A stretch of 64,000 nt of DNA from Octopus bimaculoides (taxonomy: Eukaryota). Every line of letters begins with the position of its first letter. Position 1 is the first letter of the stretch. Both the position numbers and the translations under genes were made by a program. Below, piece after piece: positions 1 through 64,000 of this stretch. The stretch covers positions 20,121,313-20,185,312 of the forward strand of contig NC_069003.1 in assembly GCF_001194135.2 (NCBI RefSeq), read 5' to 3'. The notes under the pieces were generated by a model that had not been told where the DNA came from, did no database searches, and saw only the letters and a list, made by a program, of their open reading frames with translations.

Positions 1-97
1 TTTCGAACCAATGTTGTTGTTGTTGTTGTTGTAGTTGTTGTTGTTGTTGTTGCTGCTGTTGTTGTTGTTATTGTTGTTGTTGTTGTTGTTGTTGTTG

Positions 98-222
98 TTC
101 AGGTCACTGCCTGGAATCAAACTTGGAATCTTGGGGTTAGTAGCCTGCGCTCTTAACCACTACGCCATATACCCGTGGTTCAGAGCGCGGGCTACTAACC
201 CCAAGATTCCGAGTTTGATTCC

Positions 223-256
<34 letters not shown>

Positions 257-385
257 CATCGAAAAATACCTTAGGAATGAGAACCCAGGTTCAAAAGTTT
301 GTGTTAACAACAAACAAGGTGAGGACAAATATCCGTCAATTGTAAATAATGTACATAATTCCTCCTCTTTCAAATATAGAACTGT
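98..385. mobile_element. Penelope-like terminal-repeat remnant: head-to-head tRNA-like modules, (AAT)n and partial pLTR
   Basis: 98-178 is the reverse complement of the tRNA-like head seen at 3948 and 5632, and 177-222 is a forward partial head. 244-385 matches 4050-4215 with the hammerhead segment deleted. Confidence 0.7.
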
Positions 386-599
386 AATATTTCTCAGTTA
401 GATACATAGATCAGGGATCAGGGAGTCTCTTCAGGCAGAGCCACTACCTCTCTGCATTGAGATGTCACAGTTCCAGTACTATGGATGCATAATTATAATG
501 TCACAAGAATCACAAGACAGATTCTCCAAGCCAAGCCAACTGGCAGGAGACTTAAAGGTTTATTAAATTGAGATCGTTTTATAATATCTATAGACTCAG

Positions 600-760
600 T
601 CGGTCACACTTGAGAATCCAGTTGGAAAGTGTTATGATGGTTGCTTCTGATGGGACCCTATGGAGGAGGTGTTTGAAGAATCTACACCCATGATCCTCCA
701 GGAAAATTGGGTAGAGAAGATGGATGGATGAATCGAACTGATCAAAATTAGAGAAGGAGT
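600..760 (-). mobile_element. Degenerate Penelope-type reverse transcriptase fragment
   Basis: Minus-strand LLYPIF..VPSEATIITLSNWILKCDRLSL resembles the PLE RT segment SLYxxI..P..TI..L..ILK.N.F.F; weak and by eye. Confidence 0.35.
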
Positions 761-1348
761 AAATTGTTGAATAAAAATTTACTTTTATATCTGACAATGA
801 TATGTATTATATCATTGATTTACAAGGCTAATAAGGTCATTAGTTTGACTAATTTAATTGACAATGTTTGAAATGACACTAGTGCCAGTTGTACCAACCT
901 TTACGCTTTTCATTTTGGACAGCACTGGTTGCAGGGATAGGAGAGGCTTGCATACAAGAACAAAGGTCACTGCTAATCTTTCACAAAATGAAAACACCTT
1001 TGCTAATGTTTACATAGAAGGCAGCAAGCTGGTAGAATCATTAACACACCAAACAAAATGCTGAGCAGTATTTTTTCTGCTCTTTACATTCAGAGTTCAA
1101 ATCATGCTAAGATCAACTTTGCTTTTCTTCCCTTTGGGCATCAATAAAATAAAGTATCAATCAAGTACTGTAGTCAATGTAATCAACTTGTCCCATCCCC
1201 TCAAAAAGTTGCCAGCCTTGAACTTTGCTACTGACTAGTATCCTAGTCAGGGGAATGTTGTGATCTCAATCACTTAGACTCCTTGGAAACCATTTAATCA
1301 ACCTTATGAGCCCCAGGGTTTGAGAGAAAATTAAAAGAAGAAGCCTAT

Positions 1349-1725
1349 ATGTATAGGTTCGGATGTGGCTGTGTGGTAAGAAGCTTGCTTCCCATCCACA
1401 CAGTTCCAAGTTCAGTTCCGTTACATGGCACTTTGGGCATGTGTCTTTTACTACAGTCTTGGGCAGCCCGAAGCTTTATGAGTGGATTTGATAGACAGAA
1501 ACTAAAAGAAGCCTGTCGTGTATGTCTTTGTATGTGTGTTTGTCCCCTGTTTGACAACCAGTGTTGGTGTGTTTATGTCCCAGTAACTTAACAGTTTGGC
1601 AAAGAAAAACAGTAGGATAAGTACCAATTTTTATAAAAGGTAAGTACTGGGATCAATTTGTTCAACTAAATTTTTTCAAGGCAGCGCTCCAGCATGGCTG
1701 CAAACAAGTAAAAGGTAAAAGAAAA
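1349..1725 (+). mobile_element. tRNA-derived CORE-type SINE
   Basis: A-box tggctgtgtggtaag, B-box-like gttcagttcc, CORE-like actttgggcatgtgtct, internal (TG)n and the same 3' tail as the copy at 18306. Confidence 0.75.
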
Positions 1726-1863
1726 AAGATGTATATGTGCAGATTCATGATGAAACCTGGCTGAGAGAGGCCCTAGATTAGCCAGGTTAACTACTGAGGC
1801 AATTAGATTAAAGTAGAGTGTTTTTACCTAAGGGATGCTTCATAATTTCTTTTAATTTTGCAG

Positions 1864-2050
1864 GCTCCTTTACATATAGATATTGAATCCTCTGCTCTAA
1901 TCACCATGGATGTACATGCCCACATGTTTAAAACAGAAGTAGTTGGGCTTTTAGGAGGGGAATGTTCTCCTGAAGGCAACCGCATGAAAATAAAAACTGC
2001 TATGCCTTGTCGGAGTATAAGTACAGGTATTCAGTGTGAAATGGATGCAG
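1864..2050 (+). CDS. MYSM1: MYSM1 (JAMM/MPN+ histone H2A deubiquitinase) internal exon, N-terminal half of MPN domain
   Basis: Acceptor tttaattttgcag, donor G|gtaagt, 187 nt ending in phase 1. Translates APLHIDIESSALITMDVHAHMFKTEVVGLLGG...PCRSISTGIQCEMDA. The STGxQCEMD segment matches MYSM1 rather than MPND (recalled human EALLIMDLHAH..EVIGLLGG..PCNSLSTGLQCEMDP). Confidence 0.9.
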
Positions 2051-3361
2051 GTAAGTACCTCCTTGCTTTTTTTTTTCTTTTTAATTCCTTAAATTCCTTT
2101 TTTCTTCTTTCACTTTTTATTATCACCATTATCATCTTTTTAACATCCATTTTTCCATGCTTGCATGGGTTGGATGGAATTTAGATGAAGTGTCACCAAC
2201 CCTCATCTGTTTCTATGTAATATGTAAGCATGTATTTATGTATGTATGCTTATGTGTGTGTACATGCATGTATCTGTACATGTATGCTTGTGTATATCTG
2301 TACATATACATGTGTGTGTATGGCCTAGTAGATCAGAATGTCATGAGTTATAAAGTTTCTGAGTTCAAATTCAACCTGCCACTATATCACATCCATATGA
2401 ATAAGATACTTCATGGTGATTTGAGATCATTCGAATCAAAATTATAGAGGTAATTATTGAATAAATAATTTTGCTTTCATATCTAATGGTGATGTCAATT
2501 ATCTAATTATAATCCTATTATCATTGATATAGGATTATATCAATATCATATAGGAAGATGTTGGATGAGATGGTGAAAAATGATCTTTGGTTGTTGAGTC
2601 CGACAAAGGCAATGACAAGTGACCGAGACTTCTGTTGATTTGCTTTGCTTGAGAAGACATGTCAAGCTAAGTGAAACTGGCATGCGTTATATGGTTTGTG
2701 AAATTGTGGTAGTGGCATGTGCTGGTGACACATAAAAAGCACCTGTACTGGTGACATCTAAAAGACACCCAGTACGCTCTGTAAAGTGGTTGGTATTAGG
2801 AAGGGCATCCAGCAATAGAACTCATACCAAAACAGATGACTGGAGCCTTCTACAGCTCTCCAGCTTACCAGCTCCATTCAAAATGTCTAACCCATGCCAG
2901 CTTGGAAAACAGACATTAAATAATGATGATGATGATGATATTTTAGAAGACCATTTTAATAACGTCATTTGGTTGACTAATTATAGTTTAGGTACTTTCC
3001 TATTATCAACAGCCAATTAAAAAAAATATTAAAGGATTAATAAATAATATAATATATTCATGAAACAGGTGTAATATTTGATTGGCAAACTTTTGGAATA
3101 GCTATCACTTATAAAAGTTTCATTTAATTGTAATAGATATATTTTACAAGATTAATGAGGTTAATGAATAATTTAACTGATTATAATCCTATTTTAATTG
3201 ATGTATTTTACTAGGCTGATAACATCATTAGTTTGATTAATTATAATTTGTCATTGATATATTTTGTAAGATTAGTGAAGTATATTATAGCCTGGTTAAT
3301 TATAAACCTTATTCACATTATTTACAATTGACAGATATTTGTCCTCATCTTGTTTGTTGTT

Positions 3362-3407
3362 AACACAACGTTTCGGCTGATGTACCTTCCAGCCTTCATC
3401 AGGTGTC
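3362..3407 (-). ncRNA. Minimal type I hammerhead ribozyme (PLE type)
   Basis: Reverse complement GACAC-CUGAUGA-A-GGCUG-GAAGGUACAU-CAGCC-GAAA-CG-UU-GUGUU. Core intact, stem II GGCUG/CAGCC, palindromic AACGUU stem III, stem I GACAC/GUGUU. Confidence 0.75.
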
Positions 3408-3947
3408 TTGGGGAAATTTCGAACCTGGGTTCTCATTCGTAAGGTATTTTTCAATGTTGTTGTTGTTGTTGCTGTTGTTTTTGTCCTCCCATATGACATC
3501 AGGACAGTATTCAAAAGTAATACAATACTTCGCAAATATCTCCTTCGAGTAAAACCACCAATAAAAGAGAATATGACTAAGAACTGCGTGTACTCCATCC
3601 CATGCAGCTGTGGTAGATTATACAAAGGCAAAACATGCCGCCCCCTCAAAATAAGGGTAGACTAACATCGCAAAGCTGTGACATGAGGCGATATTGATAA
3701 ATCGGGTATAGCTGATCATGTATGGGAAAATGGAGACCACCTCCCCCTGTGGGATGGAGTTAAAATAATAGACAGAGAACACCACTGGAAAATACGAAAA
3801 CTGAAAGAAGCAGCACATATGCTAGGACACAACAACCTCCTAAACAGACCAAGTACAGACATGAACAGCATATTGGGAACCGGTATTAAGGAAGGATAGA
3901 AAAATATTAGATTTATAAGTCCTAAAATTCACTCCATAATTGCCCAC

Positions 3948-4023
3948 GGGCATATGGCATAGTGGTTAAGAGCGCAGGCTACTAACCCCAATATTCTGAG
4001 TTTGATTCCAGGCAGTGACCTGA
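3948..4023 (+). repeat. tRNA-like Pol III head inside the PLE terminal repeat
   Basis: A-box TGGCATAGTGG, B-box-like GAGTTTGATTC, anticodon-like loop CT-ACT-AA. The acceptor and anticodon stems pair poorly, so it is not a functional tRNA. Confidence 0.7.
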
Positions 4024-4092
4024 GTAATAATAATAATAATAACAACAACAAAATACCTTAAGAATGAGAACCCAAGTTTGAAATTTCCCCAA

Positions 4093-4138
4093 GACACCTG
4101 ATGAAGGCTGGAGGGTATATCAGCTGAAACGTTGTGTT
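4093..4138 (+). ncRNA. Minimal type I hammerhead ribozyme (PLE type), second copy
   Basis: GACAC-CUGAUGA-A-GGCUG-GAGGGUAUAU-CAGCU-GAAA-CG-UU-GUGUU; a C-to-U change gives a G-U pair at the base of stem II. Confidence 0.7.
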
Positions 4139-4737
4139 AACAACAAACAAGATGAGGGCAAATATCTGTCAGTTGTAAATAATGTACATAATTCCTCCTC
4201 TCTTAGATATAGAACTGAATTATAAACCTATTATATATAATAATAAACGTGAAATTCTGTCTGCACAGAGTGCAGCTTTTTTAAGTTAGTCATTGATATA
4301 GTCTAAAAAGTGAAGGCCGATGGCTTAGTGGTGCACTCAGGATTGCTAAATTGTTTGAATCACAGTTTCAAATTTCCAGACCAATGATGCATTGTATTCT
4401 TCAGCAAAACAATTTCATATTACCCCAGTCCACTCAGCTGTAAATGGGTAACCTTGTGATGGACTGACATCCCATTCAGAGGAATGTCAGTCTGCCCATC
4501 TTGTCAGCAGTATGGCATCATTCAAAAACTACAACAATGCTCTGAAGCACATTGAGACCAGCAGTGTATAACAATATCCAGTAGTCTGATTGATAAAGTG
4601 ATATTTTAAAAAGCTAATTATGTTTATTGAGATTTTTATAATCTAATTGTCATTGATAAATTTTATAAGTTCGTCTTGAGCGTATGAATGTTATCTTAAT
4701 TATTTTCTTAATTTCTTTGTCTTTCTGTTTATTTTAG

Positions 4738-4865
4738 TGTCTCAAACTGAAGTGGGTACCGTCATAACTGAGTTAGGACAGTCTGTAGTTGGATGGTATC
4801 ATTCACACCCTACATTTGCAGCCAACCCTTCCACTAGGGATATTGAAAGTCAACTAAAATATCAG
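4738..4865 (+). CDS. MYSM1: MYSM1 internal exon carrying the JAMM metal-binding motif
   Basis: Acceptor ctttctgtttattttag, donor CAG|gtgaga, phase 1 to 0, joins the previous exon in frame. (V)[42 protein letters not shown] contains an intact H-S-H-x7-S-x2-D. Confidence 0.92.
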
Positions 4866-5142
4866 GTGAGATCACTGGATTTGTTCTTTGTTCTGGGTAG
4901 AGGGTAAGCTAGCAGAATTGTTAGAGGGTTAGAAAAATGCTTTACAGTATTTCTTCCAGCTCTGTATGTTTTGGTTTCAAATCCTGCTGAAGTTGAATTT
5001 GCCTTACAACTGTTTGGGAAGGGTCCCAGTAACATAGAGTATCAGTGAACCAGTGAAATACTAGGGTTAGTAATATAGACTAACTCATTCCCCTCAAAAT
5101 CGCTGGCCTTCTGTCTAAATGAGAAACAATTATTATTATTAT

Positions 5143-5300
5143 TCAGTAGTCTTATTTTTATCATGTGCTGTCACTACACTACCGAGCACAGCTCTGTGTG
5201 CCTTGGGTATGTGCTGTGGTTTGTTGTGATGCTCTTATTTTCACTGTATTGAAGTTGTTTTACATAGGATGTGTGTGGGTCCTAGTAGTGCTATTTTCTA
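5143..5300 (-). mobile_element. 3' end of an R4/Dong-type RLE retrotransposon
   Basis: Homologous to 39076-39240 (caccgagcacagctctgtgtgccttgggtatgtgctgtgg); ends in a (TAA)n run. Confidence 0.6.
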
Positions 5301-5358
5301 TAGTAGTGCTATTTTCTATATACTTGTAAGACATCATCATCATCACCGCTGCCGCCGC

Positions 5359-5409
<51 letters not shown>

Positions 5410-5631
5410 GGCAGCATGCTGGCAGAATTGTTAGCGTGCCAGGCAAAATGCTTTGCGACATTTTGTCTGTCCTTAAGTTCAAATTCCTTCCAGGTTTAAT
5501 AAATCAAGTACCAGTGAAACATTGAGATCAATCTAATCTACTCGTCCTCTCCCCCAAAATGGCTGCCCTTGTGGCAAAATTTGAAGCCATTATTATTATT
5601 TACATTATTTACATTATTTACATATGCCCAC

Positions 5632-5706
5632 GGGCATATGGCATAGTGGTTAAGAGCGCAGGCTACTAACCCCAAGGTTCCGAGTTCGATTCACGGCAGC
5701 GACCTG
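5632..5706 (+). repeat. tRNA-like Pol III head plus (AAT)n, same family as 3948; continuation lost in N-gap
   Basis: TGGCATAGTGGTTAAG A-box and canonical GAGTTCGATTC B-box, followed by (AAT)n up to the gap at 5757. Confidence 0.75.
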
Positions 5707-5713
5707 ATTAATA

Positions 5714-5755
<42 letters not shown>

Positions 5756-7040
5756 GNNNNNNNNNNNNNNNNNNNNNNNNNNNNNNNNNNNNNNNNNNNN
5801 NNNNNNNNNNNNNNNNNNNNNNNNNNNNNNNNNNNNNNNNNNNNNNNNNNNNNNNNNNNNNNNNNNNNNNNNNNNNNNNNNNNNNNNNNNNNNNNNNNNN
5901 NNNNNNNNNNNNNNNNNNNNNNNNNNNNNNNNNNNNNNNNNNNNNNNNNNNNNNNNNNNNNNNNNNNNNNNNNNNNNNNNNNNNNNNNNNNNNNNNNNNN
6001 NNNNNNNNNNNNNNNNNNNNNNNNNNNNNNNNNNNNNNNNNNNNNNNNNNNNNNNNNNNNNNNNNNNNNNNNNNNNNNNNNNNNNNNNNNNNNNNNNNNN
6101 NNNNNNNNNNNNNNNNNNNNNNNNNNNNNNNNNNNNNNNNNNNNNNNNNNNNNNNNNNNNNNNNNNNNNNNNNNNNNNNNNNNNNNNNNNNNNNNNNNNN
6201 NNNNNNNNNNNNNNNNNNNNNNNNNNNNNNNNNNNNNNNNNNNNNNNNNNNNNNNNNNNNNNNNNNNNNNNNNNNNNNNNNNNNNNNNNNNNNNNNNNNN
6301 NNNNNNNNNNNNNNNNNNNNNNNNNNNNNNNNNNNNNNNNNNNNNNNNNNNNNNNNNNNNNNNNNNNNNNNNNNNNNNNNNNNNNNNNNNNNNNNNNNNN
6401 NNNNNNNNNNNNNNNNNNNNNNNNNNNNNNNNNNNNNNNNNNNNNNNNNNNNNNNNNNNNNNNNNNNNNNNNNNNNNNNNNNNNNNNNNNNNNNNNNNNN
6501 NNNNNNNNNNNNNNNNNNNNNNNNNNNNNNNNNNNNNNNNNNNNNNNNNNNNNNNNNNNNNNNNNNNNNNNNNNNNNNNNNNNNNNNNNNNNNNNNNNNN
6601 NNNNNNNNNNNNNNNNNNNNNNNNNNNNNNNNNNNNNNNNNNNNNNNNNNNNNNNNNNNNNNNNNNNNNNNNNNNNNNNNNNNNNNNNNNNNNNNNNNNN
6701 NNNNNNNNNNNNNNNNNNNNNNNNNNNNNNNNNNNNNNNNNNNNNNNNNNNNTATATATATACATATATATATATATATATAGAAATGATACAACAGGCT
6801 TCTTTCAGTTTCCTTCTACAAGATCCTCTCCCAAGGCTTTGCTCATCTTGTGGCTATAGTTCAAAGCACTCGCCCAAGGTGCTAAGCTGTGGGTCTGAAA
6901 CTGAGATGACATAGTTGGGAAGCATGCTGCTCAGATATGCCTGCACCCATATATGAATAGTGATACGCAGTGCTTGAGAAAACCCATCCATCTCAGTAGA
7001 TTTGAGGTTCTTGCAAGCATTCTCCCACAACTCACCTAAT

Positions 7041-7132
7041 ACCCAGTCTTCCATCAGTCACCCAGTCTTTCATCAGTCACCCAGTCTTCCATCAGTCAAC
7101 CAGTCTTCCATCAGTCAACCAGTCTTCCATCA
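7041..7132. repeat. 19-bp minisatellite (acccagtcttccatcagtc), about 4.8 copies
   Basis: Direct tandem units starting at 7041, 7060, 7079, 7098 and 7117. Confidence 0.9.
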
Positions 7133-7811
7133 TGTTACCCTTTTCCTTCACTTCCTCTCCTGATATTCTCTGCATCTAACTCATTCCCTGTCTCTAATCA
7201 TTTGTCACACTATTCACAGTCAGTGCACTTACACATCCACCACCCACCTTTTCTGTTTTTGTGTCCTATGCTCCCTATCTCTCTCCCCACACTCCAGATG
7301 GGCAAGCCGTGTATTCACCTCTTCAGTGTCTTGTGAGTACTTGGTGATCTCACCAGTGTTGGAGCCATGTAAAAAGCACCCGATACATTCTGTGAAGAGC
7401 TTGGCATTAGGAAGGGTATCCAGCTGTAGAAGCCATGCCAGTGCACACATTAGAACTTGGTGCAGCCCTCAAGCTCATCTGTTCATGTCAAACTGTCCAA
7501 CCCATGCCAGCATAGAAAAAGAGATGTCAAATTATGATGGACCCAGTTAAATGACTGAAGTATGTAAAAGAATAAAAGAATATATATATCTATCTATCTA
7601 TATATATNNNNNNNNNNGAAATGACAAAAGAATAACCAATTATGGTTATGAACTTCATTAACTCACTACTGTCTCTGCTATAAGATGCAGTGAACTCTGA
7701 TATAAATACAATGACCTCGTAGTGCAGTTGATGGAACAGTTGTAACTATACTCAGTTGTGTTTAAAACTGACAAAGGATGTATTTTTTACTTTTATACCA
7801 ATCTATTACAG

Positions 7812-7978
7812 ATGTGCCTTTCAAACATACATACCAAGAACTGAATAACGTTTTGGACATGGAGAAATGTCTGGACATCATAGAGCAACTATTGTCTGAC
7901 CAACATTCACAAATGGAGAATAAAATTGACCTCAAGAAACTCTACGACCATTCTACAGAAGTCACCTGTCTTTCAAAG
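7812..7978 (+). CDS. MYSM1: MYSM1 internal exon, C-terminal region after the MPN domain
   Basis: Acceptor atctattacag, donor AAG|gttagt, phase 1 to 0. xVPFKHTYQELNNVLDMEKCLDIIEQ...KKLYDHSTEVTCLSK aligns to recalled MYSM1 LPYKFEVQQ...MDKIFRRDSDLTCLQK. Confidence 0.8.
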
Positions 7979-8109
7979 GTTAGTCTTTTCCTCTCATTAT
8001 TTTCCAGCTTCATCATATTCTCACAATTCCTATCAATTCCTTTTCTCAATGGTTTCTTCTTTTTCAGCTCCTCCTCCTCCTCCTTGCTGTTGTTTTCCTT
8101 CTCTTAGAC

Positions 8110-8355
8110 CAATGGTTCTCAACCATTTTTTTAACCTATGGACCCCTTTGATTCTTATTTTACGTGGCTGGACCCACATAACCATTCCATATTTGAAAAT
8201 CCTATTATATTTTTTTAGAAATTGTATGAAAAATTGTTAAAATATTTCATGCATTGTAGAAGTATAAGCAAATTATTGAGCATAAACTTGAACCACAAAA
8301 TTTCATATGGACCCCCCCCCCCCCGGCCCATATCGACCTCACCTGAGAACCACTG
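8110..8355. mobile_element. hAT (Charlie-like) MITE
   Basis: TIRs CAATGGTTCTCAA and CTGAGAACCACTG; 8-bp TSD TCTTAGAC (8102-8109) and TCTTAGAT (8356-8363). Confidence 0.8.
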
Positions 8356-8984
8356 TCTTAGATTCTCTCTCTCCCCTCCCTCTTTTTCCTCTCACATCTC
8401 CCCATTCATAATTACTTTACTCTTCATTAGTCCAGTAGTTTACATCTCATCTAATTACAAAGCCCCATCCCTTACAAAATTAATTCCTTTACTTTGGTGC
8501 TAACTGTTTAACAATAAATGTTTTTATTCTTTTATTGTTCTTTAATTATTGTTGGTTAACCCAGATCAGCTGTAATCAATCAAACTTATGATCCAAGGTG
8601 TTCCAGTGAGGGCCTATAAGAAAGGTGTTTAGCCAGTATGTTGGCCTGGAGGAGGCCAAAGAGCCAAGGAAAGGACCCATGAATATCTGGTGGGCCTCTC
8701 TCCCTAAAAAAAAAGCTCCTCACAGCCTCCTTGAATTTTGAGGGGAGCTTCTCTCTCCTAGGTCTTGAATATAGTCCTGTTCCATTTTGCCAGATTTCTT
8801 TCAGAAATTCTTGTTCCTGTCATGACTATCTCTCCTTTTCAGTCTTATTTAGGACTGCAATATCTAATGTGTCCTCTTGTTTAAGATGGTAGGGTATGAT
8901 TTAATGGAGAATTGACCGATATTTCAAGTATGTTGAATAATTACATAGAGGATCTCCATTATTGGCTCAATGTGCTTACACTTT

Positions 8985-9094
8985 AAGGCACCTCCTATGC
9001 TGGAAGGTACCTATGTATTAAAAAGTACACGTGTGCTGGAAGGTACCTTTGTGATGGAAAATCATTGTGCTGGGAGACACCTCTGTGCTGGATA
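8985..9094. repeat. Short degenerate array of the 18-bp gtgctggaaggtacctgt minisatellite
   Basis: Same unit as 11081-11725; lies in the last MYSM1 intron. Confidence 0.7.
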
Positions 9095-9574
9095 TTAGGG
9101 TCTTGATACAGTCCTCTGACTTGCTAGCTTCTGTCAAACTGTCCAACCCATACCAGCATGGAAAACAGATGATCTTAAATGGTGATGAGGAAGATGATGA
9201 CAACGACAACGACGACCATCATCATCATCATCATCATCATCATCATTATTATTATTATTTAACATCCATTCTCTATACACACACATATTAATGCAAACAT
9301 GTATGTATAATTTCTTGCATACTGAAAATAATATAACATAGAGAAGGTTGTGAAACAGCTCTAATTCTATGGAAATCATATGGCTAAATAAATCTATATT
9401 TCACTTCTCACATCTCCTGACTTTATACTTATATATATATGTATGTGTATATGTATGTATGTATGTGTATATGTATGTATGTATGTGTGTGTGTGTATGT
9501 ATGTATTTATTAAAGGGAAAAGGAAAACAAAACCAAAGCAGAGCGAGTTTTTCAGGTCATTTAGAGTATTCAAT

Positions 9575-9870
9575 TAGAGTAATGTCAGTGTGCACACATG
9601 ACAGAGTGTAAGCGCCCTGAGAGAAATGTTGGACATAAGAAGCATCAGATGTGGTGTGCAAGAGAGACGACTGCTCTTATGGTCATGTGCTGCGTATTGA
9701 TGAGGAGCGCTGTGTGAAAAGGTGTCACTCCCTAACAGGAAGACATGGGATGAGGTAGTGAAGCATGACCTTCGAACGTTGGGTCTCACAGAGGCAATGA
9801 TGAAAGACTGAAACCTCTGGAGATATGCTGCCATTGAGAAGACCCGGCAAGTAAAGTGAGATCACAGCCA
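9575..9870 (+). mobile_element. RTE-clade LINE 3' fragment
   Basis: LREMLDIRSIRCGVQERRL...RKTWDEVVKHDLRTLGLTEAMMKD..LWRYA, frameshifted. Confidence 0.65.
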
Positions 9871-10790
9871 TAACCTACACCAGTGTCACATAACCAGCCC
9901 ATTTAAAAAGTACCCTTGAATCGTCGGGTGATATGCCGTGCTTGAGGAGTCCTATTGAGTCAAGTGAAATCAAAATCAAATCACAATCAAATGGAAATTG
10001 TAGTTGTTGCCAATGCCAGTGATGCCTGATTTGCTCCCATGCTGGTGGCATGCAATAAGCACCATTCATGCATGGATTGTTGCCAGTGCCGCCTGACTGG
10101 CTCTCCGTGTCGGTGGCACATGAAAAGCACCATGTGAACGTGGTAGTGCCAGATGACCAGTTATAGCACTTATATAGTGTACCTATTGGATGAGATCATC
10201 AGTGAACTAAACCCCTCATATTCCTTATATATGTATGAATGTGTGTTTTCTCCCACCACTGTTTAACAATTGTTGGTTTGTTTGCATCCCTGTAACTGAG
10301 TGGTTCAGCAAAAGAGAACCATAGGAATAAGTACTAGGTTTAAAAAATAAGTGCTGGGGTTGATTTGCTTGACTAAACCCTTCAAAGAAATGCCCCAACA
10401 TGGCTACAGTCCAGTGACAAAAAAAAAAAATAAAAGCTAAAAAAATCATAAAGCCCACACATGGTTAAATCAATTGACTTCATAATTTAATTAAAATTTA
10501 ACAGAAAATCATTGTTGTAATGTACTGATCTCAAATTTTAAATTTTAAAATGACCATCATAGTTACTACATTCGCTTGGATGAAGCAGGGTCATTGCTAT
10601 GTCACTGCAACATGGCAGGACCTATGTAAACTTACATTTTTCAGCTATTCACTTTTGATGATGGGGCTTTGTGCCTGACATATATGATGGTTACTTAACT
10701 TTCCTATTTTGCATTGTTAAAAGCTTTCCATCTTCATTGTTTCTTATTTGAAATTTTAACTTTTATTTTTATTTTAATTCTCTTTTGTAG

Positions 10791-10937
10791 ATGGTTATGT
10801 CTATTGGAAGCTACATCTCAAAAGACCATCCACAGAGGCAGCAGTTTTTAGAAGCAGTTGAGAAATGCTTTGAAAAGCTGCCACAACTTCAGAAAGACTC
10901 TCTTCAATTTAATGCTGATTTAAGCAATGAAAAATGA
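10791..10937 (+). CDS. MYSM1: MYSM1 terminal coding exon
   Basis: Long polypyrimidine acceptor ending tcttttgtag, phase 0, 49 codons MVMSIGSYISKDHPQRQQFLEAVEKCFEKLPQLQKDSLQFNADLSNEK*. The FLEAVEKCF segment resembles the MYSM1 C-terminal helix (FLTEIENLF). Confidence 0.7.
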   Translation: MVMSIGSYISKDHPQRQQFLEAVEKCFEKLPQLQKDSLQFNADLSNEK

Positions 10938-11080
10938 CAGAATAGAATCTAGTCACTAACAATGGCATTCAAACTTATTGCATGTTTTGGAGAAAGAAAT
11001 TCCATTTAGTTGTTTATTAATGGTTCAATTCAAGCAAAGTGCACTAATTATTGATTGATAAAATCAATACCAATTTTTAA

Positions 11081-11725
11081 AAGGTACCTTTGTGTTATAG
11101 ACAGCATCTGTATACTGAAAGGTACCATTGTGCTGGATAGTATCTGTATGCTGAAAGGTATTTTGTGCCAGAAGATACTTGTGTCCTGGCTGGTACCTGT
11201 GTGCAGGAAGATACCTTTGTGTTGAAAGGGATCTGTGTGTTGGATGGTATCTGTGTGCTGGAAGGTACCTGTGTGTTAGATAGTACCTGTATGCTGGGAA
11301 GTACTTTTGTGTTGGAAGAGATCTGTGTGCTGGAAGATACCTTTGTGTTGGAAGGTACCTGTGTGCTGGAAGGTACTTGTGTGCTGGAAGGTACTTGTGT
11401 GCTGGAAGGTACCTTTGTGTTGGAAGGTACCTGTGTGCTGGAAGGTACTTGTTTGCTAGAAGGTACTTGTGTGCTGGAAGGTACTTGTTTGTTGGAAGGT
11501 ACCTGTGTGCTGGAAGGTACCTGTGTGCTGAAAGGTACCTGTGGTGTGCTGGAAGGTACCTGTGGTGTGCTGGAAGGTACCTGTGTGCTGGAAGGTCCCT
11601 GTGTTGGAAGGGATCTGTGTGTTGGATGGTGTCTGTGTTCTGGAAGGTACCTGGATGCTGGAAATACCTTTGAGATGAAAGGTACCTTAGTGGTGGAAGG
11701 TACCTTTGTGCTGGGAGGTACCTAT
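11081..11725. repeat. 18-bp minisatellite (gtgctggaaggtacctgt)n just downstream of the MYSM1 stop
   Basis: Roughly 35 tandem units, most with a GGTACC palindrome. One frame reads (VLEGTC)n. Confidence 0.9.
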
Positions 11726-12189
11726 GACTTTCTCTGGGCCCCTCTGTTCAAGTCAGGTCATGGTATACAGCTAGGTTTTAATTCTCATCAATTAAGAGAC
11801 TATTTGATATCCTGGGTGTTATTGTTAGGCTAGTAGCCATTTTGCTTTGCTGTAAGGACTACTACATTAGTTCAACTGTATTCAAGGACATTGGTGGTTG
11901 CGGGTTTATCCAAAAGATAAAAAAAAAGGAGAGTGATTAAAATTAAACTAAAACCCTGTGAGATTGCCAGCCAGAAACTTAAGGCACTGGAGTTTTGAGA
12001 TCTGTGAAGCAGTTTAGACTCAGTGATAAAGAGTTTATAAAATACTTAGAAAAATGATGTAAGTCTCTCATTTCAAGGCAGCAAATCTATCTGTCTATTT
12101 ATCAATATGTCTGTCTATTTATCTGTTTACCTTTCTGTCCATTTGTCTGTCTGTTTGTTTGTCTATCTATCTTTCTAGATTATCATATA

Positions 12190-14600
12190 GCAAACTTTTA
12201 TGACCACAATGACCAAAAAGGAATCTATAGAAAATCTCATCGATAAAACCTATTCCTTTATACATCGCAGAGAAGAAGAAAGGATAAACAACACTACAAA
12301 TTGATGAGGAAATGCAGCATCTAGTTAAAACTCAGAAATACTCACCGTCAAATCTGGAACTGGTTAGATTCAAGGATGATCTTTGGAGTATAGATAAGGA
12401 CATCAAATTCTGCAAATTCCCTCTGAGGAGGAACCAACACCTTAGGAAACTACACACACTAGTGAAGGAACTCAAAAACAAAAAATTATTTAAGTTCTTC
12501 ACAGGCAGCAGGCTATCCATCTCTATAGAGGACAAACATACCATAGTCAACTTCTTCAATGTTGCACTGGATCTGAGCACCAGCTTATTCAAACCATATC
12601 ACAAACCTAATGACAACCTTAAGTACACAAACTTCAGTGGTAATCACCTCAAGTGAATAACTCAATCCATAGTCAAAAACATTTCCACTCATTTATCTAG
12701 ACTGTTAGCTAATGAAGAGATATTTAAATTAAACGAGAAATACTATAACAACACAATAGAAGAAGCAAGGATACAAAGATAAAGATAAGGTAACCCAATA
12801 GGTAACAAATTACAGCCAAAAGAATAACCACAACAATCCAATGAACCCCCATAAGAGGATTGAGAAAACAATAAGAAAAGAGAGGGATAAATTCAAAGGA
12901 TACAACCAAAAAATGTGCAGCTCAAAAAGCAGTAATAAAGGGGACATGAATGAATCTTGGATGGAACTCCTAAGTAAAAGTAACGGTAAAAGTAATACTA
13001 AGCTGAGCATTAGAAATGCACAAAACTACCCAGATGTATATATACAGAGAACACTACCAAGAAATACGTTAACATTAGCTTCACTCTGGGAACAGCCACT
13101 ACGGAAGAAGGAAAGGTCTAACATTATCAACTACACTGCACATAATGGAACTGCCCAAGATAATAGGAATTCCAGGACTACTTTATGGTACAATTCTGTA
13201 TTCAGGAAACAAATATTTTCCAACATTCCTAAGCTGTTCTACAGTGCGATTGAGAAACACTTCCTCAAGTGAAACAAATACCATAGAATATTCAATAGGC
13301 ATAATGTCCACCTTGCATCTTCCTTTAGCCAAAACTTAGTGCAAATCATAGCAGCACACAACATGAAAAGACTATCTTTCTTTTAAATGACCAATGACAA
13401 TAGTAGACTAGACAGGAGAAACAACCCTAATAATGAGAATATAGGTGAGAGTAACCCAAGTAAAAGAACCGGAACAATAACCAGAGAGACTCAAGTACTA
13501 ACACCACACAAACACTCAATGTTGAGGAGAATAGCTATATAGGATGGGCCAGTAATTCAGGGGAGACAACTACAATACAAGCCTCTACCACCACCGGACA
13601 GGGTAGGGGAATTGCTAGAAATAACAGCACACAAAAGCCATATGGATAAAAAGTATAGAAAAAATAGTAGATCGATAATAAAGAAAACAGCAGAGACATA
13701 TAGTAGGAACACCATAAATAGTGGGAACAGTGAGTTAAGTGTCTGTGATTGTCCTGGGGATAAAATCTGCTCCTTAGAATCTAAATGTTTAACAGAGAAC
13801 CTAGTAATAATACATTTCTAAATCTCTCAGAGAGATTTATGGAGTAGCAGCATGTTAAAGTGATAGCATGTTGTCAACTTAATGTGACAGTCCAATGAAA
13901 GGGAAGAATGCTACTGTTATTTAGCCCTAGGAGAAACCGTTTCCTGTTGGACTTGACATATTTCCTGCATCCAGAGCAATGATTCTGAAACTAGTCTCTG
14001 GATGCTGGCTTTGCTGGGCAGAGATGCTTATCTTCACTTTGAAAGCATAAGGACACAGGAAATGTGTCAAGTCCAACAGGAAACGGTATTTCTTAGGGCT
14101 AAATAACAGTAGCATTCTTCCCTTTCATTGGACTGTCACATTAAGTTGACAACATACTATCACTTTGAAGAACCTAGTGTATTGATGTAAGATCATATCT
14201 GAAGGAAGGACATACTTTTACATAGGGGTGACTCACTAATTTCGAAAGACAACCCAGCAGATCATTTAATGATAGGAATAAGATGAACAACATGAGCTTA
14301 AACAGACTAATCTGGTTCCTCAAAGATAAGAATGATATATTTACTACAGATAGGGAAATAATCAGTGTGGCTAAACTGTATAGAACAGGGGAGAAACAGA
14401 TGCGAATTATGTATAGAAGAAAGGTACCAAATCTTTGCATCAGGACACCAATTACTTAATAGTAGACTAGAACAGGCCTTAAGATACACAAACATCACAG
14501 AACTTTTGAGAAATTTCAAACATGTACTGAGTAACTTAGTATCTCATGCACCAAGGGGAGGTGATGAAGGGTAGAGATTCATGTCCAGAACTCCTCAACT
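12190..14600 (+). mobile_element. Internally deleted, degenerate Penelope-like element
   Basis: N-terminal SPSNLELVRFKDDL..IKF joined to RT-thumb VNFFNVALDL..FKPYHKPNDN, then LWYNS..IEKHF..YHRIFNRHNV, C..C.L..KCLTENLV, and GIY-YIG tail LCIEERYQI..LLNSRLE. Many stops and frameshifts. Confidence 0.75.
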
Positions 14601-15543
14601 TCAAATCCTCATCCCAACAAACCTAGTATATGTTCTTTTTTCTTTCCCTTATCTACCATAATAAATACCACAGCTACGGAAATTTTGCAGTAACTAATAA
14701 CTTGACATGGAAATGCACCACCCTAAAATATATTTTCATCATCATCATCATCGTTTAACATCCGCTTTCCATGCTAGCATGGGTTGGACGATTTGACTGA
14801 GGACTGGTGAAACCAGATGGCTACACCAGGCTCCAATCTGATTTGGCAGAATTTCTACAGCTGGATGCCCTTCCTAATGCCAACCACTCCAAGGGTGTAG
14901 TGGGTGCTTTTATGTGCCACTGGCATGAAGGCCAGTCAGGCGTAGAACTAATTACTTGCAACTAAGCATATTAAGAACCATATCCTACATTATAAGAAAT
15001 AAGCCTGCTAATATGATAAAATACAATTTGACCTAATTAGATAGTATTCCAACTTCAACCAGAAAACTGGTGTGAAGCTGAGGTGAACACTAGAATCTAC
15101 AACCATATCAGATTTCAGATTCAAAATAGCTTCTCCCCTCACTTCCTTCTGAATCCTAACCACTAAAAAATAAGTGAATTCAGTCCTCTTTGAGCCAAGC
15201 TGGTTGAAAGACACTGAACAAAGCTACACAAATAATTATGCCTTGGTGCATAAGCAACTGCACGTGCCCTGTGCAGCAGAAACATATAGGTTGCCGTAAC
15301 AATAAAAATATGTGGTAAGACAAACTGTAAAGTAAAAGATATATTTTGAGGATGTACCAGTCTCTGTATTCCTTATCATTATAATCATTGTATATATATA
15401 TATATATTTTACGATGAAAGTAAACAAAGTTTGTTTTTTTGTTTTGTTTTTTAGAAGCGTTGAGATGTATTGTAAGATACAGAAATAGATTTATTTCTCA
15501 AACGTGTGAAAATGCTATAAATAGAGTGATCAGGATAAATTAT

Positions 15544-15582
<39 letters not shown>

Positions 15583-15668
15583 ATACTGTGAAACTTAATT
15601 TTATTTTAATTTTTAATAAATTGATTTTAATTGAGTTTTTACCTGTAATTTTGGATTTTTACCCCTAA

Positions 15669-15728
<60 letters not shown>

Positions 15729-17269
15729 ATGTCTGTCTGTCTAGTTATATGTTAATCTGTCTATCTATCTACCTCCTTATCTGTCTATCAGTTTCTCTCT
15801 AATCTCTCGTACACACATGCACAGAAGGAAAATAAATATTTGAATATTGCCCAACCCTTACTAGCATGGAAAAACACATGAAACAAAAGTGTGAGTGCAT
15901 GTTTGTATGAATATTCATACCATAATGTGCTGCACCAGTAATTATGGGCTATGAAATCCTGGGGAAAATATCATTCATGTATGATGTGCACTGATGTTTC
16001 CTTTAGTATTATGATGCAGTTGAAAAAGAAATTTTTAGTCAGATTTATTATAATTGCTGTCTAAATGACATTGAAGGAATTAATGCATTTTAAGCAAAAC
16101 AAAAAGCAAATTTGAAAGTGACCTTTTGAATTTTACCGGTGTAGGCTGTAAAAGTGTACCTTCTGTAAAGTAAACACAGTGAAAAAAAATACAATATTTC
16201 TCTTCATTTTTCAATTCTTTTTTGTTTAATCAGAATTTTAATAAAATGAAACATGACCTTTTAAATTTTCAGGAAGTGTAAAAACATTTGAAACCACTCC
16301 ATCAAGTTTGATGGCATAAAAAGAATGGACACATTAAGGCAAAAAAAAAAGGTTTTAGTTCATTAAAGTTTATGGGACACCCAACTTCACATATAGGACC
16401 CAGGACAATTTTTTGAGATAGTTATTTCTGGAAAGAAAAGTGTGTCTTATATGGCATGTGTGTGTGTGTGTGTATGTATAACTATATATATATGTGTGTG
16501 TATGTTTATATTTATGTATATATAGCTATATATATAGAATGACCAGATGAGATGGAGAGAATCTCTATAGAAAACACTTAGTAGCGCTCAAATGCTTGGA
16601 CTTACATTCCAATATCTTTACTGAGGACCCAAGTCAACAGGATAAAGAGTGGCTATAAAGGGAACCCAAGTGAGCTGATATGGAGACAGTGATTCCATTC
16701 CAATAAAGAGATGAAACTTCGGGTTTCAATGTACAAAATATATAGACATGTATATGTGTAAAAAATGAAGGAAGACTTAAAATTTTCAGGTAATTAACAA
16801 TCAAGTATATATATATATATATATATATATATCATCATCATCATCATTGTTTAACATCTGCTTTCCATGCTGGCATGGGTTGGATGATTTGACTGAGGGC
16901 TGGCAAACCAGAAGTCTGCACCGGGCTCCAATCTGATCTGGCAAAGTTTCTACAGCTGGATGCCCTTCCTAATGCCAACCACTCCAAGAGTGTAGTGGGG
17001 GCTTTTTATGTGCTACAGGCATGAGTGTCAGTCAGGCTGTACTGGTATCGACCATGCTTGAATGGTGCTTTTTACGTGCCACTGGCATGGGTGCCAATCA
17101 AGCGGTACTGTCATCGGCCACAACAATGACTTTGCTTGACTCAACAGGTCTTTGCAACTTCAGTTTATTGCCCAATGATTGAAGGGTACTCTTAAATGGA
17201 CTGGTTATGCTGCACTGGCATAGGCCACGGTTACAGTCTCACTTGGCTTGCTGGTCTGACATTACACAT

Positions 17270-17580
17270 CCAGCGGAGCAAACTAGCTTCGTTCTTTGCA
17301 AGCTTACTCATGTCCTCAGCAGTCATGGCCCATGTTTCACTGCCATGTAGCATGGCTGTTCGCACACATATCATACAGTCTACCTTTTACTCTGAGCGAG
17401 AGGCCCTTTGTCTTCAGCAAATAGCTCGCTGAACTTTGCCCAGGCTATTCTTATTCTAGAAGCTACACTCTCAGAGCATCCACCCCCACTACTGACTTGG
17501 TCACCTAGGTAATGGAAGCTATCAACTACTTGTAGTTTTTCCCTCTGGCATGTGACAGAAGCTGTTTTCTGCACATTTTC
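17270..17580 (-). mobile_element. RTE-clade LINE RT fragment
   Basis: EKLQVVDSFHYLGDQVSSGGGCSESVASRIRIAWAKF. Confidence 0.75.
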
Positions 17581-17589
17581 AGATTTTCA

Positions 17590-17800
17590 GTGTTTATTGC
17601 CCCAGAGCATTTGCCACAATGGTTTCCCTTCATGACAGAATTAATAGTCAAGACTATTTAAGCATTTTATCTGATCAGATTCATCCTATGGTTGCAGAAC
17701 TTTTTCCGGAGGGAAATACAATCTTTCAGGATGATAATGCACCAACTCACACCGCTAAATTTGTTACTGAATGGCACGAGGAACATTCCAACCACTTTAC
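17590..17800 (+). mobile_element. Tc1 (DD34E) transposase fragment
   Basis: RINSQDYLSILSDQIHPMV..IFQDDNAPTHTAK. Confidence 0.8.
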
Positions 17801-18260
17801 AGAGTGTACTGGGTGCTTATACGTAGCATTGGCATGGGTGTTTTTTACATGGCACCACCACCTATGAGTCCACAAGATTAGGAATGCTCAGCTGGAGAGG
17901 GTTGCAGGAGATGAACCTGTATGCAAGGGCAACCACTGGCATAAAAGAGATATGGACATATGAGGTGCATTCCAAATTCAGCAGCAGGTGTTCTTGAGCA
18001 AAGCACTTCGTTTCATGTTGCTTTGCAATCATTTCGACATCTGACATGTTGCACCTGTACAAGTGATGTCGATCTGATGGAGGGAGTGAGCTTATGTGTA
18101 TACAAATATTTGATCACTATAAACAAATCATCTGTTTGGTTGTTTGGTAAGAAATTGTCGAACCCACATACATCGTCTAACGATTTTTCTGCATTATATG
18201 GATAATTCATCCTGATCACGCTATTTATAGCATTATCATGCGTTTGAGAAATAAATTTAT

Positions 18261-18301
<41 letters not shown>

Positions 18302-18305
18302 CATA

Positions 18306-18454
18306 GGTGCAGGAGTGGCTGTGTGGTAAGTAGCTTGCTTACCAACCACGTGGTTCTGGGTTCACCTTGGGCAAGTGTCTTCTACTATAGCCTCAGGCCG
18401 ACCAAAGCCTTGTGAGTGGATTTGGTAGACAGAAACTGAAAGAAGCCTGTCGTA

Positions 18455-18493
<39 letters not shown>

Positions 18494-18705
18494 TGTGTGT
18501 GTATATGTTTATGTGTCTGTGTTTGTCCCCCCAACATCGCTTGACAACTGATGCTGGTGTGTTTACGTCCCCGTAACTTAGCAGTTCGGCAAAGTGATCG
18601 ATAGAATAAGTACTAGGCTTACAAAGAATAAGTCCTAGGGTCGATTTACTCGACTAAGGCGGTGCTCCAGCATGGCCACAGTCAAATGACTGAAACAAGT
18701 AAAAG
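18306..18705 (+). mobile_element. tRNA-derived CORE-type SINE (best-preserved copy)
   Basis: ggtgcaggagtggctgtgtggtaag head, CORE-like accttgggcaagtgtcttctact, internal (TA)n and conserved tail ending gaaacaagtaaaag. Many partial copies elsewhere (about 10240, 18890, 25600, 27060, 34720, 60330). Confidence 0.8.
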
Positions 18706-19348
18706 AGATATATAGACATACTTTGTTACATATATAAGTAGATGTATACATATGTAAATATATATGTGTGTGTGTGTATGTACTCTTACTAGTTTCAGCT
18801 TGAGGGCTGAGGTCATGCAGGGGTCATATATCCATGTACCTATCTATCTATATATTTCTGTCTATATATACATACACACATATATTATATCTCTTTGTGT
18901 TTGTTTCCTACCACTGCTTGACAATCAGTGTTGATTTGTTTATGGCCCGGTAACTTTGTGGCTCAGCAAAAAATACTGATAGGATAAGTACCAGACTTAA
19001 ATAGAAAAATAAATACTGGGGCCAAATTGTTTGACTAAAACCTTCAAGATTGATTTATTTCAATGTATTTTCCCTTTTCTTGCTGCATGACAAAATCATC
19101 ATAAAACAATTGAAGCCAGTTGCATATTTCAACGAAAATGTAAATATTTTCTCTCTTCTCGTTAAGATAAAGTTCTCAAAGCAGTTTTTTTTTTAAATAT
19201 AAATTTATTCATATGAAACCACTTAACCCCTTTTATATATGAAGATAAATATTAAAGTAGAAGAGTTTACATGAAGCATTGTCTGATATAGATAAATGTT
19301 TTTAAATTTTTTAAAAAGACAAAACGACATGAATTATAAAAAATAATA

Positions 19349-20638
19349 CCAGGTTGAGTAAAAAGTAAGCACCGTTTTGAACCATGAAGAATTTGTACTG
19401 GATTTTTGCAGAATTTTGAATTATTTAAAAAATTGTTTTGCAATTGTCTGATAATATATAGACTTGCCCAAATGCATCAATAAATTAACATTGATATTTT
19501 TTCACCGTTGTTACAATCATCTGAAATGGAACTGTCGAAGCACGATATTCGAGCAATTTTGCTATTCAACTTCTAAAAAGGATGTAAAGCAGCTGAAACT
19601 GCTCATGATATCAACGAAACGTTTGGTAAGAAAATGACCAGTGAGTGGTCAGCTTGAAAATGGTTTAAACGATTTTGCAGTGGCGACCTGAGCCTTGAAG
19701 AGCATGAGCGTAGTGGACACCCTTCTGTCATCAATGACAGTCAATTAAAAACTGTTACTGAGGAAGATCCACATAAAACCACGCAAGGACTGGCAAAAGA
19801 ACTTCAAGTTAGCCAGAAAACTGCCTGCAACCATTTGTGTGCGATTGAAAAATCAGAAAAGCTCAACAAATGGATACCACACGATTTGAATGAAAATCAG
19901 AAAATGCACAGATATGAAATTTGCTTGTCACTTCTTCTCCATAACTTCTCGACTTGCTCATCACTTCTTGGCCGTATTGTAACTTGTGATGAAAAGTGGA
20001 CTCTGTACAATAATAAAAAATGTTCTTTGCAGTAGTTGGACCAAAATGAAGCATCGAAAACCTTCCCTAAACCTGAGCTCTTCAAAGAGAAGGTTATGGT
20101 GACTGTTTGGTGGTGTACTGCTAGACTCATGCACTATAACCTCTTAAAACCTGGAAAAACCATTACTGCAAAAACATATTGCCATGAAATTGCCAAAATG
20201 AATGAAAAACTGCCACTCCTCCATCCCAGACTGGTCAACAGAAGAGAACCAATTGTTCTTCATGCCAATGCTCAGCCACACATTTCACTAATGACACTTC
20301 AGAAGTTGAGGGAACTTGGCTACAAAGTTCTTCCCCACCCAGCTTATTCCCCAGACCTTTCTCCTACTGACTACCACTTTTCCAAGCACCTTGATGGTTT
20401 CCTGTGAAAGAAGGAGTTCAAAAATCAAACCAATGCTGAAAGTGCATTCAAAGAGTTCATCAGCTCCAGAACTCCAGATTTTTATTTATGTTACCGGAAT
20501 AAACAAACATGTAACTCATTAGCAAAAATGTGTTGATTGTAATGGTAGTTACTTTGATGAATAACATTTCCGCATTGTTGAAATATATTGTGATGAATTT
20601 CGTGTTTCAAAACATTGCTTACTTTTTATTCAACCTGA
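19349..20638 (+). mobile_element. Full-length mariner element with a dead transposase
   Basis: TIRs (TA)CCAGGTTGAGTAAAAAGTAAGCA and TGCTTACTTTTTATTCAACCTGA(TA). ATG at 19526; WIPHDL, TCDEKW and YSPDLSPTDY motifs; second catalytic Asp mutated (HANAQPH); several stops. Confidence 0.92.
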
Positions 20639-21394
20639 TACAAGCCAATGGTTTGTGTTATGATATTTTGGGGTTAGGAATTCTTCATCGGGAAATCATC
20701 AGAGATTTAGTGTTGTAAGCTGGCTTTTTTCTGTTCTGTAGTGTATCTATGGAGGCTTGCTTTGCATTGCTATCATAGTCAATCAGCTGTGTGAAGCTCG
20801 ATTCTGTTAATAGATGGACCAAAATAACAACCCTCTTGATAAAAAAAAGAAGCTAATTATATTTAATTTACCCCATATTGTAGTTTCAAGATCTGAGATA
20901 ATCTTTTGAAAATAAATAATGACGTCACAGTATTTATTGTCTTAACATCCCTTTGAAACTTGTTGCATTTACTTTTATTTCATAAGTAGTGGATACAGTA
21001 ATGATAACTGTTTCAGTTTTATAATTACTTACACCAAAACTGTATTCAAAAGGATTCTCCATCAGCATCATCATCATCGTTGTCTTTAATGTTCCATGCT
21101 TGCATAGATCAGGTGGATTTTATTGAAGCAGGTTTGTCTATTGCTGGATGTTATTCTTGTGGCCAACCCTCACCTGTTTCGAAGCATGACATGATATGTT
21201 TTCATGGAACATCACTTGGCATTTATGATGGTGATGCTTGTTTATAATTATTGCTTATAATCCATGATGTCAAGATAAGGACACACACACACACACACAC
21301 AAATATATATGTACCATATATGTACGTATGTGTGTGTGTGTGTGTATGCATACATGTATGTATATATTTATATGTCTATATAAATACACACATA

Positions 21395-22131
21395 TGTGGG
21401 TGGGCTGAAAAGTTCATAGGCTTACCATGAAGGAGTGATACTAGAGCTGTGAAATCTTGCATGTATTAATTTTAACCCCTTTTTATTAATAACTGCATTG
21501 TTTCTCTCCAGGTAAACTGACATCTCACTGTTCAAAGAAGGCTTCAAAAGTAACTAGTTGTGATTTCTCTTGAAATGGGGAAAATTTGGCACCATGGTGT
21601 TATCAAGTATCTGCAGAAAAAGGGTTTAGTCCTAAGGACATTAATGCTGACATGGTTGCTACATTAGGGGATGACACCCCAGCTTTATCAACAGCGCAAA
21701 AGTGAGCAGTTGCATTTAGGAGAGGAAAAGAGGGTCTTGAAGATGACCCAAGGTCTGGATGTCCTGCAGCAGCTACCATCAAGGAAAATATTGATTGTGT
21801 TCACCACACAGTGATGAATGACAGGCAATTGAATATAAATCGAATAGCCAATGTTAATATATCTTGTGTGAAAGTTGAGAATATTCTTCACAATTAACTT
21901 GGCATGACGAAGGTTTCTGTTTGGTGGGTGCCATGTCTTCTGACAGCTGATGAAAAGTGCACCAGGCTGATCACATCAGGGGAAAATCTGACATTGTTTG
22001 AGGTAGATCCAGATAGTTTCCTTGAATGTTTCCTCTGCCAATGGCTTCATCGCTTAGAGCCAGACAGAAAGAGACCATACACATACATGGTCACATTCCA
22101 TGAGAGTATCTTGGTCAGCCTATGAACTTTT
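21395..22131 (+). mobile_element. Internally deleted mariner (irritans-like), copy 1
   Basis: TIR gggctgaaaagttcataggct and gtcagcctatgaactttt; KVSVWWVPCLL (WVPRLL-type) motif. Confidence 0.85.
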
Positions 22132-23047
22132 GTGTGTATTCATTGTGAGCAACCAAAGCAGTATTAGTTCAAAGTAGCAATTTGTGTATTGTATTTAAAG
22201 CAGATACTTTTAGAAGCCTGCTAAACTGCAGTATCTATCTTTGAGATAGCATCTCTTACAGACGTATAGTGTTGAAAAAAAAACCCATAGAAATATATTA
22301 CCAATAGCAGACAAAATTCATCCAGCAGCAAGACAAATAACATTGTGCTCAGATGATAACTTCATAAATGAACAAAGAAAACATTGCAACAATTCCAAAC
22401 TGAAGTGCAAAATGGAAAACTGTAACTTCAACTGTCCACAATGCAAAATGAACCATCTGTACCACAGTAAGCATGCTCAGGTGAAAAGAGTAAATCCACA
22501 ACACTGAGTTGATGTATATCTAATGTCTCTTGATAAAGTGCCTCCCGATGAATCAACATAAGCTTAAATAATAAACAATGTGGGAGGGAAAAACATCACA
22601 TGATAGAATCATGCGCATTGATTGGATGATACTTAATAAACAATGTTTTGTGTCATGACAATTAGAGTTGTCTCAGTAAATACATATTTCTGCTTCTTTG
22701 GACTTTGTCAATAGTGAGTTTTCATCAGCAACCACATGCAGAGACAAAACCAGCCTCTACTGATATAGCAAAACAATGTTGCAATTAACCATCGAAAAAT
22801 ATGTCCTGATTAAGGGAAAATGTCATGTTGCTTGTGAACAGATCAGGGGTGGTGACAGGAAGATCTTTCTACCATAAGTCTGTCTTGACAAATTTCATTT
22901 GATTCATACAAGCATGGAAAAGTAGATGTGCAAGCAGTGATAACAATACTGACGATGATGGTGGTGATGGTGGTGTGGTGGTAATGATGATGTTCATGAT
23001 GGTGGTGTTGGTGGGTGTTTAAATTACTAACATGACTCTGATAGGAT

Positions 23048-23370
23048 TTAATCATTACATTGTTTCCTGTAATCCCATTCTTTTATCCTTTTCCACCATC
23101 CCCACCAGTTACTCTGTAGGGGCATGTTGTTGACCAGATTCAAATATTCATCACGTGTTTTATTAAAATGCCATTCTTCCAAGCAGGCATATGGTAAGTT
23201 TCTATAGAATTTGTTTGCAAACAGATATTTTTCTAAAGTAATTCGTTTGAGGTCTTGAAGTCCAAAAACACATACAGCACGTCTATAAGATCCGTAACAT
23301 ATATTTTTGTCTTTATTTTCTGTTTGCCAAACAACATGTTTTGCCAGTTTGTAAATCTGAGAATATGAAC
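23048..23370 (-). CDS. GCNT-family glycosyltransferase, terminal exon copy 2 (distal; alternative last exon or relic)
   Basis: Acceptor tttcaatttattccag, same phase 1, open for 107 codons. (S)SYSQIYKLAKHVVWQTENKDKNICYGSYRRAVCVFGLQDLKRITLEKYLFANKFYRNLPYACLEEWHFNKTRDEYLNLVNNMPLQSNWWGWWKRIKEWDYRKQCND*. Confidence 0.82.
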
Positions 23371-24216
23371 CTGGAATAAATTGAAATATATAACTATATC
23401 AGAAGAAATAAGATACATCAATACATGAAATAACACTGTGTAACATGGTTTTTGTCCTTGGGGAGTAACTGTTATTTCCTATTTGCTTACCCCTAGAAAG
23501 TATGAAAAACGGCTGATATTTCCTTCAAATTTTGCTTTTGTTACATTTATTCAAACCCCAAAGAATATTTCTCAATACATGGCTAAGATGCTCCCCCATT
23601 ACTCCTGCTCATGATCAGAGATGCACATATTGTCAGCCATTAAAGGACATGCCCAAGTGGTTAATGTCAAGCAACTGACCAGCAAATCTGTGGTATTGAG
23701 CAGAATATTTGCTATAACAAGATTTCTGCTTCAGCAACTCAGCACTGAATCTGTCTGAAATGTAATGGAAAGTAGGTCAGTTTCAAAACATTGATGTCCA
23801 GGTCACAAAAGCAAAGTTTGAAGGGAATAGTAGTCATTTCCTTTGGTTTCTAGATAGAAGCAAAGAGGAAATAACACTTACTCACCAAAGATAAAAACAA
23901 AGATTAAAATTTTGTTACACAGTATGCAAGCTGGCAGAATGGTTAGCACATTGAACGAAATGCTTGGTGGCACTTTTTCTGGCTCTTTATCTTCTGAATT
24001 CAAATCCAGCCAAGGTCAAATTTGCCTTTCATAACTTTGGGATCAATAAAATGAAGTACCAGTCCAATACTGGGGCTGATATAATTGATTTGTCACCTCC
24101 CTTCAGAATTACTGGCCTTGAACCTTGTAACTGATCAGCATCCCATTTAGAGAAAATATCGTGATACCAGTCACTTAATATGCCATGAAACCTAGGTTGT
24201 TACCTTATGGGTCCTA

Positions 24217-25473
24217 TAAGGATGGGCTGAAAAGTTCATAGGCTGACTATGAAGGAGTGATACTAGAACTGTGAAATTTTGCATGCTCTAATTTCAACTC
24301 TTCTTATTAATGACTGCATTGTTTCTCTCCAGGTAAACTGACATCTCACTGTTCAAAGAAGGCTTCAAAAGTAACTAGTTGTGATTTCTCTTGAAAATGG
24401 GGGAGGTTTGGCACTATGATGTTATCAAGTATCTGCAGAAAATGGGTTTAGTCCCCAAGGACATTAATGCTGACATGATTGCTACATTAGGGGATGACAC
24501 CCCAGCATTATCAACAGTGCAAAAGTGAGCAGCTGCATTTAGGAGAGGAAAAGAGGGTCATTAAGATGACCCAAGGTCTGGATGTCCTGCAACTGCTACA
24601 ACCAAGGAAAATATTGATCATGTTCACCACTGATGAATGACAGGCAATTGAGTATAAATCGAATAGCCAATGTTAATATATCTTGTGCGAGAGTTGAGAA
24701 TATTCTGCACAATTAACTTGGCATGGCAAAGGTTTCTGTTTGGTGGGTGCCATGTCTTCTGACAGCTGATGAAAAGTGCACCAGGCTGATCACATCAGGG
24801 GAAAATCTGACATTGTTTGAGGTAGATCCAGCTGGTTTCTTTGAATGTTTCCTCTGCCAATGGCTTCATCACTTTGAGTCAGACACAAAGACAATCCCTC
24901 TTCACCTGCTCCAATGAAGGCCAAGACCATTTTATCTGCAGGCAAGGTGATGGCCTCAGTTTTTGGGATGCAAAATGCATTGTATTTATTGAATTATTTC
25001 TAAAGGGCCACACTATCAATGAAAAGTACTATGCCAACTTTCTGAGGCAGTTATGAAAGGCTATCAAGACTAAATGCCCAGGAAAACTGACAAAAGGGGT
25101 TTTGTTTCATCAGGACAATTCTTCAGCACATAAGTCCTTGGTTTCAATGGCTGCTGCGCATGTCTGTGGCTTTGAACTAGTTGATCATCATCCCTATTCT
25201 GATTTGGTCCCATCTGACTTATCATCTGTTCCCCAATATAAAAAAAATGCTTGGCTGGGAACCATTGTTGCAGTGATGATGATGTCATATCTGCAGTTAA
25301 TGACTTTTCTGACTAACAGGATGAAAGCTTCTTCACCAATGGGATCGAAGCCTTGCAACACCGATGAAAGAAGTGTATGGACTGCAAGGAAGACTATGTT
25401 GAAAATAGACCTAATTTGGTCATGTTCCCTGAGAGTATCTTTGTCAGCCTATGAACTTTTTAGTTGACCCTTG
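24217..25473 (+). mobile_element. Near full-length mariner (irritans-like) pseudogene, copy 2
   Basis: Same TIRs as copy 1; WVPCLL, FHQDNSSAHKS and HPYSDLVPSD motifs; frameshifted. Confidence 0.88.
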
Positions 25474-25782
25474 CAGAGATGAAGAAAGATTTAAAAAATA
25501 CATGATGATTGATAGAAAATGAGAAATTGTATACAATGATTATTCTTTGGCTTTGGAAAGTTACATTGAGGCAAGCATCTTTTTTACTAGTTTCAGTCAT
25601 AAGACTGTGGCAATGGTAGGGCATTGCCCTGAAGGATTTTAGTCATATAAATCAACCCCAATGTTTTTTAAGCCTAGAATTTATTCTATTGGTCTCCTTT
25701 GCCAAACCATTAAGTTACAGGAGCTTAAGCACTCCAATACTACTTGTCAAGCAGTGGTGGGGAACAAACAGACACAGACACA

Positions 25783-25865
<83 letters not shown>

Positions 25866-26333
25866 TTCCATCTGCCAAATTCACTCACAAGGCTTTGGTT
25901 GGTCTGAGGTTATAGTAGAAGAGATTTGTCCAAGATTCCATGCAGTACGACTGAATCTGGAACCACACAGCCAAACCTACCTTGCATGGCTGTACTGTTA
26001 ACAATTTCACATCTGATCCATGCGGTTAGGGATTTGGTCCTACTGTCTGAATGTTGCCAGCTAGTGATTTATACCAGTAACTCCTAACCTTCTTTTAGCT
26101 CATGCCCTTCCCTGCATTGAATCTTGAATATTTCTGTGCTCCCCACTCTCCATGGCACTGTTAATGTAAATAGTACTTCAATTTTGTGTCATATGGTTAA
26201 TAGTAGAAACTGGTCTCTTTTAAAAAGAATTTTAAATCTTTAACAAAATTTGTAAAATTTATTAAATAATAACAAAATTTTAGACAGCTGAGTGGTTGAG
26301 AAACATTGCATTGTTTCTTGTAACCCCATTTTT

Positions 26334-26599
26334 TCACCACCCCCATCCATTACCCTGGATACGCATGTCATTGGCTAGATTCAAATATTCATCACGTGTT
26401 TTATTAAAATACCATTCTTCCATGCAAGCATATGCTAAGTTTTCCTCAAATTTATTTGCGAAAATATGCTCTTTTAATATAACATATTTAAGATCTTGAA
26501 GCCCCAAAATGCATACACTGTGTTTATAAGATCCAGAACATAGATTTTCTCCCTTCCAGGCAACAAATTTTGCTAATTTGTAAAGGTGAGAATGTGTAC
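26334..26599 (-). CDS. GCNT-family glycosyltransferase, terminal exon copy 1 (proximal)
   Basis: Acceptor tctttaatttcttccag, phase 1. (S)THSHLYKLAKFVAWKGENLCSGSYKHSVCILGLQDLKYVILKEHIFANKFEENLAYACMEEWYFNKTRDEYLNLANDMRIQGNGWGW*. GT14 C-terminal motifs CxG..VC..G..DL, FANKF and ACxEE are present. Confidence 0.88.
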
Positions 26600-26986
26600 C
26601 TGGAAGAAATTAAAGAGATACACAAATCAGGAGAAATAAGATAAATCAATACATGAAATAAATCAATAGATAAATAAGAAATTGTTTAATTACTCTAATT
26701 ATTCTTTGATTTCATATAGTCATATTAGTGCAGGCATGGGTGTATCATTATGAAATTCAACTTCTGATCTATGTGGTTTGGTCCTGCTGTGTGAAAGTTG
26801 TTGGGCAATAATCCAAACTATAGCTATGGGGATCAACCACTAATATCTTGTGGGTGTAATTGATAAACAGAATCTGAAGCCTTTCTGTGTGTGTGTGTAT
26901 GTGTGTGTGCATGCGCGAATGTATGTGTGTGTGTGTGTATGTATGTGTGAATCTGCATGTCTGTGTGCGTGAATGTATGTGTGAAT

Positions 26987-27029
<43 letters not shown>

Positions 27030-27382
27030 TGTGTATCTTCTCTATCTTATTATTTACTTGTTTCAGTCATTAGACTATGGCCACATTGGGTCACCTCATT
27101 GAAGAATTTTAGTCACACAGCTCAGCCCCAGTACTTATTTTTTTAAACCTTGTACTTATTATTCTATCATTCTCTTTTGATGAACAGCGAAGCTATAGCG
27201 ACATAAACACACCAGCTGTCAAGCAATGGTGGAGAACACACATACACACACAAAGTGGGTCAGAACCTGGGTTTCTGTGGTTGGGAAGCAAACTTCTTGT
27301 AACATAGCCACACTTACAAGTGGCTCGTTTGCAATTTACAACCGAAAGGCAGACTATATATACATACATACACACATAGATA

Positions 27383-27415
<33 letters not shown>

Positions 27416-27759
27416 ACACACACACACACATACATGCACACATTCACATCATCATCATTTAATGTCTTCCATGCTGACATGGGTTTGACAGGTTCTAATG
27501 CGCCAGAGGACTTCATCGGCCTCCAGTGTCTGCTTTGGCATAAGTTCTATGGTTGGATGCCATCCTCTCTACAGACCGTACTGGATGCTTTTTCATGGCA
27601 TTTACACTGGTAAAGTCATCATGCATACACACACACACACACACACATCAGACTTATGACAGTCAGGATTCTTCTTACAACAGGACAGTATCCTATAATA
27701 CATTTTCACAACCAGTGATGATTCCAACATTTCAGATACTTGACTGGTCAGTAGTGGAA

Positions 27760-28260
27760 ATCCACTCTGTAGACATTAAAACCCACAAGTTCCTGACACC
27801 AACTGGAAACTTCCATACAAACAGTGACATCAATAGGCTCTACCTAAGAAGAGATGAAGGAAGTAGGGGCCTGGGATCAGTGCAAACAGCCTTTGAATGT
27901 CATATTGTCTCTCTCGGACAACACCCTCTAAGCAACAGCAGTAAAAGTAAATATGTTAACTTAATGCTGAAAGGCGGAGAGAACAACATTCTAGGTATTG
28001 ACAGTGAGGTCAATAGAAAGTACTATCTTCCTAATTGACCTCACATACAACCCCAAAATAGCTGGACTAACATACTGCAAAGATGAACTGGAATACTGAT
28101 GGAATACATCCATCGAAATTTCTATAGAAACAAACACTATGCATGGGTATGTTTCCTGAAGAATATCAACATGAAATGCAGCCTCTCTAGGACTCATGAC
28201 TGCTACATCACATTACATTTTGAAGGCTAATCCAAGAACAGGAGATTTCTATAAAATACC
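27760..28260 (+). mobile_element. R4/Dong-type non-LTR retrotransposon fragment (RT thumb region)
   Basis: FHTNSDINRLYLRRDEGSRGL and a downstream TMHGY...TSHFEG..IQEQEI. Confidence 0.7.
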
Positions 28261-28699
28261 CAGTAAACAGAACTTGGAGCTCCATGATGCAACTGAAAAT
28301 GTAGATTATGTCATTTCTTTGGAAGACATCACACATGTGAAAAACTTCCTCAAATATGTCATCAAGGTACAAAATGCCTGTGTGACACAATGTTGTTACC
28401 AAAACAATATACAATGCCATCCAAAAATAGACTGTCCTGGAATAGATATAGAGACCCACACACACACACACACACACATATACACATACACTGTTAATGA
28501 AAACATGCAAAAAGCCTCAACACAAAGAATACTGGTGGTACATTCCTCTCAAAACTTTTATCAAGTGTAAACATGGCAAGCCAGCTATTGTTGTTTGGGA
28601 CAGACAATAAAAAATATGTACCACCAGAAAGGTCAAATGCCCTGCTGATGTGAATATCTCATCAAAAATTAAAGCCTGCTTCAAAGCCTCCAGGTTATA

Positions 28700-30340
28700 A
28701 ATTTACATTGGTGCACTTGATTTTGTGAGTTAATGCCTAAGGCCATATGCCTCCCGCAGGCAATCCTGCAATTCCAAGTCGGGGCTCCAAAAGGCAAACC
28801 TATATTGGTCCTTGGGAAAGGAGTCCATCACCCTGAATATATCATCCTCCATTATGATCTCCGCAGTTACCTGCAGAGGCCAATCCAGGTCTTCAGTCCA
28901 GGACAGGACCCCCTCCTTCCGGCCCTCTAGCTTCTTCACAAAGCTCTGTACAGCCCCTCCCTTATGAAAGAAGATCACAAAATCATACTTCATTATAATG
29001 GGAAAGGCCACAGTTTCCTCCATCGGTGGCACAATTCCCACCAATGAGGTTTCAGGACATGCCAGCAGTGTACTACTAACTGCCAGCAATGTCCCATTCT
29101 TCATCTTCTTTATTTTCTCCCTTGTGCTATGGGAGGGTGTAGTTCCTCTGCTTTATCCAGAGGATCTTCCCTCTCTCCTGCAGCCTTGGGGTCCTTCGGT
29201 GGGCAACCGTTGTTGCCCACCTTCCTTTTTTTCCCTTTTTCAAGGAGGTCTCCACCTCCTCGACTGCCTCCATCTCTCCCTCCAAAGGAGGAGGGGGCGC
29301 TACTTTTATTAACTGCTCCAGGACCCTACTTTGGTCCTGGGGACAGTTCTTCTTAATATGGCTCAGTTCCAGGCATAAATGACACTTGGTGGAGGTGTTC
29401 CTCAAGTATCACTGGGTACCTGCAGCCAGCCATTTTCAAAAAATCTGGGAATACCAGATCTTTAGTGGCTGATTGGGTCCATAGGGTCAAAACTGCTTTT
29501 GACCCCAACCAGTCAGCCGCTGGCAACAATTTCACATTTAAAAGCTTGGGCCCGCTGCCACCCAGATCCTGGCAGATAGTGTCCTCTATCCATTCCAGTT
29601 CAATGCCCACAGACCCAAGCTCTTGCTAATTTCTTCTCATAATATGTGAGAAGAAACAGAATCTTTTGCCCTTCTAAGAGCTGGCTCGCAAATTTGCAAG
29701 CCACCTCAGGGGTGTCAAATAGCAACCACACTGTTGCATATCTAACACCCCTGGAAATAAACTTAATAGTTGGCAGATATTCTGCCAACTCTTTTTCGAT
29801 TTCTGCCTTAGGAAAGACCATGATGGTGTCGAGTGACTTAGAATAAGTCCACAACACCACTGTTCTTTCCTCTAAGTTTTTCAACCATTGCTTGGGTGGG
29901 ATGATTTCCTACTCCAACGCAGTGTTCATTTTCTTTGCCATGCTTTGAATAAGTTCAGTAAAAGTTCAGAAAAAACAACAAAAGTCCAAACAAAGTCGAA
30001 AAACAGTTTGAAGAAAGACAAAGAAGAGCAGAAAGATAAAGAAGAGAAAAAGAAAGAAGGAAGACAGTTCAAAACATGGCAACACACAATTCTGGCCACC
30101 CAGTAATCCTGGTCAAAAGTATTCCAAAAAGGTATCTAAAAGTGAACAGGGATACAGCAGCAGGAACACAACTTCAAAAAATCTGCTACAAATTGGTAGA
30201 AATTCAGAAATTTTTCAAAAAAGATTTCACAATTTTTGGAGGCAGGATACGCCCCCAAAACAACACAATTCTCACAATTAAGTGAGACAAACTACTTACC
30301 ACACTTACCAAACTACTTACCACACTGCCACACCTGCACC
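28700..30340 (-). mobile_element. Degenerate L1/Tx1-like LINE 5' region with ORF1
   Basis: ISRGVRYATVWLLFDTPEVA (RRM-like; parallels WGRKFATVQVRF at 50690) and zinc knuckle CHLCLELSHIKKNC; frameshifted. Confidence 0.6.
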
Positions 30341-30412
30341 TACGTGTGTGTGTGTGTGTGATTATATATATATATANNNNNNNNNNNNNNNNNNNNNNNN
30401 NNNNNNNNNNNN

Positions 30413-31608
30413 TAGGTTGGCAACTAAGTTCCTGCTATTTTTTTAAATTAAAATTTTTTAAAAGGTTTAATAAAAAAAATTACAACTAATTAATCAATAA
30501 TGTATTCATCCTTGTTGTTTACAACTTCTTCCCAAAGTTCAACAAGATTTTCAATACCTCGTTGGTAGAAATCACCCAATTTCGACTCGAAAAATTGATC
30601 CAACCAAGCTCTCAATTCTGCATCAGTATTGAACGACACTCTACGCATAACATTTGAAAAAGATCGAAACAGGTGTAAATCCATTGGTGCCAAATCAGGA
30701 GAGTATGGCGGGCATGGTGCCACTTCCCAGCCATGGCTTCCTTGGTCATATTGGTGATATGAGGGCAGGTGTTGTCGTGCAGCAGAACTCCATGCTGATG
30801 ATTAGGTCTTTTCCCTTGAATAGCTGTATTGAGTCGTTCCATCTGTTGAACATAGAGTTCCGCATTGACCGTTTGGTTCCATTCAAGCAATTTGTAATGG
30901 ATAATCCCTTTCCAGCCCCACCATATGCACAACATCGTGTTACGTGGATGAAGATCTTGTTTCATGTGTGGTGTCGTTTGTTTACTGGGGCTAAGCCATT
31001 CCTTATGCTGCTTCATATTAATGTACAGGAACCATTTTTTGTTGCCAGTTACAATTCAGTAAAGAAATCGTTGCTTGTGTACATGAGTTGAGTGGTGACA
31101 AGCAAGCAAACCAGCGAAGATTGTGGCTCGTTAATTTTTGTTGTTGTCACTTAAAGCATGCTCCATACTTCTGAACCTTTCCCAACGAGTAAAGATGCTT
31201 CTCTATAGCAGTGTGGGAGCATTCCATTTTCTTTACCAGTTCCCTTGTTGTTTGATGAGAATTTTCGTGCAAAAGTTGGTTTAATCACTCTTCATTGAAC
31301 TCAACTGGACAGCCAGAATGAGGTGCATCTTTGAGGCCAAAATTTCCATCTTTGAACTTGGCATACCAATCATGAGCGGTTCTTTCAGCTATGGCACCCT
31401 CTTCATACACAGCACAAATGTCGTGGGCAGCTTTTGCGGTCTTAGAACCGTGATTAAAAGCAAAAAGAAGAAGGTGTCGAAAATGCTCGTTTTTCTTAAC
31501 TTGGTATTCCATTTTAATGATCTGAAAATAAACAAAAATTAACTAAAAATAACTAGAAAAAAAAGCAAAATAGATTCCAAAATGATTCAAAAATAGAATT
31601 CTCAGAAA
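30413..31608 (-). mobile_element. Mariner (mellifera/capitata-like) pseudogene
   Basis: TIR taggttggcaactaagtt at 30413; MEYQVKKNEHFRHLLLFAF HTH, LLHDNTCPH and PYSPDLAPMD motifs. Both ends abut N-gaps. Confidence 0.88.
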
Positions 31609-31644
31609 NNNNNNNNNNTATATATATATATATATATATATATA

Positions 31645-32380
31645 TTAGGGTGTCCAAAAAGTAATTGCATTTTTTCACTACTATGAAATAAGAATCAACC
31701 AATCATGTCAAAGCCAAGGTTGAATGGGTGGAAACTGTCTAGGAATAGTATATCAGCTTTCCTATGCAGAAGAGTGTCATTGATAGTTATTTCAGTAATT
31801 AATCCCTTGGAGGATAAGAACTTTAGGAAACAACATATTCCACAATGCTTACTGTATGAGTTTTGAGAGAAAAATACTGCTACAGAAGCAATAGAAAACA
31901 TCTGGATGCAGTAAAAGCTCATAGATCTCAGCTGTGTTTTAAAAGGTTTAAAGATGGTGGTTGTGACATATCCGATAAGCCTTGTTCTGGAAGATGACCC
32001 ACTCTGAATGATGAGCTTTTGAATGAGACTACTGTATTGGATCCATGTCAAAGCACCAGAGATTTAGTGGGAAAATTTTAATGTGTCCATGTTTAAATAT
32101 CCAAGAATATTTCAAGTAAATTGTGAAAACATGCAAAGAGGGAATTTGTGTTCCCCATGGGCTTATGCTTAAGAACCAAACACATTGTTCCACCATCTGC
32201 AGCAGTCTTCTAACCAAGATTAACAACCTGTCATTTCTGCAGCGGATTGTTACAGATGACGAAAAGTGGCTTTTGCATCACAACAGAAAAGGAAAAAGAC
32301 AATGGTTATCATGTAATGAGAAGCCAATGCCAATTCCAAAACCAGAACTCCATTCACATAAATCCTTGCACTGTGTCCCA
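31645..32380 (+). mobile_element. Mariner 5' fragment
   Basis: ttagggtgtccaaaaagtaattgc terminus; CVPHGL and FLQRIVTDDEKW motifs. Confidence 0.75.
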
Positions 32381-32553
32381 TCAAGTCAAGTGAAATCGTA
32401 GTTATGGTCAATGCCAGTGTCATGTAAAAAACATCTTTCAAGCATTGGGCCACATGGAGCCAATGTGGTCGATGCCTGTGTCATGTAACTAAACACCCAT
32501 GCCAGTGTTGCATGACTAGCATCTGTGCCGGTGGCATGTAAGAAGCACCTTTT

Positions 32554-32789
32554 GAGATATACTATTGACAATCCAATAATTTATTTATATTACAATATTA
32601 CATTGAATACTATGAATATAATTTAACATAACATAATATTATATAACATAAATAATTATAAAAACCAAGTTGGCCTTTTATGGTTTTTATAATTATTAAT
32701 GTTTTATAATATTATGTTATGTTATATTAATAGTATTTAAAGTAATATTGTAATATAAATAAATTATTTGATTGTCAATAGAATATCTC
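32554..32789. repeat. AT-rich foldback palindrome (putative MITE)
   Basis: Arms 32554-32667 and 32681-32789 are reverse complements with scattered mismatches and a 13-nt loop. Confidence 0.85.
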
Positions 32790-33164
32790 TATATTCAATT
32801 TATCTTTATTATTGAATTATACCAATATTTATATGGTTTCCAACTGAAGTACCAGTGAATTGGATGTTTAACACACCCCTTTGAAGGATTGCTTTTTCTC
32901 AGTTTGTTACTCTCTCTCTCTCTCTCTCTCTAAGGTTTGGTCTGCCTGAGGCTATAGTAGAAGACACTTGCCTATATATATATATATATATATATGAGTG
33001 GATTTGGTAGACGAAAAGCAGCAAAAATATCAGAATGTTTGGTTCTTAAGCATAAGCTAATGGGAAACAAATTCCCTCTTTGCATGTTTTCTTGATTTAC
33101 TTGAGATGTATGTATGTATGTATGTATGTATGTATGCATGTACGTATGTGTGTATGTAATACAT

Positions 33165-34435
33165 CAACAACAGTGCGTTTGACCACCACCTTTCTGAATT
33201 ACTTCAAAGACATGATTTCATGCTCTCAATCAACTTCTGCTGCAGATCAAGTGGAAGCTCTTCCCAGGCCTTCTTTATTGCTGTTTTAAGTTCATCAACA
33301 GATGAATATTGCATACCTTCACTGTACCCAACATTTGTGAGATATCCCCAGGCATTCTCTATAGGATTAAGGTTGGAACTTCTTGTTGAGTTCAAACCCA
33401 ATTGCATGGAGGAAATCCAAAGTTGCCTTTGCTTTATGAATAGGGACACTGTCCTGTTGAAATATAAAGTTCTGGCCATGGAATTTCTTCCTTCTTCATC
33501 AATGTGAGCCCTGTCCAACATACCGATGTATCATGCAGCATTGAAACGGCCATCCATGATGACAAGTGGCAGCTTCCCATTGGTAGATATTGCTCCCCAC
33601 ACCATAAGACCTCTTTTGCTATTCAGTCACTTGGAATAAATAGAAATTTGTATACATTTATCTGCCCAGTAATACTTATAACCATTGGGGTCATCCAACT
33701 TCCATTTCTTCTCATCAGAGAACACAACTCTGGTCTATTCACTATCCCATGTCTGATGCTACCAAGCAAATACCAATCTAGCAGTTTTGTGGGAAGGGGA
33801 CAATAGCGGATGTCCTAGCTGCTTCTTCAGGTAGAAACCATTGTTCAGAATCACTCTTCTTATGGTGGATGTCAAGGCTCCTACTTCTGCTGATGCCTTC
33901 ATTCTGGAAACAGAAGAGCAGCATGACTTCTTCACAGCTCTGACAATGGCCCTTTCATCCCTTTCTGATGTGGTCTTAGGACGTCCATCAACATGAACCC
34001 TGTTGTAGCTGTCAGGATCTTTCAGAAAATTGTCTACTGGTATACTACTTCACTGAATCTTCTTGGCAATCTTCCAGTTACTCATTCCTTCCACTTTCAG
34101 TGAAAGAATCTTCCCTTGCTCAATTTCGGAAAGCTTCGTAGCTTTAGACATACTGGAAATATAACCTGAACCATGGAGATTACTGAATATTTTCTGAAAC
34201 AATTTGGAAAGAAATGAAAATATATTAGTGGCTTTATAGTTTTGAAGTGTTGATATGCTCGAGAAAATTAGAAAATCAGATGTTGTATTATGATAATAAA
34301 GATACAAGGTTTTCATTTCAATGTATTTATGAAATACTCATTTACAATATATTATGCCCCTTAGTCCACTTAAATACAGAGCTAAATTTCTAAATAACTT
34401 TAAAAAACATATGGCTTTATAGTTTTGTTGCCATC
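33165..34435 (-). mobile_element. Tc1/Tc3-like (DD34E) transposon pseudogene
   Basis: MSKATKLSEIEQGKILSL HTH, VVFSDEKKW, LMVWGAIS and SSNLNPIENAWG motifs; stops and frameshifts. Confidence 0.85.
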
Positions 34436-34515
34436 CGGTTTCACTAGTCCTCAGTCAAATCGTCCAACCCATGCTAGCATGGAAAGCGGATGTTAAACGA
34501 TGATGATGATGATGA

Positions 34516-34556
<41 letters not shown>

Positions 34557-35781
34557 CCATAATCATTGAGTCTGACAAATTATACACACTACTTTGCCAA
34601 CTAATAATTATAGATTAAATATTTTTCTACTCTGAGACTCATCAGACATAGCTTCTTCTTGAACTTGTCTAACCCTGGGATAATAAACACATACACACAC
34701 TCATATATGATGGGATCCCACACAGTTTCTGTTTACTAAATTTTGTCATAAGACATTGATTGGTCTGGAACTATAGTAGAAGACACTTGCTCAAGGTGTT
34801 GCACCGTGTGGCTGAACCTGAAACCATGCAAGCTTTTTAACCATACATGTGCCTAGCTATAAAGGAATAGATTGGCCATTTATTGCAGCAGCTATCCACT
34901 AAATATATTTATGCTAAAATATGAATAAAATCATTCTTTGGAGTATTTAGAGAAAATTTGGCCAAAGAATTGAAGAACAAAGTTTTCATTTAAAATTCCT
35001 AATTCAGACACCTTTTACCTTTCACTTATTTCAGTAATTAGACCCTTGCCATACCTTGAAGAATGTTTAGTCAAATGAATGGATCCCAGTGGTTTTTTTT
35101 TTTTTTTTTTTTCAAACCTGGTTCTTATTCTATTGGTCTCTTTTGCTGAACCACTAAATAGATAAACTTACCTGCATTTCAACAAGTTATCTGTAGAAGG
35201 CCAAAAACAGAGAGTAAACACAGAAATTTAGATATCGTTTTAGGGATTTCAAAGTAAAACTAAGAGAAATCAACATTATAATCCTTAAGGATTAAGATGC
35301 ATAACCACAACCAAATTCTTCCAGAGAGAAAGAAAGAGAAAAAAATGAAAGAACCTAATACTCAACTACTACTGGATTATTTATCAATCCCTAAAGAATG
35401 AAAGGCAAAGCTGACTGCAGCAGAATTTGAATTTGTAATGCAGAGAGCTGGAACAAATGCTGCAAAGCATTCTGTCCACTACTCCAACATTTCCTCTCAC
35501 TCACTCACTTACTTTTAGTAGTTGGGTCCTAAGTTGAATTACTACTATATGTAGTTTTTATTGAAATCCTTTCATTGACATAAAGTTATGCATTTTAAAG
35601 GAAGGGTACATCGATCAAATTAAGAACACTATTTGATTGCTAGTTGATTTTATCAAACTCACAGGGATAAAAGGCAAAGTTGACTTCCGTGAGATTTGAA
35701 CTCAGAACACAGTCCATATACAGCAAACACTTAGCACTGCCCATTTCACCATAACAAATACAGTTTAAAAATTGAACTTAC

Positions 35782-36017
35782 TATTATAAGGATGTGGTGA
35801 TCCAATATGTGTATTATAAAAAATGGTGGGGTATACAGATTCATCTGGAATAGTTGTGTTTCTTAGCCAATTTATTAATTCCTGAGCAATTTGGTTATTG
35901 ACTGTATAGTTTATAAAGTCTCGAGTTACTGCAACGTAATGTGACCCTTTAGCTAAAGTGATATTGTGTGGTACCGGTTTCTGTTTTAATGCTCTCCTCC
36001 ATCTATGTATCCAACTT
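35782..36017 (-). CDS. GCNT-family glycosyltransferase, second coding exon (catalytic PDE motif)
   Basis: Not in the ORF track. Acceptor ttacttttctgcag, donor A|gtaagt, phase 2 to 1, 236 nt. (R)SWIHRWRRALKQKPVPHNITLAKGSHYVAVTRDFINYTVNNQIAQELINWLRNTTIPDESVYPTIFYNTHIGSPHPYN contains KGSxY and PDE. Confidence 0.9.
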
Positions 36018-37119
36018 CTGCAGAAAAGTAAATTTAAAAACCAAATTTAAGACAGAAGAGAATACATTTTAACAGTCAATCTATTGTGTAAATGGTAACA
36101 TACTCACCTGTCAGGAAGGAAACATGTGTGTTCCAAGAACCCTCAATGGCTGTTTTTTTCATATTAGTGTTGGTCTCTTGAAGGTCATTCACAGGGTCCC
36201 AAAAGATCCAAAGCAGATGAGACCCTTCAGCTCTTTAGTTGTTCATCTGAGAGAAGGTAACTCCTGCAATTTGATAACCTACTGGGCTCATGATACTTGC
36301 TATACCAGAACAAAATAAGTTTGAAGCATGAAAGAGTAGCACTGGCTCTGCACAAACCATGCCCATTATAATAATAAGCCCCTGCAGCCTTGTGAGCATT
36401 TTACATCAGCTAAAGGATTAAACCTCCACAGAAAATCCAAATTGGGTCATCCCAAAGGCAGATGTGTACCGTTGTACTTAACCAGTATCAGGCATTCCCT
36501 GTTACCCTATGTATGCTACAAACATATTAATTTGTTTTTCCTTTGTAATATATTTACGAGTGAAGAGGTGGTAAGTATACTTAGGGTTAGACATTTGCTT
36601 CTGGGAACAGGCCAGGTATGGTACATGGGGATGTTTAATGAGTACACTGGGGATATTTAACATGTGAGAACGATAAATCACTGCTCCGAAATTTATCCCA
36701 AAACATCGGAAATAAAGACATCGCATGGAGCCAAAAATAGCTGACAAAGGGTTGGACTATATCCGAGTAAGTAATACTCATTGAAATTTATTTCTATTTT
36801 TCCAAATAAAATGATGTATTTTAACTGGATATCATCTCCACTGCTCGCACAGCACATGTAAACACGCTTAGTACATCAACACCAGACCATCTCCGGCCCC
36901 AAACACCATGTACAAAAAAATTACAAATAGATTAAATAATGCCAGTATTATTCCACCCAAGAATAACAACTGGGAAGTGCGTACTTTAAACTTGTTACGC
37001 AAAAAGTACGAAGAGCTGCACATGCAAAACAATCTGACAACAGAAATGAACGGACTGGTACCCTACGAAAATGATGACTGTCAAAATAAAGGGCTGGACG
37101 TTGTTCTTTATGTCCTGCA

Positions 37120-37260
37120 AATAAAACCAAAACGGCATAAATGGACACATGAGGAACACATTTCGATCCTACACGCTTACTTTACAGCAGTGCTCTACCT
37201 AAAGAACGAAAACTCAACAACACATACATATAAAATATGGAAGAAAAATAACCTAAATAA
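37120..37260 (+). mobile_element. R4/Dong-type retrotransposon N-terminal fragment
   Basis: KPKRHKWTHEEHISILHAYF...TYKIWKKNN resembles the recalled N-terminal R.KWT.EE...CYY...IW motif of these elements. Confidence 0.5.
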
Positions 37261-37289
37261 CATATTTATTCTATGTACTTCTCAAGATT

Positions 37290-37620
37290 TTTACTCACTG
37301 TTCCCAGGGTTCTGACAATTATTGGTACTACTACCTTTTTCAGCGACCACAACTGCTTAACCTCCCAAGCTAACCTGCTATATCTATCGACTTTTCTTTC
37401 TTTCTTATCACATACCTTGTTGTCAGCTGGGCATGCTATACCTATGATCCAGCATCATTTGCTTTCTTTCTCAATTAAGACTATGTCTGGTTTCCTTTTC
37501 TCTATCTCATGGTCGCACTGAATCATAAAATCCCATAGGATCTTTGCATTATCATTTTCAATGATGCCTTCAGGTTTATGTTCATACCACTTTTTTGCTC
37601 TGTCAAGTCCATACATACAA
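37290..37620 (-). mobile_element. R4/Dong-type RLE endonuclease fragment (copy a)
   Basis: WYEHKPEGIIENDNAKILWDFMIQCDHEIEKRKPDIVLI..CWIIGIACP.D..KVDRY..LAWE. Confidence 0.8.
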
Positions 37621-38050
37621 CAGATTAGACTATTGGAAAAGAAAAGAATCCTAACATCGGGCTACAACAAGTTGCCTTAGATGCCAAGAACCCTCCTAAG
37701 TATCCAAACTGTCTCTAATAACACTGTTTTCTGCAGCTGTACTAAACTGGGTGGTATGCCTGTTTCCTCTATCCATCAGTTCAAATCTTTAGGGATAGTT
37801 CCTAATTCACCTATAACTACTGGAATACATTTTACCTGCACTTTCCATAGTCTCTGTAATTCAATGGCTAGGTCCTGGTACTTTGCTATTTTTTCTATAC
37901 CTTTTGTATTGATTTTTTCATCATTTGGGACTGTAAATTATCTGGCACTTTCTGTTCTCTTTATCTACTACTACTAAATCAGCTTCTATCACTCTATCAG
38001 TTTGAATGTTAAGGTCCCACAATATCTTATATTTCTTACTTTCTAGTACT
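37621..38050 (-). mobile_element. R4/Dong-type RLE endonuclease fragment with 3' end (copy b)
   Basis: KILWDLNIQTDRVIEA..KIAKYQDLAIELQRLW..IPVVIGELGTIP..LQKTVLLETVWILRRVL; 3' UTR matches 40230-40300. Confidence 0.8.
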
Positions 38051-38139
38051 TTACTAGGTTACTATTATTATTGTTATTATTATTATAGACGCCGCACATT
38101 ATACATATCGTGAGGTTGTTTGATTGCAGATATTGTGTC

Positions 38140-38945
38140 TACTGGAGGTTTGTACTGTTTGTCATGTCACAACAAGGATCTCAGATAGACAGTATTCTAC
38201 ACAATATGCGTGCAGATCCAAGTAATGCCAACTTTTACAATACACCTAGATTGTAGAGTATTTCTAAAGTTTTCAGATGTTTTTTTCAGATTGGGTGGTA
38301 TTGAACCCAATGCTTTGATGACAATAAGGATAACCTTTATGTTTGACTCTTGTAGCTGCCACATCTTAGTGATCTCAATTCTCAGGTCTCCATATTTATC
38401 AACCTTTTCTCTTTCTTTCATGATGATATGTTGATCTCCTGGCACTGTCATGTCAATTATTAGGCACTCTTGTTTGTCCCTCCTAAAGGTTACTATATCT
38501 GGCCTTTGGTGCTCTAATATCTTGTCTGTCTGGAAGTCAAAGTCCCAGAGGATTTTTGCCTTCCCCTTTTCGTCCATTACCTTTTCTGGTGCATGTTGGT
38601 ACCAAGCACTCGTTACCTCATATCTATATCTATGGCACAGTAGCCAGTGGAGGTTTTGGGCTACCTTGTCATGTCTGTGCAAGACTTTCACAAGAACTAA
38701 CAATGTGAGTCACACTTTTGACCCTCTTCCCACACATTCTGCAGAGGTCTTTTGCACTTATGTGGTATATATTATTTTTCACTGAGTTGGTATTCAATGC
38801 CTGGTCCTGGGCAGCGATGATTAGGCTTTCAGCATTCTTTCTTAGGTCACCTTTATTAAGCCACCTCCATGATGCTTCCTGGTCTTTTAATTTGTTGGTT
38901 TCACAGTGGAACTTTCCATGTAATTCCATGCAGAGTAGGGTCTCT
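38140..38945 (-). mobile_element. R4/Dong-type CCHC plus RLE endonuclease fragment (copy c)
   Basis: LHGKF..SWRWLNKGDL..ESLIIAAQDQAL..CRMCG..VTHIVSSC..HRHDKVA..ILWDFDFQTD..RPDIV..IIDMTVP..EKVDKY. Confidence 0.88.
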
Positions 38946-38975
38946 TCTCTCTTGCTGGCTGTTCTTGATCAGGAT

Positions 38976-39023
<48 letters not shown>

Positions 39024-39075
39024 GCTGTTGCTGTTGTTGTTGTTGTTCTTGTTGTTGTTTTTGTTATTATTATTA

Positions 39076-39360
39076 TTCAGTAGTTTTATTTTTATAGCAT
39101 GCTTTCACTTCACTACCGAGCGCAGCTCTGTGTGCCTTGGGTATGTGCTGTGGTTTGCTGTGGTGCTCTTATGGTTACTGTATTGAAAGTGTTTTGCATA
39201 GGATGTGTGCAGTGCCCAGTAGTGCAATTTTCTGTATGTTATATATATTTGTAAGTCCTGGTGTTTTTGTTATGTATTTGTCTGAATATTTTTTAATCAT
39301 ACCTAATGTGCCCACGATGATAGGAATTGTTTCTGTTTTTAGATTCCACATTTGAATTAC
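39076..39360 (-). mobile_element. R4/Dong-type 3' end (copy d)
   Basis: MWNLKTETIPIIVGTLGMI..IQKIALLGTAHIL, ending in (TAA)n and (CAA)n runs. Confidence 0.75.
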
Positions 39361-39932
39361 CTCTATTTNNNNNNNNNNNNNNNNNNNNNNNNNNNNNNNN
39401 NNNNNNNNNNNNNNNNNNNNNNNNNNNNNNNNNNNNNNNNNNNNNNNNNNNNNNNNNNNNNNNNNNNNNNNNNNNNNNNNNNNNNNNNNNNNNNNNNNNN
39501 NNNNNNNNNNNNNNNNNNNNNNNNNNNNNNNNNNNNNNNNNNNNNNNNNNNNNNNNNNNNNNNNNNNNNNNNNNNNNNNNNNNNNNNNNNNNNNNNNNNN
39601 NNNNNNNNNNNNNNNNNNNNNNNNNNNNNNNNNNNNNNNNNNNNNNNNNNNNNNNNNNNNNNNNNNNNNNNNNNNNNNNNNNNNNNNNNNNNNNNNNNNN
39701 NNNNNNNNNNNNNNNNNNNNNNNNNNNNNNNNNNNNNNNNNNNNNNNNNNNNNNNNNNNNNNNNNNNNNNNNNNNNNNNNNNNNNNNNNNNNNNNNNNNN
39801 NNNNNNNNNNNNNNNNNNNGCTGGAGAGAGTGAGCTAATGTGCAGCATGAATATTTGATCACTATAAACAAATCATCTGTGCTGGTTGTTAGGCAAAAGC
39901 TGAATACTCATACATTGCCTTCAATGGGAGAG

Positions 39933-39994
<62 letters not shown>

Positions 39995-41384
39995 TATTAT
40001 TAATTCAAAGTTGGTAAGCTGGCAAAATCGTTAGCCTGCTGGGCAAAAAGCTTAGCGGTATTTCATCTGTCGCTATGTTCTGAGTTCAAATTCTGCCTTT
40101 CATCCTTTCAGGGTCAATAAATTAGTACCAGTGAAACACTGGGGTTGATGTAATTGACTAGTCCCCTCCAACAAAATTTCAAGCCTTGTGCCTTTAGTAG
40201 AAAGGATCATTATTATTTCATCTATGCGCAACAGATTAAACTGTTGGAAAAAATTCATAACATTGGGCTGTAACAAGTAACCTCAAATGCCAAGAACCTT
40301 CCTAAGTATCCTAGCTGTCCCTTATAATACTGTTTTCTGGAGCTACACTAAACTAGGTTGTTGTTGTTGTTGTTTACATTGTTGTTACTTTGTCTTAAAT
40401 GAGCTGCTCCAAGTCTCATCCAGGGACCTCATGTCTGACATTTTAATTATGATTAGCAATGAAATATTGTAGAGGAAGGAGATCAAACACTGAGAAGTAA
40501 GATACTGTTAAATTTATATTTATATTTCAATTTTGAAATAGTTTAAAGAGAATCAGGTATTTTCAGGTTGACAGTGTTTCTCTTAGAATGTGGGCATTAC
40601 CTATGAGAACAAATTTTTATTGTTATTTTAGTGTGTCCTGGTACTTGGTGTTTAAACATGTCATTTGGTATTATCCCCAAAAGAATCTGATGATCACAAG
40701 TACAGTTGTCATTTTTAAGTGCCACATTTTTGAAACCTCTATTTGAAGGTCCTTATATTTACTTAACTTTTCAAATGTTTTTCCAGAAGTGTTGCAGTCT
40801 GCTGGAGTTGACGTATCTATGAGCAAATATGTTTGTTCCATAAATGGTCTATTTAGGTTTATTGGCCTGAATAACTCAATCAGTTTGAATAGTAATGTAG
40901 TATTTTTATTTTCTACTACTTAGGCAGGCTTATGTTCCCACCAGTTCTTCCCATACAGGAGTCTAAACTTGTACCATTGATTCAGTGCAAATGGGAATTA
41001 ATATATCTATTCGAGACTAACATAGAGCATTCAGAAATGAGGTGGCTGCATAACAAAAGTGGCTGGTTGGATCAGCACTATTTTCAAGAATGTTGGCTCG
41101 GTAGTTTCAGGTGAGCAGAAACTGATCCTGAGCTATTATAATGAAGCCCTCTATTTCTGATTTAACCCATGAGCGTTTAAATCAGCCAAATCTAGTCCAA
41201 ATATTCTATTTGTTTAATTTGAAGCTGGGCAGATCTAACTTCTTACACCTACTCAACAATGTTAATCTAAACATAAACAATCATATCCTCAAAATCTTGA
41301 AGCTACAAGATAATACATGATTAATTTTAAAAAATATGAATAAATAAACATTACATTTGACAAAGTAATCAGAAATGTGAAAGA

Positions 41385-41690
41385 GTTAAGTCCAGATGCA
41401 GCCAACCACTGATGGGTCATACTTGTACCAACATCAGGATCAGTGGCCCTTGTGGAGCATTTATTATGTAATGCCTTACTTTTCCATCCATTGTGCAATT
41501 CTGAGATTCCATTTGATTTGGCTTGTACTTTTATTTGTTTTGACAGAACAACAGATTGTAGTTTATCTTTTATTCCTATATTTCAAGGATGATACACCTT
41601 CAACAGGAGAAAATGGAGAATGGATATTGAGTTTGCATCTTTTGTTGAAAAGTAAAGGAAGAAGGTGGGTTTCATGACATGCACAGAATG
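41385..41690 (-). mobile_element. R4/Dong-type fragment
   Basis: WKSKALHNKCSTRATDPDV..THQWLAASGL resembles the W..K.LHG....R....V....THQWL..SGL segment. Confidence 0.55.
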
Positions 41691-42702
41691 GTACTATTAT
41701 GATAATCAATCTGCTTTGTATAAAACTTATCTCTTGTTGATAATCGCTGGCTTCAGTTTATTAATGACATGGGCTTTTTTGATCCTCAAACTGCCGATGT
41801 TAGGCTTTGTTTTTATACATTACATAAGCCCTTGAATATATGTCAATATTATTGATAGAACATTTGGCTAGTGTGCACGCCATGTTGCACTCTGCAGGTC
41901 GAATTTACAGTTAGGAATTTCCTCAAGGAAGAACTGGAGTGCATCATCTGAATGTTTAATTCCTCTCTATCTCTACGAATTGCTCATTGGATTGCAGGAG
42001 TGATTTTATCATTGAAATATGGCAGTCTCAAGAAGCATATGCCTTCTTTGGATATGTGGAAATTATACAGGTCTCCTGGTGTTTGGTGGAAGATGGCAGT
42101 GGGTAGCCATTATTTGCTAGAATGCATAGGAATTATATGGTGCTGAAGTTTTATCTGTTGCCATACTGCACTTTTGCAAATCTGGAAAATTTGGTTTTGT
42201 ATGTAAGTACATTATCATCATTGAACTGTACACCCCTTTGTCCATCAAAAGCCTGCCATATGATTGCATCAAGGATAACATTGAACAGGAGAGTGGAGGA
42301 GACCACCAGCTAACTCCTCAGAGAGGTTATCTCTGATCTGGACCTGGCTAGTTGAACCGACATAAGTCAAATGTAGGAACAAAATGATCTTCTGTGGCAC
42401 TTGCTCAATTTCCAACGATCTTCATGAGGTGGTCCAGTCAATGTAGTCGAAGGTGGACTTGATGATGATGAATACAACCCATGCACTGGAGAATCCAGTG
42501 CAGCACACCAAAGAAGACATGGGTAAAATAAATTGAGGAAAACCTGCAGTCACAGTGTCTTGATCTCAAGCATGCTAAGGCCAGCACCATGGACTGGAAA
42601 ACATGGATAACATCATCACCAGAGTCCATCATCCAGCAGTACCTACAGCAGTGGATTGGTTGAGAGGACAGCCTTCCTTTTCTAGTTGCCAGCTAGGGAT
42701 TT

Positions 42703-42704
<2 letters not shown>

Positions 42705-42787
<83 letters not shown>

Positions 42788-42854
42788 GCTGCTGCTGCTG
42801 CGGCTGCTGCCACTGTTGCTGCTGCTACTACTACTACTACTACTACTACTAGTG

Positions 42855-42900
<46 letters not shown>
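42705..42900. repeat. Compound trinucleotide microsatellite (CTA)n(CTG)n(CTA)n(CAT)n in the GCNT intron
   Basis: Read directly from the sequence. Confidence 0.95.
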
Positions 42901-42903
<3 letters not shown>

Positions 42904-43347
42904 TATTTTTCGGCAGAGTATGTCCAAATGCCCTAACTGTGACTAACCCATCCACCTATTTCCAAGTGAAGTAATAATCTCTGAGTCTACTGAATGACAA
43001 ACAGCCTGGACATTGTTTATATGGAGAACTGGAAATAAATGACACTGTGTGAATGAACACATTATTTACAAAGATTGCATAACATGTCAAAACATGTCAA
43101 AAGTCTGAATGTGTTCTTGCAGTGGACCGCAAACAAACGACACTATTAATGAAATCATTCTTCAAATTAATTATATATTGTATGTGTTGTATGTATTAAA
43201 ATGTCACAAATGTGAAGAAAAAGAAATAAGAAATGATCAAATTATTGAATGTGAAATTTAGATATTTTCAAATAATAAATTTTAAACAGTAGGAAAGCAA
43301 ATAAGTTTGATTGAAAGTAAATTAAGAAAAAGCAATTTGATTCATAC

Positions 43348-44078
43348 CTGAAGTCAAGGTCGACAATATTTTCGCCATTAAGTCCTCGAAGAAACCTGAT
43401 TATCTGAAGATTAGTTTTTAAAGGGAAGTCCATTCCACAGAGATTAATGTAATAACGCCATGATGAAAAGCGCAACAAATCTCTCATCACTACCAGATCT
43501 GCTTCAACAAGACTAAAATCACCCCACTTTATATTAAATCTTTTACTGCTTAGAAACACATTTGGGAAGCATTCAGTAATTGATTTGACAACATGGTAGT
43601 CATGAATGGCAGCTTTTTGGTCCAGATGGATGACATATATGTTCTGTGGACGGTATATTGCTCTTAGAAGTTGTTCCATTTGTGTGACTTGATTATAAAA
43701 GAATATTCCATAGGCAATTGGGAACGATTCCTCTTCTATTGTCATACTGTTCATGAAGTATCCTCTTTCAGTTATAAACCTTGAGCAGTTTGCTGACAGC
43801 TTCAACAAGTCTTGTGCAGGATGTGGATATTTCTTTGCTTCCTTCTCTAATTCAGGTGATGTTCGAAAATCGTTATCATAAATCTTGGCACAGTTAAAAG
43901 AATCAACTTTGCGATTTGATAGTGTCATGAAAGTTTTCCTTACAAATTCTGATTTTAACATTGGTATTGACTTTCTTTTCCTGCTAGTAAACATTATTAC
44001 TATCATAATAAGGATGAATAAAATTACAAGTGTTGAATTAAATTTTCTTATTGAAGACACTTTTCTCCGAAAGTTCAT
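43348..44078 (-). CDS. Core-2/I-branching beta-1,6-N-acetylglucosaminyltransferase (GT14, GCNT family), first coding exon
   Basis: Type II membrane anchor LVILFILIMIVIMF, then FPIAYGIFFY..LLRAIYRPQNIYVIHLD, CFPNVF, WGDFSLVEADL and WRYYINLCGMDFPLKTN. Donor AG|gtatg at 43348/43347 (phase 2). Orthology to a specific GCNT cannot be assigned by eye. Confidence 0.92.
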
Positions 44079-44211
44079 CTTTTTTACAGTTTGCTCACTG
44101 ATATCTTTTTAAGGAATTATTCCAATTTTCATCTATACTTCTTGTATTATATTTTTTCTTCTCTATTTTTTGAAGAAGAATCTGGTGAATCAGACAAAAA
44201 TGTACAGTAGA

Positions 44212-44335
44212 ATACTCTTTGTGTTCACTGGACCTCACACTGTTAGACTTATTATTATGGGAATACTTAAAAGAGAGGATTTACAGTACAAATCCAGCAA
44301 CAGCCAATGAACTGAGGACAGCCTTTGAACGATTA
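44212..44335 (+). mobile_element. Tc1/mariner-superfamily transposase C-terminal fragment
   Basis: SLDLTLLDLLLWEYLKERIYSTNPATANELRTA resembles SPDLTPLDFFLWGYLK.RVY..NP....EL. Confidence 0.6.
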
Positions 44336-45240
44336 AATATAAATTTGTCATAACTATGAGAAATTAACATTTCTTATTCTTACAGCAGACAGCATGTATA
44401 CTACCAAAAGCAAACTAGGCAAAAATAAAATATCCCACTGTTTCTGTTATGCGTATTAGGAAAGAGCTTTTAAAAATATGTTAAAGATTATCATTTCCTT
44501 TTCTCTTTCTTCGCTTCTTTATTTATTCTTTTCCTTTACATTTATTTTATTTTATTTTATTTTATTTTTGTATTTTGACATAAGGAATTGATAAAAAATA
44601 GATAAATATTTTTTATGAAAGTAAGCAGAAGTTCTCATCCTTTCTTCATGCTTTTAGTCATCTGTGATTGGTGTTTTGTACTGGAAAAATAATCAATAAG
44701 ATTTTTTGGTACGATTTACAGCCATCTGCCAATCATTGAGAATCACTTCAGAACTGACTATTGTATTTGTTTTGTTCAATTTGTCATGTTTATAATGGGA
44801 TTATATATACACATAAAGTATATCATGTCGGTAGATAAGATAAAACTCCAACTGTTTCCTCTTAAAGTTCATCTGCTTATTCCAGTCTTACAATCCAGTA
44901 TGTATAAGTAGTGTGTTGCTATATTGATGTGAGTTATATATCAGAGTTGAAAATTCTGGAAATATAGTTTGCAGAGTTATTGTACAACAAAACAGGAGGT
45001 TGCAAAATTTTTTGGTATTATTTATTCACCATTACACATGTTGCATTTTCTAACAGGAATTAGAGCTTTACATGTTAGATGGACATGTAAGGAATTTCCT
45101 ATAGGAAATTCTTCAGTCAGAGAATTAAAACGATACAAATTTTACATCTGGATGAAACGTTTGTAATCAGGAGTGGTATAAGTAGTTGGGGTGAAAGAAG
45201 AAAGAGCAAATCAAACATTACAGAACCTACATGTGTATGA

Positions 45241-45279
<39 letters not shown>

Positions 45280-45654
45280 ATTTACCAGACACAGTACATG
45301 TCTTTAAGTGCTATGGATAGTTTCATGTGTTGAGAAATATCTCAAACATATTCATCAGGCACAAACCATGTGTCATAACGAACTAAAAAATTGAATAAGG
45401 GAAGAAATGCGAAAAAACAAAGAATGTAGCATATAGAAAACGTGAAAACAATGGAAAACGAAAAACAGAAAACAAAAACACAAAAACTAAAATGTAAAAA
45501 GTAAAAAGTAAAACGATAAAAGAGTTATCCTCCTTAGACTTTAAATTATAAGGCTGGAAAAGATATTAACAAGTTAATCAGGAATAGGCAGAATCTTCCA
45601 GTTCTTCAAGATATATTTATTCTTATACTTGCAACTGCTGAAAATACATAATAC

Positions 45655-46900
45655 CCACCTCTGTCTGCTATAAATCTACTGACTCCCACTCCTACCTCCA
45701 CTATTCTTCCTCTCCCACCAAACACATTAAATCTGCCACACCTTTCTCTCAATTTCTTTGTCTTCAGCAACCTTGCAGCATTGATTCAGATTTCGAATCC
45801 CATTGCAAAACGATGTGATAGTTTTTTTCTAAATCAAAGGTATCCTCCATCAGTTGTCGACCCGTCACTCCAACAAACCCAAGCCATCAACTACACCACA
45901 GCTCTCCTACTACCTTCATGCACTTCCACCAACCGTATTCCACTCTCTCCCACCTACCATCCATCCATCCTCCCTCTTAAGCACAAACTCACCCACAACT
46001 TTTGTATTCTTCTTTCTGACCCAACAACTGCCCCTATCTTTTCCACACTACCTCTCCTGTCTTTTAAAAAAGATGGGAGTCTTAGAAATTTCCTTGTTAG
46101 AAGCTTCACAGCTCCTAGTTCTGCACAACCAGGAACCTTTAAATGTTCTCACTGACGATGTTACACATGTCTCCACATCAACAATATTACCACCATCACG
46201 GGGCCCAAAAAGCAATATCCCTACAACACACCACTTCTGTTGCACTTTGGCGAATCTCATATATTGCATTATATGCAAACTCTGCGGTGCTCTTTACATT
46301 GGAGAAACAGGGTGAAGCCTTGGGGATCGTTTTCACGAACACATAGGAAGCATAACGATACATATGCCAGGCCAACATGTCGCCACCCACTTCAATACTG
46401 TGAATCATTCTATTGCAGATTTATCAGTGTGTGGCATGGCCTTGCACCACAGAACCCCACCTCTCAAGGAAATGCAAGGAGCAATGTCTCATATTTGATT
46501 TTGGCATTATGTCCCCAACAGGTATGAACGAACATTTTTTTTTTCTTTCATCCTTTCACCTCCTTTTAATTCTTTTTTACCCTTTTTAATCTTCCTTCCA
46601 CCCTCTCTCTCTGCAACATCCCCGTATTTACTTATTTACTCTCTTCTCTCCATCACCCTTTTCCTTCTCCTTTCTGCATGCTCTCTCCTATAACTTCTGT
46701 TTCACGTTAGCAGCCTATGTTATTCTGCGTCCATTATCAGTTGTAGCCAGTTTTTCAAGCTGAAAGGATGTAAACTCTGACTTTTTTCTCGTTTTCTTCT
46801 CTTTTTCTCTGCCCCCAACGAAGGATTGAATATGAAATGTTGGATATTCCAATCCTCATGGGAAGTTCACTGTACCCCTTTCACTTTATATATATGTATA
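45655..46900 (+). mobile_element. Penelope-like element 3' part (RT thumb plus GIY-YIG)
   Basis: VCYKSTDSHSYLHYSS..FLNQRYPPSVV..LLSFKKDGSLRNFLVRS and NLIYCIICKLCGALYIGETG..LGDRF.EH..VATHFN; frameshifted. Confidence 0.82.
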
Positions 46901-47658
46901 TATATATATATATATATNNNNNNNNNNNNNNNNNNNNNNNNNNNNNNNNNNNNNNNNNNNNNNNNNNNNNNNNNNNNNNNNNNNNNNNNNNNNNNNNNNN
47001 NNNNNNNNNNNNNNNNNNNNNNNNNNNNNNNNNNNNNNNNNNNNNNNNNNNNNNNNNNNNNNNNNNNNNNNNNNNNNNNNNNNNNNNNNNNNNNNNNNNN
47101 NNNNNNNNNNNNNNNNNNNNNNNNNNNNNNNNNNNNNNNNNNNNNNNNNNNNNNNNNNNNNNNNNNNNNNNNNNNNNNNNNNNNNNNNNNNNNNNNNNNN
47201 NNNNNNNNNNNNNNNNNNNNNNNNNNNNNNNNNNNNNNNNNNNNNNNNNNNNNNNNNNNNNNNNNNNNNNNNNNNNNNNNNNNNNNNNNNNNNNNNNNNN
47301 NNNNNNNNNNNNNNNNNNNNNNNNNNNNNNNNNNNNNNNNNNNNNNNNNNNNNNNNNNNNNNNNNNNNNNNNNNNNNNNNNNNNNNNNNNNNNNNNNNNN
47401 NNNNNNNNNNNNNNNNNNNNNNNNNNNNNNNNNNNNNNNNNNNNNNNNNNNNNNNNNNNNNNNNNNNNNNNNNNNNNNNNNNNNNNNNNNNNNNNNNNNN
47501 NNNNNNNNNNNNNNNNNNNNNNNNNNNNNNNNNNNNNNNNNNNNNNNNNNNNNNNNNNNNNNNNNNNNNNNNNNNNNNNNNNNNNNNNNNNNNNNNNNNN
47601 NNNNNNNNNNNNNNNNNNNNNNNNNNNNNNNNNNNNNNNNNNNNNNNNNNNNNNNNNA

Positions 47659-48590
47659 GGGATCAAAGTGTACATACGCCACTATATATATATATAATAA
47701 AAAATGGGACAAGAACGCAAAAAGGTGATACAAGAAAGGGACAACAAAACATCCAGATAGACAATACAAGGAAAACAAGGACGGGTCATTCGGAGTTTTC
47801 TTTCCTCAGTCGAGTTCCAGATTATCTTTGCAATTTCGGCTGGTTATACTCGAGATTGCTCCAATCTGGCCAGCCCCAAGGAAAAACAAAGCTAAGAGCA
47901 TCAGATTCCTTGGAAGCAAGCAGTAAATGTATACAAAAACAAGGACGGAAAAAAACAATGTTACACAAATGCAATAAAAATAATTACAGGACATAACAAG
48001 AGGTGTCTTTCGGCTAAGAACGAATTAAATTAAGCTGGCATGTGTGGAAATAAAGCCTTACAGCAGGGATACAAGATTTCATAGGCACAGGGAGGAATAT
48101 CGATGTTGCGCGCACAGCGACCAGCCAAGAAAGAAAGATCAGGCTTGGCTGAACGCCGGTCACGTAGGAAGAGAAGAGAGAGCAGTAGAGGCAGCGGGAC
48201 AAAAGAATTAATGAGGGGCGAGAAAAAATGACAGGGACACAGTGAAGTGAAAAGTGGAGGGAAAGTCAGCAAGAAGAGAAGGCAAGGAAATGTGAGAGAG
48301 GGGGAACGAAAGAACGAAGAGTGGACTGAACGAATAAGAGTGAAAGGGCTGATAGACAGAAATAGAGTTGTACATGATTTAGAAAAATGTATACTTACAT
48401 ATAAGAGATCAAAGTGTACATACGCNNNNNNNNNNCCAGACAGTTAGGTGATACAAGAAAGGGACAACAAAACATCCAGATGGACGATACAAAGAAAACA
48501 AGGACAGGTCATTCGGAGTTTTCTTTCATCAGTCGAGTTCCAGATTATCTTTGCAATTTCTGTTGGTTATACACGAGATTGCTCCAATAT
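47659..48590. repeat. Retroelement terminal sequence present as a direct repeat about 750 bp apart
   Basis: 47661-47864 and 48409-48587 share gatcaaagtgtacatacgc and ggtgatacaagaaagggacaac...gagattgctccaat. Confidence 0.75.
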
Positions 48591-48620
48591 ATAATACATA
48601 CAGAAACACATATGTATATA

Positions 48621-49844
48621 CGAGGGGCACCCAAAAGTAACCAGAAATGTTCTCTGTGTGAAAGCCTGTTGTAGTTCAGGCTTCTGCTTCTAGAAGTCAC
48701 TTGACATGACCCTCAGGCATCAGTCTGCCAACTGATATTGTGCAGTGGAGTCATACTGCCATGTGATGCATTTTTGTTTTGCAGTGGTTCTCTTCTGCTC
48801 CATGAAATTCTGTTTTCTACTGGGGAATACGGTGGCTGAAATAGTTTTCATGCTTCAAGGATGCTGCTATGAGCAAAACAGAAGTTTACAGGTGGTTTTC
48901 ACACTTTAGGAACTGTCACTTCTCACTTAAAGACCAACTTTGTTCAAGGTGACCATCGACTTCCCGAACAAATAAAAACGCCATGAAAATCCATGAATTG
49001 ATCTTGAAGGACCATTGCTGAACAATTGACGAACTTGTTGATAAGACTGGTCTCCTGGAGCTCCTATTAAAGAATTTTGAGTGAGGAATTGCAAACGAAA
49101 AGTGTTACAGCAAAATTTGTGCCTCACTTGCTCACGGAAGATCAATAACATTTATGACTGAATGTATCAGGAACTGAAAGAACAGTTGGAAGTTGATCCG
49201 AACCTTTTTCTGAAGGTCATCACTGTTGACAAAAGCTGGTGTAACAGGTGTGACCCGGAGATGAAGCAGTAATCAAGTCAATGGAAGCTTTCAATGTCAC
49301 CCCACCGAGAAAAATCATTCTAAGTGAAGTCCAATGTCAAGACAATGCTGATCTGTGTCATTGATGCGAAAGGAATCGTCCACAAAAAATTTGTTCCTCG
49401 TGGTCAAACTGCAAACCAGACATTTTACTTAGCAATTCTGAAGCATTTATGAGGTGTGGTGAGATGAAAACGCCCTGACCTGTGGCAAAGTGGAGAGTGA
49501 TGGTTTCATCATGACAATGCACCTGCGCACACTGCCTTCAGTATGAGACAATTTTTGCCAAAAATGGCATGACCCTGCTTACCCAGCCTCCCTATTCACC
49601 TGATCTTGCTCCCTGCGACATTTTTTTTGTTCTCCTGAATGAAAGAAGTTCTTAAAGGCAAACGTTTTGTAGAGTTGAAGAAAATAACAGCAGAGGTGTT
49701 AAAAGTATCACTTCACAAGAATTTCAGAACTGCTTTGAGCAGGAGGAAAATGCTTCAAGTAGAGAATACTTTGAAGGGGAACATGTAAAACTAAGTGAAT
49801 AATTTAATATTGCAAAATTCTAGTTTCTTTTGGGTACCCTTTCA
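48621..49844 (+). mobile_element. Full-length mariner pseudogene
   Basis: TIRs (TA)CGAGGGGCACCCAAAAG and CTTTTGGGTACCCTTTCA(TA); AKFVPHLL, HHDNAPAH and PYSPDLAPCD motifs; many frameshifts. Confidence 0.88.
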
Positions 49845-49904
49845 TATATGTATGCACATATGACTATATCTATTTATCTATCTATCTAACTATCTATCTT
49901 ATTT

Positions 49905-50131
49905 CTTTATTGCCCATGAGGGGCTAAATATAGAGGGGACAAACAAGGACAGACAAACAGATTAAGTCGATTACATCGACCCCAGTGCGTAACTGGTACT
50001 TAATTTATTGACCCCCAAAAGGATGAAAAGCAAAGTCGACCTCAGCGGAATTTGAACTCAGAACGTAGTGGCAGACGAAATACTGCTAAGCACTTTGCCC
50101 GGTGTGCTAACATTTCTGCCAGCTCGCCGCC
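49905..50131 (-). mobile_element. tRNA-derived Nin/Deu-domain SINE
   Basis: Reverse complement has head ggcggcgagctggcagaa..gagttcaaattc and the ctttgcttttcatcc..gtcaataaattaagtaccag domain. Further copies at about 1060, 4905, 5408, 23925, 35360, 35600 and 40012. Confidence 0.75.
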
Positions 50132-52781
50132 TAGACAACAACAACAACAACGACAACGACACAAATGTCCTTGCTAACTCGACCACTGTCTTCACCACTG
50201 CTACCACCAGTGACAACAACAACAACAACAACAACAGCAACAACAACAGGACACCGGCTTTCAACACCAACACCACCACTACTTCGACAAACTCTGCTGC
50301 CACTACTACCACCTTTGAACTTGGCAGTACAAACACCACTGTCAACACCACCATCAACAACTACAAGATGAACAAGATAAACAACACCACAAACGCCACA
50401 AACAACATATCTGCCAGCACCACAAAAACAAATTTTGCCGATGCAACTAAAGAAAAAAGAACAATATTAACATTCACCCAAAAACAAATCAATGATACAA
50501 AATCCCTTCTCACGAAAGAAGGTGACACTGTACAAATACACATACCAAAAGAAATCATCGAAAACACAAACAAGAAGCACATATCATACAGACTTATCAA
50601 CACGAAAACCAAGCGACTGGAGAATTTCTCCACCAAAAAAATTGAACTTTGTCTCAAACCCATATGGCCCTTTCAAAACCATGTTACTTGGGGACGCAAG
50701 TTCGCCACGGTCCAAGTACGCTTTCAGAGCGAAGAGTTAGCGAAGAAATTTTCGACACTCTCTCTCCACACAGATGACTTCGTGATGATACCGAGTTATC
50801 TTNNNNNNNNNNTCTCTCCACACAGATGACTTCGTGATGATACCGAGTTATCTTGGACAGAGAGTGACGAAGGTGACAGTAAAGAATGTCCCTTCACAAG
50901 TGGAGACGCAGTGGATAATAGGTGCTATATGCCTTGAAATGGAGGAGGCAAATATATTAGAAATTGCTACTGCAGAGGAGAAAAACTGGGAAGGAGGAAA
51001 AAAAATCGAAGTCCTCTTCCACATCACTGAAGAGGAGTGCCAAAAGATCCCCACAGACATCCAACTGGCAAAGGACTACAAGTTATATGTAGTGGTGGAA
51101 GGAAGGCGGCCACGCTGTTATGTATGCGGCAGCGAGGCACACCTCAAGGATAGTTGCCCAACTGCCGCGAACCAAAAAAAGCAACAAGGGCAACCACCAA
51201 AACCCACGAAAAGACCCCTATTACCAACACCGCCATCAACAATCAAAACAAGAGAAATACAAGCAACACCGACAACTGAGAAGACAACAGCAACTGCAAA
51301 AACAATAAGTGAGGAAGCAGGAGAAAAAAAAGAAAATCCCAAGACTGTCTCCCCCTCCTCCACATCACATACACCTCACACAAATAACAAGCAGCCAACA
51401 CCAACAAAAACAGCAACACAACCACTCACACAAACACACACAAACGCTCACAATTTGCCCCTACCCCCTTCCGATTCCTTAGAACTCTCGTCGGAAGACG
51501 AAAGTAATGAGGAATGGCAAATAGCCCAAAAAGGAAGGAGGAAGAGGAGCAAAAAAAGAAAAGCAAACACCAACAAAGCAGGGAGATACACAACTCCCGA
51601 AAACACTCCAGACACCAACACAAGCACACACAACAACAACACAAGCAACAAAACCCCAAAAGTGAACACACACACAATGCTCACTGCCATCAACACAAAA
51701 ACAAACATAACAAACAAAGACATANNNNNNNNNNNNNNNNNNNNNNNNNNNNNNNNNNNNNNNNNNNNNNNNNNNNNNNNNNNNNNNNNNNNNNNNNNNN
51801 NNNNNNNNNNNNNNNNNNNNNNNNNNNNNNNNNNNNNNNNNNNNNNNNNNNNNNNNNNNNNNNNNNNNNNNNNNNNNNNNNNNNNNNNNNNNNNNNNNNN
51901 NNNNNNNNNNNNNNNNNNNNNNNNNNNNNNNNNNNNNNNNNNNNNNNNNNNNNNNNNNNNNNNNNNNNNNNNNNNNNNNNNNNNNNNNNNNNNNNNNNNN
52001 NNNNNNNNNNNNNNNNNNNNNNNNNNNNNNNNNNNNNNNNNNNNNNNNNNNNNNNNNNNNNNNNNNNNNNNNNNNNNNNNNNNNNNNNNNNNNNNNNNNN
52101 NNNNNNNNNNNNNNNNNNNNNNNNNNNNNNNNNNNNNNNNNNNNNNNNNNNNNNNNNNNNNNNNNNNNNNNNNNNNNNNNNNNNNNNNNNNNNNNNNNNN
52201 NNNNNNNNNNNNNNNNNNNNNNNNNNNNNNNNNNNNNNNNNNNNNNNNNNNNNNNNNNNNNNNNNNNNNNNNNNNNNNNNNNNNNNNNNNNNNNNNNNNN
52301 NNNNNNNNNNNNNNNNNNNNNNNNNNNNNNNNNNNNNNNNNNNNNNNNNNNNNNNNNNNNNNNNNNNNNNNNNNNNNNNNNNNNNNNNNNNNNNNNNNNN
52401 NNNNNNNNNNNNNNNNNNNNNNNNNNNNNNNNNNNNNNNNNNNNNNNNNNNNNNNNNNNNNNNNNNNNNNNNNNNNNNNNNNNNNNNNNNNNNNNNNNNN
52501 NNNNNNNNNNNNNNNNNNNNNNNNNNNNNNNNNNNNNNNNNNNNNNNNNNNNCGTCTCGTCCCTTACTTTTAGTGGGGGATTGGAATGCTACCTTGGACA
52601 CGCAGCTAGACTACGTGGGCAGAGATAGGAATAGACGGGGATGCAAATGCCTCAAAGACCTGCTCAGACGCTTTCAACTGTCTGACAGGTACCGACTCGA
52701 CCACCCGAATGCGCCAACGTGAACATGGAGCAACCGCATCGGGTTGTCGAGATCGTATCTAGATAGAGTACTGTGTAGGAG
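50132..52781 (+). mobile_element. L1/Tx1-like LINE: ORF1 (RRM-like plus CCHC) and start of ORF2 (APE endonuclease)
   Basis: ORF1 contains CYVCGSEAHLKDSC. After the gap, LLLVGDWNATLD..DRYRL..TWSN..SRSYLDRVL is APE, with a stop at 52720-52722. Confidence 0.82.
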
Positions 52782-52978
52782 NNNNNNNNNNNNNNNNNNN
52801 NNNNNNNNNNNNNNNNNNNNNNNNNNNNNNNNNNNNNNNNNNNNNNNNNNNNNNNNNNNNNNNNNNNNNNNNNNNNNNNNNTATCTATCTATCTATCTAT
52901 CTATCAATCTATCTATCTATCTATCTGTGTGCGTGTGTGTGCATGTGTACATGTGTGTTTGTATGTGTGTGCATGCAT

Positions 52979-53020
<42 letters not shown>

Positions 53021-53641
53021 ATGTGATATTTTGGGTTTTTTTTTTCTTTTTTGCAGATTTCCCTTAACAGTGTGTCCCCTTATCACAACAGTGCAAGAAG
53101 AAGGTCTGCCACATTTTCTTTGCTATTCAGGTAACTGCATGAGTGCAGGAGGAATTACCCTGTGCTGGGAAACCATCCAGGTGACAAACTGAATGACATT
53201 CCTCCTCCACTCCACTGCACACCACACCAGCACCCCTCCCTCATCCCATCCATCCATCCATCCAACATTTTTTGCTTGTTTTTGTTTCTCTCTTTTCTTG
53301 CTTGTCTTTTTTGGGGGGGGCCCTGACAAGATCTTTCATGAAGTACAATGCTAACATTCCTAACCCACCCTCGCACTGCAAAAACTGGGAGCATCTTTTC
53401 CTTTTTCTTCTCTCTTGGAGATTTTCTCGTGACTAAATAGAAGCGTTGGAGACACGAAGGCGCCATACAAATATAAAGAACAACTGGCTCTACAGGTAAT
53501 TGATATATAACAATTGAGATGTGTGTATAATACATGCCATGATCAAACATGCATGCATAAATACATACAACAACAACAACAACAAATAAGAAGAAAAAGA
53601 AGAACAATAATAATAGATATATATGTATATATACATTGATC

Positions 53642-53673
<32 letters not shown>

Positions 53674-55348
53674 CATACATGCATACATACACACACACAC
53701 ACACACGCACACGCACACACGCACACATATATATATATACATACATACATACACATACACATATACACACATATTGTATATATGTATAGCTATAAATTTA
53801 TGCATATGTATACATATATGCATATATGCATATGTACACATACACACAAACACACACATACACACACATACACACACAAGCACGCATATGCAGTGAAAGA
53901 GAGAACAACAAAGGGAGATCGACAATGTTTGCACACAAGTGTTAGTGATATATTCATAAGCATGCACATAGGTACACATGTATACATGTTCCGATCTAAC
54001 ATGCAAGTTATTCACACGCAGACAAGTGGACAAGCATTGTGACAGATAGACAGACAAGTAAATAGACAGGAAGGTTATCAAGGAAATTACTTACTGACTG
54101 TCAGACAGGGAAGATAAACATATTCAAGTAGTCAAATGCGTTCTTTTAGCTTCACACGTTCCTGCATTTAATAATTGTGTATATGTGTGGTTGTGTATGT
54201 GTGCATGTGCATGTATATATATATGCATATATATATATATATATATATANNNNNNNNNNNNNNNNNNNNNNNNNNNNNNNNNNNNNNNNNNNNNNNNNNN
54301 NNNNNNNNNNNNNNNNNNNNNNNNNNNNNNNNNNNNNNNNNNNNNNNNTATACACATAATGTTGAAAGATTTAAGAGGTCAAACAATGCAAATAGATTTT
54401 AAGATGAGAAAACGTAAACTAAAAGTAAGTTACCTGGTAATCTGTGGTCTTATATGTATCCAATATTTTGGGACATACAAGTCCCTTCTTCAGGGCTAAA
54501 AAGGAACTGTCCTTGGTAAGATGTTTTTTTTTTTTGTCGGAGATAAAATAATTCTATGATTATATTTGAATTTTGAAGCGTTTCTCTTCTTTGTGAATGT
54601 TAGTGATGTCCATTATTAACTTATCGCTCCAAAAATCAATTTTCATCTCTTTTCTAATACACGTCTCAGAAAAAGGGGAGGCACAGTAATGTGTGACATG
54701 CAACTAAAATTGAGCTCAGTAGTGAACTCTACAACCTACCCCAGTATCCAGAAAAGTACAATGTGAGACAGCAAACTCCAGATAGGTTACAGTTCAGAAT
54801 ATGAGCCAAATAATAGGAAAAAATAATAAGCAGAAAATAGGTGTGATATTCAAAGTTTTATCAGACTACATGTTTCAGTAAAATGCCAAAATAATTACAT
54901 GAGGGTAGTAGAAACATCATGCAATTATGTATTCACCGCATCAGTGTTGCCCTATGAATGCAACAATGTCAAAGCTCCAGATATATACACTTTTTCTCCA
55001 TTAAGCAAATGATCAACAAATTTGCATGACACATAAAATAGCAGACAAAGCATCACATCAAAGAGGTCCAAACAATGCTACACCTCTCTCAAAAGCAAAA
55101 GTACTATCAGAAAGAAAGAGAGGAAGAGAGAAAGAGAGAGGAGAGAAAGAGTGAGGGAGAGAGAAAGATAGGGAGGAAAGAGAGGAGGCGAGTTTGGGAA
55201 AAGAAAACATGTAAAATCATAAAAAGGAAAGAAGAATAAAATAAAAGGAGGAAGTGGAGTATCAAGGGCACTGATAGCAGGAAGTCAGCAGGCCATAAAA
55301 CAGTTAAGGGCAGTCATAAAGATATAAATATACATCCAATACAAAGGA

Positions 55349-56262
55349 CATTTGTGCTGTGTATGGAGAGGGTGCCATAGCTGAAAGAACCGCTGGTGAT
55401 TGGTATGCCAAGTTCAAAAATGAAAATTTTGACCTCAAAGACGCACCTTGTTCTGGCTGTCCAGTTGAGTTTGATGAAGAGCAATTAAACCAACTTTTGC
55501 ATGAAAATTCTTGTTAAACGACAAGGGAACTCGCAGAGAAAATGGAATGCTTCCACACTGCTATACAGGATGTCCACAAGGTTTGGGTACACAAAGTAAA
55601 TAAAATCATAACATAAACAATTAAATATAAGAAATAATAATTTCTTAGCGTATGTGTTAATCCCCATGTGGGTACATGGAGTATATAAAATCATAACATA
55701 AACTATTAAATATAAGAAACAATAATTTCTTAAAGTATGTGTTAATCCCCATGTACCCAGACTTTGTGGACACCCTGTAGAGAAGCATCTTCACTCGATG
55801 GCAAAGTTTCAGAAGTATGGAACGTGGGTTCCGCATGCTTTAAGTGACAACAACAAAAATCAACTAACCACAATCTCTGCTGGTTTGCTTGCTCATCCCC
55901 ACTCAACTCATGGACACAAGTAACGATTTCTTTACTGAATCGTTACTTGTGATGAAAAATGGTGCTTGTACATCAATATGAAGCAGCATAAGGAATGGCT
56001 TAGCCCCGGTAAACAAGATCTTCATCTTCATAAAACAATGTTGTGCATATGGTAGGACTGGGAAGGAATTATCCATTATGAATTGCTTGAACGGAACCAA
56101 ATGGTCAATGCGGAACTCTATGTTCCACAGATGGAACAACTTAACACGGCTATTCAAGAGAAAAGACCTAATTGGCAGCAGGGAGTTCTTCTGCTGCACG
56201 ACAACGCCCACCCTCATATCACCAAGGAAGCCATTCAAACGCATGGCTGGGAAGTGCTGACA
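55349..56262 (+). mobile_element. Mariner fragment of the same family as 30413-31608, interrupted by a MITE
   Basis: High similarity to the reverse complement of 30730-31430; WVPHAL, IVTCDEKW and LLHDNAHPH motifs. Confidence 0.85.
55566..55777. mobile_element. Tc1-type MITE with TA duplication and an internal direct repeat
   Basis: TIRs CAGGATGTCCACAAGGTTTGGGTAC and GTACCCAGACTTTGTGGACACCCTG; TA at 55564-55565 and 55778-55779; internal ~69-nt direct repeat at 55601 and 55686. Confidence 0.88.
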
Positions 56263-56504
56263 TCTACTGATCTGGTTTAAAGCAAACTGGTCTCTGTATT
56301 CATTGTAATTGTCTTTGGTATTTTCTCACTAAAATATTTATGATTCAGCAAAGAGAAATCAAGATTTACCCATCAGATGAAATACATTGGGACCTGGATT
56401 ACAACTGAGTGCTCATACAGTACCCATCTGGATATTTTATCCCTATCTATTCATTATAATAATTAAATTATATATTATGCATCTTATTGCATTTTGTTAT
56501 GCAC

Positions 56505-56660
56505 ATGATCCTCTGGTCAGTGGAAAACTTTTCTTCCATGAAACTGAGTCCATACCTCATAGAATTCAAGCTGTAATTACTGCCAAAGGTAGTCCTACCA
56601 CATATTAAAATTAATTTGTTTGAAATTTTAAGGTGTTTCCATTATTTTGTCCAACCCCTG
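56505..56660 (+). mobile_element. Tc1 3' end with TIR
   Basis: ESIPHRIQAVITAKGSPTTY* followed by ggtgtttccattattttgtccaacccctg(TA). Confidence 0.7.
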
Positions 56661-56668
56661 TACATATA

Positions 56669-56713
<45 letters not shown>

Positions 56714-56719
<6 letters not shown>

Positions 56720-59700
56720 GGCAAGAGTCACAACATCCCTTGCAAGAATAGACTGACCAAATGACTATAAATACTAGCGGTCTGAGTAAGATAGGAGTCA
56801 GAGTTGGTGTTAATCGCAGGAAGTCGTAAAGTGTTTAGGCAGTTTGTCAGAATATCATTTGTTGGTTTTTGTATAGTTCGTGGAGAGTTTGTTGCATTGT
56901 TACATTGTTACCCTGCTTCATTATATATTTTATTGTTACTACACAGTTATAGTGTAAACAACTATCATCATAGATAGTGGCAATACTACAATAATTGGCA
57001 ACAACTAACTACATTACAATAATTGGCGAAGAGAATTCATAGCTCACACAGGTCAGTTAAATTTTTGTGATACAAAGTTGTTATTGATGGAAGACCTATT
57101 AGCTTCTAGAATACAGTTGCAAAACCAGCAGCAAGAACAGCAACATGAGTTACAGAAACAACTACTTCAGCAACAAGAAAAACAACAACAGTTAATGGAG
57201 CTATGCCTTAAGAAGTCCAGAAACACTACAAGTTTGTTTTTGCTAGACGGTGTATCGAACTCTATAACAGAATTCAGTTATAACTCAGAGGAGGGTATAA
57301 TGTTTGCAGCGAACTTCAGAAGGTATGAAGAAATCTTCAGGGAAGATTGCTAGTTGTGGACAGACAAGGAAAAAGTAAGGCTATTATTACATAAATTAAC
57401 TCCGTCAGAACATGAAAAATATTGAATTTTATACTACCCCAAAAAACTAGTGAAATTTGTTTCCAGGAAACATTTGAATTACTATCAAAAATGTTCAGTG
57501 ATAAGAGTTTCCTATTTAACATTCAATGGTTGTGCTGGAATCTAGTTAAAAAAGAGAATGAAGACTTTGTCACATATGCTGGGACTGTAAACAGAATGTG
57601 TGAAAGGTTTAAACTGAAGGAACTAACTCCTGATATGTTTAAGTGCCTCATTTTTGTACAAGGGCTGACAACAAATAAAGATGCAGAAACACATGCAAGA
57701 ATTCTCACAAAACTTGAACAAGTGGACCAGAGTTTAACCTTGCAGACAGTTGCAGAGAAGAGTCAAAGAATGGTAAACTTGCAACAGGGTGTAAAAAAAA
57801 TTGAAGAGAAGGATTTCTCACAAGTACAAGCATGTCGACTGGGAAATAATAAACAAAATAATGTTAGGACNNNNNNNNNNNNNNNNNNNNNNNNNNNNNN
57901 NNNNNNNNNNNNNNNNNNNAGAAAGGATTGTCCTTTCAAAATGCAGAAATGTTACAGTTGCCAAAAAATAGGACATGAGGGCTCACATTGTAGAGCTAAG
58001 TTAGAAAGGTCAAACAAGAAATTCTAAACTTTTCTCAATGGAAAGGAGAAACAACACCAACAAGAGGAAAGTTGTTCATGTAAGAGTAAATGAAGTGAAT
58101 ATTAAATTACAACTAGATACTGGTAGCAACATTTCGATTATTGATATTGACACATGGAAAAGAATTGGGAAACCTGCATTCAGAAAAATATTGAAAATTG
58201 CATGAGGCGTGACAGGTTAAAAGCTACACTTCATAGGTAAAATGTGGGGCGATAGTACATTTTGTGGTAAAATCTGTTGAGCAAAAGTTTACACATTAAA
58301 AAATGCAACCAATCTATTTGGTATGGACTGGATGGAGTTGTTTGATTTATGGGACCTCCCCATAAATCTGTTCTGTAAAAACATTTTGTGTAATGCCATT
58401 CATGAGTTACCTGTGACTGTGTAGGACAATTACATCATAAAATTGAAGGAAGCCTTGAAAAATAAAGAAAGGAGAAATAAGAATGTGAATCATTTTTCCC
58501 TCTACGATGATGTATTAATGAGTGGTAGTACCAACTGCAGTATAGAAATGTGTGTTTCATGAATTTCATAGTGGACACCTGGGGATGTCAAGAATGAAAG
58601 CTTTGGTGAAGAGTTCCATGTTTTGGCTAACAATGGATCAGGACATTGAAAATTTGGTAAAATCATGTAGAGGTTGTGCACTAGCAGCCAAGGCACCACT
58701 GGTGAAATACCAATTGTGACCTGAGACTGATAGTTCGTGGTCCAGGGTACATATAGACTATGCTGGACTGGTGAATGGCACATACTACTAAATCATTGTT
58801 GATAGCTTTATCAAGTGGCCAGAAGTATGTAGGTACAGTCATCCTTTCGAAGGCAATAATAAAGTTCCTACTTGAACTTTTTGCTTGATTCGGTGTTCGG
58901 ACACCATAGTATTGGACAAAGGAACACAATTTACAAGAGACGAATTCAAGAAATTCTGAAAAATGCATACAATCAAGCACATGTTTACCCCACCTACCAT
59001 CCGAGGTCAAATGGGCAAGCAGAACGATTCATAGATACTTTCAAGTGAGCACAAAAAAAGCAAGGAACAAGTTAGGAAATGACGAAGCACTAACTAAATT
59101 CTTAAGGGTCTACAGAATAACGTCCAGTCCAAATACCAGTTCAGGCAAGTTACCTGCAGAGCTAATGTTCACTTGAAAGATTAAATCGATCTTCAACAAA
59201 TTGTTACCAAAGGAAAAAACATAGAGAAAATGCAAAAAATTCAACTAAACATTTTGATGTCGGAGACAAAGTTCATTTCAAAGTATACAAGAAAGGTAAA
59301 GAGAGTTGGCAGGGTGGTGTAGTAACTAAAAGGATTGGAAACATGATGTATTTAATAAAAGACCAGCAATGGGAGCATAAACGACATCTCAATCAATTAA
59401 AAATCAAACATACAGAAGAAAGGAAGGAAATTCCAATGGAAATTTTTTATGACATTTTCAATGTGCCAGTACCAAAAGAGATTGAGCCTAGAAGGAGCAA
59501 TAATAGAAAACATAAACAGACTGAACATTTGGAAATAATTCCTAAGCAGAAAAGGTATTGAACTCCCTAAGGAATCAAAATCTCAAAAAGGGAGAGATGT
59601 TGGAAAGAAAGAAAAAAAAATTATAAAAAATAATTATAAAATTCGTTTCCTATGGAAGACGAAATCTCAAAAGGGAAGACGTTATGGCAAGAGTCACAAC

Positions 59701-59962
59701 ACCCCCTGCAAGAATGAACTGACCGAACGACTATAAATAGTGGTGGTCTGAGTGTGATAGGAGTTAGAGTAGGTGTTAATCGCAGGAAGTCATAAGGTGT
59801 CATTTTGGTGGTTTGTCAGAATATCATTTGTTGGTTCGTGTATATTTTGTGGAGAGTTTGTTGGATTGTTATGTTGTTGTTACCCTGCTTCATTATATAA
59901 TTTATTGTTAGTACACGGTTATAGTGTAAACAAGTATTGTCATAAATAGTGACGATACTACA
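56714..59962 (+). mobile_element. Gypsy (Mag-like) LTR retrotransposon, non-autonomous (RT/RNase H deleted)
   Basis: LTRs at 56714-56990 and 59680-59962; PBS-like TGGCGAAGAG at 57024; gag with CYSCQKIGHEGSHC; protease LDTGS; integrase RVHIDYAG, DSF..WPEV and YHPRSNGQAERF; PPT aaaagggaaga. No RT motifs seen between protease and integrase. Confidence 0.9.
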
Positions 59963-61156
59963 ATAATTGGCGATGAGTAGCTATGTTACAATATATATAT
60001 AATATAAAATGTGCCCTTTTAAAGCCTAGCCAGGCTCGTGAGCCCGGTTTCCCGGTTTCAATGGCGTATGTGTTCCCCAGCTGGATGGGACGCCAGTCCA
60101 TCGAGCGTTACACATTTTTGCCAGTTGAGTGGACTGGAGCAACGGGAAATGAAGTGTTTTGCTCAAGAATACAACGCGATCATGATGCTGACACCCTAAC
60201 CACTAAGCCACATGCCTCCACACACGCACACACACACACATATATATATATATGTATGTATGTGTGTGTGACGGGTATGTGCGTATGTATGTATGTATAT
60301 ATTTGTATATAAGTATATGTGTGCCTTTGTGTCTGTGTTCGTCTCCCTCCTCACCACTTGACAACTAGTGTTGGTGTGTTTATGTCCCCATAACTTAGTG
60401 GTTTGGAGAAAGAGACCGATAGAATAAATACTACTGGGATCGATTCATTCGACTAAAAATTCTTCAAGGCAGTGCCCCTGCATGGCCACAGTCTATTGAC
60501 TGAAATAAGTAAAAAAGAAAAAAATAGATAGCAAGAAAGAAAGTAAAAAATCACAAATTGTTTATTTGATTGTTGTAAATATGTTTTTTTAATTTCTAAC
60601 TCCAAGCTTTAGGGTTCTCGGAGTTAAAGGATCCCCTGGGCTATAACACGTGGCTCATATTGATCCATACATAAATCCAGTCTGAAGTACATAGCACAGA
60701 GTACACCATACATTTGCACACTACACAGTGATGTTAATAATATCTAACCATTTAACTTGTTCTTTTGATCAATTTCTAAAGACAACCTGGAATATATTAA
60801 TTTATCTCCTTGATAAATTGTCACGCTATCAAAGTATTTACTTTAATTCTTAAGGACATTGTCTGCCTGAAACGTTTTTTTGTTTGTTTAATTTTTTCCG
60901 GTTTTTATCTTTCTTTTTATAAACTTTTTGGATCTTTTGTTTGTGGTTTTTATGTTTTTTTTTTTGTTGTTTTTTGTTTTTTGGGGGTCTTGAGTATTAT
61001 TCTGTAAGGTAATATGACTCTCTCTCTCTCTTTCTCTCTGCTTTGCCTTTGTTTGTCTAGCTTTTTCTCGCATGCTAATTGACTCTCTCTGTATCTCTGT
61101 CTCTGTGCATGTATGTGTGTGTGTGTCTCTCTTTCTCATCTCTCTTTCTATCTTTC

Positions 61157-61238
<82 letters not shown>

Positions 61239-61698
61239 AAATATATGGATTGGATTGGGGGAACGTTTGTGTTTACAAACAATAGATGGGGAAGAGACAA
61301 AAAACTCAGAAACTTGAAACCCAGCAATAGAACTGAAGAAGCTCCAGCTGTTCATATAAGAAACAATAGAAACTGCATATACATATACATACATGCATAA
61401 TGTGTATATGTGTGTGTGTGTATATATGTATAAATATATGCATTTATATGTGTATATGTATGTGTGTATGTATACATATGTATGTATGTCTGTGTGTGTA
61501 TGAATTTATATGTATATATATATATATATGTGTGTGTATGTGTATGCATATGTATGATTATAGCTATATCTATCTCTCTATCTATCTACATACACACCAA
61601 CACGCACACACATATACTTGTATGCATATATATATTTATATACATAAATAGATGAATGCATGAATGTGTGTGTGTGTGTGTGTTTTTGNNNNNNNNNN

Positions 61699-61740
<42 letters not shown>

Positions 61741-62601
61741 GTATAGAAATTTTGCTTTACATTTCATCATTTCATGGTCTGCAATGATGAACAAATGATT
61801 GCAAAACTAGTTTTAAAGCAGCCAACGAGCTAAATGTTCTTTACGTGGATTAGAACCTAAAACCTTAAACATTTGAGTTTACTAAACATACATATCTTTT
61901 TCAAATCACTCGTTATCATCTTCACAAAAGAAGAAAAGGCTGTGTTATATGACTAAATCATCTGGTCGGTCTTCAATTACTTGGATTATGTCTGTATGTA
62001 ACATATAAATCAGAATTGGCAGAGCTAAAACATCTTTGATGGTGTCATAAGTTTGTTGGATTTGATCTAACCTTTAGTGAGTGCTAAACAACAATAACAA
62101 CAGCAACCACCACCACTACCACCACCACCTCCACTACTACAAACGCAACACAAGCTAGTGGAGCAGATTTTATATATATAGTCACTTGACCTGCTGGAAA
62201 TAGCTATCAAATTACCTTCAAATTGCATTTTAAGACAGTAATGCCTTGCATGATGTAGTGTTGGAATACAGTGTATCTGGAAAACCAAATGCTGGATGAA
62301 TATAGGAGGAACATCTTTCCATCATCGAACTTCTGGCTGGAGACTGACTTGATGTTAACAATAACAGCAACCACCACTACCACCACCACCACCACCACCA
62401 CCACCACTACCACCACCTCCACCACCATCACAGTAATAACAGAAATAGCTTTAAAATGTAGCAGTAATTCACTAATATTAAATGAAAGGGAATCAGGAAA
62501 CAAAAAAAGATGCTCCAGTTAGGGCTTTAAGCCAATGATTGTAACAAAGATTAAGAATAAAATTGACAAAAAGTAAATGAACAAGCAAAAAAGATCTGAG
62601 G

Positions 62602-63421
62602 ATGAACATGTCAAATAACTTTTCAGATCTTTTAACGAACAATGTATTTCATGAATCTCTTGTGCTTCGCATTGTGGAAGTGAGCATCATAGTAATTCTT
62701 ATTGTTCTCTGCGTAATTGGTAACTGTTTGTTGTTTTACATAATAGTTACTACTAGTCCACGCTGGTGGACAACACCAGCGAATTTCTTCAATGTCAATC
62801 TAGCGTTTACAGACTTGATGGTCGGAATCGTAGTGCTACCATTTATGGCTATGTCAATCAGTTGGCAGTCATGGCTGCTATCTGACTTCCTGTGTCAGAG
62901 TACAGCATTTGCCATGATCCTGCTCATGGCAAGTTCCACTCTAACATTGTCAGTTATTTCACTTGATCGCTACTTTTGCATCTGTCTGCCACTTCATTAC
63001 CAATCTGTAGTGACCACTGAACGGGTGGCCTCTGTTGTCACTGTTTTGTGGCTAACAAGCTTCCTATTGGCCAGTATACCACTGTTTGGTTGGGGTAGGT
63101 ACACATTCCGTCCTCAGTCCATACCGATATGCAGTGTGCTTTTGGAAGGTCAGCAGCGACATGTCATATTGCTTTGGTCTTTCATGATATTATTGCCGAT
63201 AACAGTGATGATCTACTCTTACGTGCAAATTCTAAAGGTTGCTCGGAAACAAGCAAATCAGATTGGATGTGTTGAGAACCATTTCAATTCTAGCATGATG
63301 ACTGGAACTAATGAAACCATTGGAACATCCCAGAATGGAACCATTTCTTTTGGGAACAATGACAGCAAGCACTTTGTGTCTCGCAGTTTGAAATCCCTGA
63401 AAATTGTATCAATTATCATTG
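62602..63421 (+). CDS. Class A (rhodopsin-like) GPCR, first coding exon (TM1-TM5, ICL3, start of TM6); orphan/amine-like
   Basis: TM1 GN, TM2 NLAFTD, TM3 Cys and LDRY, TM4 W, ECL2 Cys (PICS), TM5 LLP..MIYSY. Donor G|gtgagt at 63421/63422; the remainder lies beyond the window. Confidence 0.92.
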
Positions 63422-63778
63422 GTGAGTAATTAAAAAAGGCATTTTTTCTTATATCCTCATCGTTGTCGCCGTTGTCATCATAATCATCATCACTGGCACC
63501 ATCATTTTAACCCCCACTTCTTGCCTGCATGGGTCAGACAGAATATGCTGAGGCAGATTTTCTGTGGAGCTGGATGCCCTTTCTGTTACCTACCCTCACC
63601 TCTTTCAAAACAAGGTAGTATTTTCCCATAGCCAGACGTTTCCACTAAAGATTGGAAACAAAGGACACTGCTTGTATGACTGGTATGACAGTGATACTTG
63701 TTTACTTACATCATGCACTGTCAAATTGAGGAGTCCAAAACTCACCTGCATTGACATATATACCCATATATAGACATA

Positions 63779-63995
63779 TGAGGAGGTGCTGAGAAGTTCT
63801 TGGATTTAAAGAGTATCGCAAAAGGCCTGGTTGGAGGCCCAACCTTCCAAGTTCTTTTACAGGGCTTAAAAACTGAAGGACCACTTCAATAAGTGTGTGA
63901 ATCTGAGAGGGGAATATGTTGAATAAAATCATGATTAACTGATTCTCCTGTATGTTATTTGTTCCCAAAGCCAGAAACTTTTCAGCATCCCCTCG
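63779..63995. mobile_element. Mariner-derived MITE in the GPCR intron
   Basis: TIRs (TA)TGAGGAGGTGCTGAGAAGTTCTTGG and CCAGAAACTTTTCAGCATCCCCTCG(TA); internal remnant of the transposase 3' end (KCVNLRGEYVE*). Confidence 0.8.
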
Positions 63996-64000
63996 TATGC

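What the first reader, a model, noticed from the sequence alone, without database searches (positions are those of the whole stretch)
23048..26599. GT14 glycosyltransferase with two intact, tandemly duplicated last exons (candidate mutually exclusive C-termini)
Seen: downstream of exon 36017-35782 (ends in phase 1) there are two paralogous exons, each with a good AG acceptor, the same phase, no internal stop and its own stop codon. By hand alignment they share 54 of 87 residues (~62%), and their only length difference before the proximal stop is in frame (4 codons, KDKN). All three C-terminal Cys, GLQDL, FANKF and the FNKTRDEYLNL block are kept in both. No other GCNT exon lies between them, so the distal copy can only be used by splicing from the shared upstream exons. 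Inference: one gene makes two enzymes differing in the donor-binding C-terminal lobe. Vertebrate GCNT2 is known to diversify with alternative first exons; this would be the mirror arrangement. I cannot check whether it is already annotated.
Basis: partly seen in the sequence, partly recalled or inferred. Interest (0 to 1): 0.75.

Follow-up and report, generated by a model that had tools for sequence, protein, structure and literature searches.

The report
Octopus glycosyltransferase gene, two alternative last exons
An Octopus bimaculoides sugar-branching enzyme gene (GT14 family) has a duplicated last coding exon giving two alternative protein tails, a real and conserved arrangement, but one that public annotation already lists as two isoforms and that belongs to a well-known class of alternative splicing.

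Summary
On the minus strand lies one GT14 (Pfam Branch) gene: exon 1 at 44078-43348, exon 2 at 36017-35782, a proximal last exon P at 26599-26334 and a distal last exon D at 23370-23048. P and D share 54 of 87 residues.

It is already annotated. The window is identical to the O. bimaculoides chromosome assembly. The two spliced products match two O. bimaculoides RefSeq proteins exactly (410 aa and 429 aa). O. sinensis carries the same pair as isoforms X2 and X1, and the O. vulgaris genome holds both exons in the same order.

The duplication is old (P-D dS about 0.78, against about 0.09 between species). Long-term evolution was constrained (omega 0.23, p=1e-5). Since the species split, omega is near 1 for both copies, resting on only 2-4 synonymous changes.

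The swapped exon encodes the two cationic residues that bind the UDP phosphate in mouse C2GnT-L. D keeps the Arg378 equivalent. P has His there in all three species.

The arrangement is alternative terminal exons (splice-site choice plus poly(A) choice), not strict mutually exclusive splicing. I could not inspect RNA reads. Interest is low to moderate.

The parts
43348..44078 (-). Coding exon 1 (ATG at 44078; ends in phase 2, TTCAG|GTATGA). It encodes the short cytoplasmic tail, the hydrophobic signal-anchor (LVILFILIMIVIMF), the stem and the first two-thirds of the GT14 domain.
   Evidence: tblastn 100%; Pfam Branch begins at residue 121.
35782..36017 (-). Coding exon 2, shared by all isoforms. 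It ends in phase 1 and contains the PDE motif whose Glu aligns with the catalytic base E320 of C2GnT-L.
   Evidence: PMC5992326 for E320.
34180..34193 (-). Start of a third alternative terminal exon inside a Tc1/Tc3-like transposon remnant (acceptor ...tttcag|AAAATATTCAGTAA, reading KNIQ*). It gives the truncated 326-aa RefSeq isoform, which lacks the whole C-terminal exon.
   Evidence: P0090 ends ...PHPYNKNIQ; acceptor located; Pfam HTH_Tnp_Tc3_2 at 33762-34049.
26626..26661 (-). Conserved 36-nt intron element (TTATTTCATGTATTGATTTATCTTATTTCTCCTGAT), 27-62 nt upstream of the P acceptor. Likely the branch-point and regulatory region.
   Evidence: Over the 38 alignment columns that hold the element, 35 of 38 are identical to the D copy, although exon dS is 0.78; it is conserved in all six sequences.
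26334..26599 (-). Proximal last coding exon P (88 codons including the split Ser, stop TGA at 26336-26334). Its product is the 410-aa isoform. It has His at the C2GnT-L Arg378 position (SYKHSVC).
26258..26263 (-). AATAAA poly(A) signal 71 nt after the P stop. It sits in a 3' UTR stretch that is 86 of 87 identical between O. bimaculoides and O. sinensis.
26347..26522 (-). Two GT donor-like sites inside exon P: CACAGT|GTATGC (GT at 26516-26515) and CCAGG|GTAATG (GT at 26353-26352). Gene models of related species use the orthologous sites to join P to the D acceptor.
   Evidence: O. sinensis X3 (P0087, out of frame) and the O. vulgaris 508-aa model (P0002, in frame).
23398..23433 (-). Second copy of the conserved intron element, 28-63 nt upstream of the D acceptor.
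23048..23370 (-). Distal last coding exon D (107 codons including the split Ser, stop TAA at 23050-23048). Its product is the 429-aa isoform. It keeps Arg at the Arg378 position (SYRRAVC). An ATTAAA overlaps the stop codon (23052-23047).

Best explanation
An old tandem duplication copied a unit of about 430 bp. The unit held the last ~62 nt of intron 2, the terminal coding exon and the start of its 3' UTR. It sits inside an Octopus GT14 (core-2/I-branching type) beta-1,6-N-acetylglucosaminyltransferase-like gene.

The gene now has two homologous alternative terminal exons. If the exon-2 donor (35782) pairs with the first acceptor (26599), the message ends at the P stop and the AATAAA 71 nt further on. 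That gives a 410-aa type II membrane protein. If that acceptor is skipped and the P poly(A) site is not used first, the donor pairs with the second acceptor (23370). That gives a 429-aa protein.

The two proteins share residues 1-322 and differ in the last quarter of the catalytic domain. That quarter holds the strand with the invariant Trp, a loop of different length, the C372-C381-type disulfide, both residues that hold the UDP beta-phosphate in C2GnT-L, and the Cys that ties the C-terminus to the stem. D carries the canonical Arg/Lys pair. P carries Lys-His plus Lys.

Shown here: the exon anatomy, identity to the annotated isoforms, conservation in three species, long-term purifying selection, and compatibility of both tails with the fold. 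Inferred: that both messages are made in useful amounts, that exon choice is regulated, and that the two enzymes differ in activity.
For: Gene model and exact identity to RefSeq isoforms in O. bimaculoides. The same isoform pair is annotated in O. sinensis. Same exon order, acceptors, phase and open frames in O. sinensis and O. vulgaris DNA. P and D fall into clean orthologous groups, so there was no conversion after the species split.

P-D dS is 0.75-0.78, dN 0.22-0.25, omega 0.28-0.33, p about 1e-4. On the branch before speciation omega is 0.23, p=1e-5. Both copies keep all 6 invariant columns of the family alignment, and in O. bimaculoides also all 5 nearly invariant ones. Both score equally against a profile of non-octopus homologues, 61-69 bits.

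The intron element upstream of both acceptors is 35 of 38 identical despite dS 0.78. The P 3' UTR with AATAAA is 86 of 87 identical between species, against about 88-92% in surrounding non-coding DNA.

AlphaFold2 models have pLDDT 82.6 (D isoform) and 83.6 (P isoform). The alternative segment is mostly 75-90 in P. In D it is mostly 82-90, lower at the start of the exon and in the longer loop. Both models match 2GAK/3OTK with target-normalised TM about 0.8. Arg378 and Lys401 map into the alternative exon (PMC3961637, PMC5992326).
Against: No RNA reads or transcript contigs could be examined. No transcriptome-derived protein with either junction is in the protein collection.

Since the O. bimaculoides / O. 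sinensis split, omega is 0.7-0.9 for P and 1.2-1.4 for D, against 0.43-0.45 for exons 1-2. The counts are only 2-4 synonymous changes per exon, and the contrast with exons 1-2 is not significant (p=0.12).

P in O. sinensis and O. vulgaris has changed conserved residues: FANKF to FVNKF and NKTR to NKTC in both, and GLQDL to GLEDF in O. sinensis (GLEDL in O. vulgaris). The D tail after WW is frameshifted between species. D has no canonical AATAAA within 1.5 kb, only an ATTAAA that overlaps the stop codon. His at the Arg378 position could mean the P isoform is inactive, since R378A abolishes activity in C2GnT-L (PMC3961637).
Confidence: 0.75

Rival explanations
1. Only one of the two exons is biologically used. 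The other is a slowly decaying duplicate picked up by rare splicing noise, and the automatic annotation turned that noise into an isoform.
For: Recent omega is near 1 for both copies, with D slightly above 1. Conserved-motif substitutions have accumulated in P of O. sinensis and O. vulgaris, and P has His at the essential Arg378 position. The D tail is frameshifted and D lacks a nearby canonical poly(A) signal. Other odd models at this locus show that annotation here includes dubious junctions: O. sinensis X3 is out of frame and the O. vulgaris model reads through P into D.
Against: The pre-speciation branch has omega 0.23, whereas one neutral copy would push the pairwise value to 0.5 or more. 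Both frames are open in three species, while neutral drift keeps them open in only 1-5% of simulations. Both copies keep every invariant family residue and score equally against the family profile. Both keep the upstream intron element and the acceptor. The P 3' UTR is more conserved than background.
Confidence: 0.17
2. Both exons are included in series. P is spliced through its internal in-frame donor (CCAGG|GTAATG) to D, giving one protein with a repeated C-terminal segment, as in the O. vulgaris 508-aa model.
For: The donor-like site is present in the window (GT at 26353-26352), is in phase with the D acceptor, and is used in the deposited O. vulgaris model CAI9739411.1.
Against: The same O. 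vulgaris model also reads through a transposon-derived exon, so it looks like an ab initio join. RefSeq models in two species end at the P stop instead. A GT-A domain with its last quarter repeated has no counterpart among the 25 homologues aligned.
Confidence: 0.05
3. D belongs to a separate gene, or the tandem arrangement is an assembly artefact.
For: The window contains many N gaps, including one in intron 1. It is the same sequence as the current O. bimaculoides assembly, so that assembly is not an independent check.
Against: Two separate assemblies of other species have the same exon1-exon2-P-D order, with 3.2-3.8 kb between P and D. The 2.6 kb between P and D aligns between species at 92%. 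There are no other GT14 exons anywhere in the 64 kb. D starts with an acceptor in the phase left open by exon 2.
Confidence: 0.02

Closest known systems
C-terminal substitutions derived from tandem exon duplication (homologous alternative last exons), e.g. human GNAO1, PRKCB, FBLN1
   Same: A duplicated 3' coding exon, with each copy carrying its own stop. The isoforms are identical except for a homologous C-terminal segment. The choice is made through splice-site use plus alternative poly(A) use. 77 of 236 curated human events of this origin are C-terminal (PMC8373072).
   Different: The gene family (GT14 glycosyltransferase) and the lineage (octopus) differ. Here the swapped segment contains catalytic-site residues. 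No expression or protein evidence was examined here.
Vertebrate GCNT2 (I-branching enzyme) with alternative first coding exons 1A/1B/1C
   Same: Same enzyme family. One gene yields several enzymes by substituting one coding exon while sharing the rest (PMC5147899).
   Different: GCNT2 varies the first coding exon and shares exons 2 and 3. The octopus gene varies the last exon. Homology of the two events was not tested and is not implied.
Mouse leukocyte core 2 beta1,6-GlcNAc transferase C2GnT-L / GCNT1 (PDB 2GAK, 2GAM, 3OTK)
   Same: Best solved relative of both isoforms (E about 1e-60, 34% identity, target-normalised TM about 0.8). The catalytic Glu, Lys401, the C372-C381 pair and the stem-to-C-terminus Cys are all aligned.
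   Different: The P isoform has His instead of Arg378. Both octopus tails carry the mollusc-type extension FNKTRDEYLNL. The substrate is unknown.
Internal mutually exclusive exon clusters with docking/selector RNA pairing (Dscam, 14-3-3 zeta, ATE1)
   Same: Tandem homologous exons, each preceded by a conserved intron element.
   Different: The exons here are terminal, so exclusivity follows from the stop and poly(A) site. No sequence complementary to the element beyond chance was found in intron 2.

Membership tests
GT14 (Pfam Branch, core-2/I-branching enzymes) | Significant match to the Branch domain profile | tested here: met
   PF02485 E=1e-39 (P isoform) and 6e-38 (D isoform), far above the cut-off.
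GT14 (Pfam Branch, core-2/I-branching enzymes) | GT-A fold like C2GnT-L | tested here: met
   AlphaFold2 models with pTM 0.81-0.82. Foldseek E about 1e-30 and target-normalised TM 0.78-0.81 to 2GAK/3OTK for both isoforms.
GT14 (Pfam Branch, core-2/I-branching enzymes) | Catalytic base Glu (E320 of C2GnT-L) in the PDE motif | tested here: met
   E303 in shared exon 2. The same column holds E in 23 of 25 homologues (PMC5992326).
GT14 (Pfam Branch, core-2/I-branching enzymes) | Two cationic residues that replace the metal ion (Arg378 and Lys401) | tested here: inconclusive
   The Lys401 equivalent is kept in P and D. The Arg378 equivalent is Arg in D but His in P, in all three species. 22 of 25 homologues have Arg. 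So the feature is met for D and not met for P.
GT14 (Pfam Branch, core-2/I-branching enzymes) | Conserved cysteines of the catalytic domain; type II signal-anchor | tested here: met
   C63, C98, C170, C347, C356 and C385 are invariant columns. There is an N-terminal hydrophobic stretch at residues 17-30, modelled as a helix.
GT14 (Pfam Branch, core-2/I-branching enzymes) | beta-1,6-GlcNAc transfer to core 1, core 3 or i-antigen acceptors | not testable with these tools
   Needs an enzyme assay. The product name in RefSeq is by homology only.
Alternative last exons from tandem exon duplication | Two adjacent homologous exons in one gene, with the same acceptor phase and each with its own stop | tested here: met
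Alternative last exons from tandem exon duplication | Both exons present and intact in orthologues | tested here: met
   O. sinensis and O. vulgaris. Deeper cephalopods were not available.
Alternative last exons from tandem exon duplication | Purifying selection on both copies | tested here: inconclusive
   On the old branch omega is 0.23 (p=1e-5). On recent branches omega is 0.7-1.4, with 2-4 synonymous changes per exon.
Alternative last exons from tandem exon duplication | Own poly(A) signal after each exon | tested here: inconclusive
   P has a conserved AATAAA at +71. D has only an ATTAAA overlapping the stop codon, and the next AATAAA is at +1561.
Alternative last exons from tandem exon duplication | Transcripts with each junction | not testable with these tools
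   Both are RefSeq models in two species. The reads behind those models could not be seen, and no transcript-derived proteins are in the collection.
Strict mutually exclusive exons with competing RNA structures | Internal exons; a docking site complementary to the selector upstream of each variant | tested here: not met
   The exons are terminal. The longest complement to the conserved element in intron 2 is 9 nt or less, no better than shuffled controls in three species.

The most novel reading that the evidence does not exclude
Choice of the 3' terminal exon switches this Golgi glycosyltransferase between two forms. One is canonical, with the Arg/Lys pair that binds the UDP-sugar diphosphate (D). 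The other has the essential Arg replaced by His with a neighbouring Lys, plus a loop 4-5 residues shorter next to the invariant-Trp strand (P). This difference is fixed in three species. P would then be a pH-gated enzyme, an enzyme of altered specificity, or an inactive regulatory partner. That would make it a rare case of active-site chemistry being exchanged by alternative polyadenylation.
Probability: 0.25. Interest if true: 0.55.

Novelty: already known. Interest (0 to 1): 0.25.

Why it matters
As a discovery it matters little. Both isoforms are already RefSeq proteins (two accession series in O. bimaculoides, and isoforms X1/X2 in O. sinensis), and homologous alternative terminal exons are a recognised class.

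Three points add something. First, the two tails are shown to be paralogous exons from a duplication roughly eight times older, by dS, than the O. bimaculoides / O. sinensis split. Second, the swapped exon carries both residues that substitute for the metal ion in GT14 enzymes. Third, the proximal copy has a fixed Arg-to-His change at a position where alanine substitution abolishes activity in the mouse enzyme.

That gives a simple, testable case of alternative 3'-end processing changing a glycosyltransferase active site. I found no paper that discusses it.

Tried and rejected
(1) Docking/selector RNA pairing. I searched intron 2 of three species for complements to the conserved 36-nt element upstream of both acceptors. 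The longest matches were 9 nt or less, equal to shuffled controls. A first attempt with RNAduplex timed out. Rejected.

(2) Transcript evidence. Exact look-up of both isoforms returned only the NCBI genome record for the D isoform and nothing for the P isoform. The protein clusters contain no transcriptome-derived members. So there is no independent RNA evidence.

(3) An independent 'better assembly' of O. bimaculoides. The chromosome-level record is base-for-base the same as the window over 27 kb, gaps included. It is therefore not an independent test, and I used O. sinensis and O. vulgaris instead.

(4) Recent gene conversion as the cause of the identical patches. P and D sequences group by copy, not by species. 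Conversion after the species split is rejected. Older conversion cannot be excluded.

(5) Which copy is more canonical. Profile scores are equal. Only the Arg378 column, FANKFY and the longer tail favour D.

(6) A missing exon in the N gap of intron 1. Phases fit without one, and the O. sinensis intron (about 2.2 kb, no gap) gives a colinear protein.

(7) Literature. Searches for octopus GCNT and for the accession numbers found nothing relevant.

(8) The first dN/dS run on exons 1+2 used an exon-2 start off by one base. It was corrected.
Full report
WHAT IS THERE

Reading the minus strand gives a three-exon coding gene.
- Exon 1 runs 44078-43348. It starts at the ATG and ends ...TTCAG|GTATGA in phase 2.
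- Exon 2 runs 36017-35782. Its acceptor is ctgcag| and it ends AAT A|GTAAGT in phase 1.
- Two candidate terminal exons follow. P runs 26599-26334 with TGA at 26336-26334. D runs 23370-23048 with TAA at 23050-23048.
- Both terminal exons follow ...ttccag|GT, so each completes the split codon as AGT (Ser).

tblastn of the pieces against the 64-kb window finds only these four segments. Both spliced products hit Pfam Branch (PF02485) at E about 1e-39. Both hit mouse C2GnT-L (2GAK) at E about 1e-60.

The codon alignment gives 54 identical of 87 (62%) and one in-frame gap of 4 codons. The three Cys, GLQDL, FANKF and FNKTRDEYLNL are in both copies.

IT IS ALREADY ANNOTATED

The homologue search returned three Octopus clusters. 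Exact comparison gives:
- Exons 1+2+P is identical to XP_052831942.1 / XP_014789352.1 (410 aa).
- Exons 1+2+D is identical to XP_052831941.1 / XP_014789351.1 (429 aa).
- Both are O. bimaculoides RefSeq proteins, present under two accession series (XP_0147..., also held in EukProt, and XP_0528...).

The window is base-for-base the chromosome assembly GCA_001194135.2 CM046623.1 over 27 kb. O. sinensis has the same pair: XP_029649955.1 isoform X2 (410 aa, P) and XP_029649954.1 isoform X1 (425 aa, D).

Three further models exist.
- O. bimaculoides XP_014789353.1 (326 aa) ends KNIQ*. It uses an acceptor at 34194/34193 inside a Tc1/Tc3-like transposon remnant in intron 2.
- O. sinensis X3 (396 aa) joins an internal donor in P (CACAGT|GTATGC) to the D acceptor, out of frame.
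- O. vulgaris CAI9739411.1 (508 aa) reads through the transposon exon, then P, then D through the in-frame donor CATG|GTAATG. This looks like an ab initio join.

From general knowledge of the NCBI pipeline, alternative variants are issued when transcript alignments support them. That is an inference, because I could not see the reads. No transcriptome-derived protein with either junction is in the collection.

CONSERVATION AND AGE

I fetched the O. sinensis (L002) and O. vulgaris (L003) loci. Both have exon 1, exon 2, P and D in the same order. P and D lie 3.8 kb apart, against 3.2 kb in O. bimaculoides. Acceptor contexts, phase and open frames are the same. The six-sequence DNA alignment groups sequences by copy, not by species, so there has been no conversion since speciation.

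The duplicated unit runs from about 62 nt upstream of the acceptor to about 90 nt past the P stop. The DNA after the P stop is homologous to the D coding tail. A 10-nt deletion created the earlier TGA in P.

Nei-Gojobori estimates:

| Comparison | dS | dN | omega | p |
|---|---|---|---|---|
| P vs D within a species | 0.75-0.78 | 0.22-0.25 | 0.28-0.33 | about 1e-4 |
| Parsimony ancestors, ancP vs ancD (pre-speciation branch) | 0.61 | 0.14 | 0.23 | 1e-5 |
| Exons 1+2, O. bimaculoides vs O. sinensis/O. vulgaris | 0.10 | 0.043 | 0.43-0.45 | <0.01 |
| P orthologues, pairwise | 0.09 | 0.06-0.07 | 0.73-0.80 | not significant |
| D orthologues, pairwise | 0.06 | 0.07 | 1.15-1.23 | not significant |

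- Recent branches summed give about 0.9 for P and about 1.4 for D. Each rests on only 2-3 synonymous changes, or 3-4 in the pairwise counts.
- The contrast between the last exons and exons 1+2 is not significant (p=0.12).
- The long-term signal is therefore clear constraint. The recent signal is uninformative, or suggests relaxation in both tails.
- Simulated neutral drift at 0.3-0.78 substitutions per site leaves the 87 codons free of stops in only 1-5% of runs.
- Both copies keep all invariant columns of a 29-sequence family alignment. Both score alike (61-69 bits) against a profile of non-octopus homologues.
- By dS the duplication is about eight times older than the O. bimaculoides / O. 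sinensis split. Its presence in other cephalopods could not be checked.

SPLICING AND 3'-END SIGNALS

A 36-nt intron element lies 27-63 nt upstream of each acceptor. Over the 38 alignment columns that hold it, 35 of 38 are identical between P and D, although exon dS is 0.78. It is conserved across all six sequences. I read it as the branch-point or regulatory region, kept for both acceptors. That is hard to explain if one exon were dead.

The idea that it acts as a selector pairing with a docking site failed. No complement longer than chance occurs in intron 2 of any species.

P has an AATAAA 71 nt after its stop in all three species. The 87 nt from the stop through this signal are 86 of 87 identical between species, against 88-92% in surrounding non-coding DNA. 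D has only an ATTAAA overlapping its stop codon, and the next AATAAA is 1.5 kb away. Its 3' end is therefore undefined here. The D tail after WW is frameshifted between species by an 8-nt indel, so it is not constrained.

WHAT THE SWAPPED SEGMENT DOES

The alignment to 2GAK (chain index + 37 = mouse numbering) places the following within the alternative exon:
- the invariant Trp (W356);
- the following loop, where P is 4-5 residues shorter than D;
- the C372-C381 pair;
- Arg378, Lys401 and Cys413.

In the closed C2GnT-L complex, Arg378 and Lys401 contact the UDP beta-phosphate, and replacing either with alanine abolishes activity (PMC3961637; see also PMC5992326). The catalytic Glu lies in shared exon 2.

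D has Arg at the Arg378 column (SYRRAVC / SFRRSVC). P has His preceded by Lys (SYKHSVC) in all three species. 22 of 25 other homologues have Arg. Lys401 is kept in both.

The AlphaFold2 models have mean pLDDT 82.6 (D isoform) and 83.6 (P isoform). In P the alternative segment is mostly 75-90. In D it is mostly 82-90, with lower values at the start of the exon (about 54) and in the longer loop (about 71). The secondary-structure pattern is the same in both. Both isoforms have low-confidence extreme tails. Both models superpose on 2GAK/3OTK with target-normalised TM about 0.8. Whether P is active, pH-dependent or regulatory is open.

COMPARISON WITH WHAT IS KNOWN

Homologous C-terminal substitutions from duplicated 3' coding exons, chosen through alternative poly(A) use, are a described class. 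They make up 77 of 236 curated human tandem-duplication events, including GNAO1, PRKCB and FBLN1. By strict definition they are not 'mutually exclusive splicing' (PMC8373072).

GCNT2 diversifies through three alternative first coding exons (PMC5147899). The octopus gene is the C-terminal counterpart within the same family, but nothing suggests a shared origin. I found no paper on this locus.

VERDICT

This is a real, conserved, old tandem duplication of the terminal coding exon that gives two annotated isoforms. It is an ordinary mechanism and is already in RefSeq. The one point of interest is the fixed Arg-to-His difference at a catalytic-site position. Interest 0.25.

Noticed in passing
window 34180-34193 (-), within 33207-34337: A Tc1/Tc3-like transposase remnant in intron 2 (Pfam HTH_Tnp_Tc3_2). 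It supplies an acceptor and an immediate stop (KNIQ*). This matches the truncated 326-aa RefSeq isoform, and the orthologous fragment is read through in the O. vulgaris 508-aa model.
   Followed up: partly
window 30493-31542 (-): A mariner/Mos1-type transposase remnant in intron 2 (Pfam Transposase_1 E=1e-21, HTH_48 E=6e-18). The reading frame is broken into pieces.
   Followed up: partly
window 25102-25467 (+) and 25790-25870: Between P and D there is a stretch that looks by eye like the C-terminal part of a mariner-type transposase (HQDN..PYSDLVPSD), with no Pfam hit, and a long (GT)n microsatellite. The whole 2.6-kb spacer aligns to O. sinensis at 92%, so these insertions predate the species split.
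   Followed up: partly
window 26626-26661 and 23398-23433 (-): A 36-nt intron element upstream of both alternative acceptors is far better conserved between the paralogous copies (35 of 38 alignment columns) than the exons are at synonymous sites. No complementary partner was found in intron 2.
   Followed up: yes
window 26511-26522 and 26347-26358 (-): Two GT donor-like sites lie inside exon P. Gene models in O. sinensis (out of frame) and O. vulgaris (in frame) use the orthologous sites to splice P onto D. It is unknown whether such transcripts are real or subject to decay.
   Followed up: partly
window 23048-23110 (-); L002 14800-14839; L003 14985-15023: The C-terminal tail of D is frameshifted between O. 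bimaculoides (…WWGWWKRIKEWDYRKQCND) and O. sinensis/O. vulgaris (…WWKRIERMGLQETT/M) by an 8-nt indel. In P a 10-nt deletion created the earlier stop. The extreme tail is evidently unconstrained.
   Followed up: yes
window 22940-23030 (-): Immediately after the D stop there is a CAC/CAT-rich microsatellite (it would read as poly-His/Thr). It is present but variable in all three species.
   Followed up: no
window 38672-38968 (-), 39369-39819: Intron 1 holds a weak reverse-transcriptase zinc-binding match (zf-RVT, E=0.0015, below the cut-off) and a 451-nt N gap. Intron 1 is about 7.3 kb here but about 2.2 kb in O. sinensis, so most of it is lineage-specific repeat insertion.
   Followed up: no
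L002 10695-10960 and L003 10884-11149: In O. sinensis and O. vulgaris the P exon has changed family-conserved residues: FANKF to FVNKF and NKTR to NKTC (a new Cys) in both, and GLQDL to GLEDF in O. sinensis (GLEDL in O. vulgaris). This may be a sign of relaxed constraint on P in that lineage.
   Followed up: partly
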